A DNA stretch of 64,000 nucleotides from an uncultured Chloroflexia bacterium (GCA_963810095.1 CAWEMM010000006.1:1696001-1760000), one strand, 5' to 3'; counted from the stretch's first letter, positions 1-64,000 are shown. The notes: generated by a model not told the origin, from the sequence alone. Numbers and translations are program-made.

Positions 1-124
1 GCGCCACGTTCGCGCGCACCTGCTGCATCAGCGCTTCGACGTCGATTTCAGGATCGCGGATGATGATGATCTCGGTGGAGTCTTCGTCCATGGCTGCGCT
101 GGTTTGCGGAGAGTCCACATTCAT
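1..124 (-). CDS. 5' part of a hypothetical, probably coiled-coil, protein of the glycan-export locus (runs off the window edge)
   Basis: ATG at 124 with GAGGA upstream; reads MNVDSPQTSAAMDEDSTEIIIIRDPEIDVEALMQQVRANVA; co-oriented with the upstream operon. Confidence 0.7.
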   Translation of the reverse strand, partial: MNVDSPQTSAAMDEDSTEIIIIRDPEIDVEALMQQVRANVA

Positions 125-141
125 AAACGTTCCTCAGATTT

Positions 142-2283
142 CTAGGGCTGCGGGCCGGGAAGCACCTCGGCAATCGTCAGGCGCCACGCGCTTTCGAGCA
201 CCTTGGCCGGCTTATAATCGTAGGAGCCTTCCAACGATGCCAACCTGATCGTGCGTTCCTCGGCCGGCCCGAGTTCGGGAGCACCGCCGGGCCAGGGAAC
301 GGCGCTGTCCGTGGTGATCCAGTATACCCTGTATCCCTGTGCATGCCATTGCCGCACCGCCTCGCGCAGCAGGCCGGCGTCCAGCCCCGACGGGTCGCGG
401 GCCACGAAGACCTGTTTCCCTTCGAGAAACCGCAGCGGCGTCCCGACAAAATCGCTGACGCCGACCGGCGCGGTATCGCCGAAGAGCACCACGCTTTTCT
501 CCCCGAGCGACCGGCTTAGCGCCGCGACCTGCTCCGACAGTCCCACATCGTCGACCTGGGTTAGAAAGGGTTGGCCGCTGGCAAATATACCGAGTATCCA
601 GGTGAGTGTCAACACGACGGCCGGAATGCGCCCGCGGGTGCCAAAGCGGCCCCACAGCCAGCACAGGAGATAGACCGCACCGATCGTGAGGAATGGCAGC
701 ACGACCGGGACATAGCGCCGCATGGCGTAGACCTGGTGGGGGTTCGCGCCGATGCGCCATAGAAACACGAGCGTGAAGAAGCCGCCGGCCAGCAGCAGGA
801 ACGCCGTCCGGCGATTGAACTCGCGGACGAGCATGAGCGCGATGCCGCCCACGGCCAGCGCCAGCCCAAGGGGGGATAAGTACCATCCCAGGCGGACGAA
901 GTTTAGCTGGTCAAGCGCGGGCAGCTGACCGCCGCCATACCAGTAGTTGCTCAGCCGTGTTGCCGACACGGCCGGACGGACGAAATAGGCATACAGCGCG
1001 AGAAGGATGACTGCCACGGCGGCGGCGCGCAGGACGATCCGCAGGATCGACGCGGTCTTTGCCTCCGTCCCGGTGCGCCAGTTTGGCCGTAACCTGACCC
1101 ACAAGGCGACCCCGGCCGCCAGCAGCCCAAACGCAAAGACGGCGGGCACAGCGGTTCGCAGCAGCGTGTTCGTTCCCACCCGTGTGATCAGGGTGAAGTA
1201 GGGCCGCGTTACGAACCACCCATGCAGGGCCGAGTGCAAGGCCAGCAAGAGCAGCGGCACGAAGAACCAAGCCGCATCGCGGCGCCAGGAGCGGGTGAAG
1301 GTGAACCACCCTGCGAGGATCACGGGCAGCGCCAGCAGCACGTAGGTATCGATGCGGGCCAGGAACACTTGCCCGAATGCGACGCCGGCCAGCGTGGCCC
1401 ACAGCGCAGGCGGATCGCGGCGGTCCAGCCACTGAATCAGCGCCCACGTCCCGGTCCAGAACAGGTATTGGGTCAGGGCCTCGGCGGTGGGGTAGCGCGC
1501 GAACCAGACCTGGAGGGCCGTTACCGACAGGACGATGAGCGCCAGCAGCGCGGGCCGCCAACCCCAGAGGCTGCGCACCGTCATGTAAACGGCCAGGCAC
1601 GCCAACAAGCCCCACAGCGGCGTAATCCACAACTCCGCGCGTAAGCCGCCTAACGCGTATCCAACCGCTTGCCAGGCAGGATGCAGGTGAAAAAACTGCG
1701 GGGTGACCAGGCCGGCCGGGCTGCCCGTCACGTAGAAACCGGGCAGCAGGTAGTGGGGCGCGGCCTCACGCGGCGGCATGGCGCGCAGCAGGGCCGGGCG
1801 CAGCTGTGGATCGAGTTCGGCCAGCAGCGGGTCGTGGATCAAAATGCTGCCGGTATTTGCGATGTTGGCGCCCAGGCTGACATAGACGCCCGCATCCGCC
1901 CCGCCCAGGATAAACTCGTGGGGTCTGAAGTAGAGTATGGATGCGCCAATGGCCCAAGCAACCAGGGCCGCGATTTCCCAGCGGTTCCACTTGGGTGCGG
2001 GCCCGGGCGCCGGCGCCCCACGTTTGCGCCGCCAGAGCCAGGCCGCGGCCAGCGCGCCCGTTGCGATCGCCCATGCAGCGCCAAGCGCGCCGAGTGAGAA
2101 CGCGCCGAACTCGGCGAGCACGAGCGCCAGCCAGCCGATCAGCAGCAGGCCCAGGCTAAGGCCGGCGAAGCCAAATTCGACCGGGTCGTTCGCCAGGCGT
2201 TTGCGCCAGAGGCCGAGGGCGAACGCGCCAGGGATGAAGGCGGCAAGCAGGATGATGAGGAGCGCAGCGGGCCGAAGCATCAT
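142..2283 (-). CDS. Multi-pass membrane protein, GT-C fold-like glycosyltransferase
   Basis: 713 aa, many TM segments, GGADAGVY loop and WFARYPTAE motif; ATGA overlap with the upstream GT4. Confidence 0.7.
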   Translation of the reverse strand: MMLRPAALLIILLAAFIPGAFALGLWRKRLANDPVEFGFAGLSLGLLLIGWLALVLAEFGAFSLGALGAAWAIATGALAAAWLWRRKRGAPAPGPAPKWNRWEIAALVAWAIGASILYFRPHEFILGGADAGVYVSLGANIANTGSILIHDPLLAELDPQLRPALLRAMPPREAAPHYLLPGFYVTGSPAGLVTPQFFHLHPAWQAVGYALGGLRAELWITPLWGLLACLAVYMTVRSLWGWRPALLALIVLSVTALQVWFARYPTAEALTQYLFWTGTWALIQWLDRRDPPALWATLAGVAFGQVFLARIDTYVLLALPVILAGWFTFTRSWRRDAAWFFVPLLLLALHSALHGWFVTRPYFTLITRVGTNTLLRTAVPAVFAFGLLAAGVALWVRLRPNWRTGTEAKTASILRIVLRAAAVAVILLALYAYFVRPAVSATRLSNYWYGGGQLPALDQLNFVRLGWYLSPLGLALAVGGIALMLVREFNRRTAFLLLAGGFFTLVFLWRIGANPHQVYAMRRYVPVVLPFLTIGAVYLLCWLWGRFGTRGRIPAVVLTLTWILGIFASGQPFLTQVDDVGLSEQVAALSRSLGEKSVVLFGDTAPVGVSDFVGTPLRFLEGKQVFVARDPSGLDAGLLREAVRQWHAQGYRVYWITTDSAVPWPGGAPELGPAEERTIRLASLEGSYDYKPAKVLESAWRLTIAEVLPGPQP

Positions 2284-3496
2284 GCTTTGCGCACACTCCG
2301 GCGCGCAAGAACCTCTTCGACGAAGGCGAGATAGGCCGAGGCCGCTTGCGCCGGAGAGTGCTGCCGGCGGGCGTAGGCCTGCCCCTGCTGGCCCAGCGTA
2401 GCCCGAAGCGCAGGATCGTCTGCGAGGCGTTGCATGGCCGACACGAGCGCGGCCTGGTCCAGCGGAGGCAGTTTGAGGCAGACGTTGTCGGGAAGTTCGC
2501 CGTACCAGCCGTGATCATAGACGACCAGGGCCCGGCCCGCGGCGAGCGCCCGCAGCGCGACCGCCGACGTTTCGCCCACCGTCGGGTGGCGGAGGTTGAC
2601 GACGACATCGACTGCTGCCAGCATTCCAAGGAAGTCATCCAGGCTGCCGGCGTACCCTGTATAGGTCACCGCGTCGTCCAGGCCCAGCCGCCGGACCAGC
2701 GCTGGCACGTCCACGTCCTGCGGATGCCATTCACCCACGATCAGGTAATGGCACTGGGGGTTGGTCTGTCGCACGGCGCGCAGGGCGAGCAGCGCGGGCT
2801 CGAGCTGCTTGGTGTGCGACACGACGCCGAAGCTGCCGAACAGGCAGCCGCCTTGGGGGAGGCCCAGTTGGGAGCGCAGCGGCTCGGAGTATGTAGGGCC
2901 CCCGGGTGCAAGGTCGACCGGCGCATGGACGACAGCCACATGCTGCCAGGGATCGTGCCTTTGAACGAGCCGGGCCACGTGCGCGCTGTGAACGATGACA
3001 CCTAAGGCGGTGTCGACGAAGCGGTCGTTGAGGGAGACTTCGAAGTGCGGCAGGGGCCGGCGTCCCTCCAGTGCATCGCTCGCCCATTTAACGCCGTCGG
3101 GTCCGAGTGCGTAGGCCATTTCGCGGCTGTACCGCGATGGGTTGCCCGCGGCAATGGTCTGGCCCGCCCACAGCTGGTGCAATCCGTAGTCGTGCAGCAC
3201 CATGATGCCGGGATAACGCAGGAGGTTGGCGGCAATCGAAGCATGCACGACGTTGTTGCCCATTTGATAGATGGCCGCATCGTACTCCCAACGCTGCGCC
3301 GCGTAGTCGGCGGGCGGGAAAATCTTGACGCCGGCGAGGTAAGCGTCCCGGCTCCCCTCCGTGAGCGGGTTGTATTCGTCGGAGAACACGGCGAGGTCGG
3401 CAAGCTGCGCGAGGTGCGGGATCAACTCGCGGCTGTAATCAGCGATGCCGGTCGCGCGGGGGGGAGGGGGCTGAAGTAGGCGAGGCGTCGCTTCAT
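2280..3496 (-). CDS. Family 4 glycosyltransferase (frameshift near 3455)
   Basis: MKRRLAYFSPLPP from ATG 3496 continues in another frame as TGIADYSREL; YQMGNN..H, VLHDYGLH and VNLRHPTVGETS motifs. Confidence 0.85.
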
Positions 3497-3960
3497 GCGG
3501 CCGGTTCGTCCGTCTGCCCGAGCGGGTGCTCGTCGTGGCGCGCCAGCTGGGTGGCGAATACGGCGAGCTCGCCCAAGTCGTGGCGCAGCTCCGCCTGTTC
3601 GTGGTCCTGCTCCACCAGCCAGGTTTGCAGGCGGGCGGTTTGGGCCTGGAGCCCACGCTGATCGTCCGAGATGGCGCGCGCCAGCTCGGCCACCGTGCCC
3701 TGCAACTGCGCCAACTGAGCGGCCTGCTCCTCGGCCCTCACCAGCAAGCCCGCGAGCTGTTCGACCGCCAGTTGATTGAACGCCGACTGCTGGTCGGCCA
3801 TGGGTGAAACGTACCAGCGGGTGGAAATATTGTTCCACTCGCGGCGAAAGGCCGCAATCAAGCCGCCAATCAGCGGAACGGTCGAGCTGAACCGGTGCTC
3901 TGGCAGCTGCGCCAGCTCGCGCAGGGGGGTCAATGCGTCGCGGGTGCGTTCGTCAGCCAC
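3493..3960 (-). CDS. Coiled-coil protein coupled to Wzt
   Basis: 155 aa, Q/E/L/A heptads after FSSTVPLIGGLIAAFRREWN; overlaps both neighbours. Confidence 0.75.
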   Translation of the reverse strand: MADERTRDALTPLRELAQLPEHRFSSTVPLIGGLIAAFRREWNNISTRWYVSPMADQQSAFNQLAVEQLAGLLVRAEEQAAQLAQLQGTVAELARAISDDQRGLQAQTARLQTWLVEQDHEQAELRHDLGELAVFATQLARHDEHPLGQTDEPAA

Positions 3961-5242
3961 GGTTGGCGGGCTCCGCCGGACGGTGTTGCCACTGGCACGG
4001 GATGTACACGAGACCGTCCTGACGCTCTTGCGGGCCCGGCACGACCGTGAACGTGGTCATGCGATGCCAGTGGTCGTACGGATGCGAGACGTGGTTGTCA
4101 TAGATCGCGACTGTAACGTCGTATCTGCCGCTGAGCAGAGGGAGCTTTTCGACGACATACTCGATCGTGCCGCGGCCGTGGATCGTGGGGGGCGCAGCCT
4201 TGCTCCATACCGTATTCGGACCATTGATGCGGTTGCCCCATTCCTCGTAAATGGAAACGCCGAACGCCGGCGACACGACGGGGTGAGGCGCGTGGTAGGA
4301 GATCCGGACCATGAACTTGTCGCCGCTGGTGAAAACCGAAGCCGGCCGGCCCTCCGCATTCAGCAGCTCGGCGCGCTCAATGCGGACTTCGCCCGAGCCC
4401 CACCGTCCGGTCTGTTTCTTGGCTGCAAGCTCTTCCTCCGACGAAGGTTCTTCGTCGCCGTCTCCACTCGGCATGCGGAGGAAGCCATCGCGTTCGGCCT
4501 GTTGCTCCCACAGGCTTGACAGGTACGCGGCGCCCACAGCATCGCTCAATCCATCCGCACAGACGCGGCCGTCGTCGATCCAGATCGACCGAGGGCACAG
4601 CCGCTGGATAGAGCCCAGATCGTGCGAAACGACGACGATCGTGGCGCCCTCGCGCCCGATCTCATGGATGCGGCGGATACAGCGGTCCTGGAAGGCCTGG
4701 TCGCCAACGGCCAGCACCTCGTCGATCAGCAGGATCTCGGGTTGAAATGCCGTCGCCACGGCAAAGCCGAGCCGCATGAGCATGCCAGAAGAGTAATTGC
4801 GCACCGGCACGTCGATGAAGCGTTCGAGTTCTGAAAAGGCAACGATCTCGCCCACCCGGCTGCGTATGTCCGCGCGGCGCAGGCCCAGGATGGACCCGTT
4901 CAAGTCGATATTCTCGCGGCCGGTCAGATCGGGGTGGAAGCCTGCACCAAGCTCGAGCAGGGCGGCAACGCGCCCTTGCACCGTTATCACGCCCGCGTTC
5001 GGATGGATGATGCGGGAGATGAGCTTGAGGACAGTGCTTTTGCCCGAGCCGTTCGACCCGATGATGCCCACGGCAGCGCCCGGCTCGATCTTAAAGCTGA
5101 CGTCCCTGAGCGCCCAGAAGATTTCGGCCTCGCGGGCGGCGCTGCGCGAGCGGCTGAACGTGTGCACCAGTTTCTCCTGAAACGACTGGGCGCGTTCTTC
5201 GTCGATGATGAATTTTTTGGAAACGCCTTCGAATGCGATCAT
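3953..5242 (-). CDS. wzt: Polysaccharide ABC exporter ATPase with C-terminal carbohydrate-binding domain
   Basis: Walker A GSNGSGKST, YSSGMLMRLGF signature, DEVLAVGD, C-terminal RWGSGEVRI domain. Confidence 0.93.
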   Translation of the reverse strand: MIAFEGVSKKFIIDEERAQSFQEKLVHTFSRSRSAAREAEIFWALRDVSFKIEPGAAVGIIGSNGSGKSTVLKLISRIIHPNAGVITVQGRVAALLELGAGFHPDLTGRENIDLNGSILGLRRADIRSRVGEIVAFSELERFIDVPVRNYSSGMLMRLGFAVATAFQPEILLIDEVLAVGDQAFQDRCIRRIHEIGREGATIVVVSHDLGSIQRLCPRSIWIDDGRVCADGLSDAVGAAYLSSLWEQQAERDGFLRMPSGDGDEEPSSEEELAAKKQTGRWGSGEVRIERAELLNAEGRPASVFTSGDKFMVRISYHAPHPVVSPAFGVSIYEEWGNRINGPNTVWSKAAPPTIHGRGTIEYVVEKLPLLSGRYDVTVAIYDNHVSHPYDHWHRMTTFTVVPGPQERQDGLVYIPCQWQHRPAEPANRG

Positions 5243-6831
5243 GGTTTCACTTTGCGTCGGTAGATGGCGACCGATCGATTGGCGTCGCGCACCAGTTCTG
5301 CCAGTTCAAAATCTTCGGCCACCGAAGCCCGGATACGGTCGATTTCGTCGGGCTTGAGTCGTAAGAACGTTGCCTCATCCCACACCACTACGCTGGCCTG
5401 ATCGACCAGCGCAGTGACGCGCGAGAACGGCTGAGTATATAGCATCGCGTAGGGCCGGTCCGCATAGTATGCAACGACCGTAGCTTGATGCACGACTGTT
5501 ACTAGCTCGCCTGGCGCGGTCGTCGCTGCTACCTGTCTTCCTGCCTGCGCGAGGCTGCCGTAGAACTGTTCATTTGCGAGTCGCTCCGCATACACCGGCG
5601 CCACCCAAGGCATGGCGAGGCCCGGCATACGCGGCAGCAGCGGCGGTCGGACCACGCCGGCGAACGCGAACACGACGACGAAGGCCGCCACCGCGGCCGC
5701 AGACCCGACGGCGCGGCCGGAACTGCGGCTCGCATTCCAGATACGGACCAGCATGTGGGCGGCGATGAGGGCCGCAGCGGGCAAGACTCCGATCAGGTGG
5801 CGCGGCTCCTTCAAGCTGGTCAGGAAGGACAGCCCGACGGCGACCAACATGTAGGCCCACAACAATCGCAGGCCGCGCGGAGTGCGATTCCGCTCGAGCA
5901 CGAGACCGCCGAGCCCCAGGAGCAACCCAGCAACCAGTCCCGGGCTGAGGAGCTGTGCGCCGACCTGGCCGGCCCAGACCCGCCACGAGAGGCCTACCCG
6001 GGGTTCGGATGCAACGGGCGAGACCGCCGAGTCAATCCAACGTTTCATTGTAGCGGCAAAAACGGTTGGTGACAATTTCCATGACAGCGCGGCCCACGCT
6101 CCCAGGGCCAGCAGCGCCGGCGCCCCCACAAGCACCGCACCCGACAACGCGCGCCGGGGAGTCCTGCGCCTCTCCCATGCGACGAAAGCCGCGGCGACGC
6201 CGGCAGCGGCGAGCGCGAACTCCTTGAAGAGAACGGCCAGCGCAAACGCGAGGCCTGCCAGCAACAGGCGCCACCCGCTGTCCGTTTCCAATCCCACCAC
6301 AACCAGGTAAAGTCCGGCAAGTATGGCCAGCAGCATGAACATTTCCATGCGAACGAAGAACGCATAGACCAGGAAGAAGGGGGAAATCCCAAGCAGCAGA
6401 GCTGCGAGCAAGCCGACCGGCCGGCCGCCCAGGCGCAACCCGAAACGGTAGGTGAGGGCGAGTGCTGCGAGTGCTGCGAGCACCGTGACTGAGCGGGCGA
6501 AAAAAATCCCACCCGCTGTGGGACTTGCGAAGAGGCTCAACAAGTACAGGTAGAGCGGCGTATGATCCAGGAAGACGGCTCCTGCGCCGATCGAGCGCAG
6601 CGGAACGCCTACCCTTTGAATGCTGCGCGCGACGTCGAGGAAAATCGCCTCGTCATATTCGGCCGTGCGGACAGTGGCCATGAGCGGGAGGAGCAGAAGC
6701 AGACTGGTGGCGGCCACAGCAGCCACAGAGGCCGCATGAGAGGAGCCGAGGCCGCGCAGCTTGGTCCCGACGCCGGTCAGCTTGCCTGCACCTGGTGAAT
6801 CCCGTACAATGCAGTTATGGTTCTGCTCCAA
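5239..6831 (-). CDS. ArnT/PMT-like (GT39/GT83) membrane glycosyltransferase; start uncertain
   Basis: YDEAIF, DHTPLY and VRME motifs; about 12 TM segments. Confidence 0.8.
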   Translation of the reverse strand: MEQNHNCIVRDSPGAGKLTGVGTKLRGLGSSHAASVAAVAATSLLLLLPLMATVRTAEYDEAIFLDVARSIQRVGVPLRSIGAGAVFLDHTPLYLYLLSLFASPTAGGIFFARSVTVLAALAALALTYRFGLRLGGRPVGLLAALLLGISPFFLVYAFFVRMEMFMLLAILAGLYLVVVGLETDSGWRLLLAGLAFALAVLFKEFALAAAGVAAAFVAWERRRTPRRALSGAVLVGAPALLALGAWAALSWKLSPTVFAATMKRWIDSAVSPVASEPRVGLSWRVWAGQVGAQLLSPGLVAGLLLGLGGLVLERNRTPRGLRLLWAYMLVAVGLSFLTSLKEPRHLIGVLPAAALIAAHMLVRIWNASRSSGRAVGSAAAVAAFVVVFAFAGVVRPPLLPRMPGLAMPWVAPVYAERLANEQFYGSLAQAGRQVAATTAPGELVTVVHQATVVAYYADRPYAMLYTQPFSRVTALVDQASVVVWDEATFLRLKPDEIDRIRASVAEDFELAELVRDANRSVAIYRRKVKP

Positions 6832-6845
6832 AGGTGCACCGTCCT

Positions 6846-8480
6846 ATGCCTCCAGCCTCCAACCGCCGCACTCGCGTCCTCTTGTGGGCCCTGCTGTCCG
6901 TCGGTCTGCTTCTGTTCCTGCTTGCCTTTGCGGTCCAGGTGCGACGAAATCCGCTGCGAGGCGACGAAGTCGATTTCTTTCAGTGCATGCGCAACGTGGT
7001 TGCGCTGGGACGGCCGCTGTACTACGCCGGCGAGGTCGACATCGCTCCGGCTTCTGTGCTTTCGCTTGGCTCGGAGTCTCTGGCAGGCCAACTCTTTCAA
7101 TTCTATCGCTTTAAGCCCGCAACCAGGATTCTGAAAGAAACCTTCTTCGCAATCACGGCCGGCAATAGCCGGTATACATATTGTCTCTGGCACCCACCGC
7201 TCTACATCTATCTTGGCGCCGGTTTATTGAAGCTATTCGATCCCCCGACCGCGCAGGCGAACTTGTTCCGCTTCACGCACCTGGTATACGTGGCGCTGAT
7301 GTTCGCCGGGATGGCGGCGCTGATGCGCGAGCTCTACCGGCCCGTGTGGCTTCTCGGGTTGGCGCTCGCCGCGCTCTTCCTGGCCTGCTGCAATCTCGCC
7401 GTCTCGGCCAGTGTACTCATCGACTACAGCGGCGCTCTCGCCATGTGCGTTGTCGTCTGGTTGACATACGCTTGCGTGCGGACGGACCGCGAGCCGCGCT
7501 TTGCGCTGCCGGCCGCAGGCACCTTGGCGCTCGCCTTTGCAGTCGGGCTCGGCGTGGGCGCGGCGTGCGCGTTGGGGCTGCTGCTGTGGGGGCTGTTGCT
7601 CCGTCGAGATGCATTCATGCGCTACGCACTAGTCGTGCTCGGCGGCGCGGCATTGTTCCTCGTTGGGTGGTGGCTCCTTGCGCGAGTTGCAGGGCTCCCG
7701 TTCACCCAGCCCTTCCTCCACAATTTCCAGCGTGCCGCGCTCGGCGCGCCCTTGGCATCCCGGCTTGCGGCCGTTATCCACTACACGACCTGGTACGTAA
7801 AACAGATCGGCCCGGCGGCGGTCGGGCTAGCTCTGCTGCTGTCCGGGTGGCGGGTGCTCCGGTTGAGCAGCACCCACGTTCGCGTTTTGGCTACCGCAGA
7901 CTCGCCGGCGCGTGACGTGCGTATCCTTCTGTTGCCAGCACTGGTCGGCGTGGCCTTGCTCTCCCAGGCGGCGCTGAGCGCCGACGCCTACGGATTCCCC
8001 AAGTATGTCGCCTATGCGCTGCCCCTGCTGTTCGTGTTCATCGGCGGCGAGCTAGCCTTGCTGGCACAGTCCCGGCCTGCCCATTGGCTGGCGGCAGGGG
8101 TGACGCTGGCCCTCATCGGGACCCTGATCTGGCAGACCGCGGAGACGCTCGGGAAGCCCGGGGGAACGCTATATATGGCCGGCGAACAAGGCTTCCTTGC
8201 CGCAGCAAACCTGGTGACCGCCCATTCGACGCCCGACGAGGCCTTCCTTGGCAGCAAGGACGTGGGCTTCTACGCCGGCCGGAAGTTCGTCCAATGGTCG
8301 GGCAACCTCCTCAGCAACTTCCCGCTGCTTCAGGAACGGGTCGAGGCCGAAGGGGTGCACCTGGTTGCCGCAAGCCAACAGCAGCTCGACGCCTTGAGCC
8401 CGGAAGTCGCTGAGTGGCTGAACCAGCACGCCACCCTCCTAACTTCTTCTGGCGACTATGCCGTCTATCGCCTCCGCTAA
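6846..8480 (+). CDS. GT-C-like membrane protein
   Basis: GDEVDF and WHPPLY motifs, many TM segments; ORF 6795..8480, likely ATG 6846. Confidence 0.7.
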   Translation: MPPASNRRTRVLLWALLSVGLLLFLLAFAVQVRRNPLRGDEVDFFQCMRNVVALGRPLYYAGEVDIAPASVLSLGSESLAGQLFQFYRFKPATRILKETFFAITAGNSRYTYCLWHPPLYIYLGAGLLKLFDPPTAQANLFRFTHLVYVALMFAGMAALMRELYRPVWLLGLALAALFLACCNLAVSASVLIDYSGALAMCVVVWLTYACVRTDREPRFALPAAGTLALAFAVGLGVGAACALGLLLWGLLLRRDAFMRYALVVLGGAALFLVGWWLLARVAGLPFTQPFLHNFQRAALGAPLASRLAAVIHYTTWYVKQIGPAAVGLALLLSGWRVLRLSSTHVRVLATADSPARDVRILLLPALVGVALLSQAALSADAYGFPKYVAYALPLLFVFIGGELALLAQSRPAHWLAAGVTLALIGTLIWQTAETLGKPGGTLYMAGEQGFLAAANLVTAHSTPDEAFLGSKDVGFYAGRKFVQWSGNLLSNFPLLQERVEAEGVHLVAASQQQLDALSPEVAEWLNQHATLLTSSGDYAVYRLR

Positions 8481-10108
8481 CGACCCGCCGTGCGGAGGAC
8501 CAGGGGAAGCCACAACTCGTGGTTTGGGACAAACACCCTCCCCTGTAGAACGTTGTCCCCTTCGTTCGATTCGTCGACGACCCCGCCGGCGTCAGCCTTC
8601 ACCCAGTAAGAATGGAGCCCAGGCGTAAGGCCGGTCCACGGTTTCTGCGCAGTGACGACGCGACTCCCGCAGCCGCCCAGCTCTGTCGAGATCGTGGAAC
8701 TGCCGATCAGGTCCGTGAGGGCCGCGTCACGGTAGAAGCTCACCTCAAAGGTCTGGCCGCTCGTAACGCTGCCTTGATTGCGAACTTCGGCAGCGAGCAA
8801 GACGTCGCTCGTGCCGTTTGTCCCGCGAGGAGGGCTTGGCCGGGTGCTCCACGTTCCCTCCGGCACCAGGTTGACGGTCCGTACTGCTGCTGCTCCCCGG
8901 GCCGAGAATGCCGCGCCGACGACGGACAGTTGTGTGCCGCTCGCGTCGATCAGATTGCTGACCTCACCCGCACCCAGTGCGTACGTGCTGTACCAGAGCC
9001 AGCGCTGCACCAGCCGGTTGTCGTCGCGCGGCATACCCCAGGGCGGGGTCGGCTGTCGTTTCCAGGTAGCTCATCGACGCATTCAGGAATTTGACCACCC
9101 GATCGGGCGTGAAGCACTTCCCGTATTCGTCTTGGAGATAACATCCGCCGGCGTCCAGCTCGTATGGGTACAGCAGCGAGTATTCCGAGATTATCAACGG
9201 CTTCTGCTGCTGGCCGTGGGCCTTCATCCACTGCCGCATGGCCACCACTTGGCCCGCAAACGCCGACATGCTGTCGTGCTCGGCCCAGCAGTAGACGTTG
9301 GCGGCCTGGCACAAGCTGGCGATGCCGCCGCTTTCGCGCACGGCCAGCGTCGGGTCGGTACCCACTGCGATATTGGCAACACCGTTCGGTTGGCCGTTTG
9401 ACCGCGCCTCGGGCAGCACGTAGAGGTGCATGTTCCACACATCCACAGGCATGTCGACGCCGTACAAGGCCCTGAACGTATTCCACACAATGTCGAGGTA
9501 TTGCAGGCGGCCCGGGGTAACCTCCACGAGCCCCGCGTTGGCGACCCGGGCCGTGGGATCCACGCGCTTGATGTAGGAGTACACGTCGAAGTAGGCGCGG
9601 CATACACGTCCGCCCTCGTATCATCCTGCACCCGGTCCACGCAAGCGGTGTCTTCTGGGTTTGGTCCGCGGTCGGGCTCGTTACCCACGATCCACAGGGC
9701 CCCCGGACGGCCTAGTACGGCCGCGCCCAGCCCGCCGGCGTTAAGAGCGGGACTGGTCGTGTACCCCGGCAAATAGGTGCAGCCCTGTTTGTTTTGGCGG
9801 ATGCGAACGACGGGGACATACTCAGCCGTCTGCGCGGCGCCGTCCTGCGACGAGAAGTTGACATACCAGCCGGCCGACAGGGGGTTCAACCAGGTATATT
9901 GTTGAGGACTCAGCGCCGCGACGCCATAACGGCAGCTCGGTCCGGCCGCTGCGGCGCCTGGGGGCGCCCAGGGCCCTTCAGCCTGCATGACTGGCCGCGC
10001 GTTGGACTCGGAGGAGGGGTCCGCCAATACGACCGAACTTTCGAGAACCAGCAGCGAGGCACCGAAGACCAGGCCCAAAACGAGGTGTCGAAAGGCTTGG
10101 GAACGCAT
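8477..10108 (-). CDS. Secreted clan GH-A-like glycoside hydrolase + CARDB domain + C-terminal LWLPLVLR tag (frameshifts near 9595 and 9030)
   Basis: Signal peptide MRSQAFRHLVLGLVFGASLLVL; WIVGNEPD, DVWNMHLY, KPLIISEY; CARDB-like VRNQG..VDESNEGDN; pieced from three consecutive ORFs. Confidence 0.75.
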
Positions 10109-10116
10109 CAGGAGTC

Positions 10117-10974
10117 TTATACTTTCTCGCCAAAGTCATGGCTGTGTCGCGTGAAGAACCAGTAGCCAATCGCGAGGACACCGACCGACGTTATGGCAGT
10201 GCGGAGGAAGAAGTCGAGGTCCGTGCGGTAACCCCAGTAGAGCAGGTCACGGTAGGCGGCAATCAGCGAGGCCATCGGGTTCAGGATGTACATGACGCGC
10301 TGAAGGTTGACCGTGATACCCATGATCTCGTAGCTGGAAGGCAGGATTGCGATGGAGTAAACCACGGGCGTCAAGAAGAACCATGCCAGCAGGACGACGT
10401 CCATGATCATCAGTGTGTCGCGGTAATAGACGTTGACTGCGCTGAGGAACAGCGCGACGCCCAACGTGAAACACGTCTGGATCAAGATGACGAACGGCAG
10501 CATCCACAGCCAGGGGCCGAAATGGGCCCGGGTGATGATGAGCACTACGATCAGCACGGCCATGCCGAGCAGGAAGTTCACCAGGGCCGCGAGGACGCTC
10601 GAGATGGGCAAGGCCTCGCGCGGGAAATAGACCTTCTTGACCAGGTTCGAGTTACCGGCCACGCTGTTGATGCTCAGCATCAGCGCGCCTGTGAAGAAGT
10701 TCCACGGCAACAGGCCGCACAGTAAGAAGATCGGGTAGTTTTCGATCTGGCTCGGCATGATGACGGTGAATACGATCGTGAATACCAGCATCATCGCGAG
10801 CGGGTTGAGCAGGCTCCACAGGAAGCCGAGCACGCTGCGTTTGTAGCGCGCTTTCAAGTCGCGCAGCACGAGATTCACCACCAGGCTGCGGTAGCGCAGC
10901 AGCTCTTGCAGCTGCCACAACATGCCGGGTGTTGATTGGTCTTGTCTAGATGTTGAACTCCCAGGAAAAGCCAC
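10117..10974 (-). CDS. wzm: Polysaccharide ABC exporter permease
   Basis: RDLKARYKRSVLGFLWSLLNPL, LVKKVYFPRE, WFFLTPVVY, LNPM. Confidence 0.95.
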   Translation of the reverse strand: MAFPGSSTSRQDQSTPGMLWQLQELLRYRSLVVNLVLRDLKARYKRSVLGFLWSLLNPLAMMLVFTIVFTVIMPSQIENYPIFLLCGLLPWNFFTGALMLSINSVAGNSNLVKKVYFPREALPISSVLAALVNFLLGMAVLIVVLIITRAHFGPWLWMLPFVILIQTCFTLGVALFLSAVNVYYRDTLMIMDVVLLAWFFLTPVVYSIAILPSSYEIMGITVNLQRVMYILNPMASLIAAYRDLLYWGYRTDLDFFLRTAITSVGVLAIGYWFFTRHSHDFGEKV

Positions 10975-10977
10975 CAG

Positions 10978-12291
10978 CTAACCTCGATAACGTTCGCGCC
11001 GGGCCACGCCGGAGGGGATCGGATCGTGCGGCGTGTCCCACGCGGCCGGGGCCTGGGCAGATGCGGACCTACCGCACACGGCCCCGTACACACGGCTGAT
11101 TTCCTCAGCCATCGTGCCCCAGCGATAGTAAACCAGGGCGCGCTGCCTCAGCCGCCGGCCGCGTTCGACAACCGGCCCGGACCCTGCAGCGTCTGACAGG
11201 GCGTACTCCAGGCATTCCGCAAAGCCCTCCACGTCGCCGGGCGGTGCGTACAGCCCGTCGCCGGCCAGGTACTCGCGCGCGACCGGCGTATCGAAGCTGA
11301 CGACCGGGAGTGCGACGGCCATGTAGTTAAGCAGCTTCCCCGCCCCTTCGGTCAGGCTGAGCTTGGGCGAGACGGCCACGTCGCCGAGTGCCAACATCTG
11401 CGGCGCCTGGTCGTAGGGGACGCGGCCTGTAAATGTCACATGTCCGGCCACGCCGAGCGCCTCGGCCTGCTCCCGGTAGCGCTCGACATTGGGGAAACCC
11501 ATCAGGAGCAGGTGTACGTCTTCCCGATGGGCCACCAGGCGCGCCATCGCCTCGAGCAGCACGCCCGTCCCCTGGTATTCGGCCAGCAGGCCCAGATAGA
11601 CGATCAGCTTGCGGCCGGCCGGGATGCCGAGTTTCTCGCGCAGGTCCGCGAGCTCGCCGGGCGGGTAACACGCGGCGGGCTGGAACTTGTCGCTGTTGAC
11701 CGCGTCGGGCAGCACCCGCACGCGGCCTTCGGCGCAGCCGAATTGCTCCAGCAGTAACCGGCGTGCGTTCGCCGTGCTGGTGAGGATGACCGGTGCGGAG
11801 TGATCGACCCACGTTTCGATCCGGAGTAGAGGTTGGTAGAGCTTGCCTTCCTTCGCCAGAAACCCGTGGTCGACCATTTCGGCGGTCATCGAACCCTGAA
11901 AATCGAAGACGGTGGGCACGCGAAAGAGGCGCCCTAGCACCAGCCCCATGAGCGCGCCTTCGTGCAGATGACCGTGTATGACGTCGAAATGACCCCCGGC
12001 CAGAAGCGTGAGGATACGTGCGCCCAACAGCGCGTCAAACGCGATCTTGTGGCGGCTCGAGCCGACCTCGAAGTTGTCGCGGCCGGGCACCGCCAGGGAG
12101 CGTCGGATGTCGAGCCCGGCGACCGGGCCGCCGTTGTGGTACGTGGCAATGGTGACGGAATGTCCGAGCGCTTGAAGCGCCTGGGCTTCTTCGAGAATGC
12201 GAACGTGGCAGCCGTAGTCTGCGAAGAAACTGGTCGGCGCAACCATCAAGACACGGAATGCGCTCGCGTTGCCTGGCTTTTTACTGCTCAT
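10978..12291 (-). CDS. Family 4 glycosyltransferase
   Basis: APTSFFADYGCHVRI, EGAGKLLNYMA; TATAAT 7 nt upstream of ATG 12291. Confidence 0.9.
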   Translation of the reverse strand: MSSKKPGNASAFRVLMVAPTSFFADYGCHVRILEEAQALQALGHSVTIATYHNGGPVAGLDIRRSLAVPGRDNFEVGSSRHKIAFDALLGARILTLLAGGHFDVIHGHLHEGALMGLVLGRLFRVPTVFDFQGSMTAEMVDHGFLAKEGKLYQPLLRIETWVDHSAPVILTSTANARRLLLEQFGCAEGRVRVLPDAVNSDKFQPAACYPPGELADLREKLGIPAGRKLIVYLGLLAEYQGTGVLLEAMARLVAHREDVHLLLMGFPNVERYREQAEALGVAGHVTFTGRVPYDQAPQMLALGDVAVSPKLSLTEGAGKLLNYMAVALPVVSFDTPVAREYLAGDGLYAPPGDVEGFAECLEYALSDAAGSGPVVERGRRLRQRALVYYRWGTMAEEISRVYGAVCGRSASAQAPAAWDTPHDPIPSGVARRERYRG

Positions 12292-12417
12292 CGTTACGAT
12301 TATACCCGCGCTGCGGCCTCCGGCCAAACCTCTCCGGTCGAGCGATGGCATCGGGCCGCGGGCCGAGGTGTGCGACAGGCGATTGGGCGCGTGCTGCAGA
12401 GGTGGGGCGAGCAGTAG

Positions 12418-12999
12418 TTATTGCAGATCGACGAGCAAGTCGCCCAACTTTAGAACCTCGTCTGCTGCGACCTTCCACATGAGGGGCCGGCTCGCATCGT
12501 CGGCGAGGACGGTGGACTTGGTCATCCGGTTGCCCACCAGGAGCACGTAATCCCCGGGAGTCACGTCGTTAAAGACGAAGCGCCCCTGCTGATCCGTGAG
12601 CGTCGAGGGATCGAAGGCGTCGTCGATGGCATAGACGCATTCCTCCCGTTTGTTCTCCTCGGCCACGCCCGGAGGGCAAACGATAGAGGGGAGGCTCAAG
12701 TTCTGGTTGGCCATGGGCTGGCCCGTCTTGTAATCGATCAGGCGGCCCGCAACCCCGCCCTTGCCCGCGCCGGGTGTCGGCGCCGCGACCTCAACCGCGG
12801 CCGGGGGAGTCGCGAGCGGGCTCTCCGCCGAGAGCGAGGTGGCCTCCGGTTGGACCGAGGGGGCAGGTTTGACCGGCAGCGGGCTCACGGGGACCGTTGC
12901 CGGCACGACGGGCACGCGCGTCCCGCTACAGGCCGCGAGCGCCAGAATCAGAATGCCGAGCACTGCGGCAGATGTAATTCGATGCAAGGACATATCCAC
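12418..12999 (-). CDS. Lipoprotein with carboxypeptidase-regulatory-like beta domain
   Basis: Lipobox LAAC, Pro-rich linker with SPL repeats, TDQQGRFVFNDVTPGDY. Confidence 0.75.
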   Translation of the reverse strand: MDMSLHRITSAAVLGILILALAACSGTRVPVVPATVPVSPLPVKPAPSVQPEATSLSAESPLATPPAAVEVAAPTPGAGKGGVAGRLIDYKTGQPMANQNLSLPSIVCPPGVAEENKREECVYAIDDAFDPSTLTDQQGRFVFNDVTPGDYVLLVGNRMTKSTVLADDASRPLMWKVAADEVLKLGDLLVDLQ

Positions 13000-13188
13000 T
13001 TCCTGAGTTTCTAGGCCTCGAGCGCCCTCACAAGCTGCTTGAAAGGCTCGCTAAACGCATAATACCACCATCGGGGTATTGCCTTTACGCCCCGGCGATG
13101 TTACATTGCAACGGCAAATAGATCAAATAAGGCATGTTACGTTGATCTTAAGCAACAAAAACATCAGTTGTTCTCTTGAAAGGAGAAA

Positions 13189-14628
13189 ATGATGCGACGA
13201 CATCAGATGGTGGTCTTGCTGGCAGTGATGATGCTCCTGGCATCGGTCGGCCTGGTTTCTGCGCAGACCGGTTACGAAGTCCCCTTCGCCACGTCGATCA
13301 CCTACCAGAACGTGAGCTCCTCGCAGGCCCACGTGATCTTCAGCTTCTATAACCAGAAGACGGCAACTTCGATCAACGTCGAGCGCGACCTGCCCGCGAA
13401 TGCCGGTTCGTCGCTGTCGGTTGCCGGCCTGACCGGCGCCGAGGCTCTGCCCGCGAACTTCCTCGGTTCTGCGGTCCTCAGCTCTGACTTCCCGGTGGTT
13501 GCCACGCTCGTGCAGATTCCGCAGCCGAGCACCGGTGCGGTGAAGAACCGCCCGCTGTCGAACGGTTTCGCCCAGGGCGCGCCGCAGGTGTTGCTGGCGA
13601 CCGTGTTGAAGAATCAGTTCAACACGAGCAGCCGCTTCTCCATCCAGAACGCCTCGGACGGCAACGTCGACATCACCCTCAAGTTCTACCGGGTGGGTGA
13701 GACGGCCGCCGCAGCGACGCTGACGGAAACGGCCATCCCGGCGGGCGCGGCCAAGTATTACGATGCCGGCACGCAGGCCGAGCTGGGCGCCTCCTTCAAC
13801 GGTTCGGCCGTCGTCACCGCGGTGGCCTCGGGCACCGCCAACCCGGCGAATATCGTGGGCACCGTGCTGGAACTTGAGACCACCAATGTTGGCGTTCGCG
13901 CCTTCGAAGGTGTCCCGAGCACTGCGGCCGCCAATACGGTCTTCATGGCGACCGCCCTCTGCAACTCCTTTGGCAGCACGTCGTTCTACGCTGTACAGAA
14001 CACCAGCAGCTCTGGCGACGCAGCCGTCACCGTCACGTATTCCAACGGCGGGACCCAGAGCGACACCATCCCTGCCGGCGGCAAGAAGAGCTTCGACACT
14101 TGCGCGGCCACGGGCGTTGCGGCCGGCTTCTCCGGCGCTGCCAAGATCACGAGCACGGGCGCCCCGATCGTCGTTATCGGCAAGGTCGGCGGCGCGGGTC
14201 GCTATACCGCATTCCTGGGCGAGACCAGCGGTGCGGCCAAGCTCGCCCTCCCGTACGTGCGCTGGAGCAACACCAAGTATGACACGGGCCAGTACCAGCG
14301 TGCCTTCATCGCCATTCAGAACACCGGCGGTTCCGACGCTGCCAATGTCAAGGTGCACTACCTGAACAAGCTCGGCACCGAGGTGGGCGTGCACACGATC
14401 GCCAACATCGCGGCGGGCGCCAAGGCCAACTCGAACGCAACCAATGCCGGTAGCTCGATCGAACTGACCGAGTTCGGCAATCCGGAAGCGAACCCGGGCG
14501 GCGGCTTCGGCGGCTCCGTGATCATCGAGGGCCCTGCGGGCAGCCAGCTGATCGCGATCGTCCGCATCTCCTCGAACACGGGCGGTGGCACCGTTTCTGA
14601 GGACTACAACGCGACGGCGATCCAGTAA
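13189..14628 (+). CDS. Secreted four-repeat beta-sandwich protein, S-layer-like
   Basis: RBS GAAAGGAG, signal peptide ending VSA|Q, A/G/S/T-rich, four repeats with QN at residues 40, 153, 270 and 377, strongly biased codons, own terminators. Confidence 0.75.
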
Positions 14629-14655
14629 GTTCACGGGTCGTAGGAAGCCTTGTGT

Positions 14656-14730
14656 TGCCGGCCCGGGGATTCCCTGGGCCGGCACTGAAGAGACCTCACG
14701 CAGCAAGCGCTGTGCGAGGTCTCTCATTTT
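14656..14730 (+). terminator. Tandem hairpins / intrinsic terminator after the S-layer-like gene
   Basis: TGCCGGCCCGGG..CCCTGGGCCGGCA, then AGAGACCTCACGCAGC..GCTGTGCGAGGTCTCT followed by CATTTT. Confidence 0.75.
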
Positions 14731-14745
14731 GCCGAGCAGGGATGG

Positions 14746-15474
14746 TTGTTAGAAGTGCGGACGAATAGCTTGACCCGGGCCGTCTGGAGCGCGCGATTGC
14801 GCGTGACCGATCCTCAGGCGTACAGCATCATCCAGGCGGTGCGAGCGGCGAGGCTGACCTATCTGAGTGTGCAGGCGCTGGATGACCTGCGGAACGCGGC
14901 CCGACGAGCGGACGAGCAGCGGGTGGCGGGTGCGATCATCGAGGCGGGTGTGGCGCTGGGCGGATCGGCCATCGTCCTGGCGAAGTTTAAGGCCGATGCG
15001 CGTCCACTCTACCTCTACGACGTTTTCGGGATGATTCCTCCCCCGTCAGCGGATGACGGACCTGATGCGCATGCCCGCTACGCCGATATCGCAAGCGGTC
15101 GCTCATCCGGCATCGGGGATGACCGGTACTATGGCTATGAAGATGGGCTGCTCGAAAAGGTGCAACAGAACCTGGTGCAGTTTGGCGTGGATCGGGAACG
15201 GTCGCACGTGGACGTGTTTCCGGGGCTGTTCGAGAATACACTGATGATTGACGAGCCCGTGGCACTGGCCCATATCGACTGTGACTGGTATCAGTCGGTG
15301 ATGGTGTGCCTCGAACGCATCGTGCCACGGCTTGCCATGGGCGGGGTTGTGGTGATCGACGATTACCGGGATTGGTCGGGCTGCAAACGCGCCGTTGACG
15401 AATACTTCGCCGCGCGGCGCGCGGAGTTCAAGTTTACAATGCGAGCGCGGCTGCACATCGAGCGGCAGGGTTGA
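14746..15474 (+). CDS. TylF/MycF-family sugar O-methyltransferase
   Basis: IIEAGVALGGS, LYDVFG, AHIDCDWYQS, GGVVVIDDY. Confidence 0.88.
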   Translation: MLEVRTNSLTRAVWSARLRVTDPQAYSIIQAVRAARLTYLSVQALDDLRNAARRADEQRVAGAIIEAGVALGGSAIVLAKFKADARPLYLYDVFGMIPPPSADDGPDAHARYADIASGRSSGIGDDRYYGYEDGLLEKVQQNLVQFGVDRERSHVDVFPGLFENTLMIDEPVALAHIDCDWYQSVMVCLERIVPRLAMGGVVVIDDYRDWSGCKRAVDEYFAARRAEFKFTMRARLHIERQG

Positions 15475-15506
15475 CAGCCCGGGCGCAACCTTGCGCTGCC
15501 CCTCGG

Positions 15507-16772
15507 TCACTCGCCGGCACGCCTGAAGGGTGTGGGGCGAGACTTGCCCAGTGCCAACCAATACCCAACCAGCAGAACGAACTCTGTCAGCACGTAAATC
15601 CACGCCACGCCCCGGATGCCCCACACGCTGACAATCGCCAGGTTCGCGAAGATGCTGATCGCTGCCGCAACGGCTTGCGCGGAGAGCCGCCGGCCCTGTT
15701 GTCCCGTGCCGACGACCGCGGCTGCGAGGGCGAAGGTCACACAACGCAGACCCAGGACGAGCGACAGAATCACGAGGATCGGCCCGGCCGCGGCGTACTC
15801 TATCCCGTACAGGCGCCGAATGATCCAGTCGGCCGATACGGCAATGCCCGCGGCCAGGACTAGCCCCAGTGCAGTATTCAACGCCAGGAAGAGGCGCAGT
15901 GTCTTTCCAAAGGCCGCGCCCTCGACATGCGCCCGTGTGAAGACGGGCACCATCACGTAGTAGGCCGCAGCCGGAACGAGGAAGAGCGTCGTGACGATCG
16001 TCGAGGCCGGTCCATAGATGCCCGCCTGTCTGCCCCCCAGAAATTGCGCGACGATTGTGACGTCGACCCGCTCGTAGATGACCGCGAGGAAGAGCGAGGC
16101 GGCGAAGGGCGCGGCCTCGCGCAAGATGGGCACCATGGCGGACGCGTCGAAGCCAATGCCGATGTCGCGCCGCAAGATGAAGATGGCAAAGAGGCAGCCG
16201 CATATGGCCACGATCAGCCGTGCGAAGAGGAACGGCACCAACTGCTGTGTCCCGAGCTGAATCAGCCCGATGGTCACCACGACCAGCGCAAACTGCACTG
16301 AAGTGATGATCTTGAAGGTGACATCGTTTTGCAGGGTGCTCTTGAAGGCGCTCCAAACCGTGTTGGTCAGGTCGTCGGCCCAGACGAAGAGCGCCGTGAT
16401 GAGCAACACGGTGGGCGGAAAGACGGCAGGGTTGAGCGCGCGAGAGACGAGCATGAGACCCAGGAACCAGAAGCAGCCGAGCAGCAGCTTCCAGGCCAAG
16501 GCCGTGCCGCTCTGCACCGCAACCGCACGGCCGCTGGCCGCTCCGCCGCCGCGCCACAACAGCCACCCGTCGAAGCCCCAGGAAAAGGCCACCGAGCTAA
16601 GCCGAGCCAGCGAGAAGCACGCCAGATATTGCCCGTAACCCTCGGGCCCCACCTGCCGCGCCAGGAGGATCAGCGCGACTGCAGTCATGACACGCGCCAA
16701 ACCCGTGCCGGAGACAAGCGCGGCAAAGCTCCTGAGGATCTGCTTACTGTTGGGCAGGCGGCTGCCGGTCAT
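15507..16772 (-). CDS. Wzx-type oligosaccharide flippase
   Basis: LARQVGPEGYGQY, IYERVDVTIV..AGIY; about 12 TM segments. Confidence 0.88.
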   Translation of the reverse strand: MTGSRLPNSKQILRSFAALVSGTGLARVMTAVALILLARQVGPEGYGQYLACFSLARLSSVAFSWGFDGWLLWRGGGAASGRAVAVQSGTALAWKLLLGCFWFLGLMLVSRALNPAVFPPTVLLITALFVWADDLTNTVWSAFKSTLQNDVTFKIITSVQFALVVVTIGLIQLGTQQLVPFLFARLIVAICGCLFAIFILRRDIGIGFDASAMVPILREAAPFAASLFLAVIYERVDVTIVAQFLGGRQAGIYGPASTIVTTLFLVPAAAYYVMVPVFTRAHVEGAAFGKTLRLFLALNTALGLVLAAGIAVSADWIIRRLYGIEYAAAGPILVILSLVLGLRCVTFALAAAVVGTGQQGRRLSAQAVAAAISIFANLAIVSVWGIRGVAWIYVLTEFVLLVGYWLALGKSRPTPFRRAGE

Positions 16773-16773
16773 A

Positions 16774-18093
16774 TCAATCCAGCGATCCGCGCGCCCGGGC
16801 GAGAGTGGCGTAGTCTGCCGCAATGAGCGCAGCGGCCGCGGCGGCTTCCTGCTGCAATGCGGGGAGTCTCTGCTGAATCAGCGCTCTGACTTCCAGGCGC
16901 TGCTGCCAAAGCAGCTCCAGTCGCGCCGTCAGGAGCGATTCGTCTACGTCGACGATGTCGAGCACCCAGTCGCCAAGGCCGAGCATGCCCAGCACGCCGT
17001 GGGTTTTGTACTGGTAGGCGATCGCCAGGACGGGCGTTCCCGCCGTCAGCGCGAAGATGTTGGAGTGCAGGCGGGCGCCCAGGAAGAGGTCCATTTGCCC
17101 ATAGGCGGCCAGGAGCCGGCCCGGCGACCAGGTTTCATCGACCAGGACCACCTGCGATGGCTTCGCCTGCGTGCGGCCGGCGACACGTCTTGCGGGTATC
17201 CGGTCGTCGTCCACAACGCTCGGCCCTGTCACCTGCGGGAAGATGAAGACAGTGCCGCCGTGCCGGGCCAGGAAATCGGACAGCGCAGCGCTGACCGCTC
17301 GCTCGTATTCCGCCTGCCGGGCGAAGCGCCGGTTCTTGATCCCCCAGTCGATCACCGTCACGCCCAAGTAAGGGCGGGGCCTTGACTCGACGGCCGGATG
17401 GCCGAGCAGCGCAGTGAATGGGTTGAGCTCGCCCGCGCCATGAAAGAGGAAGGCGCTGTCTGGGAATACGTGGCAGCGCTCGGCCGCAACCCCGAGTTGC
17501 TTGACGGGCTCGAGCGAGCGAGTGTCACGGAGCGCGACGAAGCGCATTTGCCTGAGCAGGCGCTTGAGGAGCCAACGTTCTCGGCGCCGTGTCAGCGGAC
17601 CGATGGTCTGGGGCATCATGTAGAGCGGCTTGCCCAGCAGCCGGCCGTAGGCCAGGGCAAGCACATGCAGGAGGAACGCGGCGCCGAGCCCCGAGCCGCT
17701 GTAGAAGAAATTGCCCGGACAGCTGACGATCACGTCTGACCGGCAGTACGCGAGCAAAAGATCGCGTCGCGGGCCTTTTCTGGGCGCGGGCCAGCAGCGT
17801 GGGAAGGTGCGGGCGGTCCAGGCAACCAGGCAGCTTTGCACCAGCCACCAGGGCAGGGCAGGCAACCGTCGCCAATCCCACCTTTCTCGCCCGCCCTCTT
17901 CGGTTCTGAACCAACTCATGAACGAGCCGACGAACGAAGCGTCGTCGCGGTCGTCCAGCTCCTGCAGGCTGTCGATGGCGACCGTGATCTCGCTGTCCGG
18001 GAAGTTGGCGACCAGCTGTTCCAGTGTTACCTCGAGCAGCACGCGGTCGCCGGCATTTAGCATGGAGTGTGCGTTAGTGACGAGGATTCTCAA
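16774..18093 (-). CDS. Polysaccharide pyruvyltransferase (WcaK-like)
   Basis: NAGD, PQTIGP, LRDTRS, PDSAF, GARLHSNIFA, IAYQYKT. Confidence 0.9.
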   Translation of the reverse strand: MRILVTNAHSMLNAGDRVLLEVTLEQLVANFPDSEITVAIDSLQELDDRDDASFVGSFMSWFRTEEGGRERWDWRRLPALPWWLVQSCLVAWTARTFPRCWPAPRKGPRRDLLLAYCRSDVIVSCPGNFFYSGSGLGAAFLLHVLALAYGRLLGKPLYMMPQTIGPLTRRRERWLLKRLLRQMRFVALRDTRSLEPVKQLGVAAERCHVFPDSAFLFHGAGELNPFTALLGHPAVESRPRPYLGVTVIDWGIKNRRFARQAEYERAVSAALSDFLARHGGTVFIFPQVTGPSVVDDDRIPARRVAGRTQAKPSQVVLVDETWSPGRLLAAYGQMDLFLGARLHSNIFALTAGTPVLAIAYQYKTHGVLGMLGLGDWVLDIVDVDESLLTARLELLWQQRLEVRALIQQRLPALQQEAAAAAALIAADYATLARARGSLD

Positions 18094-19289
18094 CTCGTCG
18101 CCCCTGTAGGCCGGCCTGCCATTAGCTCGCAGTACAGATCGGCATAGCGGGCCGCCACCGCGTCGATCGAGAAGCGGGCCCTGGCGTGTTCGAGCGCGCG
18201 GCGGGCCATCTCTGCCGCCTGAGGTTTTCGTGCGGCGCTCATCACGATCGCGCCTGCCAGTGCGGCCGGCTCTTCCGGCGGCGCCAGCAGGCCCGAAACC
18301 TGATCCTCGATCAACTCGACGTTACCCGAAACCCGGGTGGCGATCACCGGAACTTGTGCGGCGATGGCTTCGAGAACGACCGTCGGCAGCCCTTCCCAAC
18401 GCGACGGCGCGACGAAAAGGTCGAAGGTCTTGAGCACCTCGATCGCGTCGGCGCGCGGCCCGGCGAACGTGACCCGGCCGGCAATGCCGAGCGCACGCGC
18501 CTGTTCCCGCAGGTCCTCCTCGAGCGCGCCGGTTCCGACAAGCACGAAATGCGCCTGGGGGCAGTGTAAGAGCACGTCGGGGACCGCAGTCAGCAGCACG
18601 TCGTACCCTTTTTGCCGCACCAGCCGCCCAACGCTGCCCACGACGAAGGCGCCGGACGGAATGCCGAGATCGTGACGCTTGGCTTCCCGGTCGACAGCGA
18701 CTGCCGCAACCCGGCCGAAGTTGAGCGCGTTGGGGATGTACGCGGCATGCTTCCCCATCCGTTTTGCCAGCGGCCGGCGGTCCAGGTTGTCTGCCGCACG
18801 CTGCGAGACTGCGAGATCTGCCCTGAAGAACCAGGGGTAGACCAGGTTTGGGAATAGCTTGCCCCACCCGGGGCGCTTACTCCACTCGATCTCGTTGTGC
18901 ACCGTGCGGACCAGGCAGGTCGCGCCAAGGCGGCGCTGCAAGCCGACTGCTGCCAGGTCGCTAAACTCGCCGTGGCTGTGGATGATGTCCACGCCTCGCG
19001 GCAGCTCGCCCCACAACCGGCGAAAGGATGTCACGCAACTCCGGTAGGCCCGGTGCTCGTTCCAGTCCGAGCCGAGTAGGGTGGGAATACCCGCGGCGCA
19101 TAACTGCGCCGCGCGCGGCCGGTCATATGGGGTGTTGTAATCCCAGAGCGCGGCCACCAACGGCTGGACCCGGCTGCGATCGATGGCCTGGACAAGTTCG
19201 GTCACGAAGCGCGCGACGCCGCCCGACGTCGCCTCGATCGCAAGACCGGACACGAGCTCGAGCACCAGCACGGGCCGGTTTTCGCTCAT
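18090..19289 (-). CDS. Family 4 glycosyltransferase
   Basis: VGRLVRQKG, PSRWEGLPTVVLEA. Confidence 0.9.
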   Translation of the reverse strand: MSENRPVLVLELVSGLAIEATSGGVARFVTELVQAIDRSRVQPLVAALWDYNTPYDRPRAAQLCAAGIPTLLGSDWNEHRAYRSCVTSFRRLWGELPRGVDIIHSHGEFSDLAAVGLQRRLGATCLVRTVHNEIEWSKRPGWGKLFPNLVYPWFFRADLAVSQRAADNLDRRPLAKRMGKHAAYIPNALNFGRVAAVAVDREAKRHDLGIPSGAFVVGSVGRLVRQKGYDVLLTAVPDVLLHCPQAHFVLVGTGALEEDLREQARALGIAGRVTFAGPRADAIEVLKTFDLFVAPSRWEGLPTVVLEAIAAQVPVIATRVSGNVELIEDQVSGLLAPPEEPAALAGAIVMSAARKPQAAEMARRALEHARARFSIDAVAARYADLYCELMAGRPTGATS

Positions 19290-20422
19290 GAGCTGATTCC
19301 CGTTCGGGTTTGCGCGCCGTCCCCCGTGATGCACGCGACCAATTCTGCCCAGCCCGAATCCTGGCCGCCGCGTTCAGGCCGGATGGGGCGCGGGTCCTGC
19401 ATGATACAGGAAGCCACTGCCCTCGCCAACTCGGACCGTGGGACGACATGGATCAATTCGCGTTCCGCGTCGGTGCGTAGCGGAACGCCGGCGGTGGTAA
19501 CCACAGGCAGGCCGAACCCGACCGCCATTTGGACGACGCCGCTGCCCGTCATCGAGTGGTAGGGCGCCACCAGCAAGTTTGCGGCGCCGAAATAGAGTGG
19601 CACGCTTTCGTTGGGAATGTAGCGGTCGTCAATCTGCACCAGGTCCCGTACTCCCAGGTGCTCGATTTCCTCCAGGTAGGCCGTTTTGTCATCCCAGAAC
19701 TCGCCTGCGATCAGCAGGCGCACGGTGCCCAAGCGCGCCCGGATATCGGGTAGTGCCGCCAGGATGTCGGACAATCCCTTATACGGGCGCACCATGCCGA
19801 AGAAGAGCAGCACCGGCACGTCGTGCGGGAGGCCCAACGCGGCCCGTGCTTGTTCACGATTTGGCGGGCCGCCGGCAAACATGTCATAGACGGGGTGCGG
19901 GACGACGTCGACCGGCTGGCGCGGAAGCAAAGCGGCTAGGCGCAGTTTTTCCGCGTCGGATTGGACGATGAGCCGCGTGCCGAGGCCGAGCACCCACCTG
20001 GTGGCCAGGCGATCGAAGCGAGAGGCTTCGTGCGGCAGGACGTTGTGGCACAGGATGACAAGCGGCCGGCGGAGGAAGATCCGGAGCAGCACCGCCAGCG
20101 TCAGCCAGGCCGGCGCCAGGAACGTAGTCCACCAGGAGATAACTACAACGTCGGGCCGGTGCGCACGAATCCACCGGAATGTGCCGAACCAGGTCAGCGG
20201 GTTGAGCGAGTCGATCGAATAGTGGGCGCCGGCTACCGTCAGGGGGCTTTGACTGGGATCACGATCGCTTTGCCCCGGATACAACCGGCGTGGGTAGAGG
20301 CGCTTGAACGAAACGAGCAGCACGTCGTGCCCGGCGTCGCGCAGCGCCGTCACCAGCAAGGTTGAATAGTGGGCAATGCCCCCGCGGAATGGGTAGACGG
20401 GACCGAGGAATGCAATTCTCAT
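19286..20422 (-). CDS. Family 4 glycosyltransferase
   Basis: GPVYPFRGGIAHY, FFGMVRPYKG. Confidence 0.9.
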   Translation of the reverse strand: MRIAFLGPVYPFRGGIAHYSTLLVTALRDAGHDVLLVSFKRLYPRRLYPGQSDRDPSQSPLTVAGAHYSIDSLNPLTWFGTFRWIRAHRPDVVVISWWTTFLAPAWLTLAVLLRIFLRRPLVILCHNVLPHEASRFDRLATRWVLGLGTRLIVQSDAEKLRLAALLPRQPVDVVPHPVYDMFAGGPPNREQARAALGLPHDVPVLLFFGMVRPYKGLSDILAALPDIRARLGTVRLLIAGEFWDDKTAYLEEIEHLGVRDLVQIDDRYIPNESVPLYFGAANLLVAPYHSMTGSGVVQMAVGFGLPVVTTAGVPLRTDAERELIHVVPRSELARAVASCIMQDPRPIRPERGGQDSGWAELVACITGDGAQTRTGISS

Positions 20423-20429
20423 GCCGGAA

Positions 20430-21383
20430 TCAGGATGGATTGCGCCGGCTCGCATCCATGAGCCGCGCCTGGTACAAGACCTCCTCGGTCATCTTGCGGT
20501 TCATACTGACCGCATCGGCGACGAGGCCGATCAACCCGACCTGGAACCCGATAATCGCCAGGATCGCGGCGAGGATCAGCGACTGAACGTGGCCGCCCCC
20601 CCGGCCCGCCGCGTAGAACGCCAGGAAGCGCACGCCGAGGATGGTCGCCGCCGCGAGCAGTACCGCGGCGCTGGTCATGAAGACCCGCAGCGGCCGGTAC
20701 ATCGTGTAGAAACGGACGATGGTGATGATCGAAAGCATGACGAAGGATGGGATGTTGCGAATGAGGCGCGAGTCACGCGTCTTTGGGTTGGTGGCGGTCG
20801 GGGTAAAGACCACCTTCATCCCGCGTTGGCCGGCTTGAATGAGGGTTTCCAGCGTGTATGTGTACTCGCTGAGCACCGTCAGGCGGAGCGCGGCTTCGCG
20901 GCTGAACGCCCGAAACCCACTGGTGGCATCGGGTATGGGCACGCCGGCTGCGTGCTGGACGACCCAACTGCCGAAGCGCTGGAGAAACCGCTTAAGGGGC
21001 GAGAACTCGCCGTGTGCAGCCACCCCGCGGTCGCCCACGACGATGTCCGCCTGGCCGGCCTGGATCGGCACGACGAGTTTGCCGATGTCCTGCCCCGCAT
21101 ACTGGTTGTCGCCGTCCGTATTGACGATGATATCTGCGCCGGCGCGTAAGGCCGACTCGATCCCGGTCTGGAACGCCGCGGCGAGGCCGCGATTCTGGCG
21201 GTGCCGCACGATGTGATGGACGCCCAGCTCCCGCGCTACTTCCACCGTGCGATCGCGGCTGCCGTCATCTACGATCAGGTATTCGATCAGGTCGATGCCG
21301 GGTAAGGCGCGGGGCAGGTCGGCAATAGTCGATGGAAGCGTCTGCTCTTCATTGTAGCAGGGGATCTGGATGATGAGCTTCAC
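20430..21383 (-). CDS. Family 2 glycosyltransferase (polyprenol-phosphate sugar synthase-like)
   Basis: [35 protein letters not shown]; two C-terminal TM segments. Confidence 0.92.
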
Positions 21384-21490
21384 GGCTTTGTCCTGGGCGG
21401 GCGCATGCGGCGATTCATGTACACTCGCATCGTATGCGCTGATCAAGGCGCGATTATAACACCGGCGGTCCGCCGAACCAAGCCGTGCGC

Positions 21491-21540
21491 GCACTTATGT
21501 CTTGGCCCGCACTTATGCCGTGACGCTGTACTTATGCCTT
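21491..21540. repeat. Three direct repeats G(C/T)ACTTATG between divergent genes
   Basis: Copies start at 21491, 21509 and 21528. Confidence 0.7.
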
Positions 21541-21580
21541 GAACCGCGCTGTGCTACACTGAGTGGGGAGGACGAACACC

Positions 21581-22499
21581 GTGACTGCGAACCTTGCACC
21601 GATTCAGACTAACGGCGCGGACCCGCGCCGCACCGTGGCGCTCGAGTCGACCGTCATATCCCACGGCCTGCCGTATCCGCACAACCTGGAGACCGCCGTC
21701 GCGCTCGAGGAGATTATCAGTGCGGAAGGCGCCTACCCGGCGACCGTCGGCATCATCAAGGGCGAGATCATCGTGGGGCTGAGCCGCCCCCACATCAAAT
21801 ACCTGGCGACCGCCCCCGGCGTGCGGAAGGTCAGCCGGCGAGACCTGCCGATCGTCGTGGCGCAGAAACTGGACGGTGCGACGACGGTCGCGACGACCGC
21901 GTGGGCCGCGCATCGCGCAGGCGTGCAGGTGTTTGCCACGGGCGGAATCGGCGGGGTGCACCGGGCTAACCCGGACGGCGCGGCCGCGTACCTCTCGGTC
22001 GACGTCTCGGCCGACTTGCCCGAGCTGGCGCAGACGCCGGTCATTGTGGTATGCGCCGGTGCGAAGGCGATCCTCGATCTGCCTGCGACGCTGGAGTGGC
22101 TCGAAACGCACGGGGTGACGGTGGTGGGCTATCAAACCGACCGCTTCCCGGCGTTTTACAACCGCGATAGCGGGCTGCCCGTCGACGTGCGGGCGGACAC
22201 GCCGGGCGAAGTCGCCGCGCTCTTTCGTGCGCAGCGTGCGCTGGGGCTGCCCTGCGGGCTTGCTGGTGACGGTGCCGCTGCCCGAGGCGGACGAACTGCC
22301 GCGTGAGCAGGTGGAGACCGAGATCAACCAGGCGCTGAGCGAGGCCGCAGCCAAGGGCGTGCGGGGGCGCGCGCTCACCCCCTTCCTGCTCGGACGCCTG
22401 GGCGAGCTGACCGGCGAGGCCAGCCTGCGAGCGAACCTGGCCCTCTTAAAGAACAATGCGGCCGTTGCCGCGCGTATTGCGCTGGCACTGGCCGCATGA
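21581..22499 (+). CDS. psuG: Pseudouridine-5'-phosphate glycosidase (frameshift near 22258)
   Basis: VALESTVISHGLPYP, KVSRRD, FATGGIGGVHR, DVSADL; C-terminus LTPFLL..NLALLKNNA in the next frame. Confidence 0.93.
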
Positions 22500-22544
22500 A
22501 CTTGGGGGCGGCATGGGGTCGCCCCCAGATTTTGAGCAAGTGTG

Positions 22545-25061
22545 TTAGCTTGCCATCTCGCCGTTGAAGTGATGCGTCATCGGCAGCTCGACTGCGATGG
22601 GCTCGGCAGATTGGTTCTGGAAGGTGAGCTGCGTGCGGCCGTCGTCGTCCGTGGCCGCGTCCACGATCACGGTGTCCCCGTCCTTGAACTCGCCGGCCAG
22701 CAGGCGCTTCGCCAGCGGGTTCTCCACGTAGCGCTCCAACGTTCGGCGCACGGGCCGCGCACCGAACTGCGGGTCGTAGCCCTCCTGTGCCAGCCAGTCG
22801 CGAGCCCCTTCGGCCAGCTCGATCTTGAGCCCTTGCTCGGCAAGCCGGCCGCTGATCTCGGCCATCTGCAGGTCCACGATCGCCTTCACGTGCTCCTTGG
22901 TCAGGCTGTGGAAGATGATAACCTCGTCCACCCGATTCAAGAACTCGGGGCGGAACGTTTGCTTTAGATCCCGCTCGATGTTTTCGCGCAGCTGGCGCTC
23001 CTGCGCGCTGAGCTCATCCTGCCGGATGAAGCCCAGCGTGCCGCCCGAACGGACAAAGCCCGTCCCGATGTTGGAGGTCATCACGATGACCGTGTTCCGG
23101 AAGTCGACAACGTGCCCCTGCCCGTCCGTGAGCCGCCCGTCCTCCAGGATCTGAAGCAGGGCGTTCCAAACCTCGGGGTGCGCCTTCTCGATCTCGTCAA
23201 ACAGAATGACCCGGTAGGGGCGCCGGCGAACGGCTTCAGTCAACTGCCCGCCCTCGTCGTAACCGACGTAGCCGGGCGGCGCACCGAACAGGCGGCTCAC
23301 CGTGTGGCGCTCCTGGTACTCGCTCATGTCGATGCGCACGAGCGCGTCTTCGTCGTCGAACAGGAACTCGGCGACGGCCTTGGCCAGCTCTGTCTTGCCC
23401 ACGCCCGACGAGCCCAGGAAGATGAAGCTGCCGATGGGCCGCCGCGGGTTTTTCAAGCCGCTGCGGCTGCGGCGCAGCGCGTCCGAGATCGCCCGGATCG
23501 CTTCGTCCTGGCCCACGACCCGGCGGTGCAGCTCTTCTTCCATGCGCAGCAGCTTGGCCGTCTCGCCCTCGAGCATGCTGTTGACCGGGATGCCGGTCCA
23601 GCGGGCGACGACCTTGGCGATGTCGCCGGCATCGACCACCTCGTCGAGGCCGCTGGTTTGTTTCCACCCCGTGAAGTCGCTCTCGTACTGCGACCCCAGC
23701 TTCAGCCGGTCGCTCTTGAGCTCGGCCGCCCGGGCATAATCGTTGGCGGCGAAGGCCGCGTCCTCCTCCGCTTTCAGCTCGGTGAGGCGTTTCTTCGCGC
23801 TCTTCAGCGGCTGGGGCATGGTGAACAGCGAAACGCGCAGGCCCGCGCCGGCCTCGTCGATCAGGTCGATGGCCTTATCGGGCAGGCGGCGGTCGGTCAC
23901 GTAGCGGTGCGACAACCGGGTTGCCGCGACGAGCGCCTCGTCGGTGAAGGTCACCTGGTGGTGCTTCTCATACCGGTCGCGCACGCCCCGCAGGATCTCG
24001 ATCGCGTCTTCCACCGTCGGCTCGTCCACGTAGATGGGGGCAAACCGGCGCTCCAGTGCGCTGTCCTTCTCGATGTGCTGCCGGTATTCGTCCAGGGTGG
24101 TCGCGCCGATGCAGCGCAGCTCGCCCCGGGCGAGTGCGGGCTTGAGCATGTTGGATGCGTCGACCGCACCCTGGGCTGCCCCCGCGCCGACGACCGTGTG
24201 CAGCTCGTCGATGAAGAGGATGAGCTCGCCCTCCGCCTTTTGCACCTCTTCGATGGTCGACTTCAGGCGTTCCTCGAATTCGCCCCGGAACCGGGTGCCC
24301 GCAATCATCGCGCCCAAGTCCAGACTCATCAGGCGCTTGCCAACGAGGCTTTCGGGCACGTCTTCCGCGATGATCTTCTGGGCCAGGCCCTCGACGATGG
24401 CGGTTTTGCCCACGCCTGCCTCGCCGATGAGGACCGGGTTGTTCTTCGTGCGGCGGCTGAGCACCTGGATCACGCGCAGGATCTCGGCATCGCGGCCGAT
24501 GACGGGGTCGAGCTTGCCCTCGCGGGCTGCCGCGGTCAGGTCACGGGCGTATTTCTCGAGCGTGCGGTAGCGGCTTTCGGCCTGGGGGGTGCTCGCCTTT
24601 TGACCGCCGCGTCCTTCTTCAATTGCTTTCAAAACCATCTCTCGTGTGATCCGCGCCTCGCGCAACAGCCCGGCGGAAAAGCCGCCGCGCTCGCTCAGCG
24701 TGCCCAGCAGAAGGTGTTCGGTAGAGATGTATTCGTCCTGCAGCAGTCGCGCCTCCTCGGTGGCCTGGTCGATGACCCGCTTTAGCCGGGGCGTGATGAA
24801 GACCTGCGCCACCGCTTGCGGGAACATGGCCGGGCCGGCCGCGCGGGGGGTGCGCTGCAGGTTGTCCATCAGCCGTTCCTTCATGATATCGATCGGCGCA
24901 CCCATCCGCTCGACGAGGTCTGCTACCAGGCCCTTGGGCTGCTCGAGCAGCGCCAGGAAAAGGTGCTCCACGTCCACCTGGCTGTGGCCGTATCTTTGCA
25001 TTATCTCATACGCGCGCATGGCAGCGTCCTGCGCACGCTCCGTAAAACGATCAAATCGCAT
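22545..25061 (-). CDS. clpC: ATP-dependent Clp protease ATPase, ClpC type
   Basis: Clp-N repeats, two AAA+ modules ([17 protein letters not shown]), short UVR-type M domain, LGF ClpP-docking loop. Confidence 0.9.
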
Positions 25062-25125
25062 ATCCGCGCCTCTTAAAAATGCCGCCTTTGCCGTCAGGCC
25101 ACCTGGATGCGGTGGCCCGGCCCCG

Positions 25126-25260
25126 AAAAGAGACAACCCGTAGCGCTTGGGGCACGCTACGGGTTGTTAGACGCTCCCATCTGCTACGACTTCTAGCTTC
25201 GATTCGTACCCTAACACTGAAGTGTTAACGTGAGCGTATGAATCGTTCCCAAAGCCGTTT
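25126..25260 (-). ncRNA. Candidate structured leader RNA ending in an intrinsic terminator upstream of clpC
   Basis: Long interrupted hairpin 25258-25186, small hairpin 25182-25169, perfect 13-bp stem 25167-25133 followed by CTCTTTT. Confidence 0.5.
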
Positions 25261-25366
25261 TTCTACCGCATTTCTAACGTAGGCAAACTCGCTTGTGATG
25301 GCGTCAGTTGTGGGCGGTTGACACAGGATGACACCCCGCAGAACCGCGCCGCTGCCGGCCCGGGAA

Positions 25367-26458
25367 TCAGTAGCGCAGCACCGCCGCGATCTGGCCGACC
25401 TCGGCCAGCCGGGTGTTGGGTTCCAGGGCCGACACCTTCACGCCCGCGTCCACCGCCGCATGGACGGCGAGGTTCACCACGTCGCCCGACGGTCGGAGCT
25501 TGCCCGCGCAGTAGGGGCAGGCTTCCAGGTTCTCCACCACCACGGCGCCGCAGTGGGCGCACTGTGCGCCCGGCCGGCGCAGCGCGGGATCGACGAGCAG
25601 CTGGTACACCCGGCCCTGCTGCAAGGCAGCCAGCGTGTCTTCCAGGCCGAGCGCGCCGGCGCCGCCCTTGTGCGCCAGCGTGATGACCTGTTCGAGAAGG
25701 TCGGCTTCCTGTTCCTTCTGGCTGGCTTGCGCCACTTCGTAGGCGCGTTCCCACGCCTCTGCCGGCGACGCGTTGACGTCTAGATTGATCGCGCCGACGA
25801 CCTTGTCGGCAAGCGCCCGCGGCATCTGGGTCTTGAATGCCGCCAGGTTTTCGTCCGTGCCCGAGATGACGGCGCGCGCTACATGCTGCTGCGCCAGGTA
25901 CTCCGCGGCCCACTCGGCCGAGTCGCGCAGGTTGTGCAGGGCCTCCTGATCCTCGTTGCGTTGGAGCTTTTGCGCGGCCAGGCCCCCTTGCCGGTGCCGC
26001 TTCACCTCGGCGCCCAGCGTGCCGGCCGTGTCGGCCAGCGCGCCCAGGCGGTAATTCAGGATGCGTGCGCCCTCGCGATCGACCATGATCACGGCGAACG
26101 ACTCGTAGTTGTCAAACAGATCGCTCAGGGGCTTGATGTAGGGACGCCGTCCGACGTAGACGGCGTTCTGCACCGGGACGAGGAGGGGAAAAGCGCGCCA
26201 GAACTTGCGCGCCTGGCAGCTGAAGCAAGCCACTGATCGCCCCTGGCGGTCGAATTCGCTTTCGAAGAAGCGCTCGATGCGCTCGATATCGGGAGCAGCG
26301 GCCCCCTGCTCGGCGGCCTGCGCAAGTAGCTGGCGCAGCGGAAGCTTGTGCTCGTCGCCCGACCGGTTGTGCCGGTCCAGGTTCAGGTAGAGGCTCAAGA
26401 CCGGTTCGTTGTCGGTGATCAGTTCGGCAAGTTCTTGCAGGTCCTGTTCTTGCATCAT
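25367..26458 (-). CDS. Bacterial aeRF1-like release-factor-fold protein (baeRF10-like) with zinc ribbon
   Basis: VLSLYLN, PYIKPL, MVDREGAR, KRHRQGGL, CAHC..CPYC, C-terminal IAAVLRY. Confidence 0.82.
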   Translation of the reverse strand: MMQEQDLQELAELITDNEPVLSLYLNLDRHNRSGDEHKLPLRQLLAQAAEQGAAAPDIERIERFFESEFDRQGRSVACFSCQARKFWRAFPLLVPVQNAVYVGRRPYIKPLSDLFDNYESFAVIMVDREGARILNYRLGALADTAGTLGAEVKRHRQGGLAAQKLQRNEDQEALHNLRDSAEWAAEYLAQQHVARAVISGTDENLAAFKTQMPRALADKVVGAINLDVNASPAEAWERAYEVAQASQKEQEADLLEQVITLAHKGGAGALGLEDTLAALQQGRVYQLLVDPALRRPGAQCAHCGAVVVENLEACPYCAGKLRPSGDVVNLAVHAAVDAGVKVSALEPNTRLAEVGQIAAVLRY

Positions 26459-26598
26459 CGTCTACGCTCCTATAGGCTCCACCGGCCAAAGCAGCATGCA
26501 CGGCTCTCGCGCTTACCTTCAAGCCTGCTTGCCTGCATGCGTGCAACGGCCCGTCCTGGCGGCATGCCAGTCGCGGGCCTGACTCAACGCCGATCCAC

Positions 26599-27588
26599 CT
26601 ATTTCGGGGAATCGCCGCGCAGTTGCGCGTGCAGTTGCGCCCACTGGCGTACGAGCTCCTCCTCGCGCTCGCTGAGTGTCTCGGGAATCATTACGCGCAC
26701 CTTCGCGTACAGGTCTCCCCGCTCGCTGCTCCTCAGCTTTGGCATGCCTTGGCCGGCGAGCCGGATTGTGCGACCCGATTGCGTTCCTTTGTTGATCTTC
26801 AAAGCGACCGTGCCGCCCAGCGTCGGGACGCGGACTTCGCCGCCCAACAGGGTGCTGAATAGGTCGACCGGGATTTCGGTGTAGAGGTCGTCGCCACGGC
26901 GTTCAAACACCGGGTCTGGCAGCACTTTCACGACGAGGTAGATGTCGCCGCGGGCGGCGCCGGGCGCGGCAGCCGGGCCTTCGCCGGCCATGCGGATGCG
27001 TGAGCCCGTCTTTACGCCCGCCGGGATTTTGACTTCGAGCCGGCGGCCGTCGACGTCGAGCATGCGCTGCCCGCCGCGGTAGGCCTCTTCGAGGGTGACC
27101 TCGATCTCGTGCTCGTAGTCTTGGGCCGGGGGTTGGGGAGCGGCCCGGCCTGCGCGCCGCCGCGTGCCCGTGGCTGCGGGTCCGGCGCCGCCGAAGATGG
27201 TCTGGAAGAAGTCGGAGAAGCCCTGCTCGCCGCCGAACAGGTCGTTCAGGTCGTTGATGTTGCCATATTCGACCCGCGTGCCGCCCGGCGCGCCCTGTCC
27301 GCGGGCGTTCGCGACGTAGTCGCTCCAGTCGAAGCCGCCGCCCGCGGCGCCGCCCTGCTGCCAGCGCTGGTAGTTCTGGCCTAATTCGTCATACTTACGC
27401 CGTTTTTCAGGATCGCCGAGGACCTCGTGCGCCTCGTTGATTTCCTTGAAGCGTGCTTCGGCGGCCGTGTCGCCGGGGTTCATGTCCGGGTGATATTGAC
27501 GGGCGAGCCGCCGGTACGCCTTCTTGATCTCTTTCTCGTCCGCGCTTCGTTCAACACCCAGAATCTTGTAGTAGTCCTTATACTCCAT
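26599..27588 (-). CDS. Class B J-domain protein (CbpA/DnaJ-like, no zinc finger)
   Basis: MEYKDYYKILGV, HPD, FSDFF, DnaJ C-terminal domain. Confidence 0.93.
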   Translation of the reverse strand: MEYKDYYKILGVERSADEKEIKKAYRRLARQYHPDMNPGDTAAEARFKEINEAHEVLGDPEKRRKYDELGQNYQRWQQGGAAGGGFDWSDYVANARGQGAPGGTRVEYGNINDLNDLFGGEQGFSDFFQTIFGGAGPAATGTRRRAGRAAPQPPAQDYEHEIEVTLEEAYRGGQRMLDVDGRRLEVKIPAGVKTGSRIRMAGEGPAAAPGAARGDIYLVVKVLPDPVFERRGDDLYTEIPVDLFSTLLGGEVRVPTLGGTVALKINKGTQSGRTIRLAGQGMPKLRSSERGDLYAKVRVMIPETLSEREEELVRQWAQLHAQLRGDSPK

Positions 27589-27631
27589 GCTGACTCCCGC
27601 TAGCCGGATGGCGAAGGGTGACAGTGAATTC

Positions 27632-27660
27632 AGTATAGCCGGGCCCCATGGGGCTGTCAA
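27632..27660 (-). promoter_or_regulatory. Sigma70-type promoter of the dnaJ-like gene
   Basis: TTGACA-17-TATACT. Confidence 0.7.
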
Positions 27661-27682
27661 GCGATTTTCCTCGCCGGGTCAG

Positions 27683-27734
27683 AGACGCAAAAAGGCACAG
27701 GCGCCAAGCCCGGCGCCTGTGCCTTTTTGCGTCT
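27683..27734 (-). terminator. Intrinsic terminator (bidirectional shape) after the LysM gene
   Basis: AGACGCAAAAAGGCACAGGCGCC / GGCGCCTGTGCCTTTTTGCGTCT. Confidence 0.85.
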
Positions 27735-27742
27735 AGAGGACG

Positions 27743-28573
27743 CTACGGAATGATCAGCTTCTGACCGACGGCGATCCGGTCGGGGTTCGTGATGTTGTTG
27801 GCCGCCTGGATCTGCTTGATCGTCACGCCAAACTTCCGCGCAATGGAGAGCAGGGTATCGCCGCGCTGGATCACGTAGCTTCGCCCCTGGCCCCCCGTCG
27901 GAACGGCGACGGCCGCGCCACCGCTGCCGGCCGGGATGGTCAGGCTTTGGCCGACCTTCAGCGCGTCCGGGTTCGCGAGCCCGTTGGCGCTGACGATGGC
28001 CTGGACCGTCGTGCCGAAGCGCTTGGCGATGGCGCCGAGCGTGTCGCCCGACTGCACGGTGTAGGCACTGGCGGTCGCGCGGGTGGCGCCCCCAGACGCT
28101 GCTCCGCCGGACGCTGCCGCACCCCCCGCGGCTGCCGCGCCGCCCGAAGCGGCCGCGCCCGGAATCTGCAGCTTCTGGCCCAGCATGAGCGTGTTGGGGT
28201 CGGCCAGGCTGTTGAGCTGGGTAATGGCCTCAGGGGTCGTGCCGAAGCGGGCGGCGATGGTGGCCAGCGTGTCGCCTGCCACAACCGTGTACGTGAATGC
28301 TTGCCCGGTTCCGGCCCCGGTTGCGGCTGCAGGGCTCACGACCACCTGCTGTGGCACAGGCGCGCTCGGCGTGGGCGCCGCACCGGCTGCGTCACTCGTC
28401 GTCGCGGCCGCGCCCGTGCCGCCGGGAGTAGGGGCGGCAACCGTGCCGCGTGCGGCGGCGGGGGTGGTGGTGGTCGAAGCCGGGACGGGCCGCTCCCGAT
28501 TGCAGGCGCTCAAGGACAGGGTTAGCAGAATCAGCAGGCTCAGGATCATTACAAGCCGTGGGCGATAGCTCAT
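27743..28573 (-). CDS. Lipoprotein with three LysM domains
   Basis: Lipobox LSAC; three YTV..GDTL..IA.RFG repeats; TTGACT-17-TATGAT promoter at 28656-28628. Confidence 0.9.
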   Translation of the reverse strand: MSYRPRLVMILSLLILLTLSLSACNRERPVPASTTTTPAAARGTVAAPTPGGTGAAATTSDAAGAAPTPSAPVPQQVVVSPAAATGAGTGQAFTYTVVAGDTLATIAARFGTTPEAITQLNSLADPNTLMLGQKLQIPGAAASGGAAAAGGAAASGGAASGGATRATASAYTVQSGDTLGAIAKRFGTTVQAIVSANGLANPDALKVGQSLTIPAGSGGAAVAVPTGGQGRSYVIQRGDTLLSIARKFGVTIKQIQAANNITNPDRIAVGQKLIIP

Positions 28574-28680
28574 GGAACCCTCCGTTGCGGACCGGCGTGA
28601 AAAAGGCAAATACGCGTATTTGTTACAATCATACCACAGGCTACACGCAGAGTCAATATGGCATTTTCTGGTTGACTTTG

Positions 28681-29877
<1,197 letters not shown>

Positions 29878-30140
29878 CGGGTAGCATCTCCTCGTTGAAG
29901 TGCTTGCGTTCGTCGCTGTGGGGCACGCCGGAGCGTCTGGCGGGCCGGCACGGACGACAGGCGCCAGTATAGCACTTCGAGGACGGCGTCGCAACGGGGA
30001 CGGCGCAGGCTCCGGGCCGCGCGAATTTCCTTGACCGCGGCCCGACGCAGTGCTAGTATGTCTTTAGGTTGCAGTGTTGCTGCAAATCAGTCGTCCACCG
30101 CCGATACACCCGCTTCGCAGTCTGGTGGAACGGAGGGAGC

Positions 30141-32771
30141 ATGGGCGATCTACCTTCGGGCCATCGTTCGACTTACCTGCCCTTTCAGTTGAGCAGCTTC
30201 GTCGGCCGCGAGCGCGAGATGGCCCAGCTCGAGCCGCTCGTCCTGCGTAACCGCCTCGTCACGCTGACCGGCGCAGGTGGCGCCGGGAAAAGCCGGCTGG
30301 CCTTCGAAGTCGCCAGTCGCCTTGCGCCCGAGTTCCCCGACGGCGTGTGCCCTGTCGAACTGGCCCCCCTGGAAGACCCGGCGCTTGTGCCCCGCGCCGT
30401 GGCGCACGCATTGGGCATTATCGACCAGGCAGATGACCGTTTGGTCTACAGCGTCATCGTGCGCCTGGATGCGGGCGAGCGTTTACTCGTCCTCGATAAT
30501 TGCGAGCACGTACTATTCAGTTGCGCCGCCCTCGTGGAGACCCTGCTCTGCCGCTGCTCGTCGGATCTGCGCATTCTGGCCACGAGCCGCGAGCCCCTCG
30601 CGGTGCCGGGTGAAGTGGTATGGCTCGTGCCTCCCCTTGCCGCGCCCGATGCCGGCGCCTTGCCCGACAGCGGCGCAGGTCCACAATTTGACACTATCGC
30701 GGCGTTTGAGGCCGTTCGCCTGTTTGCGGCGCGCGCCGCAAGTGTCGCGCCCGGTTTTACCCTCACGGCCGCGAATGCACCGGTCGTGGGCGAGCTTTGC
30801 GGGCGCCTGGAGGGACTGCCCCTCGCGATCGAACTTGCAGCAGGCCGCGTCCGGGTGCTGACCCCGCGCCAGCTCGCAGAGCGCCTGGCCGAGGGCTTGG
30901 ACGTACTCTCCGACGGCGCTCGGCCGGCTCTGCCCCACCACCACACCATGACGGCCGCTATCGGCTGGAGCTATTGCCAGTTGAGCGCAGAAGAGAGCGC
31001 CGCGCTCCGGCGCCTGTCGGTCTTTCGCGGGGGCTGGTCGCTTGACGCAGCCGAAGATGTTGGCGAGGGTGTTACGGCGCGGTCCGCCATCCTTGCCGTG
31101 CTCGCGCGGCTGGTGGAGCGTTCGCTCGTAGTGGCCGAAGCGCGCGACGACGAGATGCGCTACCGGCTGCTGGAACCCATCCGGCAGTACGCGGCCGAGC
31201 GACTGCGCGAGGCGGCCGAAGAGGACGCGGCCCGGGAACGACATTTTGCGCACTTCCTGGCGCTGGTGGAGACCGCCAGGCCCGAGCTGCGCCGCGCGGA
31301 CCAGCTCCAGTGGCTGGACCGGCTGGATCGGGAGCGCGACAACCTCCGGGCAGCGCTCAGCTACGGCTTGCAGCGCGCGTCCGCGTCCAGGGACTTCGCC
31401 CAGCAGTGCCTGCGCTTCGTCCATGCCCTCGAGCCGTACTGGTCCACGCGGGGCGACCAGCGCGAGGGCTTGCGCTGGACGGACGAGGCGCTGACGTCGG
31501 AGCATTCCGCAACACGTGACGTCTTGCGCATCAGGGCGCTCACTAGCGCGAGCCTGCTGGCGCAATCGCAGAATAAACCTGAGACCAGACAGGAACCCCA
31601 CGTGATAGAAGCCCTGGAGATCCTGAACGGAACGGATGAAAGCTGCGACCACGAGCGGGCCGAGGCGTTGCGCGTGCTGGGCCGGGCAAGAATGGGCTTC
31701 TTCGAGTGGAAGGGGGTCCGCGAGCTGTTCGAGGAAAGCCGGTCCCTGTTCCGAAAGACCGGCGACCGCCTCGGGGAGGCGGACTCAATAGCAGCGATAG
31801 GCAATTTTCTGCGCGAAGACGATCGGAACGAAGCGCGCGCGCTATTTCAGCAAAGCATTGCCATGTACGAGGAAGCCGGCGACCGCCTGGCGCAGCTAAA
31901 CCCGCGGCTTCAGCTGGGCCATATCTGCTTTTTCGGAGGAGAGCCGGAGCGCGCCGAGACCCTGCACCTCCAATGTCTCCATCTGGCCGAAGCGTCGGGC
32001 AACAAGTTCGAGGTCTGGCATGCCTTGCACAACCTCGGGGAGTGCACGCAGGCGGCCCTGGGCGACAACCGGAAGGCCGAGCCCTATCTGCGGCGCGCGT
32101 TGGAGCTTGCCCTCGAAAACGGATTCTCGTCGGGGGGAGTGGAGCAGGTCTGCCTGGCCGAGTGCGAGGCCGAACGGGGAAACATCAGGGAGGCGATGGC
32201 TTTCCTGCGCGAGGCGTTCGCTTGGGGCCGCGCGGCCTACGACGATGCCGTTGCCTTCATTTGGGGGGATGCCCGGCTGGCGCACGTTAGGATTGCGCAG
32301 CGGCGGTTTCGGGAGGCTGCCGTGCTGCTCGGCGCCAGCTTCAGGCTGGAAGATGCGCTTCCAGGCGGCCTCGACGAGATTATCCACAGCCTGCGGGACA
32401 GATATGTGGGCCTGGCACGCGCCAGGATGAGCCCCGGGGCCTTCGAGGCTGCATTTGCCGAGGGCCGGCACATGACGGTCGACGAGGCCGTAAGAATTGG
32501 GGTTGCAACCCTTGAAGAGGAGCCGACCGAACCGGCTCCCCAAACGCCAGCGCAGGCGGCGAAGCAGCAGTACGACGGAGTGACGGCGCGCGAGCGGGAG
32601 GTTGCGGCGTACGTGGGCCGCGGGCTGACGAACGCGGAAATCGCGGCGACGTTGAGCGTGAGCGAGCGGACGGTCGAAGTCCACGTCAGCAATATCCTGT
32701 CGAAGCTGGACTGCACATCGCGCACCCAGGTTGCCGCATGGGCCATACGCAAAGGGTTGACAAATACGTAG
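30141..32771 (+). CDS. STAND ATPase-TPR-LuxR HTH transcriptional regulator
   Basis: SFVGRERE, GAGGAGKSRL, LVLDNCEH, ATSREPL, GLPLAIELAA, TPR-like repeats, TAREREV..VEVHVSNILSKL. Confidence 0.92.
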   Translation: MGDLPSGHRSTYLPFQLSSFVGREREMAQLEPLVLRNRLVTLTGAGGAGKSRLAFEVASRLAPEFPDGVCPVELAPLEDPALVPRAVAHALGIIDQADDRLVYSVIVRLDAGERLLVLDNCEHVLFSCAALVETLLCRCSSDLRILATSREPLAVPGEVVWLVPPLAAPDAGALPDSGAGPQFDTIAAFEAVRLFAARAASVAPGFTLTAANAPVVGELCGRLEGLPLAIELAAGRVRVLTPRQLAERLAEGLDVLSDGARPALPHHHTMTAAIGWSYCQLSAEESAALRRLSVFRGGWSLDAAEDVGEGVTARSAILAVLARLVERSLVVAEARDDEMRYRLLEPIRQYAAERLREAAEEDAARERHFAHFLALVETARPELRRADQLQWLDRLDRERDNLRAALSYGLQRASASRDFAQQCLRFVHALEPYWSTRGDQREGLRWTDEALTSEHSATRDVLRIRALTSASLLAQSQNKPETRQEPHVIEALEILNGTDESCDHERAEALRVLGRARMGFFEWKGVRELFEESRSLFRKTGDRLGEADSIAAIGNFLREDDRNEARALFQQSIAMYEEAGDRLAQLNPRLQLGHICFFGGEPERAETLHLQCLHLAEASGNKFEVWHALHNLGECTQAALGDNRKAEPYLRRALELALENGFSSGGVEQVCLAECEAERGNIREAMAFLREAFAWGRAAYDDAVAFIWGDARLAHVRIAQRRFREAAVLLGASFRLEDALPGGLDEIIHSLRDRYVGLARARMSPGAFEAAFAEGRHMTVDEAVRIGVATLEEEPTEPAPQTPAQAAKQQYDGVTAREREVAAYVGRGLTNAEIAATLSVSERTVEVHVSNILSKLDCTSRTQVAAWAIRKGLTNT

Positions 32772-32801
32772 CCGAACAAAAAAACTAAGTGCTCCGCTGG
32801 A

Positions 32802-32843
32802 GAAAAGGCACGTGCTGGCACAGATGGCAGCACGTGCCTTTTC
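32802..32843 (+). terminator. Intrinsic terminator after the regulator
   Basis: GAAAAGGCACGTGCTG / CAGCACGTGCCTTTTC. Confidence 0.75.
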
Positions 32844-32900
32844 CATTAAGCTGGCGGCAAGATGGTGCTTGAATGCGTGACCAAATGAAAGGAGAGTCCG

Positions 32901-33221
32901 ATGAACGCACGATCTCAGGCCAGCATGGCCCTATTGACGGCGGTGCTCCTGGTCCTCGCCGTGGGATGGACCGGGGCGACTGCAGCACCTGCGGGTGCAG
33001 CAGGTGCTGCGGGGGCGTTTCCCGGGCGGCAGGGCCAGTTGATGGCGGCGGAGTGTCAGTTGGAGCGGGCGCCGATGCGCTGCGAAAGGAGCTCAACCCA
33101 GTGGCATTGCAGCTGTGGCGCGGCGACCCTGGCCGCGCACACCGAGGTTCTGTCTCTTGTCTTGCCGGGTGAGGAGACCACGTGGCAGCCCAGGCAGCGG
33201 CATGGCCTGGCAGCTAAGTGA
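32901..33221 (+). CDS. Small secreted Cys-containing hypothetical protein
   Basis: RBS GAAAGGAG, hydrophobic signal ending ATA|A, four Cys, hairpin downstream. Confidence 0.55.
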   Translation: MNARSQASMALLTAVLLVLAVGWTGATAAPAGAAGAAGAFPGRQGQLMAAECQLERAPMRCERSSTQWHCSCGAATLAAHTEVLSLVLPGEETTWQPRQRHGLAAK

Positions 33222-33275
33222 TCGGGCCGGGGATCTGCCGTCAGTGGGGGCACTCGCCGGGAACCAGGGAAACAA

Positions 33276-33311
33276 AAGGGCCGGGAGCCTTTGCAGGGCT
33301 CCCGGCCCCTT
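33276..33311. terminator. GC-rich hairpin after the small ORF
   Basis: GGGCCGGGAGCC / GGCTCCCGGCCC. Confidence 0.55.
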
Positions 33312-33515
33312 GCATTCCAACCCCGGCCCCTTGCTGCAGCAACGTGGCGGAAGTGGGGCCAGCAGGCGGCCCGCAGCCAGCGCAGGCGAAGGGGCTAGGC
33401 GGAGGACGCTGCTGAAGCGACCGCGACCGACCTGATCGAAAGTGACGGGTGCGTGACGTTTCGGTGAGGGTTGTGGGCGAGGGGAGGGCCGGCCAACACC
33501 ACGCCGGAAAAAGCA

Positions 33516-33543
33516 ACGGCCGGGGCCACGTGGCCCCGGCCGT
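33516..33543 (-). terminator. hppA terminator
   Basis: Perfect palindrome ACGGCCGGGGCCACGTGGCCCCGGCCGT with a T-run following on the minus strand. Confidence 0.7.
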
Positions 33544-33564
33544 CTGTAGTCTTTGGGGTTTGCC

Positions 33565-35844
33565 TTAGGCGTCCAGACCGTACTGCGCCGGCCGCTTGCT
33601 GAGGCTGATCGCCCAGATGACGACCGCCAGCAGCACTACCATCACGATCACAGTCCCGAGGTCGAGCGTGTTCGAGGCCACGACGATCGGGGCGATGATC
33701 AGGGAGATCAGGTTGATGACCTTGATCAGCGGGTTGAGCGCGGGGCCGGCGGTGTCCTTCAGCGGGTCGCCGACGGTGTCGCCCACGATGCTGGCCTTGT
33801 GCGCTTCAGAGCCCTTGCCGCCGTAATGCCCCTCTTCGACGAGCTTCTTCGCGTTGTCCCACGCGCCGCCGGTGTTGGACATGAAGACCGCGAGCAGCTG
33901 GCCCGACAGGATGACGCCGGCCAGGAAGCCGCCCAGCGCTTCAGCCTTCAGGGTGAAGCCGACGATGATCGGAATCAACACGACGATGATGCCGACGGGC
34001 ATCAGCTCGCGCTGGGCTGCTACCGTCGAGATGCCGACGGCCTTGCGGTAGTCGGGCAAGACGGTGCCTTCACGGACGCCCGGCACGTCGAACTCCTTGC
34101 GGACCACGGCCACCATGCCGTTGGCGGCACGGGAGACGGCCTTGACGAGCAGGGCGCCGAACAGGATCGGAATACCGCCGCCGATCAGGAAGCCAACGAA
34201 TACCCGGGGATTGGCGATGTTGATGACGGTGATCAGGGCGTCTTCGGTGATCTTGCCCGCATCAAGCAGCGCCCGTTGGACGACGCCGATGTCGGTCATA
34301 AAGGAGCCGAACAGGGCCACGGCCGCAATGACCGCAGAGCCGATGGCGACGCCCTTGGTAATGGCTTTGGTCGTGTTGCCCACCGCATCCAGGTCGGTCA
34401 TGATCTTGCGCGCGCTCTCGGGCATCTTCGCCATTTCGCCGATGCCGTTGGCGTTGTCTGAGATCGGGCCGAAGGAGTCCATGGAGACGAGGTTGCCCGC
34501 GTGGGTCAGCCAGCCGATGCCGATGAGGGCCACACCGTAGATGACATACTGCGCGCCCAGGTGACCGTAAATGAGCACGGAGGTCATGATGGCCGCCGCG
34601 ATCGTCATCACCGACCAGGTGCTGGACTCATAGCCCTCGGCCAAGCCGCTGAGGATCGTGGTCGCCGGGCCAAACCGGGTGCTCTTGGCGATTTCCTGCA
34701 CGGGCGATTTGTCGGTCGCCGTGAAGTAAGCCGTGAGGCGGTTGACGATGACGTTGAATATGACGCCCATCGAAACCATGGCCGCCGGCTGCCACCAGTT
34801 CACCGACTCGGTGTTCTTAATGTAGACGAAGGCCAGGATGAAGGACAGCGTGATCGTGATGACCGAGGAGACTTCGTAAGCGATTTCCATGGCGTGCCAG
34901 GCGTTGCCCTTGGCCACTGTCCGCTCCCACACCGGCACCGAGAACGTGCCGACGATCGAGCTGATGACGCCGATGGCGCGCACGAGGAGCGGGAAGACGA
35001 TCCAGTAAACCTGGCCGGTGAGGGACATCAGCGCCAGGCCGAGGATCAGGGCCGAGACGATGGTGACCTCGTAGGACTCGAAGATGTCGGCGGCCATACC
35101 GGCGCAGTCGCCGACGTTGTCGCCCACCTGGTCGGCGATGACGGCCGCATTGCGGGGATCGTCTTCTTCCAGGTTCTCTTCGACCTTGCCCACGAGGTCG
35201 GCGCCGACGTCGGCAGCCTTGGTGTAGATGCCGCCGCCCACGCGCATGAAGAGTGCGACGAGGGTGCCGCCGAAGCCGAAGCCAAGCAGCGCATCGGGGG
35301 CCGCCGCGCCGAAAATGATGAAGATGGTGGTTCCGCCGAGAAGCCCGAGGCCGTCGGTCAGCATGCCCGTCACCGTACCCGAGCGGTACGCGATGCGGAG
35401 GGCGTCGCCGAAGTCATGCATGGAGGCGGCCGCCACACGGATGTTGCCTTGGACCGCCATGCGCATGCCCAACTGGCCGACCATCAGGGAGAAGGTTGCG
35501 CCCAGGATAAAGGCAATGGCGCGGCCGACGGCGATGGTGGTGCGTGCGTTTTGTTCGCCGAACATCGCGCGGGCCTCAGCCGTGGGTTGAGCGATCCAGA
35601 CGCTGGCGAACAAGGCGAAGACCAGAACCGCCATGAAGGGCACGATCGTTCGCAGCTGCTGACCCAGGTAAGCGTCGGCGCCTTCCTTCACAGGCGTCCA
35701 GACCTGGATCATCTTTTCGGTGCCCTTGCTCTCCGACATGACGTTTCGGTAGAGCAGGAAGGCATAAATGAGGCTGATGAATGCGACGACCAGGACGGCG
35801 TAGATGGCAGCCGTCTCGAAGGACGTCAGTGTTAGGTGGGACAT
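33565..35844 (-). CDS. hppA: Membrane-bound ion-translocating pyrophosphatase, K+-independent signature
   Basis: GGGIYTKAADVGADLVGKVE, DNVGDCAG, GNTTKA, GGAWDNAKK, GDTVGDPLKDTAGP. Confidence 0.96.
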   Translation of the reverse strand: MSHLTLTSFETAAIYAVLVVAFISLIYAFLLYRNVMSESKGTEKMIQVWTPVKEGADAYLGQQLRTIVPFMAVLVFALFASVWIAQPTAEARAMFGEQNARTTIAVGRAIAFILGATFSLMVGQLGMRMAVQGNIRVAAASMHDFGDALRIAYRSGTVTGMLTDGLGLLGGTTIFIIFGAAAPDALLGFGFGGTLVALFMRVGGGIYTKAADVGADLVGKVEENLEEDDPRNAAVIADQVGDNVGDCAGMAADIFESYEVTIVSALILGLALMSLTGQVYWIVFPLLVRAIGVISSIVGTFSVPVWERTVAKGNAWHAMEIAYEVSSVITITLSFILAFVYIKNTESVNWWQPAAMVSMGVIFNVIVNRLTAYFTATDKSPVQEIAKSTRFGPATTILSGLAEGYESSTWSVMTIAAAIMTSVLIYGHLGAQYVIYGVALIGIGWLTHAGNLVSMDSFGPISDNANGIGEMAKMPESARKIMTDLDAVGNTTKAITKGVAIGSAVIAAVALFGSFMTDIGVVQRALLDAGKITEDALITVINIANPRVFVGFLIGGGIPILFGALLVKAVSRAANGMVAVVRKEFDVPGVREGTVLPDYRKAVGISTVAAQRELMPVGIIVVLIPIIVGFTLKAEALGGFLAGVILSGQLLAVFMSNTGGAWDNAKKLVEEGHYGGKGSEAHKASIVGDTVGDPLKDTAGPALNPLIKVINLISLIIAPIVVASNTLDLGTVIVMVVLLAVVIWAISLSKRPAQYGLDA

Positions 35845-35964
35845 AAGACCTTCTCCAACCTCCTCGTACGGATAAGAAATCGTTCGCCCCTATGGCTAAG
35901 ACGCGGGCAGTGACCACACGGGCAGGGGGTGCAGGCGACTGCGCGTTCGGGACGCAACATTACA

Positions 35965-36073
35965 ATTCTACGCACTCGTTCAAACCTTGTCAAGAAGTGG
36001 ACGAGTTAGAACGTTTTATGTGAAAGACGTCACCTGATAATTGTTTGACATACACCTACCTTGGGCGGATAAT
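35965..36073. promoter_or_regulatory. Divergent sigma70 promoters (hppA, rnd) with a CRP/Rex-like site between them
   Basis: Minus: TTGACA-17-TAGAAT (35993-35965); plus: TTGACA-17-GATAAT (36045-36073); TGTGA-N6-TCACC at 36019-36034. Confidence 0.65.
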
Positions 36074-36080
36074 AAACCGC

Positions 36081-37274
36081 ATGATGTTTGACGCTACTAA
36101 GGGAGGGCGACGCAGGGAAACACCCTCAGAGCCCCACGCTTCGTTTTCCCAGTTACCGTTGCCCGTGCTGGTCGACACACCCCGCGGTTTTGACGCCATG
36201 ATGGCCGTCCTATCGACGCAGCCGGCGCTCGCCCTCGACACCGAGTCCAACAGCCTCTACCGTTACCACTATCGCGTGTGCATGATCCAGATCAGCACCG
36301 CCGATACCGACTACCTGCTTGATCCCCTGCGCCTGCCCGACATTCAGCCTCTCGGCGAAGTACTTGCCGATCGCCAGATCCAGAAGGTGTTCCACGCGGC
36401 CGAAAATGACATCCTGATGCTTAAGCGGGACTTTGACTTCGGCTTTGCCAACATCTTCGACACGATGCTGGCTGCACGGATCCTGGGCTGGCGCCAGGTG
36501 AGCCTGGCCGCGCTGCTGCAACAGCACTTCGGGGTGGCGCTCGACAAGCACGCGCAACTGACGGATTGGGGCCAGCGGCCGCTCACTTCGGCCCAGCTCA
36601 GCTATGCGCGCCTGGACAGCCATTACCTGCTGGCGCTGCGCGATCTGCTCACCACGGCGCTGGGCGAGCGGAAGCGCTGGCGCGAGGCGCAGGAGGCGTT
36701 TGAGGCCCTGCCCGGCGTCACCTACGTCGAGAAGCCTTTTGACCCCGACGCGTTTTGGCGCATCAAGGGCGCCCGCGACCTGGAGCCGAGCGAGCTGGCC
36801 GTGCTGCGTGAGCTGTACCTCTGGCGCGACGACCAGGCCCGTCTCGTCGACCGGCCGCCCTTCAAAGTTATCGGCGACGAAACACTGATGCTCCTCAGCC
36901 GGATGCAGCCCGAGCACCCTTTCGAACTGCCGCTGAGCCCGCGCCAGATCGACCAGTTCGGGTTGGACGTGCTGAACGCGGTTGCCCGCGGCCGGCATGC
37001 GCCGCCGCCCACCCCGCCCGTTCGCCCACACAACGGCAATGGGCGACCCGATCCCCAAGTGCAGGCGCGGTTCGATCGCCTGCGGGCATGGCGCGCGCAG
37101 CGGGCGGCGCAGCGGGAGGTGGAGCCGGATATCGTCATGACGAACGAGGCGCTGATGGCGATCGCCAGGGCCGCGCCGCTTAGCCTTGATGCGCTCGCCA
37201 ATGTAGGTGTGATGGGCGCGTGGAAGCTGCAAGAGTACGGCGCCGATGTGCTCGGCGTCATTGCGCCGGGTTGA
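36081..37274 (+). CDS. rnd: Ribonuclease D with HRDC domains
   Basis: ALDTESNS, KVFHAAEND, FDTMLAA, DWGQRPL..YARLD, two HRDC domains. Confidence 0.9.
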   Translation: MMFDATKGGRRRETPSEPHASFSQLPLPVLVDTPRGFDAMMAVLSTQPALALDTESNSLYRYHYRVCMIQISTADTDYLLDPLRLPDIQPLGEVLADRQIQKVFHAAENDILMLKRDFDFGFANIFDTMLAARILGWRQVSLAALLQQHFGVALDKHAQLTDWGQRPLTSAQLSYARLDSHYLLALRDLLTTALGERKRWREAQEAFEALPGVTYVEKPFDPDAFWRIKGARDLEPSELAVLRELYLWRDDQARLVDRPPFKVIGDETLMLLSRMQPEHPFELPLSPRQIDQFGLDVLNAVARGRHAPPPTPPVRPHNGNGRPDPQVQARFDRLRAWRAQRAAQREVEPDIVMTNEALMAIARAAPLSLDALANVGVMGAWKLQEYGADVLGVIAPG

Positions 37275-37280
37275 GCCTGG

Positions 37281-37532
37281 ATGGCTAACGATTACAGCGA
37301 GGTGCGCATCGGCGACGAGGTCCGGATGCGCAAGCCGCACCCCTGTGGGAGCGACCAATGGCGCGTCGTCCGCTTGGGCGCGGACATCGGCATCGTGTGC
37401 GGCGGGTGTGGGCGCAAGGTGCTGCTGCCGCGGTCGCAGTATATGCGCCAGGTGAAGACGCTGTTGCGGCAGGGCCCGACGGCGCTTGACCCGGCTGCAC
37501 CCCAGGCCGGCTTAAGCACGCCCCATGACTGA
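37281..37532 (+). CDS. DUF951-family protein
   Basis: [21 protein letters not shown]. Confidence 0.88.
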
Positions 37533-38880
37533 CACCTCCTCCGCCGGTTTCCGGGCGGTTCTCACAAACCGTCACTTCCGCGCGTTGTGGTTCGCCCAAC
37601 TCCTGGCGCAGATCAGCCAGAATGCCATCAACTTCGTCCAGTTGGTGCTGGTCGAGCAGTTGACTGGCTCGGCCATGCAGCTTGGCATCACGATCCTCGC
37701 GTTCACCATCCCGGGCGTCCTCTTCAGCCCCATTGCCGGCGTGGTCGTCGATCGCATGTCGAAGAAGACGATCCTGGTCGGCTCGAACGCCATCAGGGTG
37801 TTCCTGGCCCTAGCCTACATCCCGGTGATTGCGAATTTGCAGGGGCCGGCGCGTCTGCTTGCGATCTACGTGATTACGTTCCTGATGGCCACGCTGGCGC
37901 AGTTTTTCGCGCCGGCTGAGGGCGCCTCGATCCCCTTGTTGGTGGGCGAAAGCCTCCTGCTGCCTGCTAACTCGCTGTTCACCCTGACCATCGCCGTCGC
38001 CCAGATCTTGGGACTGATGGTGCTCGGGCCGATCTCCATCAGCTTGCTTAAGGTTGAAGGTGGGTTCGTCGTGGCGGCCGTCTTGTACTTGATCGCGGCC
38101 ATCTCGGTCTCGACCTTGCCCAAGGACACGCCGCCCCGCCGAGCGGTCAGCGCACTCTCGCCGTGGCGGCTGTTGTGGGACGACATCCAGGAGAGCCTGC
38201 GTTTTATCGGGGGGCAGCGCCGCATCCAGGCGGCCATGATCCAGTTGGTGACAATTGCGACGCTGATCCTCGTCATGGCCGAGCTGGCGCCAGGCTATGC
38301 CGCCCGTGTCTTGGGCATGTCGGCTCAGAATGCGGTGTTGGTGTTTTTGCCTGCGGGCATCGGCATGGTGCTAGCGATCTGGTTCACCGGGCGGTTCGGT
38401 CACGTGCTCCGGCGGGTGGGCTTCGCGTTCTTCGGCTTGGGGCTGGCGGGCCTGACCTTCGCCGGCATGGGCTGGACCGCGATGGGCTATAACACGTTGA
38501 TGCGGCCGATTTTGCGGCTGTATCCCAATGCGGCCTTCAGCCTGACCACCGCGACGATGGCGCTCGGCTTTTTTCTGGGGTTGTTCCTGGCGGGCGTCAA
38601 CATCCTGGCGCAAACCCTGGTCCAGCAGGAGTCGCCCCCCTACATCCGTGGCCGGGTCTTGGCGATGCAGTTCACGCTCAGCAGCCTGGTCAGCATTCCG
38701 CCGATGCTGGCACTGGGGCGCCTGGCCGACACCATTGGCATTCCCCGTGCGATGGAGATCGTCGGCTGGTCCGCGGTCGGCATGGCGGTTTTGAGTTATG
38801 TGGTGTCGCGCCTGCCGCTGCGGAAGGCGCGCCCGGCGGGCAGCACCGATGTGCCCGTGGAGCAGGGAGATGAAGCATGA
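37525..38880 (+). CDS. MFS transporter
   Basis: [26 protein letters not shown]; 12 TM segments. Confidence 0.9.
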
Positions 38881-39677
38881 CCCAATCTGAGACGGCGCCG
38901 GGCGCTGCTACGGGATCGCATGCGATCGGGCGGGACCTCCTGGTCGCATACCTGGACGAATACCTCCAGGTGGGCGAGGCGAAGGACTGGGGCGAAAACG
39001 GTCTGCAGGTCGAAGGTGCGGACGAGGTGCGCTCGCTCGCGTTCGCGGTGGACGCGTCGCACGCTGCGATCGCGGGAGCCGTGGCAGCGGGCGCCCGCAT
39101 GTTGATCGTGCACCACGGCCTGTTCTGGGGCAAGCCGCTGCGCATCGTGGGTGCGCACCGCCGGCGGGTGAAGACCCTGCTGGACGGGGGCTGCAGCCTG
39201 TACGGCGTCCATCTTCCGCTCGATCGCCATCCTGAAGTGGGCAATAACGCGGAGCTGGCGCGGCTGCTCGGACTGAAGGTTGCCGGCAACCTCGGCGAAG
39301 CGTTTGGCGCGCCGGTGGGTTTCGTGACCGAACCCGAGGCGCCCCTGCCCCTCGACCGGCTCGTCGAGCGGGTGCGAACGGCGGTGGGTGTGCCGCTGCT
39401 GGTGCAGGCGGGGGGCCCGTCGATCGTTCGCAAGGTCGGGATCATTTCGGGCGGGGCCGCGGGCGAGATCGCCGCGGCGGTCGCGGCGGGGTGCGACACC
39501 TATCTGACTGGGGAAACCAGCCATAGTTCGTACCACGATGCGGCCGAGCAGGGCATTAACGTCATCTACGCGGGGCACTATGCGACGGAGACGGTGGGCC
39601 TGAGGGCGCTGGCGCGCCACCTGGAGCGGCGCTTCGGGCTACCGTGGACATTTATTGAAGGGCCAACCGGGCTCTGA
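38877..39677 (+). CDS. Nif3-like dinuclear metal protein
   Basis: NGLQVEG, VHHGLFW, HLPLDRHPEVGNN, AGHYATE. Confidence 0.92.
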   Translation: MTQSETAPGAATGSHAIGRDLLVAYLDEYLQVGEAKDWGENGLQVEGADEVRSLAFAVDASHAAIAGAVAAGARMLIVHHGLFWGKPLRIVGAHRRRVKTLLDGGCSLYGVHLPLDRHPEVGNNAELARLLGLKVAGNLGEAFGAPVGFVTEPEAPLPLDRLVERVRTAVGVPLLVQAGGPSIVRKVGIISGGAAGEIAAAVAAGCDTYLTGETSHSSYHDAAEQGINVIYAGHYATETVGLRALARHLERRFGLPWTFIEGPTGL

Positions 39678-39678
39678 T

Positions 39679-39756
39679 TTGACACTAACGGGCGCGCGTA
39701 GGTATAATCCGTTAGGTTAAGCGGGTGAGACCTGCTATCTGTCTCGCCTGCTTTTT
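39679..39756 (+). promoter_or_regulatory. rpmH promoter followed by a terminator-like hairpin
   Basis: TTGACA-18-TATAAT (39679-39708); stem 39719-39753 with T-run. Confidence 0.6.
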
Positions 39757-39801
39757 GTGTCTGTACACTATGCGTCTAAATCAGATCAGGAGTATTCGTT
39801 C

Positions 39802-39942
39802 ATGTCCACGAAACGAACTTATCAGCCGAAGAGCCGGCGCCGCCAGCGCGTGCACGGTTTCATGGCACGCATGAGCACACACGGCGGACGCCGCGTTATT
39901 GCCGCACGGCGGGCCCGCGGCCGCAAGCGCCTTGCAGTCTGA
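39802..39942 (+). CDS. rpmH: 50S ribosomal protein L34
   Basis: [24 protein letters not shown]; RBS AGGAG. Confidence 0.97.
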
Positions 39943-39981
39943 GCTGCCCTCGGTCGGGAAGCCAGAGACAGAAGTTGAGCT

Positions 39982-40320
39982 TTGGAGCGCCGGTTTCGAG
40001 TTAGCGACAGCGGAAGGTTCCGGCAGGTCAGGCAGGAGGGCGCCAGTCACGCGCATCCATTGATGGTCTTGAGTTATTTGCGTAATGACTCGGAGATCAG
40101 CCGCTGCGGATTTACGGTAAGCAAACGGATCGGCAAAGCGGTGACGCGCAACCGGGCGCGGCGGCGGATGCGAGAGGCAGTGCGAGGTTTGTGGGATTTG
40201 GTGCAGCCGGGTTGGGACCTCATTTGGGTGGCTCGGCCGGGCATCAACGAGGCGAATTTCCAAGAACTGCAAGACGCCTGTGCCCGCCTGCTACGGCGGG
40301 CACGCTTGCTAAATGAGTGA
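39982..40320 (+). CDS. rnpA: RNase P protein component
   Basis: GFTVSKRIGKAVTRNRARRRMRE; synteny. Confidence 0.95.
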   Translation: MERRFRVSDSGRFRQVRQEGASHAHPLMVLSYLRNDSEISRCGFTVSKRIGKAVTRNRARRRMREAVRGLWDLVQPGWDLIWVARPGINEANFQELQDACARLLRRARLLNE

Positions 40321-40348
40321 AGTGTGAGTTGCGGGCGGCGTGGACATC

Positions 40349-40558
40349 ATGAGACGCGTTCTGATGGTCCTGATCCGGGGCTACCAGCGGTTTATCTCGC
40401 CGGGCCTGCCGGCGTCGTGCCGCTTCTATCCCTCGTGTTCCGAGTATACTTATCAGGCAATCGAAAAGTACGGCGCATTGCGCGGGGGCTGGATGGGCAT
40501 CCGGCGGATTAGCCGCTGCCATCCGTTTCATCCCGGCGGCTACGACCCTGTACCCTAA
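40349..40558 (+). CDS. yidD: Membrane protein insertion efficiency factor
   Basis: [31 protein letters not shown]. Confidence 0.95.
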
Positions 40559-40579
40559 GTTAGAGGAGCGTCACAGAGC

Positions 40580-41734
40580 GTGAACAAGAAGCACCGCACC
40601 TTACTGTTGGTGGCGGTACTGCTGCTGGCAGTCGTGATTTTGTCCGGCTGTTCCGTCCCGCAAGGCACCATCAATATCAACGCCGCTGTCAGCGAAGTCG
40701 GCTGGTGGAACGGCTTCATCGTGTATCCCCTCGCCAAGCTGCTGATGAAGCTCAACGAGTTCATCCGCGGTCTCGGGGTCGTGTACAGCTGGGGCTGGGC
40801 TATCATTGTCTTTACCATCCTGGTAAAGGTCGTCACGCTCCCGCTGACGTTCAAGCAACTGCAATCGACCAAGGCCCAGCAAGCGCTTCAGCCGAAGATG
40901 CGCGAACTGCAGGAGAAGTACGGCAAGGACAAGCAGAAGCTCGCCGAAGAGCAGATGAAGATGTACAAGGAGTACGGCGTCAGCCCGATGGGCGGCTGCC
41001 TGCCCCTGATCATCCAGCTGCCGATCCTATGGGGCTTGTACCAGGCGCTGTACGTCCTGGCGAACCCGACCGTGGGACAGCTGACGAATGCGGGCTTCTA
41101 CTGGATCCCCGACCTGGCGCTCCCCGCCCTGGCCTCTCCGGGCATCCAGACACCTACCCTCAACGGCGTCCCCATGGAAGGCACCAAGTGGATCGGGGCC
41201 GCGTTCCAGGCGCAGGAGTGGGGCATCCTCTTCGCATACATGAGCCTGCCGATCCTCATGCTGCTGACCCAGCTGCTCGTCCAGAAGATGTCGCAACCCT
41301 CCAAGGCTTCGGGTGCGTCACAGGACCCGCAGGCGCGCATGATGGGGCAGATGATGTTCTTCATGCCGATCATGTTTGCCTGGATCACCCTCGGCCTACC
41401 CTCGGGCTTGACCCTCTACTGGACGGTTTCAAACCTGCTGGCCCTGGTTCAGCAGTACTTCGTCACCGGATGGGGCGGCCTGGCTGACTGGTTCCCCTTC
41501 CTGCATGCCAAGCAGCCTGCTTGGTCGGGTGCCACTGCGGGTGGCGCTGCGACGACTGCTGCCAGCGCTAACACCCGCAGCAATGCGACGGCAGCGCGCA
41601 GCAATGGTACCAGCGTGCCGAGCGGCAAGACGGCAAGCGCCGGCGCGACCTCTGGCGGCGCTCCGGTTACGAGCGGGTCGGTTGAAGAAACGCCTGAGAA
41701 GCCAGTAAAGCGGAAGAACCGCCGCCGGCGTTAG
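40580..41734 (+). CDS. yidC: YidC/Oxa1 membrane insertase (lipoprotein type)
   Basis: LSGC lipobox, WGWAIIVFT, GGCLPLIIQLPI, PSGLTLYW. Confidence 0.95.
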   Translation: MNKKHRTLLLVAVLLLAVVILSGCSVPQGTININAAVSEVGWWNGFIVYPLAKLLMKLNEFIRGLGVVYSWGWAIIVFTILVKVVTLPLTFKQLQSTKAQQALQPKMRELQEKYGKDKQKLAEEQMKMYKEYGVSPMGGCLPLIIQLPILWGLYQALYVLANPTVGQLTNAGFYWIPDLALPALASPGIQTPTLNGVPMEGTKWIGAAFQAQEWGILFAYMSLPILMLLTQLLVQKMSQPSKASGASQDPQARMMGQMMFFMPIMFAWITLGLPSGLTLYWTVSNLLALVQQYFVTGWGGLADWFPFLHAKQPAWSGATAGGAATTAASANTRSNATAARSNGTSVPSGKTASAGATSGGAPVTSGSVEETPEKPVKRKNRRRR

Positions 41735-41783
41735 GCGTGATCACGTGTGGCGCGCGCACAGGTAGCGCTTAGGAAGTGAACGT

Positions 41784-42620
41784 ATGACAGGAGAAAAGAG
41801 CGGAGAGTTCCGCGGGAAGAGCGTCGAGGCGGCGGTGGCAGCCGGCTTGACCGCGCTGCGACTTGACCGCGAAGACGTGGAAGTTGAGATCGTGCGCCCG
41901 GGCAGTCGCGGCGTGCTGGGAATCGGGGCCGAGGATGCCGTCGTGCGCCTGACTTCGGTCAAGCGCGGATCCGCTGCGGAAGCCCGGCCGGCCCCGCGTG
42001 CCGAAGCCCCTGAGCCGCGACCGGTTCAGGCGCCCGCGCCGCGAACCGAACCCAAGCCCGCTGCTGCGCCGGCCCCGACGAGCAGTGCGGCGCCGGCCCC
42101 CGCGCCCGCGGCCAAGGCCGAGACCGGGACTCCCGAGGAACGCGGACAGGCTGCTGCCGAGAAGGGTCGCGAGCTCCTTCTGGGCATGTTGCAGCGCATG
42201 GACCTGGATGCGGATGTCGAGATTGTGCCGCAGAGCGACGCCGAAACCGACGAAGACGAACGGGCGCTCGTCCTCAACATTATCGGGGATGACCTGGGCG
42301 TGCTGATCGGGCGCCAAAACGAAACCCTTTCGGCGCTGGAGTTCGTCACCCGCCTGATGGTTAATCAGCAGGTGCGCACACGCACGAGCTTCGTGGTCGA
42401 CGTGAACGGGTACCGGGCCAAGCGTGCCGAATCGCTGCGCAAGCTGGCGCTGCGTATGGCCGACCAGGTCGCCGAGTCCGGCCGCACAGTCGCGCTCGAA
42501 CCGATGCCACCCGCCGAACGCCGCATCATTCACCTGGCGCTCCGCGATCACCCCGCGGTGAGCACGCAGAGCATCGGCGAGGGCGACCGCCGCAAGGTCA
42601 CGCTCGTAGCGAAGAAGTAG
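41784..42620 (+). CDS. jag: Jag/KhpB RNA-binding protein
   Basis: Jag-N GKSVEAAV, KH LIGRQNETL, R3H ERRIIH. Confidence 0.95.
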   Translation: MTGEKSGEFRGKSVEAAVAAGLTALRLDREDVEVEIVRPGSRGVLGIGAEDAVVRLTSVKRGSAAEARPAPRAEAPEPRPVQAPAPRTEPKPAAAPAPTSSAAPAPAPAAKAETGTPEERGQAAAEKGRELLLGMLQRMDLDADVEIVPQSDAETDEDERALVLNIIGDDLGVLIGRQNETLSALEFVTRLMVNQQVRTRTSFVVDVNGYRAKRAESLRKLALRMADQVAESGRTVALEPMPPAERRIIHLALRDHPAVSTQSIGEGDRRKVTLVAKK

Positions 42621-42660
42621 CTCGACCCTCAGACGGCAGCTGCTGCGGCCTGCACCTTGC

Positions 42661-42691
42661 ACGCCGGTCTCCCATGGGAGACCGGCGTTTT
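42661..42691 (+). terminator. Terminator of the rpmH-jag operon
   Basis: ACGCCGGTCTCCC AT GGGAGACCGGCGT TTT. Confidence 0.8.
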
Positions 42692-42781
42692 CGTTGACCC
42701 CCCTCCCTGTCTGTGTTAGAATCGCGGGGCTGTAGGCCGCGCACGCAGCATACGGGCGACTCTATCGGGACGGAGTGAAAG

Positions 42782-43675
42782 TTGGACATCAATTTCCTCA
42801 CGGTTGGCAACCTCACGCGCGATACCACACCCGAAGGATTCCGCCTCGGTGGCACCGTTTCTTTCGCAGCATTGACCGCCCGCAACCTGGGTTGGCGGCC
42901 CGGAATGCTCACCCGCGCCTCGCTCGACGGGCTCATGCCGGGCGAGCCGGGGCCCGACGGGCTGATTCGCACGACCGGCCTGCCCGACACCTTGCTGGCC
43001 GGCATCCCAATCTTCGTCGAGCCTTCGCCGGTCACCACGACGTTTACCAACATCTATGCCCCCCAGGGCCGGACGCAGTACATCACGGCGGTCGCCCCGC
43101 CCGTGACACCCGACGGGCTGCCGCGCGAGTGGTCCGACGTGCCGGTCGTGCTGCTCGGCTCGATTGCGCGCGAACTGCCGCTGCAATGGGCTGCGGAGTT
43201 CCCAACCGCGCTGATGGGGATTGCGCCGCAGGGCCTGATGCGACGCTGGGATGAGGACGGCCTCGTGACCCACGGGCGATGGGACGACGGGGGCCTGTTC
43301 GTGCGCCGTTGCGACGTCGTCTTTCTGAGCCGTGAAGATGTGAGCGGCGACGACGGCTACATCGCCGAGCTAGCAGCCCAGACCCGTTTGCTGGTCGTGA
43401 CCGACGGTTATCACGGCGCGACGGTCTATCTCGAAGGACGGGCCACAGCAATCCCGCCCCGGCGCGCTCGTGAGGTCGACCCGACCGGCGCGGGCGACGT
43501 GTTCGCCACCTCGTTCCTGATCCGTTACGCCGAGACGCGCGATCCGTTCATCGCCGCCCGCTTCGCCAACATCGCCGCGTCGATGTCCGTGGAGGCGACG
43601 GGTGCGGACGCCATCCCCGTGCGTGCGGTGGTGGAGCGCTGGGTCGAAGCCGAGTCTCTGGTAGGGCAAGCGTAA
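42782..43675 (+). CDS. PfkB-family carbohydrate kinase
   Basis: GNLTRD, LGGTVSF, VDPTGAGDVFA. Confidence 0.88.
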   Translation: MDINFLTVGNLTRDTTPEGFRLGGTVSFAALTARNLGWRPGMLTRASLDGLMPGEPGPDGLIRTTGLPDTLLAGIPIFVEPSPVTTTFTNIYAPQGRTQYITAVAPPVTPDGLPREWSDVPVVLLGSIARELPLQWAAEFPTALMGIAPQGLMRRWDEDGLVTHGRWDDGGLFVRRCDVVFLSREDVSGDDGYIAELAAQTRLLVVTDGYHGATVYLEGRATAIPPRRAREVDPTGAGDVFATSFLIRYAETRDPFIAARFANIAASMSVEATGADAIPVRAVVERWVEAESLVGQA

Positions 43676-43677
43676 CC

Positions 43678-44497
43678 GTGGCCCGCGTCTATGCCTTTGC
43701 GAACCAGAAGGGCGGCGTCGGCAAGACCACGACCGCGGTCAACCTGAGCGCGTGCCTGGCGCAGGCGGGCTGCCGTATCCTGCTGGTGGACGCTGACCCC
43801 CAGGCGAACGCGACCAGCAGCCTGGGCGCCGAGCCGAACGGGCTTCACACCTCGCTGTACGATGTTTTGATCCGGCGACACGCGGCCTCCGATAACATCA
43901 TCCCTACCACGCACGAAGGACTGGACCTTCTGCCAAGCGCGCCTGCGCTGGCCGGGGCGGAGGTCGAGATGGTTTCGGTGCTCGCGCCGCGAATATCTGC
44001 TGCGGCGCGCACTCGAACCGGTCCTCGGGCGCTACACGCACGTGCTGATCGACTGCCCGCCAAGCCTGGGGCTGCTGACGGTGAATGCGCTATCGGCCGC
44101 TGCGGACGGGGTAATGGTGCCCATCCAGTGCGAGTACCTGGCGCTCGAAGGACTGGGCCGGTTGTGGCACACGGTTCAGATGGTGCGTGAGAACCTGAAT
44201 CCGCAGCTCTTTATCACGGGCATGATCCTGACGATGTACGATCCGCGGACGAATCTCTCGGACCAGGTGGTGGGCGAGGTCCGCAACCACTTTCCCGATC
44301 AGACATTCCGGACGGTCATTCCGCGCAGCGTGCGGCTGAGCGAGGCGCCCAGCTACGGCAAGACGATCCTGCAGTATGCACCGCAGTCGGCCGGCGCGCG
44401 TGCGTACGCGGCCCTGGCGGCGGAGTTGCTCGATCGCGAGGGTGGCGTGCTGCCCGTGTCCGAGGGCGCGGCCCTGCCGGCGGGCCGAGCGGGCTAG
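43678..44497 (+). CDS. parA: Chromosome partitioning ATPase ParA/Soj (frameshift near 43987)
   Basis: NQKGGVGKTTT, DADPQANAT; removing one base restores VLAREYLLRRAL..IDCPPSLG, PIQCEYLALEG, RLSEAPSYG. Confidence 0.93.
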
Positions 44498-44502
44498 AAG
44501 GG

Positions 44503-45399
44503 ATGAGTGCCATGAGCGCACAATCACGCGGACTGGGCAAGGGCCTCGGCGCATTGATCCCGACGGGCGGCCCGGAAACTGGACCGGCGGCAGACAGCGG
44601 GTTCCTGACTGTGCCCGTGGCGGACATTGTCCCAAATCCGCGGCAGCCGCGCACGCGCATGGATCCCGAGTCGCTGGCCGAGTTGGCCGAGTCGATCAAG
44701 GAGCACGGGCTGATCCAGCCGCTGATCGTCACTCGAGCCGGCCCGTCGTCTCGTGCCCCCTATCAGTTGATCGCCGGCGAACGGCGCTGGCGGGCCGCCC
44801 AGATTGCGGGCCTGCAGACCGTGCCGGTCCTACTCAAGGAGGCCACTCCCCAGCAGTTCCTCGAGTTGGCCCTGGTGGAGAACATCCAGCGCGCCGATTT
44901 GAACCCCCTGGAAGAAGCGGAAGCCTATCAGGCGCTGATGAGCGATTTCACGCTCAACCAGCAGCAGGTGGCCGACCGAGTGGGGAAGAGCCGGGTGGCG
45001 GTGGCCAACACGCTGCGCCTGCTGCGACTCCCCGAACGGGTGAAGGGGCTGCTGGCGAGCGGGGAACTGACCGAGGGCCATGCCAGGGCGCTTTTGGGCC
45101 TGTCTGACGACGAAGCCATCCTGCAGGCTGCCGGGGTGGTGGTGAGCCGCGGGCTGAGCGTGCGCCAGACCGAAGAGCTCGTGCGCCGGCTGGCCGAGGC
45201 CAAGCCGCAGGACGAAGCGGCCGAGGGTGAGGGGGATGACCCTGACCGTGCCTATACCGATCGTCTCGAGCAGGCGTTCCGAGGCGCGCTGGGCACAAAG
45301 GTCGCGCTGACGCGCGGGCGCAAGGGCGGGCGGTTGGTGATCTCGTTCTACTCGGACGAGGAACTCCAAAGCATTTACGAGCAGATCGTGGGCGAATAA
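44503..45399 (+). CDS. parB: ParB/Spo0J
   Basis: GLGKGLGALI, PNPRQPR, IAGERRWRA, ENIQRADLNPLEEA, HTH. Confidence 0.96.
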   Translation: MSAMSAQSRGLGKGLGALIPTGGPETGPAADSGFLTVPVADIVPNPRQPRTRMDPESLAELAESIKEHGLIQPLIVTRAGPSSRAPYQLIAGERRWRAAQIAGLQTVPVLLKEATPQQFLELALVENIQRADLNPLEEAEAYQALMSDFTLNQQQVADRVGKSRVAVANTLRLLRLPERVKGLLASGELTEGHARALLGLSDDEAILQAAGVVVSRGLSVRQTEELVRRLAEAKPQDEAAEGEGDDPDRAYTDRLEQAFRGALGTKVALTRGRKGGRLVISFYSDEELQSIYEQIVGE

Positions 45400-45412
45400 A
45401 CGCTTGCGATCG

Positions 45413-45445
45413 AGAAACCGGGTTTCCGCCAGAAACCCGGTTTCT
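45413..45445. repeat. REP-like palindrome
   Basis: AGAAACCGGGTTTC-CGCCA-GAAACCCGGTTTCT. Confidence 0.75.
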
Positions 45446-45466
45446 TTATAGTTTGATGAGGAAGCA

Positions 45467-47102
45467 ATGCAACTTTACGCTGACGTACTGTTCACCGGGG
45501 GCCGGGCCTACACAGCCGACCCAGCAAGGCCCCCGTTGGGCCGAGGCGGTCGCCGTTCGTGACGGGCGCATCCTGGCCCTTGGCCGGGCCGCCGAGCTGG
45601 CCGAGCTGCGCGGGCCGAAGACCGAGGTCGTGGACCTGGCGGGCCGGGTGCTGCTGCCCGGCTTCACCGAAAGCCATCTTCATTTCATCGAGCTGGCCCT
45701 GCGCGCGTCGCAGGTAGATGTGACCTATGCACCTTCGGCTGCGGCCGCGGTCGCCGCCGTCGCAGACCGGGCCCGCACCATGCGTGGTGCAGGGGCGGGC
45801 GAGAATACCTGGCTGCGCGGGGGCGGCTGGAACGAAAACATCTGGACAGATGCGAAGCCCCATCGCCGTTTGCTGGACGAGGTCGCGCCCGAGATTCCCG
45901 TGGCCCTGGACAGCAAGGAATTGCACGCCGTTTGGGCGAACAGCGCCGCGCTGCGCCGGGCGGGCATCACCCGAGACACGATGGACGTGGCGGGAGGCGT
46001 GATCGAGCGAGATGCGGACGGGGAACCTACGGGCGTGCTGCGTGAGAACGCCTGGGACCTCTTGACCCGCGTCGTCCCCCAGCCCGGCCTGGCAGAAACC
46101 ACGGCCGCGGTCCGGGCAGCCATCCCCGACCTCTGGCGCACGGGCATCGTGGCCTTTCACAACGCCAACGACACGTGCGACGGCCTCGCCTTCCGCACTT
46201 ACCAGGAGCTGAAGCGCCGCGGGGAACTGGGCGTGCGGGTGCTGCAGCAAATCCCTGTGTGCAACCTCGAGCACGCGGCTGCACTGGGCTTGCGCAGCGG
46301 GCTGGGCGACGCGTATCTGCGGGTCGGCGGGATCAAGATGTTCGCCGACGGTGCGTTGGGCAGCCGGACGGCCAGTATGCTGCAGCCCTACGAAGGCGCG
46401 TCGCAGGGAGACGGCGCGGCCCAGTGGGGCGTAGTGGCCATGGACCCGGAGGAGATGCTCGAGGCCGCGCTGCAGGCGGGCCGGGCCGGGCTCGGCCTCA
46501 CCATCCATGCGATTGGCGATCGAGCAAACCGCGACGTGCTAAATATCCTGGCCGAAGTGCGGGCGCAAGAGGCCGGGTTGCACCTGCGCCATCGCATCGA
46601 GCACGTGCAGTGCATCGACGACGAGGATTTGCCCCGGCTGGCGCAGCTCGACGTCCTCGCCTCGGTGCAGCCGATCCATGCGACGTCGGACATGCTCATC
46701 GTGGACAAGTACTGGGGTCCCCGCCGCGCGCCTGGCGCCTACGCGTTCCGCCGCCTGCTCGACTCGGGCGCGCGCCTGGTTTTCGGATCGGACGGTCCCA
46801 TCGAGCCCCATGATCCGCTGATCGGCATTCACGCCGCGGTCACCCGCCGGCGGGCGGATGGCACGCCGGGGCCCGACGGATGGCAGGGTCAGGAACGAAT
46901 CACGGTGGCAGAAGCGGTCGATGCATACACCTACTGGCCGGCCTACGCCGCGGGCGAGGAGAGCTACCGTGGCAGTATCACGCCGGGGAAGGTGGCCGAC
47001 CTGGTTGTGCTGGCCCAGGACATCTTCCAGATCGATCCGATGCAGATCTGTGACGTACGGGTGGACATGACGGTGATTGACGGGAAGGCAGTATCAGAAT
47101 AG
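45467..47102 (+). CDS. Amidohydrolase 3 (YtcJ-like); frameshift in the C-run near 45530
   Basis: MQLYADVLFTGGRAYTADPARP joins WAEAVAVRDGRI; PGFTESHLH, KMFADGALGSRTA, HAIGD, RHRIEH, FGSD. Confidence 0.88.
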
Positions 47103-47191
47103 GACGCAGATTGAACTGATTGGACTGATTCGCATGATCTTTCGAACGAAATCAGGAAGATCAGTCCGATCGCTTGAATCTGCGTCCTATT
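47098..47191. repeat. 94-bp palindromic intergenic element between convergent genes
   Basis: Perfect 15-bp inverted repeats AATAGGACGCAGATT / AATCTGCGTCCTATT plus an inner stem. Confidence 0.8.
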
Positions 47192-47197
47192 ATCAAT

Positions 47198-49132
47198 TCA
47201 CCTCAGCACGCGCTCGTCGCCCACGCGTTTGGTGATCTTTAGCTCGTCCAGGCGCTCCATGAGGGCGAGCGTGTACTTGCGGCTGGTGCCGAACTCGTCA
47301 CGCACCTGGGCCACGGTCATGCTACCGTGGGCCCGGATGGTCTCCGTGATCCCCTTGACCATCGCATCATAAGTCTCGCGCAGCAGCAGCACGTCTTCGC
47401 TCAACCGGACGAGGACACCCTGATGCATCAGCGCGCTTAGCAACTCCCCGTCGGTCATGGCCAGGCTCTCGGCCATGGAGGGGGGCGTGGCGGGCTGCTT
47501 GCGAAAGGCCGCCAGCAGGTTGTTGACCTTCGCCTGTTGCGCGGGTGTGAACGTAATCTGGTGGTCTGGCCGTGCGAGGAAGTCGCCCCTCTCGACGAGG
47601 TAGCTCTCCGCGAGTGCACGGGTGACCAACTCATTGAAGAGCTTCGCAGGCCACTTCTCGCGGCCTTGCACCCGGCCCTTGAGTTCCTCGCGGCCCATGC
47701 CGGGACGTAAGGGAAACTGGGTGTGGTATTCGGCGAGCACGTCGGCCATGCGGGCAGCCAGCGAACGCCAGCCGCCGAGGGAAATAACCGGCGCCTGGCT
47801 GCGTGCAAAGGGCGCTTGGAGTGCGCCGAGCGGGATTAGCTCGCCGCTCGCCAGCATGGCGGCCGCGACTTGCTCGCCGGTTGCTGCGTCGAGGCCCGAC
47901 GCGTCGACGGCGGCCTTGAGCGGACCGGGCTCGACGCGCGCGAGCGCATGCAGGAGGAGGTCTTCGGGCGTGCCACGGGCGAGCGTTTCGAGCTGCTCGA
48001 TGATGTCGGGCTGGAAGCGGCGCCAGCGTCGTGCGGGGTGAGGGTTCACGACGATCCCGCCGCCGACGGTCAGGCTGGGCGAGGGCTGGCGCACAATAAA
48101 GCGGTCGCCCGGTGCCAGGGTCACGGGCGCCTCGAGAACGAGCTGAGCCCAGCCGCTCTGCCCGGACGTCAGTTTTTCGGCGTCCAGCAGCCGGACGCGT
48201 GCCGGCACCTCCGCCGCGCCGCTGAAGAAATCGACCCGGTCGCTGTGCTCGAGATCTGCTTGCCAGCCCCCCACCCGTACGAGGCGCATCTGGACGTCGA
48301 CCAGCGCGGTCGATCGCAGCGCGCCGGGACGGGCTACCACCATGCCACGCCGCAGGTCGTCGGGATGGACGCCGGTGAGGTTGATGGCGAGCCGGCTGCC
48401 GGGAAGGCCGATATCGACGGCACGCTTGTGCGTCTGCATCCCGCGTACCCGGGCGCGCAAGCCCGCGGGCAGGATTTCGACCTCATCTCCTACCCGGAAC
48501 TGTCCATCGCTCAGTGTGCCGGTGACGACGGTGCCGAAGCCGGCAATGGTGAAGATGCGGTCGATGGGGAGGCGCGGCGCGCCCTTGTCGCGGCGGGGAG
48601 GCACGGTGGCGAGTGCGTCGGCCAGGGCCTGTTTCAGCCGGGCAAGGCCGCTGCCGGTGCGGGCAGAGACGGGGATAATCGGGGCATGGCCCAGCTGCGT
48701 GCCCTGCAGGGCCCCGGCCACATCCGCTTCGATCAGCTCGAGCCAACCCTCCTCGGTCACCGCGTCGGTCTTCGTCAGTGCGACGACGCCGGCCGGCACC
48801 TGGAGCAGATCGAGAATCGCGAGATGCTCGCGGGTTTGGGGCATGACGCCCTCGTCGGCCGCCACGACAAAGAGGGTGGCATCGATGCCGCCGACGCCGG
48901 CCAGCATGTTCTTGATGAAGTCGATGTGGCCGGGTACGTCGATGACGCCGACCATGTCGCCGCTCGTCTCGGCGCCCGCGGCCGGCGGCAGCGCCAGCCA
49001 CGCGAAGCCGAGGTCGATGGTCATCTCCCGTTCTTTTTCCTCACGCAGCCGGTCCGGATCGATGCCGGTGAGGGCGAGAACGAGGGTAGACTTGCCGTGA
49101 TCGACGTGCCCGGCCGTGCCGATAACCCGCAT
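47198..49132 (-). CDS. selB: Selenocysteine-specific elongation factor
   Basis: GTAGHVDHGKS, DRLREEKEREMTIDLGFA, DVPGH, C-terminal winged-helix TSRKY. Confidence 0.96.
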   Translation of the reverse strand: MRVIGTAGHVDHGKSTLVLALTGIDPDRLREEKEREMTIDLGFAWLALPPAAGAETSGDMVGVIDVPGHIDFIKNMLAGVGGIDATLFVVAADEGVMPQTREHLAILDLLQVPAGVVALTKTDAVTEEGWLELIEADVAGALQGTQLGHAPIIPVSARTGSGLARLKQALADALATVPPRRDKGAPRLPIDRIFTIAGFGTVVTGTLSDGQFRVGDEVEILPAGLRARVRGMQTHKRAVDIGLPGSRLAINLTGVHPDDLRRGMVVARPGALRSTALVDVQMRLVRVGGWQADLEHSDRVDFFSGAAEVPARVRLLDAEKLTSGQSGWAQLVLEAPVTLAPGDRFIVRQPSPSLTVGGGIVVNPHPARRWRRFQPDIIEQLETLARGTPEDLLLHALARVEPGPLKAAVDASGLDAATGEQVAAAMLASGELIPLGALQAPFARSQAPVISLGGWRSLAARMADVLAEYHTQFPLRPGMGREELKGRVQGREKWPAKLFNELVTRALAESYLVERGDFLARPDHQITFTPAQQAKVNNLLAAFRKQPATPPSMAESLAMTDGELLSALMHQGVLVRLSEDVLLLRETYDAMVKGITETIRAHGSMTVAQVRDEFGTSRKYTLALMERLDELKITKRVGDERVLR

Positions 49133-49139
49133 CCCGGCC

Positions 49140-50330
49140 TCAGGCTTCCGGCTTAGGCCGCGCTCCGAGCGCTGCGCCGACCGCGTCCACCAGCCGTTGT
49201 GAGCTCTGGATTTGAGCCGCGCCTAACGCTTCGTGCAGCCGCCAGACCGCTTCGAGGTCGCGCTGCAGGATGGCTAACTGCTTTTCCATCGGCGGGAACC
49301 GCTCGGCAAGCTTCTGGTTGACCTTGGACTGCTCCTGGATCGAGTAATCCCAGCGCAGGCTCTCTTTCTTCCAGCGCTGCTCGTTTTCTGCCTGCCAATC
49401 CGCGAGCTCTTTGCGCTGCCGCTCTTCGGCCAGGCGTTGAAGCTCCGACACCTGCCTCTGATCGCGGAGCAGGGAGGCCTGGAACTCTTCGATCGCCTTG
49501 AGCGACCGGCCCGCCTGTTCGTACCGCGCTTCGAACTCGCGCAAGCGCACGATCTGCTTCTCGACGAGGGTCTTTTGCTCCTGGATCGCCTGTTCCCAGA
49601 GGCCCATCTGCCTGTCGCGCTCGACGTCGGAGAGCTTCTGACTCTCGATGAAGGTCTTTTGGTCCTGGTAGAGCTGCTCGGGGATGGGCTGGATCTTCTG
49701 CAGGTCCTTCTCGAGACGCTGCAGCCGTTCTTCGCTCACCGTTACTCGGGCCGAGGTTGCATCGGTCCGCTTGAGCAACTCCGTATTTTCACCCTGAAGC
49801 TGCGCGATGCGCTTGTTGTCCGCCGCGCGCTGCTCGATCATGTACGGCAGGCTGCGGGTCCGCTCGTCGAGATCTTTCGTGATGTTGTTGACGGCGACGC
49901 GCTGCGCCAGCGCCATCTCGCCCAGCCGTTGATCCTCGGCCTGGCGCGTCACAAGCTCTTCCTCAATCCGGCCCAGGCGCGTCAGTTCTTTGCGCACCTC
50001 TGCGATCCCGCGGCCCAGGGCTTCGCGGTCGGTGATGCGGGCGCGTTCGGCGTCGCGCTCGGCATTCAGGCGGGCTTCGGTCTGCTTGTCGAGCAGCACC
50101 ACCACTTCTCCCTTGAGCTGCTGCAGCGCCTGTTCGAGTTGGGTGAAGCGCGTGAGCTGCGCGTGGGTGCTGGCGAGGCGGCTTTCCAGGTCCTGGATGC
50201 GCCGCGATTGTTCCTGCTTCTCGATGGCCATGTTTTGCAGACGTTGATCCAGCCGCGCAAGCTCTTCGCGATCGCGGCGGTGCTCTTCGTCCAGCCAGGT
50301 CACCATTTGGCTTAGTTGCGTGAGGTCCAT
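49140..50330 (-). CDS. Long coiled-coil protein of unknown function
   Basis: 396 aa of nearly continuous E/Q/R/L heptads; 8-13 bp from its neighbours. Confidence 0.8.
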   Translation of the reverse strand: MDLTQLSQMVTWLDEEHRRDREELARLDQRLQNMAIEKQEQSRRIQDLESRLASTHAQLTRFTQLEQALQQLKGEVVVLLDKQTEARLNAERDAERARITDREALGRGIAEVRKELTRLGRIEEELVTRQAEDQRLGEMALAQRVAVNNITKDLDERTRSLPYMIEQRAADNKRIAQLQGENTELLKRTDATSARVTVSEERLQRLEKDLQKIQPIPEQLYQDQKTFIESQKLSDVERDRQMGLWEQAIQEQKTLVEKQIVRLREFEARYEQAGRSLKAIEEFQASLLRDQRQVSELQRLAEERQRKELADWQAENEQRWKKESLRWDYSIQEQSKVNQKLAERFPPMEKQLAILQRDLEAVWRLHEALGAAQIQSSQRLVDAVGAALGARPKPEA

Positions 50331-50342
50331 GGGGAGATTCCC

Positions 50343-50999
50343 TTAATCGTTAAGGTCAACAACCGCGTTCGTCGCCAGAAAGATGACGCGTTCGCCGATG
50401 TTGGTGGTGCGGTCTGCGAAGCGCTCCAGGTTGTGCGCCACCCAGAGCAGGTACGTCGCGCGGGTGATCGTGCGCGGGTCGGTCATCATGAAGACCAGGA
50501 GCTCGCGGAAAACCTGGTCGTTCAGCTGGTCGACCTCGTTGTCCCGGAGGGCCAGGGTGCGTGCAGCTTCGGGGTCGACGCGAATGAAGGCGTCAATCTG
50601 GCCCATCAGAAGCTCGCGCCCGATTTCGGCCATGCGCGGCACGTCGATGAGGGGCTTCAGGAGGGGCTGGTCGGCCAGCCGTTGTGCCAGGACGGCTATG
50701 CCCTTGGCATGATCCGCCATGCGCTCGAGCTCCGAAGCAATCATCGACATGGCGAAGATCATCCGGAGGTCTCGTGCCACGGGTTGCTGGCTTGCGATAA
50801 GCGTCAGGCAAGCCTCTTCGATGTCCCGCTGGGCGTGATTGACCTGCTGGTCGCGTGCGACGAGCTCTTTGGCGAGCGGTTCGTCGTGCTCGGCCAACGC
50901 CTTCACGGCTTGTTCCTGCAGCTTATTAACCATGGTGGCCAGGTTGACGAGCTTCTCTTGAACCTCGAGCAGTTGCAGATCGAATTTCTGGCGAGTCAC
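50343..50999 (-). CDS. phoU: Phosphate signalling protein PhoU
   Basis: QQPVARDLR, ELERMADHA, NLERFADRTTNIGE. Confidence 0.95.
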   Translation of the reverse strand: MTRQKFDLQLLEVQEKLVNLATMVNKLQEQAVKALAEHDEPLAKELVARDQQVNHAQRDIEEACLTLIASQQPVARDLRMIFAMSMIASELERMADHAKGIAVLAQRLADQPLLKPLIDVPRMAEIGRELLMGQIDAFIRVDPEAARTLALRDNEVDQLNDQVFRELLVFMMTDPRTITRATYLLWVAHNLERFADRTTNIGERVIFLATNAVVDLND

Positions 51000-51181
51000 G
51001 TCTTGGCTCCTTCACGCGCCCGAGCTGGGGACAGGGCGCATTATAGCATCCTTTGGTCGCGACGTGAAGTCATGCTAAGATATTCGGACCACAGTGGTAT
51101 TCCCGCTCGTCCGCCTGCCAGGCACAGCGGAGCAGGTGGCCGAGAGCGCAAAGGGAATGAGTAATCGAAGGGGTGAGTTGA

Positions 51182-51837
51182 ATGAGACCGACACTGGCCG
51201 TAATCCACGTCGATATTGCCGCAGGTGAGGACGAACTCGCGCGTGCGAGCGGCTGTTTGAGAGCCTGGCCGCGCACCATAACCCGTGCCTGACCGTGCTG
51301 TGGGTGAACTGGCTGCGCGAGCGGGCGGACCTGCGAGTGGTTTGCCTCATCGAAGACCTGGAGCTGTTCGACGATTTCCTGGTCAAGGTGATTCGTACGG
51401 CGCCGGGCGTGCGGGGCACGACTGCCCAGCTGGCCTTCGACGGCGTGGTGCGCAGCGAAGCCTTGATGGACCTGTCCATGCTAAACAGCGGGTGGGATCG
51501 CCGGGCTGCCGCCACGGTGCAGGTCAAGCTGCAGCCGGGCCGCGACGACGAGGCTTACGACGCGCTTTGCCGCCTGCCGGCCCATGAAATGGTCGACGTC
51601 GTCTGGGTGTTGAAGGTGTTTCATTCCCACGATGCCGATCTGCAGCTGCTGCTATTGAGCGAACGCACTGCGGCCCTCACCGGGTATGTCATGAGCTGGA
51701 TCCGGACGGTGCCCGGCGTGCTGGACACCAACCTGACCACTGTTCTGGACTGGCGGATTTTGGGCCAGACAGAAGCGTTCGTGAGCGTGTGCGAACGATT
51801 CCCCGAACCAGCGCCGGTCGCGGCGGCAGGAGACTGA
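51182..51837 (+). CDS. Tandem Lrp/AsnC ligand-binding-like domain protein without HTH (frameshift near 51240)
   Basis: MRPTLAVIHVDIAAGEDELA joins CERLFESL..; two repeats ending IRTAPGVRGT and IRTVPGVLDT. Confidence 0.65.
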
Positions 51838-51838
51838 G

Positions 51839-52120
51839 ATGTTGGCGATTACGTGTGACAAGTGCCGGCGCCGCTACACGGCTACGGATGAGGAACTGCG
51901 GGTCTACCTGCACGAAGCGGAGGGCAAGAAGTTCGCCCAGGTGCTCTGCCCCCACTGCGGCAAGGCCAACAAGGTGGCGGCCGACCGCATGCACCAAGCC
52001 TTGCGCTTCGCACCCGCTCCCGCCGAAGCTCCCGCGGCCGCGGCCCCTGTGGCAGACGCGCCGGCCGCTGAAACCCACGAGCCTGAAGGCCCGACCGAGG
52101 AAGTGAATCCCCCGGCATGA
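51839..52120 (+). CDS. Small zinc-ribbon protein
   Basis: CDKC..CPHC, Ala/Pro/Glu tail, RBS AGGAG. Confidence 0.75.
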   Translation: MLAITCDKCRRRYTATDEELRVYLHEAEGKKFAQVLCPHCGKANKVAADRMHQALRFAPAPAEAPAAAAPVADAPAAETHEPEGPTEEVNPPA

Positions 52121-53226
52121 GCGCGCCGTTGCCCGGTCGCGGCCGCCGGGTGGCATTGGTCCATGATTGGCTGAACCAGGTTGGCGGCGCCGAGTACGTA
52201 CTCGAAGTGTTGGTGCGCCTGTTTCCGGGCGCACCGGTCTTCACCAGTATGTACGCACCCGAGCGGATGCCTGCCACCTATCGCGGCTGGGATATTCGCA
52301 CCAGCTTCATGCAGCACCTGCCCGGCGTCACGCGAAAACACCAGGCCTACATGCCGGTCTATCCCCTCGCATTCGAGCGGGTGGACCTGGCCGGGTATGA
52401 TTTGGTTTTGAGCAACAAGAGCGGGTTCTGCCACGGCGTGCGCGTCCCGCCGTCTGCGCAGCATATCTGTTACTGCCTCGCGCCGACCCGCTTTCTTTGG
52501 CAATATCAAGCTTATGCGGCACGGGAGACGTTGGGGCAGAGCGTCGACCTGGTCCTGCGTCCGCTGCTCGGTCCGCTGCGCCGTTGGGACTACGCAGCCG
52601 CCCAGCGTGTCGATCATTTCGTCGCCATTTCCCGGGAGATCCAGGAGCGCATCCGGCGCTTCTACGGGCGTGAGAGCACCGTGATCTATCCGCCAGTGGA
52701 CATCCAACGCTTCAGTCCCAGCGCAGAAGGACCGGACGACTACTTCCTGGCCGGCGGCAGGTTGATCCCCTACAAGCGGACGGACCTGGCCGTACGGGCG
52801 TGTTCGGAGTTGGGATTGCGGCTGCTGGTGTTCGGGGATGGCCGGGACCGAGCGGCGCTCGAGCAGATGGCGGGGCCGAGCGTGACGTTCCTCGGGCGCG
52901 TGCCCTCCGCCGACCTGGCCCGCCTTTACGCTCGGGCGCGGGCATTCATCTTTCCGGGCCTCGAGGATTTCGGCATTGCACCGCTCGAAGCCCAGGCGGC
53001 GGGCCGGCCGGTGATCGCGTTCGCCGGCGGTGGCGCGCTGGAGACGGTGATCCCCGGGCGCACGGGCGAATTCTTCGGGCAACAGACGGTCGAGTCGCTG
53101 AAGAAGGCGCTGGCAGACTTCGATCCCGCCGCGTACGACCCGCAAGCGTGCCGGGCGAATGCCGAGCAGTTTCGCGAAGAGCGGTTCGTCGAAGAGCTTC
53201 GGTGTTTCATCGAGAAGGTGCAGTAG
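52117..53226 (+). CDS. Family 4 glycosyltransferase (WbaZ-like)
   Basis: VALVHDWLNQVGGAE, VIYPPVD, RLIPYKR, EDFGIAPLEAQA. Confidence 0.92.
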   Translation: MSAPLPGRGRRVALVHDWLNQVGGAEYVLEVLVRLFPGAPVFTSMYAPERMPATYRGWDIRTSFMQHLPGVTRKHQAYMPVYPLAFERVDLAGYDLVLSNKSGFCHGVRVPPSAQHICYCLAPTRFLWQYQAYAARETLGQSVDLVLRPLLGPLRRWDYAAAQRVDHFVAISREIQERIRRFYGRESTVIYPPVDIQRFSPSAEGPDDYFLAGGRLIPYKRTDLAVRACSELGLRLLVFGDGRDRAALEQMAGPSVTFLGRVPSADLARLYARARAFIFPGLEDFGIAPLEAQAAGRPVIAFAGGGALETVIPGRTGEFFGQQTVESLKKALADFDPAAYDPQACRANAEQFREERFVEELRCFIEKVQ

Positions 53227-53235
53227 GAACCCTGT

Positions 53236-53928
53236 ATGGAGCTAAGAGCATATTGGAGGATCGTGGCGCGGCGTTGGTGGCTGCCGGTCGGCCTAGCGCT
53301 GCTGGTCGGCGCGCTGACCCTGTTGATGCAGCGCCCCTGGCAGACACCGCCGGCAAGCTACACGGCGAGCATGCGTTTCAACGTGGGCATCAAGCCCGAA
53401 CGCGTCCCCGGCGTGTATACCTACGATCGCTACTACACGATGCTTACGTCAGAGTACCTGGTGGACGACCTCGGTGAGATCGTGCGCAGCCAGGCCTTTG
53501 CCGCGGAGGTAAGCAGGCGGCTCGCGGACCAGGGTATTGTAATTCCGGCGGGTGCAATCGGGGCCAGTACGCAGCCCGGAAAGCTGCACCGGATCATGAC
53601 CGTCAACGTGGGCTGGCCGAACCAGGAGCAGATTGGCGCGATCGCTAACGCTATTGCGGCCACCTTGACCGAAAGCTCGGCGGATTTCTTCAGCCAGTTC
53701 AGCGCGGACGAGGCCGACATTCGCCTGATCGACCCGCCGGTCGTGGGCACGGCCGGCCGGCCGGCGCGCGACCAGCTTGACCTACCCTTGCGGATGCTGC
53801 TGGCCTTTGCCGCAGGAATTGCCCTCGCGTTCCTGCTCGATTATCTGGACCGGTCGGTGCGCGGCCGGGATGATCTCGAAGCGCTCGGCTTGCCAGTCCT
53901 GACGGAGATTCCGCGGGGCCGGCGGTAG
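53236..53928 (+). CDS. Wzz/CapA-like chain-length determinant
   Basis: MELRAYWRIVARRWWL, two TM segments, FLLDYLD..LGLPVLTEIP. Confidence 0.82.
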   Translation: MELRAYWRIVARRWWLPVGLALLVGALTLLMQRPWQTPPASYTASMRFNVGIKPERVPGVYTYDRYYTMLTSEYLVDDLGEIVRSQAFAAEVSRRLADQGIVIPAGAIGASTQPGKLHRIMTVNVGWPNQEQIGAIANAIAATLTESSADFFSQFSADEADIRLIDPPVVGTAGRPARDQLDLPLRMLLAFAAGIALAFLLDYLDRSVRGRDDLEALGLPVLTEIPRGRR

Positions 53929-53947
53929 ACCTCCTTAACTGATCTGA

Positions 53948-53980
53948 AATGGGACGCTGATGCAACTGATTGAACTGATC
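53948..53980. repeat. Degenerate half copy of the 47098 element
   Basis: AATGGGACGCTGATGCAACTGATTGAACTGATC matches 47098-47130 at 27 of 33 positions. Confidence 0.7.
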
Positions 53981-54030
53981 TGCACTGTCCTTTGGGTCAA
54001 GATCTGAAGGACCCCGAAGGTCTTGCCCCG

Positions 54031-54855
54031 CTAGCCGGCGGCTTGCAGCGGCTGGGGCCGCTGCTGCGAACGCAACACCACCCAGATCACTACGAAATAC
54101 GCCAGGTAGGCCAGCGTCTCAAACAGGGCGGGGTTCGCGTTGTAGCCGAACAGCGTCTTGAGCAATAAGCCGAGCCCGGCCTGGTCGCTCAGCAGCGGGC
54201 CGATGTTGTAGAGCGGCTCTACGAGCGCGGGTACGACCCCGGCTTCGACCAGCTCGTGCATGCCGTACGCCACCATCCCCGCAGCAAAGACGATCAGCAG
54301 CAGACTCGTGATCCGGAAGAAGACCTTCAGGTTCAGCCGCACTGACCCGGCAAACAGCAGATACCCCAGGCCCGCTGCAAGCAGTAGCCCCGCCACCGCA
54401 CCGATGACCGTCTGCAGGCCGGAGGTGGCGAAGGTGGCGGCGACGAGGAAGAGCGCGAGCTCGATTCCCTCGCGGAACACGGCGAGGAAGGCCAGGAGGA
54501 ACAGGCTGACCTGGCTCCGCCGGCCTGGGCCGGTCGCGGTGCGAACGCCGGCGCTCAGCCGGCCTTGAATCTGGCCCCCTTCGCGCTGCATCCAGAAGAT
54601 CATCCAGGTGAGCACGGCAGCGGCCAACAACATCGTTGTGCCTTCGAATACCTGCGCCGCGGCGCCCTCGAATTCGGCGCCGATGGCATCCAGGCCGACG
54701 GCCACCAGGGCGCTGGCCAGCACCGCGGCGGCCACCCCGAGCCAGACAAAAACGATCCTGTCGCGGCGGCCCAGCCGGGTCAACGCTCCCAACACAATGC
54801 CGACAATCAGTGCGGCTTCCAACCCCTCACGAAGACTGAGCAAAAAAGCGGGCAT
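54031..54855 (-). CDS. FTR1/EfeU-family iron permease
   Basis: REGLE and REGIE motifs; TTGACA-16-TATACT promoter at 54982-54955. Confidence 0.92.
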   Translation of the reverse strand: MPAFLLSLREGLEAALIVGIVLGALTRLGRRDRIVFVWLGVAAAVLASALVAVGLDAIGAEFEGAAAQVFEGTTMLLAAAVLTWMIFWMQREGGQIQGRLSAGVRTATGPGRRSQVSLFLLAFLAVFREGIELALFLVAATFATSGLQTVIGAVAGLLLAAGLGYLLFAGSVRLNLKVFFRITSLLLIVFAAGMVAYGMHELVEAGVVPALVEPLYNIGPLLSDQAGLGLLLKTLFGYNANPALFETLAYLAYFVVIWVVLRSQQRPQPLQAAG

Positions 54856-54944
54856 CGCCCCTCTTTCTATCGACGCGTCGTTTGAGTAACTTGTCTCCCG
54901 CCTGTCACGCGCATAACGCGCGCGGCGGAAGATCGATACTGGCA

Positions 54945-55150
54945 GATGAATTAAAGTATATTGTTATTGCGAAAACTGTCAAAAATAGCGCGGGTAAGGC
55001 TATCCACAGGACCCGCGGAGCAGGTCGGGAAACGCAATACTAGATATAGGGGGTAGGGTCGACGGAAGTTGCAGGTGCGGTATCGGACGGCGGCTTATCC
55101 ACAATGCGAGGTAGTTATGCACAGAGAACCGGGGTGTTATCCACAAATCG
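54945..55150. other. Probable replication origin (oriC)
   Basis: DnaA boxes TTATCCACA (55095, 55137), TTATGCACA (55115), CTATCCACA (55000); AT-rich tract 54945-54987; directly downstream of dnaA. Confidence 0.7.
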
Positions 55151-55209
55151 TAGGCCGGAACGCCATTTATGTGGCGCCGGCCTACGACAAAAGCATCAAC
55201 GGTTGCGGG

Positions 55210-56700
55210 TCACCGGACCCGGATCGGCTCATAGAGGCGGTTGCGAAATGCACCAACGGTCTGCGCGAGATTCGGGTCCCGTTCCATCTCCGTAACTACC
55301 CGGTCGATGCCGTGCATGACGGTGGTGTGGTCCCGATCGAGAATCTGGCCGATTTGGGGGAGGGACGTCCCCAGTTCCTCGCGCATCACGTACATCACGA
55401 TTTGTCGGGGCAGAGCGATCTTTGCGCTGCGGCTGCGCCCGGTCAACTCGACGACCGGCACGGCGAAGAACTCCGCGGCGCTGTTGAGGATGGTTTCCGG
55501 GGTTAACTTGCCTTGCGCGGGCGCCAGGTAGGCCAGCGCTTCCTCCACGACGGACACACTGATGGGCCGGCGGAAGGTTTCGGCGTGGGCCACGACCTTT
55601 GTCAGCGCGCCTTCCAGGTCACGGATGTTGCGGTGGGCGCGCTGGGCAATCGCCAGGAGAACGTCGTCGGCGACATGGCGGCCCATGGACGCGGCCTTGC
55701 TTTGCAGAATCGCCACCCGGGTTTCCAGGTTGGGCGGCTGGATGTCGGCAATCATGCCCCAGGCGAAGCGGGACCGAAGCCGGTCTTCAAGCGTCGGGAT
55801 GGCCTGCGGCGCGCGGTCGCTCGTCATCACGATCTGCCGGTTTGACGAGTGGAGCGCATTGAAGGTGTGGAAAAACTCCTCTTGCGTCTGTTCTTTGCCG
55901 GCGATAAAGTGCACGTCGTCCAACAGAAGAACGTCGATGTTGCGGTATTTGGCCCGGAAGTCGTCCGTCGAGCCAGTGCGGATGGCGACGATCAATTCAT
56001 TCGTGAACACCTCAGACGTGACGTACAGCACACGCTGGCCTTCGAGTTGGACGGCATGTCCCACGGCCTGGAGCAGGTGGGTTTTGCCCAAGCCGCTGCC
56101 GCCGTAGATGAAGAGCGGGTTGTAGGCGGTGCCGGGGCGCTCTGCCACGGCCATCGCAGATGCGTGAGCCATCCGGTTGGCCGCACCCACGATGAAGCTC
56201 TCAAAATTATAGCGCGGATTCAACCCGGCGCTTTCTGCCGGGCCTGGTGATGGTGGCATGGTCCTGTTGAGGGGGGCGGCGTGGACCGGCTGAGCCGGCG
56301 ATGCCTGGGCCCCCGGCGCCTGCTCCACCTCGAGCAATGGGGCGGGACTTGGTTCAGGGCCATCGGAGACGGGCGTGGACTGAACGACAAAAGTAACGTC
56401 GACGGCACGGCCCACGATACTGACCAGTGTCGATTTGATCAGGCGGCGGAGCCGCAGCTGCAGCCACTCTCTGGCGTAGGCGTTATGGACTCCAATGATG
56501 AAAGCGCCGTCCTCGTGCGCGAGGCAGGTCGTATCCCGCACCCACGTGTCGTAGGTGCTTTGCGGCAGCTGCAGGCGCAGGTGGCTGCGGGCGATCTCCC
56601 AGATCTCCTTGGCGGAACGACTATCCGGGCTATCAGGCGCGTACATATCGCTTAACTCCAATACGTTGTCGGGACTCCAACGCTTCGGAACAAAAATCAC
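55210..56700 (-). CDS. dnaA: Chromosomal replication initiator (start 56700 or 56646)
   Basis: YNPLFIYGGSGLGKTHLL, LLLDDV, TQEEFFHTFN, RLRSRF, RDHTTVMH. Confidence 0.97.
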   Translation of the reverse strand: MIFVPKRWSPDNVLELSDMYAPDSPDSRSAKEIWEIARSHLRLQLPQSTYDTWVRDTTCLAHEDGAFIIGVHNAYAREWLQLRLRRLIKSTLVSIVGRAVDVTFVVQSTPVSDGPEPSPAPLLEVEQAPGAQASPAQPVHAAPLNRTMPPSPGPAESAGLNPRYNFESFIVGAANRMAHASAMAVAERPGTAYNPLFIYGGSGLGKTHLLQAVGHAVQLEGQRVLYVTSEVFTNELIVAIRTGSTDDFRAKYRNIDVLLLDDVHFIAGKEQTQEEFFHTFNALHSSNRQIVMTSDRAPQAIPTLEDRLRSRFAWGMIADIQPPNLETRVAILQSKAASMGRHVADDVLLAIAQRAHRNIRDLEGALTKVVAHAETFRRPISVSVVEEALAYLAPAQGKLTPETILNSAAEFFAVPVVELTGRSRSAKIALPRQIVMYVMREELGTSLPQIGQILDRDHTTVMHGIDRVVTEMERDPNLAQTVGAFRNRLYEPIRVR

Positions 56701-56914
56701 TCGTTATTCAACTCGCCCGCAAGAGGGCGAACGCGTCCAGACGCTTGTCGTTTAGGCAAGCGTTTGCTGTGCAAACGACCGAATACCGATCGACGATCTG
56801 CGACGGCGTAGAACGCCGCCTGCGGCAGAATAAGAGGGATGTCAGCTCGAACCGCCATCCGGGGGGGTTATGCAGCGGCGACAGCAGATGGCGTCTGGCT
56901 TCGTTGCGGGTGAG

Positions 56915-56943
56915 ATAATAGCACCGGCGCCATTCGGCGGCAA
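56915..56943 (-). promoter_or_regulatory. Candidate dnaA promoter
   Basis: TTGCCG-17-TATTAT with extended -10 TG. Confidence 0.45.
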
Positions 56944-57112
56944 GTCGGCAGTTCAAAGGCAAGTGCCGGGGCGGTAGCTACTTATGTATAACTGCCTCCA
57001 GCGCACGGCCGTGCTACGCGATATATGGGGGCCGGGTCTGGTTGCGCTACCGATTGTCGACCGGCGGGCGCCAGATTTCTCCAACCTTAAATATCCGGCC
57101 GCGTTTTTTTCG

Positions 57113-58636
57113 TTAAGGTTTGTTATCGTCAACCTGCAACTTGTAGATTTCCGCGTACTTGCGCGTCAGATAAGCGATGTAATCGCCCGTGCTTGGAGGC
57201 TTGCCCGTGGCCTCGAGAATCAGATCCTTGGGCCGGTAGAGCTTTCCATAACAGTGGATATGGTCGCGCATCCAGCGCAGGGGCTGGCTGAAGTCGCCCG
57301 TGGCCATCTGCCAGTCCAGATCGGGCACGTCTCGGCGCAGGGCCGCCTCGAGCTGAGCCGCGTACACAGTGCCGAGCGAGTAGGTTGGGAAGTAGCCGAA
57401 ATAGGCCCAGGACCAGTGGACGTCCTGGAGCACGCCCTCGCGATCGGTCGCCGGGGTAATGCCGAGATAGCGCTGGTACTGGCTGTTCCAGGCGTCGGGC
57501 AGGTCGGCCGGCCGAAGTGCGTCGCGGAACAGGTCCCGCTCGATCTCGAACCGCACCATGATGTGGAGATTGTACGTCACCTCGTCGGCCTCGACCCGGA
57601 TTAGGGAGGGGCAGACGTCGTTGACGAGGCAGTAGAAGTCCTCGAACTTGATGTGGTCGACCAGCCCCGGGAACTCCGCCTGGAAGCGCGGGTACCAGTA
57701 CTGCCAGAAAGCATGGCTGCGGCCGATGTTGTTCTCGAAGAAGCGGCTTTGGCTCTCGTGGATGCCAAGGCTCACCGTTTCGCCCAGGGGGGTGCCCTCG
57801 TGTTCCTCTGGTACGCCCTGGTCGTACATGCCGTGGCCCGCCTCGTGGATCGTGCCCATGAGCGACTGGAACGGCCAGAGCAGGTCGTATCTCGTGGTGA
57901 GGCGCACATCCTGGCGGCCGAAGCTGGTGGTGAACGGGTGGGTGGCGATGTCGAGGCGGCCCGCATCGTAGTCAAAGCCGAGGGCCTTCGTGACGGCCAG
58001 CCCCATGGCCTGCTGCCCCGCAATCGGGAACTCGGCCTTACGCAGCAGCGCCCCGTCGCCCTTCACGGGCGACGCCAGAATGCGCTGGAACAGCGGCACG
58101 AGATGCGTGCGCAGGTCGGCAAAGAAACCGTCGATGTCGGCCGTCGTCAGCCCGGGCTCGTACAGGTCGAGGAGCGCGTCGTACCGCTCGCCCTCCCATT
58201 CGAGGCGATCGGCAATCTCTCGGCTGAGCGCAATGAGCTCGCCGACAAGTGGTGCGAACGCGGCATAGCGATTGTTCGCACGAGCCTCCTGCCAGACGTT
58301 GTTGGCCTGTGCGGTTAGCTCGGCGCGGCGGCGGACGAGCTCGTGTGGCAGCTTGGTCGCCTGCGTGTAGTCGCGGCGCCATTCGCGCAGGTTTGCCCTC
58401 GGCCCGTCCGGCCAGTCACCCTGCTCGGCGGTGTCCAAGAGCTCGCCAATGCGGGGGTCGGCCTGCTTGCGGTGAGCCAGCTCCTGCAGGTACCCTGCCA
58501 TGACGGCCCGGTGGGCAATCCCGGCCGGGGGCATATTCACCCGCTGGTCCCACCCGACCAGCGCGTTGACCGAGCCGATGGTAAACAGTTCCTTCGAGCG
58601 CGCAACCAGTTCGTCGTAGGCTTCCTGTGGTTTCAT
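57113..58636 (-). CDS. M32 metallocarboxypeptidase
   Basis: HPF, DVRLTTRY, HEAGH, HESQS, IRVEADE, GVLQDVHW, GYFPTY. Confidence 0.95.
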   Translation of the reverse strand: MKPQEAYDELVARSKELFTIGSVNALVGWDQRVNMPPAGIAHRAVMAGYLQELAHRKQADPRIGELLDTAEQGDWPDGPRANLREWRRDYTQATKLPHELVRRRAELTAQANNVWQEARANNRYAAFAPLVGELIALSREIADRLEWEGERYDALLDLYEPGLTTADIDGFFADLRTHLVPLFQRILASPVKGDGALLRKAEFPIAGQQAMGLAVTKALGFDYDAGRLDIATHPFTTSFGRQDVRLTTRYDLLWPFQSLMGTIHEAGHGMYDQGVPEEHEGTPLGETVSLGIHESQSRFFENNIGRSHAFWQYWYPRFQAEFPGLVDHIKFEDFYCLVNDVCPSLIRVEADEVTYNLHIMVRFEIERDLFRDALRPADLPDAWNSQYQRYLGITPATDREGVLQDVHWSWAYFGYFPTYSLGTVYAAQLEAALRRDVPDLDWQMATGDFSQPLRWMRDHIHCYGKLYRPKDLILEATGKPPSTGDYIAYLTRKYAEIYKLQVDDNKP

Positions 58637-58648
58637 GGTTCTCTGCCC

Positions 58649-60331
58649 CTATTCGTTGCCGCCAGCTGCGCCTAACATGGGGATTTTAACCCCCATTCGC
58701 CGGGCGGCCGCGATGGCCTCGGGGTAGCCCGCGTCTGCATGGCGCGCAATCCCCATGCCCGGGTCCGAAGTGAGCACTCGCTCGAGCCGCCGCGCGGCTG
58801 CGGGCGTGCCGTCGGCCACGATCACCTGGCCGGCATGCTGGCTGTAGCCGATCCCGACGCCGCCCCCGTGATGGAAGCTGACCCAGGTGGCGCCGCCCAC
58901 CGCATTCACCAATGCGTTGAGGATTGGCCAGTCTGAGATGGCATCGGAGCCGTCGCGCATAGCCTCAGTTTCGCGGTTCGGGCTGGCGACGCTGCCGGCG
59001 TCGAGATGGTCCCGTCCGATGACAATGGGCGCCTTGACGCGGCCCGCCGCGACTGCTTCGTTAAACGCCAATCCGGCCCGGGCGCGTTCCCCGTATTTGA
59101 GCCAGCAGATGCGTGCGGGCAACCCTTGCCACGCAATGCGTTCGCGGGCCATGGTGATCCAGCGCCGCAGGTGTTCATTGTCGGGAAACAGGTCCAGGAT
59201 GATCCGGTCGGTCTCGTAAATGTCCTCGGGATCGCCGCTCAGCGCGACCCAGCGGAACGGGCCCGAGCCCTCGCAGAAGAGGGGCCGGATGTACGCCGGC
59301 ACAAAGCCGGGATAGTCGAAGGCGTCTTTCACGCCATAGTCAAAGGCGCGCTGGCGCAAGTTGTTGCCGTAGTCGAACACGACGCTGCCCGCACGCTGGA
59401 AGGCCAGCATGGCGCGGACATGGTCGGCCATGCTGGCCATCGCGCGTTCCTGGTAGCCCGCCGGGTCGGCGACCCTCATAGCGGCGGCCTGGTCAAGCGT
59501 CATCCCGGCCGGGATATAGCCCAACAGCGGATCGTGGGCGCTCGTTTGGTCGGTCACCACGTCGGGGCGCACCCCACGCGCGACCAACTCGGGCAGCACT
59601 TCCGCGGCGTTGCCGAGCAAGCCGATCGACTTGGCCTCGCCCCGGGCTGCCGCTTCTTCGGCCCACGTCATGGCCTCTTCGAGGCTATCGGTCGCCACGT
59701 CGAGGTAGCGGTGCTGCAGGCGGCGGTCGATGCGCCACCGGTCGACCTCGACCACCACGGCCACGCCCCCATTCATCGTGACTGCCAGCGGCTGCGCGCC
59801 CCCCATCTCGCCGAGGCCCGCGGTCAGCACGACCTTGCCCTGGAGAACCCCGGCATCGTGGGACCCCCAGCCGTGCAGCCGGCCCAGGCTGCCGAAGGTT
59901 TCGTAGGTGCCCTGCAGGATGCCCTGCGTCCCGATATAGATCCAACTGCCGGCGGTCATCTGGCCGTACATGATCAGCCCGGCCTTTTCCCACTCGTCGA
60001 AGTTGGCCTGTGTGGCCCAGTGGGGCACGATGTTGGAGTTGGCGATGAGCACCCGCGGTGCGTCCTCGTGGGTGCGGAACACGACAACCGGCTTGCCCGA
60101 CTGCACGAGGAGCGTTTCGTCCGGCTCGAGATCGCGCAGGCTCTGCAGGATGGCATCGTAGCACGCCCAGTTGCGTGCGGCGCGGCCGCGGCCGCCGTAC
60201 ACGATCAGGTCGTCAGGATACGCCGCGACCTCAGGGTCCAGGTTGTTCTGGATCATGCGGTAGGCGGCCTCGATGAGCCAGTTCTTGCACGTCAGTTCGG
60301 TCCCGCGGGGTGCGCGAATCACTCGGGCCAT
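58649..60331 (-). CDS. hutU: Urocanate hydratase
   Basis: [46 protein letters not shown]. Confidence 0.97.
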
Positions 60332-60353
60332 CGTAATCCTCCTCGGCGAAACG

Positions 60354-60404
60354 AGACCTTCGAGGTTGCGCCGCCTTCGGCGGCGGTCGAAACCTCGAAG
60401 GCCT
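60354..60404. repeat. REP-like hairpin between glnA and hutU
   Basis: AGACCTTCGAGGTT...AACCTCGAAGGCCT; related copies at 63554-63585 and about 54008-54024. Confidence 0.65.
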
Positions 60405-60413
60405 GGCGATGCG

Positions 60414-61833
<1,420 letters not shown>

Positions 61834-61978
61834 ACTGCCTCCTTTGGCTGTATCGTTATCCGCGCGTCGTTGCGCGGGGGATTCAGAACTTACAGGAAGA
61901 ACCGACGAACCTGAGGTTCACGAAGCGTAAAAGGGCCGGGCCCAACTTCGGTTCTTGGGTTCTTCGTGTTTGCTTCAC

Positions 61979-63535
61979 CTACTCGCAGAGCACCTCGGCC
62001 ACGGCCCGACTGATGCTGCCGCCTGCAACCAGCTCGTAGACTGCATTCATGTGCGGGTACATCACCTCGTCGCGCTCGATGAACGGCACACGCGCGCGAA
62101 CAAGCTCGTACGTCACCTTCGTACCACAGCCTTGTTCGGCGCCAGGCATGACTTGCCGGCGGAAATCCAGCCCTTGCGCGGCAGCCAGCAGCTCGATGGC
62201 GACGATCCGTGCCACGTTTCCGATGATCTGGCGCGCACGGCGGCCCGCGATGGGACCGTTGGAGACGTGGTCCTCCCAGTTGGCCGAGGTGGGGATGGTG
62301 TCGGCGCTGGCCGGGTGGACGAGGGTCTTGTTCTCCGACGCAAGGGCCGCGGCGGTGTACTGAACCAGCATAAAGCCGGAGTTGAGCCCGCCTTGGGTCG
62401 TGAGGAAATCGGGCAGCGCGGTCCGGTTGCTGCAGCCATCCGTCAGGCGCGTCACCCGGCGCTCGGACATGTTGCCCAGGTCTGCCATGCCCAGGCCGAG
62501 ATAGTCGAACGCGATGGCGAGGGGTTCGCCGTGGAAATTGCCGCCGCTGATCGCAATGGCAGCCCCGTCGGGCTCGAAGAAGATCAGGGGGTTGTCCGTC
62601 GCGCTGTTCAGCTCGATCTCCACCACCCAGCGGGCGTACTTGATCGCGTCGCGGCATGCGCCGTGCACCTGGGGGATGCAGCGCAGGGTGTACGCGTCCT
62701 GCACGTCGGGGTGGTCGGGCGGGCGCACAAAGGTGGAGCCGCTCAGCAGGCGGCGCATGGACGCGGCGGAATCGATCTGCCGGGGGTGGGGGCGGGCGGC
62801 GTGGAGCCGCTCGTCAAGCGCCCAGAGCGTGCCGAACAATGCCTCGGTGCTCAATGCCCCGACGGCGTCGGCGCAGAGCGCCACGTTCTCCGCTTCGACC
62901 ACCGCAAGACAGCCCAACGCGGCCATCAGTGCGGTGCCGTTGGTCAGGGCGAGGCCCTCTTTCGCCTCGAGGGTGACCGGGGCCAACCCCGCCCGGCCGA
63001 GCGCTTCCGCACCGGGCAGGCGCTCGCCGGCGAACTCGGCTTCGCCCAGTCCGATGATGACGAGCGCAATGTGGGCCAGGGGCGCAAGGTCACCGGATGC
63101 GCCCAGGGAGCCCTGGCACGGCACGACGGGATGCACGCCGCGCTCGAGCATGTCAAGCAGCAGGCGGAGCGTCTGCACCCGGATCCCCGAATGGCCCTTC
63201 GCAAGCGTGTTGGCGCGGATGAGCATCATGGCCCGCACGAGGGCTCTTTCCAGCGGCTCGCCCACCCCAACCGAATGCGACATAACGATGTTGCGTTGCA
63301 GCTCGCGCACTTGGTCGGGCGGGATGACGCGATCCTTGAACGCGCCGAAGCCGGTGGTAATCCCGTAGATGATCCGCCCCTGGCTCACGAACTGCTCGAC
63401 TGCGGAGCGGGCCGCCTGCACGCGTGCTTCGGCGCCTGGCGTCAGGGCGATGCGCACGCTGCCTGCGCCGGCCTGCGCGACGTAGAGCACGTCTTCGATG
63501 GTGAGGCTTTCGCCGTCCAGTTCGAGTTGAAACAA
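61979..63535 (-). CDS. hutH: Histidine ammonia-lyase
   Basis: YGITTGFG, MSHSVGVG (SH pair typical of HAL), MIO motif GASGDLAPL, QDAYTLRC, SGGNFHG. Confidence 0.95.
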   Translation of the reverse strand: MFQLELDGESLTIEDVLYVAQAGAGSVRIALTPGAEARVQAARSAVEQFVSQGRIIYGITTGFGAFKDRVIPPDQVRELQRNIVMSHSVGVGEPLERALVRAMMLIRANTLAKGHSGIRVQTLRLLLDMLERGVHPVVPCQGSLGASGDLAPLAHIALVIIGLGEAEFAGERLPGAEALGRAGLAPVTLEAKEGLALTNGTALMAALGCLAVVEAENVALCADAVGALSTEALFGTLWALDERLHAARPHPRQIDSAASMRRLLSGSTFVRPPDHPDVQDAYTLRCIPQVHGACRDAIKYARWVVEIELNSATDNPLIFFEPDGAAIAISGGNFHGEPLAIAFDYLGLGMADLGNMSERRVTRLTDGCSNRTALPDFLTTQGGLNSGFMLVQYTAAALASENKTLVHPASADTIPTSANWEDHVSNGPIAGRRARQIIGNVARIVAIELLAAAQGLDFRRQVMPGAEQGCGTKVTYELVRARVPFIERDEVMYPHMNAVYELVAGGSISRAVAEVLCE

Positions 63536-63582
63536 GGGGTTTCTCCCGGAAATGGACCTCCGAGGCCTTCAGAACCCGGAGG

Positions 63583-64000
63583 TCAGTCCTCGCCCGCCGC
63601 GGCCAGGCGCGCGCGTTCGATCATGTCGCGGGTCGCGGGCAGCAGGGGGTACGCGTCCAGTTCCTCCACGGGCACCCAGCGCAACTCCGCCGCGTCGTCG
63701 CCGATGGCAACATCGCCGCCGACGTAGGTCGCCAGGTAATCGACCACGACATAGTGGTAGCGGATACGGCCGTCGTCGTCGCGCACGATGGGCTCGAACA
63801 CGCCCAACAGCGGCCCCACGCTGACCTCGATGTTGCACTCCTCGCGCACCTCGCGGGCTACGGCCTGAATGAGCGTCTCGCCGACATCGACGAGGCCGCC
63901 GGGCAGCGACCAGGAGCCTTGCGCGGGCGGCTGGCCGCGGCGCTCGAGCAACACGGCGCCGGCGCGCCACACTACTGCACCCACGCCAACCATGGGCCGC
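63583..64000 (-). CDS. NUDIX hydrolase (5' end beyond the window)
   Basis: RPMVGVGAVV; Nudix-box-like GGLVDVGETLIQAVAREVREE. Confidence 0.9.
   Translation of the reverse strand, partial: RPMVGVGAVVWRAGAVLLERRGQPPAQGSWSLPGGLVDVGETLIQAVAREVREECNIEVSVGPLLGVFEPIVRDDDGRIRYHYVVVDYLATYVGGDVAIGDDAAELRWVPVEELDAYPLLPATRDMIERARLAAAGED

Follow-up and report, generated by a model that had tools for sequence, protein, structure and literature searches.

The window analysed here is a 64,000-nucleotide stretch of DNA from an uncultured Chloroflexia bacterium. It carries on the plus strand a gene (13189..14628), identified by ORF and family searches, that encodes a secreted 479-aa protein, a stand-alone tetrad of beta-sandwich repeats of the ASRT/DUF5719-like (ASRAH) type, hereafter the scaffold protein. 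The signal peptide spans residues 1-25 (13189..13263), with a putative cleavage site (...GLVSA/QT) placed by reading the sequence and alignment A1, and is followed by repeats 1 (13264..13581, delimited by profiles), 2 (13582..13932, profile comparison and HMM), 3 (13933..14235, profile comparison and covariation) and 4 (14236..14625, alignment and profile comparison). The minus strand carries a cargo gene (8477..10108), recognized from ORF pieces and homology, whose secreted product resembles glycoside hydrolases and bears a CARDB domain and a C-terminal tag. Between the two genes lie an ABC-2 permease (10117..10974) and a group-1 glycosyltransferase (10978..12351), both on the minus strand, and a lipoprotein-like neighbour (12418..12999, minus strand) with a lipobox (LAAC) recognized by eye, a Pro-rich linker and a weak CarboxypepD_reg-like domain (E=4.8e-5, below the cut-off). 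Beyond the scaffold gene come a TylF-type methyltransferase (14746..15474, plus strand), a Wzx-type flippase (15507..16823, minus strand) and a polysaccharide pyruvyl transferase (16774..18093, minus strand), assigned by Pfam like the permease and the glycosyltransferase.

In 10 of 12 scaffold loci compared, a pyruvyl transferase and a flippase lie no more than about 5 kb from the scaffold gene; TylF does so in 4, and a homologue of the lipoprotein-like neighbour adjoins the gene in 7. No cargo homologue was found at any of the 12 orthologous loci, and the placing of cargo and scaffold in one locus, made in the initial annotation, is hence not supported. The S-layer label given there to the scaffold protein is likewise unsupported: no evidence of a lattice or of SLH emerged, the protein has no Pfam or NCBIfam match, and searches with both collections found no SLH, cohesin or dockerin domain. 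A lattice-like protein layer has been seen on a member of the Caldilineae, Litorilinea aerophila, section 2.2 of the report leaving its protein unnamed (PMC13319060).

In the window the cargo gene is split over three frame pieces, collinear with an intact 546-aa homologue (P0271). Contigs of four public runs, all from one study and possibly from the source sample, have an extra C behind 9599 (3/3 covering runs) and one base missing at 9030 (2/2 covering runs), and both changes together yield one ORF, 10108..8477. The two frameshifts are assembly errors. The encoded protein contains the CARDB domain (8546..8833, minus strand; PF07705, E=1.9e-8, 34.9 bits against a cut-off of 22.7) and ends, in translation, in the tail ELWLPLVLRTAGR (8518..8480, minus strand; core WLPLVLR at 8492..8512), which runs right up to the stop codon and is followed by no hydrophobic span. 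Among the matches listed there are at least 120 cargo homologues, of 421-614 aa; 69 of the 120 listed orthologues end in the tag motif, 47 of these stopping exactly at the motif, and the three closest carry a similar tail with 4-5 residues beyond the motif's R.

With the strict form of the tag motif, [YFW]LP[LIVM][LIVM]x[KR], we found 41 occurrences in the bacterium's own genome (7,422,563 residues, 40,617 ORFs), 18 of them at the exact C-terminus, and 15 matches of its DNA form as compared with 0 in a reversed control. The motif is real and position-specific. Its wider consensus, [RK]-x-[YFW]-L-P-[LIVM]-[LIVM]-x-[KR], forms the tail of some 30 secreted proteins in this genome that are otherwise unrelated, and across Chloroflexota the motif was matched in 154 of 401 sampled genomes, at least four times in 32. 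Such tails had been described in the initial annotation as common on secreted proteins of the phylum, a claim that the exact C-termini, the genome counts and the listed orthologues bear out. Thirteen of the 19 tagged proteins scanned had a Pfam match, the domains being BNR, SdrD_B/SpaA, CBM9, Peptidase_C25, PKD, PD40/TIG, RCC1, FG-GAP, PA14/M23 and Kelch. The tag core is hydrophobic on both faces with a basic last residue, and some tags come after long Pro/Thr linkers. Tags are also found right behind signal peptides (three cases) and at internal sites, and therefore a binding peptide fits better than a processed C-terminal signal. The analysis found no cognate processing enzyme.

The scaffold protein is the only one of its type in the genome according to the repeat profile (A4), and belongs to a family with 813 matches at E<=1e-3 (7999 candidates scored; 574 cluster representatives). 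Its repeats are mutually related in profile-profile comparisons of segments from a 104-sequence family alignment (95.0-98.8% probability, 6/6 pairs). Repeats 2, 3 and 4 open with the lead strands QVLLATVLK (13585..13611), TVFMATALC (13936..13962) and KLALPYVR (14239..14262). The alignments between repeats 2 and 3 and between repeats 3 and 4 begin at position 2 and hence cover the lead strands, including KLALPYVR. Those involving repeat 1 begin at its positions 7-11, which pair with positions 20-22 of the other repeats, and the single-repeat HMM (A4) matches repeats 2-4 from positions 1-2 and repeat 1 from position 18. By these profiles repeat 1 lacks most of its lead strand, as had been noticed before from the sequence: QTGYEVPF alone precedes strand 2 (ATSITYQN), and the 8-10 residues before strand 2 in the mature repeat overlap the last 3-5 lead-strand positions. 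Conservation in alignment A1 reaches 90% or more at three of them (Y29, T31 and F33), and this segment could cap the domain edge. The same start of repeat 1, at model positions 15-20, was observed in 10 stand-alone tetrads from 10 genomes and 10 families.

We placed the lead strand by covariation, pooling 840 repeat units (Meff about 500). Columns 2, 4 and 6 of this strand couple with columns 83/84, 86 and 88, in the penultimate strand of the following domain, these pairs ranking 4, 8 and 13 among all pairs, whereas framing with the preceding domain gave one such lead-strand pair only. The lead strand therefore belongs to the domain it opens. Covariation reveals a single partner for it, which probably makes strand 1 an edge strand, the loss of which may be tolerated. 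The invariant C258 and C305 of repeat 3 are also among the covarying pairs.

The family assignment rests on several comparisons. The ASRAH superfamily takes in ASRT, the Anabaena sensory rhodopsin transducer (PF07100, PDB 2II7/1NC7), and DUF5719 (PF18986), and is described, in the portion of the paper used here, as an eight-stranded sandwich with a conserved aromatic at the start of strand 1, a near-invariant Asn that ends strand 2 before a tight turn, and predicted sugar binding; its secreted forms are dyads or tetrads, and Chloroflexi enzyme fusions exist (De Souza, Iyer and Aravind 2009, PMC2739507). The strand-2 Asn corresponds to the QN Asn of all four scaffold repeats (N41, N154, N271 and N378, invariant in the 30 sequences of alignment A1), which is the sole invariant column of the 33-repeat alignment A4. 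The scaffold protein likewise has four repeats, and the predicted sugar binding fits its polysaccharide locus. Of 266 unique lead strands, 83 carry Y and 25 carry F at position 2, where those of the window have L, F and A, the family's Trp being compared by sequence only. Pfam gave nothing above cut-off on the scaffold protein, and its matches to 2ii7 (E=0.037) and, on repeat 1, to PF07100 (E=0.11) are weak and below threshold; its Atlas feature neighbours are DUF5719/ASRT, at 0.93. Two fused relatives that match the repeat profile A4, L078 and L079, score 28.2 and 39.2 bits with DUF5719, above its cut-off of 26.2. The scaffold protein differs from the superfamily as described in being a stand-alone tetrad with a first domain devoid of strand 1, and in the portion of PMC2739507 used here we met no description of strand-less first domains or of free strand-1 tails on other proteins.

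To compare tags with lead strands, we built a PSSM from 266 unique family lead strands, tags excluded. Scored on 17,161 C-termini, it placed the 34 tagged ORFs at ranks 1, 3, 5, 7, 9, 12, 22, 25, 29, 30, 35 and beyond; the top 35 thus holds 11 tagged ORFs, where about 0.07 were expected. At the level of the family, the tail is the sequence equivalent of the strand missing from repeat 1. The initial annotation had drawn this likeness from KLALPYVR, and in that form it is weak: under the tag PSSM the window's own lead strands score -1.6 and -2.5 bits, as compared with 17.1 for the real tag of the cargo protein, and better counterparts of the tag are found in R2-type and fused-R1 lead strands.

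Such fused strands occur in other Chloroflexota. In 6 of 10 repeat-bearing ORFs examined, an N-terminal region and a Pro/Thr-rich linker precede a tetrad that opens with a tag-like strand, as in the junctions ..RQYLPVVLR|GYEGW.. and ..RLYLPVVLR|GYSGW.., and the ..GW loop behind this strand is the point at which the divergent stand-alone repeat 1 starts. Pfam recognized Peptidase_S8 in one of the six N-terminal regions (L073) and weak GH39/GH10-like domains, at or below cut-off, in two (L076 and L077), and nothing in the other three. Like the PSSM ranks, these fusions lend the docking idea an independent comparative support that the initial annotation did not have.

The repeat domain was present in 21/21 genomes with at least 6 tag matches, and in 30/32 genomes with at least 4 as compared with 69/369 others, counts that are confounded by phylogeny; the two exceptions had control counts of 2 and 5. 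No genome in the former set was thus tag-rich without the scaffold family, the situation that the initial annotation had held to speak against docking. One genome (G295) had seemed to be such a case with a full-length profile, until the single-repeat profile found a 548-aa tetrad in it. Repeat matches number 2-8 in tag-rich genomes, or roughly one tetrad per genome, and the 12 genomes with at least 10 repeat matches, which have several tetrad-bearing proteins, hold 1 tag match in total.

We propose that tagged cargo proteins dock on repeat 1 by strand complementation, a reading for which we found no published account and which we consider plausible, at somewhat below an even chance, and unproven. 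The tetrad, encoded within a conserved locus for pyruvylated surface polysaccharide, probably binds the polymer outside the filament. Its repeat 1 begins just past the position that strand 1 would occupy, and the tail would most likely add as a beta-strand beside the penultimate strand of that repeat. Many cargo proteins could in this way dock non-covalently on one anchor protein, with no attaching enzyme. If this is true, tag and tetrad are a split form of the enzyme-linker-tetrad fusions of other Chloroflexota. The PSSM ranks, the fusions and the presence of the domain in tag-rich genomes support the donor-strand reading of the initial annotation in part; strand-less tetrads that also occur without detected tags count against it. 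In none of five genomes with strand-less tetrads did the DNA pattern, strict or relaxed, give a tag excess (6-25 matches as compared with 20-62 in reversed controls). LP tags are therefore not required for repeat 1 to occur, and the gap alone demands no tag. Also against docking are the low tag-PSSM scores of the window's own lead strands, the missing linkage of cargo and scaffold at the 12 loci, the residues of repeat 1 that could cap its edge, the probable edge position of strand 1 and the phylogenetic confounding of the co-occurrence.

These tag-free tetrads also fit a possible but rather unlikely alternative, in which the tail would direct sorting or retention through a different receptor or machine (a peptide-binding domain, or a factor for secretion or attachment in the multilayered envelope) and its likeness to the lead strand comes from fusion descent or a shared strand-type motif, not from present-day pairing. 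The many-to-one spread over unrelated secreted proteins is that of known sorting tags. Tags are near-invariant across families and repeat 1 is not (down to about 20-30% identity); close scaffold orthologues (E below 1e-90) occur in genomes with just 0-3 tag matches, and the most tag-rich genomes (27, 26 and 21 matches) have distant family members only, all of which counts against docking as well. On the other side, no candidate receptor surfaced in the analysis, the tail has neither a transmembrane span nor a basic tail and usually offers nothing cleavable past the final K/R, tags are N-terminal and internal too, and all 21 of the most tag-rich genomes have the tetrad domain.

We consider it improbable that repeat 1 suffices by itself as a seven-strand variant, or that the protein's own termini or a neighbouring tetrad subunit in a lattice complete it, the tetrad only binding pyruvylated polysaccharide and the tails acting elsewhere or being relics of fission. 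The strand-less first repeat of stand-alone tetrads is universal, including lineages without detected tags, and the conservation of Y29, T31 and F33, the apparently single partner of strand 1 and the synteny with polysaccharide genes instead of cargo all agree with this possibility. Rare homologues also have lead-strand-like C-terminal extensions (P0155, ...PYLAFIVK; P0108, ...APLVLLNQ), which fits completion in cis or between subunits. However, one stand-alone tetrad from a tag-free lineage (L074) retains a complete first lead strand, and the strand is therefore not dispensable everywhere; moreover, some 30 unrelated proteins per genome would not all keep a relic precisely at their C-terminus, nor would 69/120 listed orthologues. 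Very improbable, finally, is a tail with no partner, folding back on its own beta-sandwich or entering the outer envelope layer as a short hydrophobic peptide with a basic end. Its hydrophobic faces and basic end would suit this, and many cargo tails lie few residues past a beta-sandwich (CARDB, SdrD_B, PKD, TIG). Yet the domains in front of the tags belong to a wide range of unrelated folds (Kelch, RCC1 and C25 peptidase among them), and some tags come behind long Pro/Thr linkers, hence a common cis-packing site is unlikely; the specific lead-strand likeness and the complementary occurrence of tags and of multiple tetrads would also be left unexplained.

Docking by strand complementation would resemble known systems in part. 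In donor-strand complementation and exchange (chaperone-usher and type V pili), an incomplete beta-sandwich is completed by a strand of another polypeptide, a short hydrophobic-patterned peptide at a protein terminus; there it is the last strand that is missing, a chaperone or the following pilin supplies it, a polymer results, and dedicated machinery or proteolysis is required. Similarly, repeat 1 seems to lack one strand and the tag to match it. Unlike in pili, it is the first strand that is missing, the putative donors are about 30 unrelated cargo proteins, and the acceptor is one sugar-binding-type tetrad with no known machinery, docking being proposed here from sequence. As far as the accounts used here go, LPXTG/sortase, PEP-CTERM/exosortase, GlyGly-CTERM/rhombosortase and MYXO-CTERM/myxosortase share with the tag a brief C-terminal signature that is confined to certain lineages and marks dozens of otherwise unrelated secreted proteins in a genome. 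Such enzyme-processed signals consist of a motif, a hydrophobic helix and a basic tail, whereas the tag has no TM helix or basic cluster and does not show this tripartite structure: the motif ends the protein or precedes just 1-5 residues, so usually nothing is left to cleave, and it also occurs behind signal peptides and internally. Scaffold-mediated surface display is known from cohesin-dockerin pairs and from SLH domains on pyruvylated cell-wall polymers made with CsaB. As in these, many enzymes would be docked non-covalently on a surface anchor, and as in SLH/CsaB systems the scaffold gene lies beside a polysaccharide pyruvyl transferase (10/12 loci); unlike in cohesin-dockerin pairs, docking would use a strand of 7-9 residues and no folded module.

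The scaffold protein of 479 aa, encoded on the forward strand at 13189..14628, carries a signal peptide and four repeats (R1 to R4), and gave no match in Pfam or NCBIfam. Scoring of 7999 candidates yielded 813 matches at E≤1e-3, and the family counts 574 cluster representatives at 50% identity; the few source names point to Caldilinea, Litorilinea, Ardenticatenia and Anaerolineales. When a 104-sequence alignment of this family (A2) was cut into four segments for profile-profile comparison, all six pairs of repeats were matched with probabilities of 95.0-98.8%. The R2-R3 and R3-R4 alignments begin at position 2 and cover the lead strands (the first strand of each repeat), including KLALPYVR; those involving R1 all start at R1 positions 7-11, opposite partner positions 20-22. 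Likewise, a profile of one repeat (A4), built on 33 repeats of 11 proteins, is matched from model positions 1-2 by R2-R4 of the window protein and from position 18 by R1. All 30 sequences of a second alignment (A1) have a short mature N-terminus, with Q-x-x-A-Y-x-T-x-F before TSITYQN, and Y29, T31 and F33 of the scaffold are conserved there at 90% or more. In the register that sets F33 opposite F144, the conserved Y29/T31/F33 region overlaps the final 3-5 positions of the lead strand, so that the R1 strand is mostly, but not entirely, missing.

In tandem repeats, the sequence alone cannot tell the first strand of one domain from the last strand of the preceding one. The 840 repeat units of 280 tetrads (Meff about 500) were pooled for mean-field direct-coupling analysis. 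Coupling links columns 2, 4 and 6 of the lead strand to columns 83/84, 86 and 88 in the penultimate strand of the following domain (consensus QIVAIVRV), in a parallel register; among all pairs, these take ranks 4, 8 and 13. When the domain is framed with the next lead strand instead, only one such coupled pair is recovered (rank 7). The couplings hence favour the following domain, and bear out the initial annotation, which had placed the lead strand at the opening of each repeat. Since it seemingly has a single partner strand, the lead strand is probably an edge strand; the counterpart of its partner in repeat 1 lies at about residues 102-110 (PVVATLVQI). In repeat 3, C258 (13960..13962) and C305 (14101..14103) are invariant in 104 sequences and covary as a coupled pair, and probably form a disulfide that joins the end of the lead strand to the domain body. 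A few family members (P0155, P0108 and P0220) have a C-terminal extension resembling a lead strand (...PYLAFIVK; ...APLVLLNQ), which could serve repeat 1 in cis as its first strand, or join subunits head to tail.

Among solved structures, the scaffold profile had a sole match (E=0.037), to 2ii7, the Anabaena sensory rhodopsin transducer, over residues 36-121 in repeat 1, and the Pfam ASRT model matched repeat 1 at E=0.11. The window protein itself is absent from the Atlas, and neighbours were sought there through its homologue P0094; the protein-language neighbours with any family assignment fall in DUF5719/ASRT clusters (0.93 and 0.92). Furthermore, the DUF5719 cut-off of 26.2 bits is exceeded by two fused relatives, with 28.2 and 39.2 bits. 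As described by De Souza, Iyer and Aravind (PMC2739507), the ASRAH superfamily is an eight-stranded sandwich in which strand 1 begins with a conserved aromatic and strand 2 ends on a near-invariant Asn; sugar binding is predicted for it, and its secreted forms are dyads or tetrads, some of them in Chloroflexi enzymes. The strand-2 Asn of that description is matched by the QN of every scaffold repeat. From these direct matches, which are weak, and from the transitive ones, we read the scaffold as a stand-alone ASRAH-type tetrad.

The putative partner of this tetrad is the C-terminal tail of the cargo protein. In the six-frame, stop-to-stop ORFs of its 6.13-Mb genome, the motif [YFW]LP[LIVM][LIVM].[KR] occurs 41 times over 7.42 million residues; 18 of these occurrences are at an exact C-terminus, with 40,617 ORF ends available. 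Relaxed forms gave 37 C-terminal cases, 31 of which were retained as clear tags, commonly with a basic residue two positions ahead of the aromatic. A DNA pattern for tag plus stop codon, which sees only Y- or F-initial tags with CTN leucine codons, matched this genome 15 times and its reversed control 0 times; across 401 sampled Chloroflexota genomes it matched at least once in 154, at least four times in 32 and at least six times in 21, concentrated in a few families from more than one class. Twenty tagged ORFs were fetched, and 13 of the 19 scanned carry Pfam domains: BNR_2, SpaA/SdrD_B, CBM9, Peptidase_C25, PKD, PD40+TIG, RCC1, FG-GAP, PA14+M23, Kelch and DUF6242. The tag is not strictly a C-terminal signal, as it is also found directly behind signal peptides (three ORFs) and internally (about four ORFs). 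One tag of the former kind reads ...APPHRLYLPLVLR and is followed by a segment that looks lamin-tail-like by eye; tags away from the C-terminus occur on contigs C10 (ORF at amino-acid offset 49707, + frame 1) and C11 (two ORFs) of the window's own genome, the internal ones ahead of Pro/Thr linkers. In our search of the literature on the tag, on Chloroflexota sorting signals and on DUF5719/ASRAH, neither the motif nor a split ASRAH domain was found described.

The likeness between tail and missing strand, as first proposed, holds across the family and is weak for the window's own strands. A position-specific score model (PSSM) built from the 31 tags gives WLPLVLR 17.1 bits, LLATVLK -1.6 and ALPYVRW -2.5; under it the window's lead strands come second and third of 473 scaffold segments, with scores below zero, and the best-scoring segment is another strand. 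A merely generic strand likeness, which these values suggested, was superseded at the family level. Proline is present in 173 of 266 unique family lead strands, their consensus is V-[YLA]-[MLI]-P-[TSY]-[VA]-[LR]-[KCW], and divergent members have strands such as KFYVPLVAK, KWFVPLFTSR and KFYLPTVRS. A PSSM made from lead strands only was then applied to the C-terminus of each of the 17,161 ORFs of at least 150 aa in the window's own genome. The 34 regex-tagged ORFs ranked 1, 3, 5, 7, 9, 12, 22, 25, 29, 30, 35 and onwards, against an expectation of about 0.07 tagged ORFs in the top 35; the window's cargo tail scored 6.0 bits. The resemblance is real at the family level. It is strands of the R2 type that match best, which displaces KLALPYVR, the counterpart named at the outset. 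Potts coupling scores were 23.6 for tags with R1, 28.1 for tags with R2-4, 10.3 for shuffled tags with R1, 42 for family lead strands with R1 and 160 for native combinations (in-sample); the score was set aside as uninformative on docking.

The strongest new evidence for docking comes from fusions. We examined ten repeat-bearing ORFs from genomes with many repeat matches, and the same layout recurs in six (in G095, G140, G379, G347, G104 and G131), with a tetrad that follows an N-terminal region and a Pro/Thr-rich linker. The N-terminal region matches Peptidase_S8 with a prodomain in L073, has weak GH39/GH10-like matches at or below the cut-off in L076 and L077, and gave nothing in Pfam for L078, L079 and L083. 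In all six, the lead strand of the first repeat is full and tag-like (..ATRQYLPVVLR, ..APRLYLPVVLR, ..TRLALPLVMR, ..PRLVLPLVMR, ..STVYLPALAR and ..SQVYLPLIMQ), and a short loop with GW at its end leads from it to strand 2; the first strands of the remaining four ORFs are less tag-like. Stand-alone tetrads from ten divergent lineages have a ..G(T/S)GW segment right after the signal peptide, and thus begin at the GW-loop segment of the fusions. A cargo tail that stops at its K/R, together with a stand-alone repeat 1 whose start lies a few residues ahead of the GW loop, would restore what is a single chain in the fusions. Direct homology between the cargo family and the N-terminal parts of two fusions was considered and dropped, the comparison giving a weak local match at an NEPD motif (E=0.033) and none for L078. 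A repeat-profile search for longer proteins returned only stand-alone tetrads, and no fusion, among the 120 matches listed.

The distribution of tags and tetrads was compared over the same 401 genomes, 100 of which match the full-length scaffold profile and 99 the single-repeat profile; all these comparisons are confounded by phylogeny. The repeat domain is present in 30 of 32 genomes with at least four tag matches and in 69 of 369 with fewer. The tag matches of the two exceptions are probably noise, since their reversed controls gave 2 and 5 matches. As for the co-occurrence check called for at the outset, every genome with at least six tag matches has the repeat domain (21/21), a figure subject to the same phylogenetic confounding. 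The complete, single-contig genome G295, with 14 tag matches (12 of which terminate ORFs of 130 aa or more), had seemed tag-rich and scaffold-free; the repeat profile overturned this by finding a 548-aa tetrad whose first repeat is matched from model position 19. The 12 genomes with at least ten repeat matches have one tag match in total; in tag-rich genomes the repeat matches number 2-8, or about one tetrad per genome. The pattern resembles a choice between two strategies, either a tetrad of its own for each enzyme or many tailed enzymes with one common tetrad.

Docking of the tail as the missing first strand of repeat 1 is a hypothesis with good grounds, supported by Rosetta-stone-type evidence, by distribution and by covariation; we give it slightly less than an even chance. 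Several observations count against it. Close scaffold orthologues (E below 1e-90) occur in genomes with 0-3 tag matches, genomes with 27, 26 and 21 tag matches have distant members of the scaffold family only, and tags, unlike repeat 1, barely change from family to family. Binding of the tag by a different receptor, the main alternative, would sit easily with this mismatch; we consider it less likely than docking. In five genomes with strand-less stand-alone tetrads, the relaxed tag pattern gave 25, 11, 6, 7 and 19 matches, compared with 37, 27, 23, 20 and 62 in controls, so the gap in repeat 1 exists without such tags. The conserved N-terminal residues of repeat 1 could moreover cap its free edge. 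Repeat 1 would then be self-sufficient and the tags would act elsewhere, which we consider less likely still. The scaffold family is itself variable, as L074, a stand-alone tetrad from a tag-free lineage, has a complete first strand. Least probable is a tail that acts without any partner.

Docking by strand complementation could be part of a wider scheme of surface display without a sorting enzyme, combining fission of a fusion, a shared free tetrad, glycan binding and tail complementation, which we hold a little more tentatively than docking itself. An ancestral fusion of enzyme, linker and ASRAH tetrad would have been severed between strands 1 and 2 of its first domain. Dozens of secreted enzymes would retain strand 1 alone, as a tail of 7-9 residues, with one free tetrad in common, and this tetrad would hold a pyruvylated surface polysaccharide and take up the tail by beta-strand complementation. 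The Chloroflexota envelope is unusual in being multilayered, and to our knowledge established C-terminal tags of the many-to-one kind all need a processing enzyme. If correct, such a tail, completing a split sugar-binding domain, would represent a novel principle of anchoring and a novel class of prokaryotic protein-anchoring signal. A widespread motif (154/401 sampled genomes) that lacks a known receptor would be explained, a conserved 'hypothetical' tetrad family would gain a function, and display engineering would gain a small natural tag/receptor pair, of the peptide-tag/catcher type.

The glycan part of this scheme comes from genomic context. Scaffold orthologues were compared at 12 loci of 11 genomes; at 10 of the loci a polysaccharide pyruvyl transferase lies within about 5 kb of the scaffold, and at 10 a Wzx-type flippase does, which suggests a pyruvylated surface glycan as ligand of the tetrad. 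This synteny (14746..18093 in the window; L021-L032) spans several Chloroflexota families, and the pairing is analogous to, yet distinct from, SLH/CsaB systems. A TylF-type methyltransferase is found in 4 of 12 loci and a cargo-protein homologue in none, so the proximity of cargo and scaffold, at first taken for a single locus, is not conserved. Homologues of the small protein at 12418..12999 (reverse strand), which combines a LAAC resembling a lipobox, a linker rich in Pro and a weakly matched CarboxypepD_reg-like domain, recur beside the scaffold gene in 7 of 12 loci; this lipoprotein-like product could be a membrane tether of the tetrad or another partner of repeat 1. At 5239..8480, adjoining the cargo gene, two overlapping genes on opposite strands encode large polytopic membrane proteins, one with a PMT_2 match (dolichyl-phosphate-mannose-type glycosyltransferase) and the other without a Pfam match, and mannosylation of proteins or glycans may therefore belong to the same envelope locus. 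Litorilinea aerophila (Caldilineae), the species of homologue P0094, is cultivable. By cryo-tomography, its shared outer layer is reported to carry a putative protein layer that looks like a lattice (PMC13319060).

The cargo gene itself, which encodes a secreted protein, runs from 10108 to 8477 on the reverse strand and lies in three frame pieces in the window. Comparison with the intact 546-aa homologue P0271 (tblastn) gave collinear matches in frames -1, -3 and -1, with switches at 9599 and near 9033, both at the 11-mer GTATGCCGCGC. In contigs of four public sediment-metagenome runs, an extra C follows 9599 in all three runs covering it and one base is missing at 9030 in both runs covering it. 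As these differences from the window fall at exactly the switch sites, the reads carry the gene unbroken, and its frameshifts are errors in the consensus of the assembly; the four runs belong to one study and may be the source sample, and are hence not independent of the assembly. No RNA run was among those listed for the region. The 11-mer GTATGCCGCGC occurs at 13 sites in the genome (8.3 expected), with a switch of open frame at four, two of them in the cargo gene and the others at C6:281404 and C12:508087. It may be a site of systematic consensus error; as a systematic frameshift signal it was set aside, the sites being too few for a conclusion. A signal-peptide-like start is present in the same ORF for 9 of the 20 tagged ORFs (L001-L020) and absent in 11, and several tagged stop-to-stop ORFs of this genome begin without a plausible start codon. 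Indel errors may conceal further signal-peptide starts, and other secreted-protein genes of the assembly are probably broken by additional ones. The cargo protein ends in ...VFVPNHELWLPLVLRTAGR, immediately before the stop codon, and has a CARDB domain within its final 197 residues (PF07705, E=1.9e-8). Among the 120 homologues listed (421-614 aa), 69 carry the tag at their end, which is the exact end in 47 and has one residue beyond it in 18; the window's longer tail is common to the three closest. PF07705 is found in most of these homologues, and PF11790 in three.
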